A stretch of 1,349 nt of DNA from a phage. Shown here one piece after another: positions 1 to 1,349 of this stretch. The translations under genes and the position numbers were made by a program. The notes under the pieces are model-generated. The model did not search any database, was not told the DNA's origin, and worked only from the letters and a program-made list of their open reading frames with translations. The stretch is from the sequence record AF017627.1; one strand, written 5' to 3'. How positions within the stretch are numbered: the stretch's first letter is position 1; each line of letters begins with the position of its first letter.

Positions 1-165
1 ATGTTACGCCACATGGGTTGGACTGAAGCCGCAGACCTGATTGTTAAAGGTATGGAAGGCGCAATCAATGCGAAGACCGTAACCTATGACTTCGAACGTC
101 TGATGGAAGGCGCTAAACTGCTGAAATGTTCAGAGTTTGGTGATGCGATCATCAAGAATATGTAA
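1..165 (+). CDS. icd: Isocitrate dehydrogenase (NADP-dependent), C-terminal 54 codons; 5'-truncated by the window edge
   Basis: Frame 1 translates without stops to [54 protein letters not shown], then TAA at 163-165. From memory this matches the C-terminus of E. coli Icd (...[36 protein letters not shown][D][15 protein letters not shown][E]NM) except at two residues. Not in the ORF track, presumably because it is short. Confidence 0.93.
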
Positions 166-188
166 TCACTACATGTGTTAAATATTGA

Positions 189-218
189 AACGGGCGTATA
201 ACACGCCCGTTGTTTTAT
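189..218 (+). terminator. Probable rho-independent terminator of icd
   Basis: Perfect 9-bp inverted repeat AACGGGCGT (189-197) / ACGCCCGTT (203-211) with a 5-nt loop ATAAC, followed by GTTTTAT (212-218). It sits about 25 bp after the icd stop. The upstream flank is A-rich (TATTGAAA), so it could terminate in both directions. Confidence 0.65.
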
Positions 219-232
219 GATGATGTAAAATC

Positions 233-268
233 TTCCCCAAAACTTTCCCCAAAACCCTTCCCCAAAAC
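233..268. repeat. Three direct copies of the 11-mer TTCCCCAAAAC (233-243, 245-255, 258-268); candidate integrase arm-type binding sites
   Basis: Read directly: tcTTCCCCAAAACtTTCCCCAAAACccTTCCCCAAAACtg. Copies are exact, with 12- and 13-bp centre-to-centre spacing (about one helical turn). They lie 11 bp from the int stop codon. The confidence refers to the repeat itself; the binding-site role is inference. Confidence 0.85.
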
Positions 269-278
269 TGGCTATTTT

Positions 279-1349
279 CTATGCTGTTTTGATATCTACG
301 ATAATCCAGTCTTTACCACGATCATCATTGTATCGGTCGGTCATTTTTCTGGATTTATGGCCTAACAACTTTTGCGTATCCAGACCCTGTTCCCGATATA
401 ACCGTTCTGACAGAGATCGCTGCTCATGAAATGTGGGCGCAGTTCCTGGCTCCCATTTTATGCCACATTTTTCCCTGGCCTTTTTAAAAGCCGTTGTAAG
501 AGTATTTGCAGAAACCTGGTCTCCTCTGTTTGCTTGAGAGGTAGTGTGACGGTAATGGACCAGATATTTACTAACAACAGCATCCCTGCACTGAGATATA
601 ACTTCACGAAGGGTAATATTCAGAGCATCGCATTTCAGGCTAAGCGGAATAGCAAGTTTTGAACCGGTTTTTTCCTGAGTAATGTGCAACATGTCGTCCC
701 ATATATCAGAGAATTTCAAATTGCAGATATCGCCTAAACGTTGTCCAGTAACAAGAGCAAGTAGCATGCCGCATTTTAAATAGGGCTGCCGTCTGCTTAC
801 GCTTTCAAATATTGCCTGCCATTCGGGCAGTGATAATCTTTGGCGGTTTACTCGATTTCGCGGTTGTTTTGTTGCCTGCGCTGGGTTAAATCCTGGCGGA
901 ACATGTCCTGCGTGTTGTGCTTCTTTGAAGACGTCGATCAACACCATTCTCACGACTTGCGCCATCCTGTTATGACCTTCAGCCTTTACAGCATCAATTA
1001 TTTCGGCAATATCAAGTGCGGTAATATCCTTGAGGTGTTGCATTCCACAATGCTCACGGAAAAGACGAATGGGTTTACCTTTTTGCCGATAGGAGTTGGG
1101 TTTTAGTTCATTATGTTGCAGCCTGTCCTCCTGGATAGAAATATATTTATCAAGCCATTCTGTCACCGTAATGTCTGAGCGCCTGCCTTTCATTCTTTCT
1201 AGACGCTCATTGACGCTTAATATTTGTCGGGTACGTTGTTCAGCAATAATGGTATTTGCTTCAGTAGCAACTTGTTTTGCTTCATTCTCATCAGTTCCTA
1301 AGCTATGAAAACGACCGGATAGTGGATGTTTGTATTGCCAATATACCTT
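279..1349 (-). CDS. int: Lambda-Int-family tyrosine site-specific recombinase (phage integrase); 5'-partial, N-terminus beyond the window edge
   Basis: The - strand frame is open from 1349 to the TAG at 279-281; I translated 1194-1349 by hand and found no stop. The C-terminus ...PTFHEQRSLSERLYREQGLDTQKLLGHKSRKMTDRYNDDRGKDWIIVDIKTA parallels lambda Int ...PTFHELRSLSARLYEKQ...HLLGHKSDTMASQYRDDRGREWDKIEIK, as recalled. Catalytic motifs are present: LVTGQRLGD (Arg), HEQR (His-x-x-Arg), LLGHKS (His), and Tyr in DRYNDD (codon 330-332). The upstream part ...KVYWQYKHPLSGRFHSLGTDENEAKQVATEANTIIAEQ... resembles the lambda Int N-terminal arm-binding domain (YYCYRDPRTGKEFGLGRDRRIAITEAIQANIELF). Confidence 0.93.
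   Translation of the reverse strand, partial: KVYWQYKHPLSGRFHSLGTDENEAKQVATEANTIIAEQRTRQILSVNERLERMKGRRSDITVTEWLDKYISIQEDRLQHNELKPNSYRQKGKPIRLFREHCGMQHLKDITALDIAEIIDAVKAEGHNRMAQVVRMVLIDVFKEAQHAGHVPPGFNPAQATKQPRNRVNRQRLSLPEWQAIFESVSRRQPYLKCGMLLALVTGQRLGDICNLKFSDIWDDMLHITQEKTGSKLAIPLSLKCDALNITLREVISQCRDAVVSKYLVHYRHTTSQANRGDQVSANTLTTAFKKAREKCGIKWEPGTAPTFHEQRSLSERLYREQGLDTQKLLGHKSRKMTDRYNDDRGKDWIIVDIKTA

What the first reader, a model, noticed from the sequence alone, without database searches (positions are those of the whole stretch)
1..165. icd 3' end is probably phage-supplied, with two C-terminal residue differences from the K-12 protein as I recall it
Elements that integrate into icd (e14, phage 21) carry their own copy of the terminal part of icd, which replaces the host 3' end and keeps the gene intact. 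Because this icd segment adjoins int, it is expected to be the phage-derived copy. The translation shows ...LMEGAK... and ...AIIKNM where I recall ...LMDGAK... and ...AIIENM in K-12 Icd. That would indicate an element distinct from K-12 e14, or a different icd 3' allele. This rests on memory of the reference sequence, not an alignment.
Basis: partly seen in the sequence, partly recalled or inferred. Interest (0 to 1): 0.45.

Follow-up and report, generated by a model that had tools for sequence, protein, structure and literature searches.

The report
Phage 21-type prophage junction in icd
The last 165 bases of the E. coli isocitrate dehydrogenase gene here are the replacement copy that a phage 21-type prophage brings along when it inserts into that gene; this is a long-known arrangement, and the two amino-acid differences from K-12 are the common E. 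coli version, not a phage signature.

Summary
Window 1-165 is the end of icd (codons 363-416 plus stop) and encodes E398 and K414, where K-12 Icd has D398 and E414.

The main interpretation is also correct. The window is the attL junction of a phage 21-type lambdoid prophage.
- It matches E. coli CE10 at 100%, and bases 1-280 match GenBank AF017626 ("Bacteriophage 21 icd/int") at 100%.
- Virion genomes of phage 21, ev017 and Lambda_2E9 carry the same icd tail, the icd terminator, three arm-type repeats and int.
- The integrase is 99% identical to phage 21 Int and 60% to e14 IntE.
- The displaced icd 3' fragment sits at the other prophage end in CE10, next to iraM.

The caveat concerns the two residues, which do not mark phage origin.
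- The displaced host copy encodes the same tail.
- So do 8 of 12 sampled prophage-free strains, which have the identical Icd protein.
- K-12 is the unusual one: D398 comes from e14.

The 217-bp att homology is a diversity hot spot (4.6% against 0.46% upstream) in lysogens and non-lysogens alike, and phage and host copies intermix.

This is already known (Campbell 1992; Wang et al. 1997). Interest is low.

The parts
1..165 (+). 3' end of icd: codons 363-416 plus the TAA stop. It encodes E398 and K414. Nt 1 is on the host side; nt 2 onward lies inside the phage/host att homology.
   Evidence: Identical to the CE10 icd end and to AF017626 1-165.
2..218 (.). Segment shared by phage attP and bacterial attB: the icd tail (164 nt) plus 53 nt downstream that include the icd terminator. 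In a lysogen this copy is the phage-borne one, lying between the core and the P' arm sites.
   Evidence: The alignment of CE10 attL, CE10 attR, ev017 attP and the K-12 junctions shows homology starting at nt 2 and ending at nt 218. Virion genomes carry it.
2..11 (.). Inferred position of the core/strand-exchange region.
   Evidence: For e14, excision replaces icd alleles from the equivalent of nt 12 onward (PMC13626634 Table 1). Homology begins at nt 1-2, so exchange lies within 1-11. For this 21-type element the CE10 attL/attR comparison alone only bounds it to nt 2-62. Use of the same attB is stated in the literature (Wang H et al. 1997 title, cited). This is inferred, not shown.
189..218 (+). 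icd intrinsic terminator (9-bp stem, 5-nt loop, T tract), supplied by the phage together with the coding tail.
   Evidence: Annotated as a terminator in phage 21 OL657228. Conserved in attP, attL and attR.
231..267 (+). Three arm-type Int binding repeats YYTTCCCCAAAA at 231-242, 243-254 and 256-267 (the P' arm of attP).
   Evidence: 3 matches, 0 in 200 shuffles. Annotated as P1P2P3 in OL657228. A fourth copy lies in the P arm, about 131 nt upstream of the homology.
279..1349 (-). Phage 21-type tyrosine integrase gene, cut by the window end (codons 25-380 plus stop are present).
   Evidence: The CE10 full-length Int has Arm-DNA-bind_1 and Phage_integrase domains and is 376/380 identical to phage 21 Int.

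Best explanation
The window is the left junction (attL) of a phage 21-type lambdoid prophage inserted in the E. coli icd gene.

The phage attP carries a core at the left end of a 217-bp copy of the icd 3' end plus terminator. This is followed by three arm-type Int sites and then int.

Int-mediated exchange at the core joins host icd codons 1 to about 365 to the phage-borne tail. The host's own tail is moved to the far end of the prophage as a promoterless fragment. icd stays intact and correctly terminated, so lysogeny costs no TCA-cycle function.

Steps shown here: the anatomy, the phage-borne copy, the displaced copy and the Int identity. Steps inferred: the exact exchange point (about nt 2-11) and that this particular copy is expressed as part of Icd.

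The E398/K414 tail is simply the prevalent E. coli Icd tail, which 21-type phages also carry.
For: - The window is 100% identical to CE10 and three other genomes. Bases 1-280 are 100% identical to AF017626, 'Bacteriophage 21 icd, int', and the two sequences stay identical through nt 730.
- 29 phage records match the window, including virion-derived genomes, and 26 of them carry the icd fragment plus int over at least 80% of its length, at 98-99% identity in the 20 rows listed. Phage 21 OL657228 annotates the fragment as an unexpressed ICDH-like pseudogene, followed by a terminator, the attP subsites and the tyrosine integrase.
- attP/attB homology spans nt 2-218.
- The displaced fragment is at CE10 attR, next to iraM.
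- Int is 99% identical to phage 21 Int and has a lambda-type arm-binding domain. The arm repeats are present.
- All 21-type phage copies differ by 5-13 synonymous changes and no non-synonymous change in codons 364-416. This indicates selection for a working Icd tail.
- Population frame, out of 5426 genomes: 3036 have an empty site, 1624 have this int next to icd, and 283 have an e14-type junction.
- Literature: phage 21 replaces 165 bp of the icd 3' end (PMC4129442). The NC-SV prophage sits at the phage 21 site in icd (PMC12803456).
Against: - At nucleotide level the window's 165 nt is no more distant from some prophage-free alleles (4-5 differences) than from phage copies (6-13). Sequence similarity alone therefore cannot assign it to phage or host.
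- CE10 attL and attR are identical over nt 2-62, so the exchange point is not resolved in this strain.
- The CE10 prophage is degraded and cannot be shown to have integrated recently.
Confidence: 0.93

Rival explanations
1. The 165 nt is the strain's own ordinary icd allele. The prophage merely sits downstream of an untouched gene, and the residue differences from K-12 are plain strain polymorphism.
For: The encoded tail equals the commonest E. coli Icd (WP_000444487.1) found in 8 of 12 sampled empty-site strains. Nucleotide distance to some empty-site alleles is only 4-5. Residues 398 and 414 vary across genera.
Against: Phage attP homology starts inside icd at nt 2, not after the stop. A second icd tail is left at attR. 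Free phages carry the tail. attL and attR differ at nt 63, 69, 78 and 159, and at all four the window carries the ev017 phage allele (phage 21 itself shares three of the four).
Confidence: 0.04
2. The element is an e14-type defective prophage, as in K-12, with a diverged icd tail.
For: It uses the same insertion site and has the same overall layout: icd tail, terminator, three repeats, and an int gene of the same family.
Against: Int is only 60% identical to IntE and 99% identical to phage 21 Int. The arm repeats are TTCCCCAAAA, not e14's TTATCAAAA. The segment differs from the e14 copy at 32 of 218 positions. Only 283 genomes have the e14 junction, against 1624 with this one.
Confidence: 0.01
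3. The present sequence of window 1-165 is not simply 'what the phage brought'. It is a mosaic produced by homologous recombination or gene conversion between the two icd tails (attL/attR), or by earlier rounds of lysogeny and curing.
For: CE10 attL and attR are identical across nt 2-62. That stretch includes C12 and T18, a combination seen in none of 12 empty-site strains or 3 virion attP sequences. The two copies then differ at six sites between nt 63 and 189. The reconstructed pre-lysogeny CE10 allele is itself 3.65% diverged from its close relative in this segment. Phage and host copies intermix in the distance matrix.
Against: The sample is only 12 strains and 3 phages. An unsampled phage variant with C12/T18 infecting a host that had previously been cured of the same phage explains the pattern without any conversion.
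Confidence: 0.15

Closest known systems
Phage 21 attL in icd (Campbell et al. 1992 Genetica; Wang H et al. 1997 J Bacteriol 179:5705; GenBank AF017626, M61865, OL657228)
   Same: Same insertion site and the same 217-bp icd homology. Same three YYTTCCCCAAAA arm repeats. Int is 376/380 identical. Window 1-730 is identical to AF017626.
   Different: The reference phage 21 copy differs from the window at 13 of 165 nt. Twelve are synonymous changes in codons 364-416. The thirteenth is nt 1 of the junction codon (CTG in phage, ATG in attL). In CE10 the prophage is a degraded remnant.
e14 defective prophage of E. coli K-12 (icd / icdC; Hill et al. 1989)
   Same: Uses the same attB in icd, supplies a 165-nt replacement tail plus terminator, and leaves a displaced tail (icdC) next to iraM.
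   Different: Int is 60% identical. The arm repeats have a different consensus (TTATCAAAA). The e14 tail encodes D398/E414 and is 14.6% diverged over the homology segment.
Prophages that integrate into the 3' end of tRNA or protein genes and carry a replacement 3' end (for example P4/P22-type tRNA sites)
   Same: The general principle is the same: attP duplicates the 3' end of the target gene so that the gene stays functional.
   Different: Here the target is a protein-coding housekeeping gene. The duplicated stretch is unusually long (217 bp) and lies inside attP between the core and the arm sites.

Membership tests
Phage 21-type icd-integrating lambdoid prophage (attL junction) | Integrase essentially identical to phage 21 Int, of the lambda type with an N-terminal arm-binding domain | tested here: met
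   376/380 identical to UMO75448.1. Pfam Arm-DNA-bind_1 E = 1.7e-28 and Phage_integrase E = 9.4e-24.
Phage 21-type icd-integrating lambdoid prophage (attL junction) | The free phage genome carries a copy of the icd 3' end next to int | tested here: met
   Phage 21 OL657228, ev017, 4A7, Lambda_2E9 and others.
Phage 21-type icd-integrating lambdoid prophage (attL junction) | Arm-type dodecamers YYTTCCCCAAAA between the icd terminator and int | tested here: met
   Three exact matches at 231-267, with none in 200 shuffles. A fourth lies in the P arm of phage 21.
Phage 21-type icd-integrating lambdoid prophage (attL junction) | Displaced host icd 3' fragment at the opposite prophage end (attR), adjoining the normal downstream gene | tested here: met
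   CE10 1341494-1341661, followed by iraM. The P-arm sequence upstream is identical to phage attP.
Phage 21-type icd-integrating lambdoid prophage (attL junction) | Int-catalysed strand exchange at a core at the 5' edge of the homology | not testable with these tools
   Bounded only to nt 2-62 by CE10 attL/attR. For e14, excision data place it at or before nt 11. The primary papers are not held.
e14 element | IntE-type integrase and TTATCAAAA arm repeats | tested here: not met
   60% Int identity. The repeat consensus differs.
NADP isocitrate dehydrogenase (Pfam Iso_dh PF00180), C-terminal part | Match to the C-terminal end of the family profile, in frame with the upstream gene | tested here: met
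   Window 1-162 matches profile positions 301-348 of 348. The full CE10 Icd scores 309 bits.

The most novel reading that the evidence does not exclude
Most 'prophage-free' E. coli icd tails may themselves be relics of earlier 21-type lysogeny and curing. On this reading the prevalent Icd C-terminus (including K414) is a phage-circulated allele, and the last 217 bp of icd evolve as part of the phage gene pool rather than the chromosome.

The excess diversity of the segment in empty-site strains and the intermixing of phage and host copies are compatible with this. Much of the idea was already put forward by Wang, Whittam and Selander in 1997 (cited).
Probability: 0.4. Interest if true: 0.25.

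Novelty: already known. Interest (0 to 1): 0.1.

Why it matters
This is a textbook case of a prophage that inserts into a housekeeping gene and repairs it with its own copy of the gene's end.

Practical consequences:
- The last 165 nt of icd should not be used for strain phylogeny or MLST-like inference.
- 'Mutations' in icd seen after prophage gain or loss are allele swaps, not point mutations.
- The K-12 Icd C-terminus is not the typical E. coli one.

No new biology follows from this window.

Tried and rejected
- The Rfam scan of the window at permissive threshold gave only a sub-threshold tpke11 match (20.8 bits against a gathering score of 43, E = 0.14). It overlaps the icd terminator and was judged to be chance or terminator resemblance.
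- The promoter scan of nt 1-400 found nothing.
- I checked whether the svsR/co293-like sRNA of NC-SV/e14 lies in the window. It lies at the cI gene, not here.
- I tried to read the primary papers (PMC179457, PMC331406, PMC210168, PMC211083). None is held. Statements about the minimal attP size and the 209-bp homology therefore rest on my memory and are not used as evidence.
- The genome-contig scan kept 80 loci that did not include Escherichia or Salmonella representatives. The outgroup comparison is limited to other Enterobacterales genera.
- I considered pinning the 21-type exchange point from additional lysogens. I rejected this because attL/attR differences cannot be assigned to phage or host without the matching free phage or cured strain.

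Full report
**Observation.** Window 1-165 is an open frame of 54 codons ending in TAA. The whole window matches E. coli CE10 (NC_017646.1 1284179-1285527) and three other complete genomes at 100%. In CE10, bases 1-165 are the last 165 nt of the 1251-nt icd gene, that is codons 363-416 plus stop. The tail reads ...[26 protein letters not shown]1655 Icd ends ...[24 protein letters not shown]. At nucleotide level the two tails differ at 15 of 165 positions.

**What adjoins it.**
- An intrinsic terminator follows the stop: hairpin at 189-211, T tract to 218.
- Three exact copies of YYTTCCCCAAAA lie at 231-242, 243-254 and 256-267. None was found in 200 shuffles.
- An integrase gene on the minus strand runs from 279 to beyond the window end. 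It is 1143 nt in CE10.
- The CE10 Int has a lambda-type arm-binding domain and a tyrosine-recombinase catalytic domain.
- It is 376/380 identical to phage 21 Int and 226 of 376 aligned residues (60%) identical to e14 IntE.

**Is the icd tail phage-supplied?** Yes, on structural grounds.
- 29 phage records match the window. In 26 of them one match covers at least 80% of the window, from its base 2 or 7 onward, at 98-99% identity in the 20 rows listed.
- These include virion-derived genomes (ev017, 4A7, Lambda_2E9). Phage 21 itself (OL657228) also carries the fragment, at 94.9% over window 7-280.
- The phage 21 record annotates an unexpressed ICDH-like pseudogene, a terminator, the attP subsites P1P2P3 with consensus YYTTCCCCAAAA, and the tyrosine integrase, in the same order as in the window.
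- GenBank AF017626, [quoted passage not shown], from E. coli EC38, is identical to the window from base 1 to 730.
- Aligning CE10 attL, CE10 attR, ev017 attP and the two K-12 junctions shows that phage/host homology begins at window nt 2 and ends at nt 218. That covers the icd tail plus 53 nt including the terminator.
- To the left of nt 2, attL is icd, while attR and attP share phage sequence. To the right of nt 218, attL and attP share the arm repeats and int, while attR continues into host DNA toward iraM.
This is the arrangement of icdC in K-12.
- It differs from the window copy at nt 1, 63, 69, 78 and 159. At 63, 69, 78 and 159 the window carries the ev017 phage allele; phage 21 itself shares three of the four and has C at 69.

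**The sharp boundary.** I compared CE10 icd with the closest sampled prophage-free strain, FDAARGOS_497, which has an identical iraM side.
- There are 5 differences in 1086 upstream nt (0.46%) and 10 in the next 219 nt (4.6%), Fisher p = 2e-5.
- The first difference in the segment is at window nt 12, and all coding changes are synonymous.
- For K-12 the same contrast is 0/1086 against 30/219 between the e14-supplied copy and icdC.
- In published evolution experiments, e14 excision changes icd from position 1196220 (equivalent to window nt 12) onward (PMC13626634 Table 1). This places the e14 exchange within nt 1-11.
- For the 21-type element, CE10 itself bounds the exchange only to nt 2-62, because attL and attR are identical there.
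- That it uses the same attB as e14 comes from the literature (Wang H et al. 1997, cited). I could not read that paper.

**What the two residues mean.** They are not a phage signature.
- The displaced host copy in CE10 encodes the same 53 residues.
- Among 5426 complete E. coli genomes, 3036 have icd directly followed by iraM, an empty site. 1624 have this int next to icd. 283 have the e14-type junction.
- Of 12 empty-site strains taken at even steps down the ranking, 8 carry exactly the CE10 Icd protein (WP_000444487.1, E398/K414). Three carry the K-12 icdC-type tail (E398/E410/E414, WP_000444488.1). One has D398/K414.
- In other Enterobacterales, residue 398 is E, D or P, and residue 414 is K, A, E, Q, S or N.
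- K-12 is therefore the atypical reference. D398 is brought by e14. E414 is shared by the e14 copy and the K-12 lineage's own tail.

**Exchange between phage and host copies.**
- The 21-type phage copies and host copies are not separate clades. The window is 5 differences from empty-site strain C3728, 6 from ev017 and 16 from phage 21 over nt 2-219.
- The CE10 allele reconstructed from attR also shows excess divergence in the segment against its close relative: 8/219 against 5/1086.
- This fits repeated lysogeny and curing, each cycle swapping the tail. That was the theme of Wang, Whittam and Selander 1997 (cited; not read here).
- Across four 21-type phage-side copies there are 5-13 synonymous and no non-synonymous differences in codons 364-416. 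The fragment is therefore under selection to encode a working Icd tail, although it has no start codon or ribosome-binding site in the phage (annotation).

**Mechanism.**
- attP consists of a P arm with one dodecamer, the core, the 217-bp icd homology, three P' dodecamers, and int.
- Integration at the core joins host icd to the phage-borne tail and terminator. This junction is attL, which is the window.
- The host tail goes to attR.
- The anatomy is shown. The chemistry and the exact overlap are inferred from the lambda Int paradigm and from the e14 excision data.

[quoted passage not shown] It is recognised in current work, for example the NC-SV prophage at the phage 21 site (PMC12803456), and the same sequence is deposited in GenBank. 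It is not e14. The novelty class is "already known". The one correction is that the residue differences reflect K-12's peculiarity, not a property of the phage copy.

Noticed in passing
L003 1-50000 and L004 1-8700 (CE10 1284180-1341493): The CE10 element between attL and attR is about 57 kb and is a wreck. The lambdoid early region (xis, exo, bet, gam, kil, cIII) is cut by an IS3 element. Terminase and lom are truncated. A complete-looking Mu-like prophage is inserted inside. Tail-fibre genes and a sitABCD iron/manganese transporter lie next to attR.
   Followed up: partly
L007 1-578 and L002 1-578 (phage 21 and ev017 virion genomes): Both virion genomes carry sitA just upstream of the attP region, and in CE10 the full sitABCD operon sits at this position. 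A metal-uptake operon therefore appears to be regular cargo of 21-type phages.
   Followed up: no
window 731 onward vs L006 (AF017626): The ECOR38 record is identical to the window up to nt 730 and then diverges completely. Its int is annotated as a two-piece pseudogene, so an insertion interrupts int in that strain.
   Followed up: no
L005 about 1936-1975 (K-12 e14 attL) vs window 231-267: At the same relative position e14 has three dodecamers with a different consensus (GGTTATCAAAAT, TTTTATCAAAAA, AGTTATCAAAAC). This looks like the arm-site basis of the 21/e14 specificity difference.
   Followed up: partly
window 2-62 vs L004 8499-8559: CE10 attL and attR are identical over nt 2-62, including C12 and T18. 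That combination is seen in none of 12 empty-site strains or 3 virion attP sequences; C12 otherwise occurs only in the K-12 e14 copy. The two copies then differ at six sites between nt 63 and 189. This suggests a mosaic history or gene conversion between the two tails.
   Followed up: partly
L028, L029, L030, L031, L036, L037 (about 1975-3135, minus strand): Species representatives of Arsenophonus, Klebsiella sp. I138, Mixta, Xenorhabdus and two Symbiopectobacterium have a 21/e14-family integrase immediately downstream of icd in the same orientation. Identity is 74% to 21 Int in Arsenophonus and 84-85% to e14 IntE in Klebsiella and Mixta. The icd 3' end is therefore an insertion site well beyond E. 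coli.
   Followed up: partly
window 52-62 and 103-113: There is an exact 11-nt direct repeat ATGGAAGGCGC, encoding MEGA twice. The e14 copy breaks the second repeat (ATGGATGGCGC), which is the D398 change.
   Followed up: no
(E. coli genomes summary); H138 NZ_CP098209.1: About 20 matches to the icd tail region lie on records classed as plasmids. One example is a 14.8-kb record with an icd fragment. These may be excised or circular prophage forms, or mis-binned contigs.
   Followed up: no

Follow-up and report, generated by a model that had tools for sequence, protein, structure and literature searches.

Three exact copies of an 11-mer occupy the spacer between the 3' end of a phage integrase gene (int) and the end of icd in the stretch of DNA analyzed here (sequence record AF017627.1; 1,349 nucleotides, hereafter the window). 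This raises the question of what such a tandem repeat does at this place, and whether it represents the arm-type (P') sites of the integrase, as was proposed in a reading made from the letters and their open reading frames alone (the sequence-only reading). From the comparisons described below we find it highly probable (about 90%) that a lambdoid prophage of the phage 21 type has inserted in E. coli icd, that the window covers its attL junction, and that the triple repeat represents the P' arm-type sites of its attachment site.

The three copies of TTCCCCAAAAC were found where they had been reported, on the plus strand at 233-243, 245-255, and 258-268, with start-to-start distances of 12 and 13 bp. 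No exact copy was present in any of 200 dinucleotide-preserving shuffles of the window, and no further copy was found elsewhere in the window with up to two mismatches permitted. The full unit is a 12-13-mer, YYTTCCCCAAAAC, which starts two nucleotides further to the left in each copy (Table 1). The array is located 20 bp past the icd terminator stem and 10-11 bp short of the int stop codon. An ORF of 51 aa running across the repeats (210-365) was dismissed as an antisense overlap with int without support. A second exact direct repeat of 11 nt, ATGGAAGGCGC, is located within icd (window 52-62 and 103-113) and encodes the repeated peptide MEGA; it is most likely a coding coincidence.

Table 1. 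Features of the window, with the basis for each assignment.
Feature	Position	Strand	Remarks and basis
icd 3' end	1..165	+	54 codons and stop; prophage-supplied copy; ORF, annotated icd in CE10
attP/attB common stretch	2..219		Alignment of attB, attL, attR, and three attP sequences
icd intrinsic terminator	189..211	+	Hairpin, then T-run; terminator scan, terminator annotated in OL657228
P'1 TCTTCCCCAAAA	231..242	+	Putative arm-type copy 1, core-nearest; OL657228 annotation, shuffles
P'2 CTTTCCCCAAAA	243..254	+	Putative arm-type copy 2; OL657228 annotation, shuffles
P'3 CCTTCCCCAAAA	256..267	+	Putative arm-type copy 3; OL657228 annotation, shuffles
int, phage 21-type tyrosine integrase	279..1349	-	Codons 25-380 and stop; first 24 codons outside the window; ORF list
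int stop codon TAG	279-281	-	ORF list

Over the corresponding region, E. coli CE10, AR_0013, N32, and a fourth genome match the window at 100% identity, and IAI39 does so at 99.9%. Phage 21 (OL657228; att/int/xis region M61865) is 98.1% identical over positions 7-1349 and has an identical 37-bp array, while the other lambdoid phages ev017, 4A7, and 2E9 are 98-99% identical to the window. In OL657228 the same 37 bp (misc_feature 27563-27599) are annotated as "attP" with three subsites P1P2P3 and the consensus YYTTCCCCAAAA, and the neighbors of the array are an icd pseudogene fragment, a terminator, and a tyrosine integrase gene. The array, having been annotated before in GenBank for phage 21, is thus no new feature; it is the already known arm-site cluster of phage 21 attP. 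Motif and keyword searches of the literature returned no paper that describes the repeat sites, and attP is not discussed in the text of the phage 21 genome announcement. Among the 5426 complete genomes of E. coli, 1624-1679 (~31%) have a 21-type int adjoining icd. The 80 loci obtained in a scan of IMG/VR were all at least 98% identical to the query, most ended exactly at the int stop, and they contributed no new attP.

AF017626 (E. coli EC38; L002) is 100% identical to window positions 1-730, and its int is annotated as a pseudogene of two joined pieces, so that int in EC38 is interrupted beyond window position 730. The CE10 prophage (L005 and L008; 1284 kb to 1342 kb) is ~58 kb long, decayed, and composite, and contains a Mu-like prophage, several IS3 copies, truncated terminase/tail genes, and an iss fragment, with the sitABCD iron/manganese transporter located near attR.

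The neighboring gene, which the sequence-only reading had taken for a host gene, is icd as proposed, but the last 165 bp are supplied by the phage on integration and are not the host's own. This prophage-supplied end leaves icd intact upon integration. The icd terminator also falls within the attP/attB homology, and the phage therefore brings the last 54 icd codons plus the terminator. Phage-specific sequence begins to the left of position 2 and to the right of ~219. The crossover would be located near the left end of the common stretch, at approximately window positions 2-24. This range is based on the left edge of the homology and on K-12, where the attL of e14 already departs from its attR at the counterparts of positions 12 and 24. 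A mapping of the crossover by polymorphisms at positions 4, 6, 12, and 18 in the attL of MS 21-1 was withdrawn, because unoccupied attB alleles vary at 12 and 18. No Rfam family matched the window above threshold. The only hit, the tpke11 sRNA family at 170-234 (+) over the icd terminator, scored 20.8 bits (E 0.14) against a cut-off of 43 and was taken as chance.

Among the sequence checks that came with the arm-site proposal were one for the 11-mer on the other arm of the prophage and one for the repeat beside icd where no prophage is present, and both turned out in favor of it. A fourth exact copy of CTTTCCCCAAAA, co-oriented with the array, was found on the P arm of phage 21 (L001 1365-1376), ~131 bp to the left of where the homology with icd begins, and the attR of the CE10 prophage carries this copy too (L008 8368-8379). 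It is exact and co-oriented in the attP of phage 21, ev017, 2E9, 4A7, and 4C10, and related phages have it on P arms of two diverged types. The motif is thus present on both attP arms, with three int-proximal copies and one distal copy, and is unrelated to the core sequence. Relative to the crossover the P' copies are located at ~+229, +241, and +254, and the P copy at ~-131. The outermost arm copies together span 397 bp, and the P-arm copy is 360 bp away from its identical copy in the array.

At the empty attB of E. coli O104:H4 the array is absent next to icd, and the sequence past the terminator continues toward iraM. Among the matches listed from 5416 matching E. coli genomes, those without a 21-type int end at window position ~218. 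The array was seen only next to a 21-type integrase gene (1679 of 5426 E. coli genomes). By the empty-site comparison the array is phage-borne and not part of attB.

The P arm carries an IHF consensus, AATCAAACGGTTG, at ~-101, while a search of window 1-232, from the core to the array, found none even when one mismatch was permitted. No convincing inverted P2-like site was found in the 21-type attP; the candidate TTAGCCAAAA at -79 has two mismatches, which is chance level, and was rejected. Between the IHF consensus and the core, GTTGA-containing direct repeats were noticed, by eye only, on the phage 21 P arm (L001 1404-1424 and 1470-1481), namely GTTGAATAAA, GTTGATTTTG, and later GAGTTGAATACA; judged by sequence, these could be excisionase sites. 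Phage D2 (L144; OM475427, described as a "partial genome") has a P-arm site, CTTTCCCCA, fused to upstream icd coding sequence, and a run of N in its P' array. This arrangement has the appearance of an artefact that arose when reads from a lysogen were assembled.

An arm-type site requires an integrase with a domain to bind it, and the sequence-only reading had noted an N-terminal region resembling the arm-binding domain of lambda. In the full-length Int of CE10 (380 aa) this holds: residues 1-71 match PF09003, Arm-DNA-bind_1 (E 1.7e-28, score 98.9 against a cut-off of 22 bits), in addition to the catalytic PF00589, and the protein aligns with the lambda Int structures 1Z1B/5J0N from residue 5 over its full length (E 5e-56). 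Within the window int is present only from codon 25 on, and the arm-binding domain is therefore only partly inside it.

We proceeded to relatives of this Int, with one genome per species, and 48 loci encoding them were compared. About 40 of the 48, from ~25 named genera, have two to four direct copies of a motif past the int stop, usually three, with a spacing of 10-12 and then 13-14 bp and, in most loci, at 0-36 bp from the int stop. The motifs fall into four classes. The TCCCCAAAA class comprises integrases that are at least 67% identical, and is found in Kosakonia, Mangrovibacter, Trabulsiella, Buttiauxella, Arsenophonus, Edwardsiella, Proteus, Morganella, Providencia, Rosenbergiella, Pantoea, and Superficieibacter. 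Klebsiella, Phytobacter, and Kosakonia S29 have the TTATCAAAA class, Pectobacterium and Symbiopectobacterium the CAGTAAAAT class, and one distant locus the TTAGGAAAAT class.

Within the TCCCCAAAA class, 20 unique three-copy arrays were found to have nine positions invariant in both outer copies, while their flanks could not be aligned. In the P'1 position TCCCCAAAA is invariant in all 20 unique arrays of other genera and the P'3 copy is near-invariant across relatives, the middle copy being the least conserved (e.g., ATCCCCAAAA or CCCACCAAAA). A conserved A-run precedes the first array copy in most genera. The number of copies varies: E. coli MS 21-1 (L006 366-419) and Proteus penneri (L026) have four, with one unit duplicated, and Proteus hauseri (L022) has two. 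A megablast with the four-copy array as the query gave no match, probably owing to the low-complexity filter.

The array was also kept, with its 12/13 spacing, in the prophage of E. coli 21AR0133 (L007 2260-2560), the Int of which is ~80% identical and which has a different icd fragment and terminator. The icd 3' end supplied by this prophage encodes the protein …MEWFEAADL…NNKTV…IIANM. An E. coli-type icd terminator region was not found elsewhere in the 21AR0133 genome, and the attR end may therefore be lost.

The motif classes match the Int sequence directly after a conserved PNLY, i.e., residues 13-33. This segment is CKLDKRTGKVYWQYKHP in the 21 type, PL(F/Y)SRKVNKVYWRYKHP in the e14 type, and CF(A/T)DPRTKR.YWQYKHP in the Pectobacterium type, so that the motif co-varies with the N-domain of Int. 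Two loci, Citrobacter L051 and Aeromonadaceae L052, have core-binding domains that are just 28-31% identical to that of the 21 type, while their Int hairpins (residues 13-33) are 95% and 81% identical to it, and both keep CCCCAAAA. Neither flank shows an icd 3' end; L051 adjoins a rhodanese-like gene, as identified from the ORF translation. The e14-type integrases, conversely, are located at icd, have a hairpin that is 57% identical, and have a different motif. Since L051 and L052 keep the motif and the e14 type changes it at icd, the motif, as judged from these alignments, follows the arm-binding segment of Int (residues 13-33) and not the attB/insertion site or Xis. Together with the presence of the motif on both arms, its absence from attB, the PF09003 domain, and the 1+3 layout shared by phage 21 and e14, the sequence evidence supports an arm-type (P') reading of the repeats.

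The repeats could instead bind a recombination protein other than the Int N-domain, either the excisionase or a host bending protein. Lambda Xis likewise binds tandem direct repeats. Furthermore, only 28 of 77 residues are identical between the Xis proteins of 21 and e14, and because Xis differs between them, the motif difference of those two phages alone cannot separate Xis from Int. L051 and L052, however, retain CCCCAAAA with Int hairpins close to that of the 21 type despite a strongly diverged Xis, which has 34 residues identical to 21 Xis and scores nearer to e14 Xis. The placement of the motif on both arms, with three tandem copies by int, is moreover that of the arm sites of lambda Int. 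For a host bending protein, the array motif does not fit the IHF consensus. Binding by such a protein in place of Int is therefore considered improbable.

The array might also act as RNA or DNA structure, either as a 3' element of the int mRNA through which int expression is controlled or as a G-quadruplex on the G-rich strand (GTTTTGGGGAA three times). Transcripts of int would run through the array, and the minus strand has four G-runs if a loop of 8 nt is allowed. In e14, however, the array remains by the icd terminator, at the att site, though intE is 3.2 kb away, which speaks against a function that depends on the 3' end of int mRNA. The fourth copy on the far arm and the lack of an Rfam match above threshold do not agree with such an element either. 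As to the quadruplex, conservation does not extend to the fourth G-run, since three GGGG runs are all that most relatives have, and the motifs of the e14 and Pectobacterium types are not G-rich. We hold a structural role to be very improbable. It is hardly credible that the array is a functionless tandem repeat, made by chance or by slippage. The varying copy number in MS 21-1, Proteus penneri, and Proteus hauseri means that slippage does occur, but the empty outcome of the shuffles, the identical copy 360 bp off on the other arm, and the nine positions kept in both outer copies across many genera, where the flanks have diverged past alignment, all stand against this explanation, and the conservation pattern effectively refutes it. 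Taken together, we assign the three explanations about a tenth of the probability.

With the repeats read as arm-type sites of Int, a mechanism can be proposed by analogy with lambda. Int would be heterobivalent, its C-terminal domains binding and cutting the core inside icd, at approximately window positions 2-24, and its N-terminal arm-binding domain (residues 1-71) binding the TCCCCAAAA motifs, three of them int-proximal and one distal. By bridging arm and core sites, with bending of the DNA (by IHF on the P arm at least), Int would build the intasome and determine in which direction recombination proceeds. Once the phage has integrated, the triple array would be retained in attL, i.e., in the window, and the single copy would pass to attR. 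Both the physical binding of Int to the motif and the use of the individual copies in integration versus excision are here presumed to resemble what is the case for lambda.

Two points retain some interest, namely the unusual length of the P' arm and an apparent correspondence between hairpin and motif across the family. As a modestly useful by-product of the comparison, the 1+3 layout, shared by many enterobacterial genera, and the four motif classes offer a clean set of natural data for the encoding of specificity in arm sites, and the four classes tracking hairpin residues 13-33 could be a readable recognition code for orthogonal integrase design. The comparison of arm sites is also relevant to the integration vectors based on phage 21 attP/Int, which are in use as genetic tools (PMC8053113).

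Compared to phage 21, the array occupies the same place, with the icd' terminator on one side and the int stop on the other, and the single P-arm copy is the same as well. The two differ in that the window is a chromosomal prophage attL of the CE10 type, whereas the phage 21 record is a free attP; being an attL, the window contains the P' arm only, and the P-arm copy is found ~58 kb off at attR. Also, the CE10 prophage is a decayed composite and not phage 21 itself. A thesis from 1992 is said to have proposed repeated dodecamers of phage 21 as arm sites. The minimal attP of phage 21 was reportedly placed between 366 and 418 bp by Wang et al. in 1997, a span said to be such that it would just include the outermost "repeated dodecamers," which here span 397 bp.

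The cryptic prophage e14 of K-12 shares the icd attB and the 1+3 layout with the 21 type. Its array consists of three direct copies of (G)TTATCAAAA with a spacing of 11 and 13 past the icd terminator (L011 2366-2399), and its other arm has one GGTTATCAAAAC at ~-130 (L010 4207-4218) and an IHF consensus at ~-100. An alignment with the attP regions of phage 21 and e14, which had been suggested as a check, also favored arm-type sites: the layout was recovered in both, and the motif was identical in phage 21 and different in e14, (G)TTATCAAAA compared to TCCCCAAAA. The Int hairpin differs likewise (PLYSRKVNKVYWRYKHP in e14, CKLDKRTGKVYWQYKHP in 21), and inserted genes (ymfD, ymfE, and lit) put 3.2 kb between intE and the array. 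After its own TTATCAAAA array e14 carries an inverted 21-type core, gtagTTTTGGGGtagg (L011 2405-2425; CCCCAAAA on the opposite strand), which may be a relic or chance.

The comparison with lambda, from which the arm-site reading was drawn, gives both likenesses and differences. In the lambda sequence P'1-P'3 were found co-oriented and in tandem at +54 to +84, with a spacing of 10 and 11 bp and the last site overlapping the int stop, while P1 is co-oriented at ~-137 and P2 inverted at ~-106. The 21-type motif, TCCCCAAAA, is unlike the C/AAGTCACTAT of lambda, as had been anticipated, and the spacing of 12 and 13 bp differs as well. The reservation that the sites would be more than 230 bp from the core, further than in lambda, was well founded: with 165 bp of icd plus the terminator intervening, they are located at ~+229 to +254 relative to the crossover. 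The 21-type array hence departs from the lambda-like P' geometry, in which the tandem sites are no more than ~90 bp away from the crossover and an IHF site is located between. There is neither an inverted P2-like site nor an IHF consensus in the P' arm of the 21 type, and the hairpin of its Int after PNLY is longer by five residues. The long P' arm of 21/e14, without a recognizable IHF site, may point to a large DNA loop or a further bending factor. That the 21/e14 Int family combines an intasome unlike that of lambda, with P' sites acting from ~230-255 bp, and motif classes that can be read as a recognition code is a tentative proposal, and one we consider rather unlikely. What the 21 type shares with lambda is the set of three co-oriented tandem sites by the int stop, a distal co-oriented site (at ~-131, compared to ~-137 for lambda P1), PF09003 in the integrase, and an IHF consensus on the P arm.
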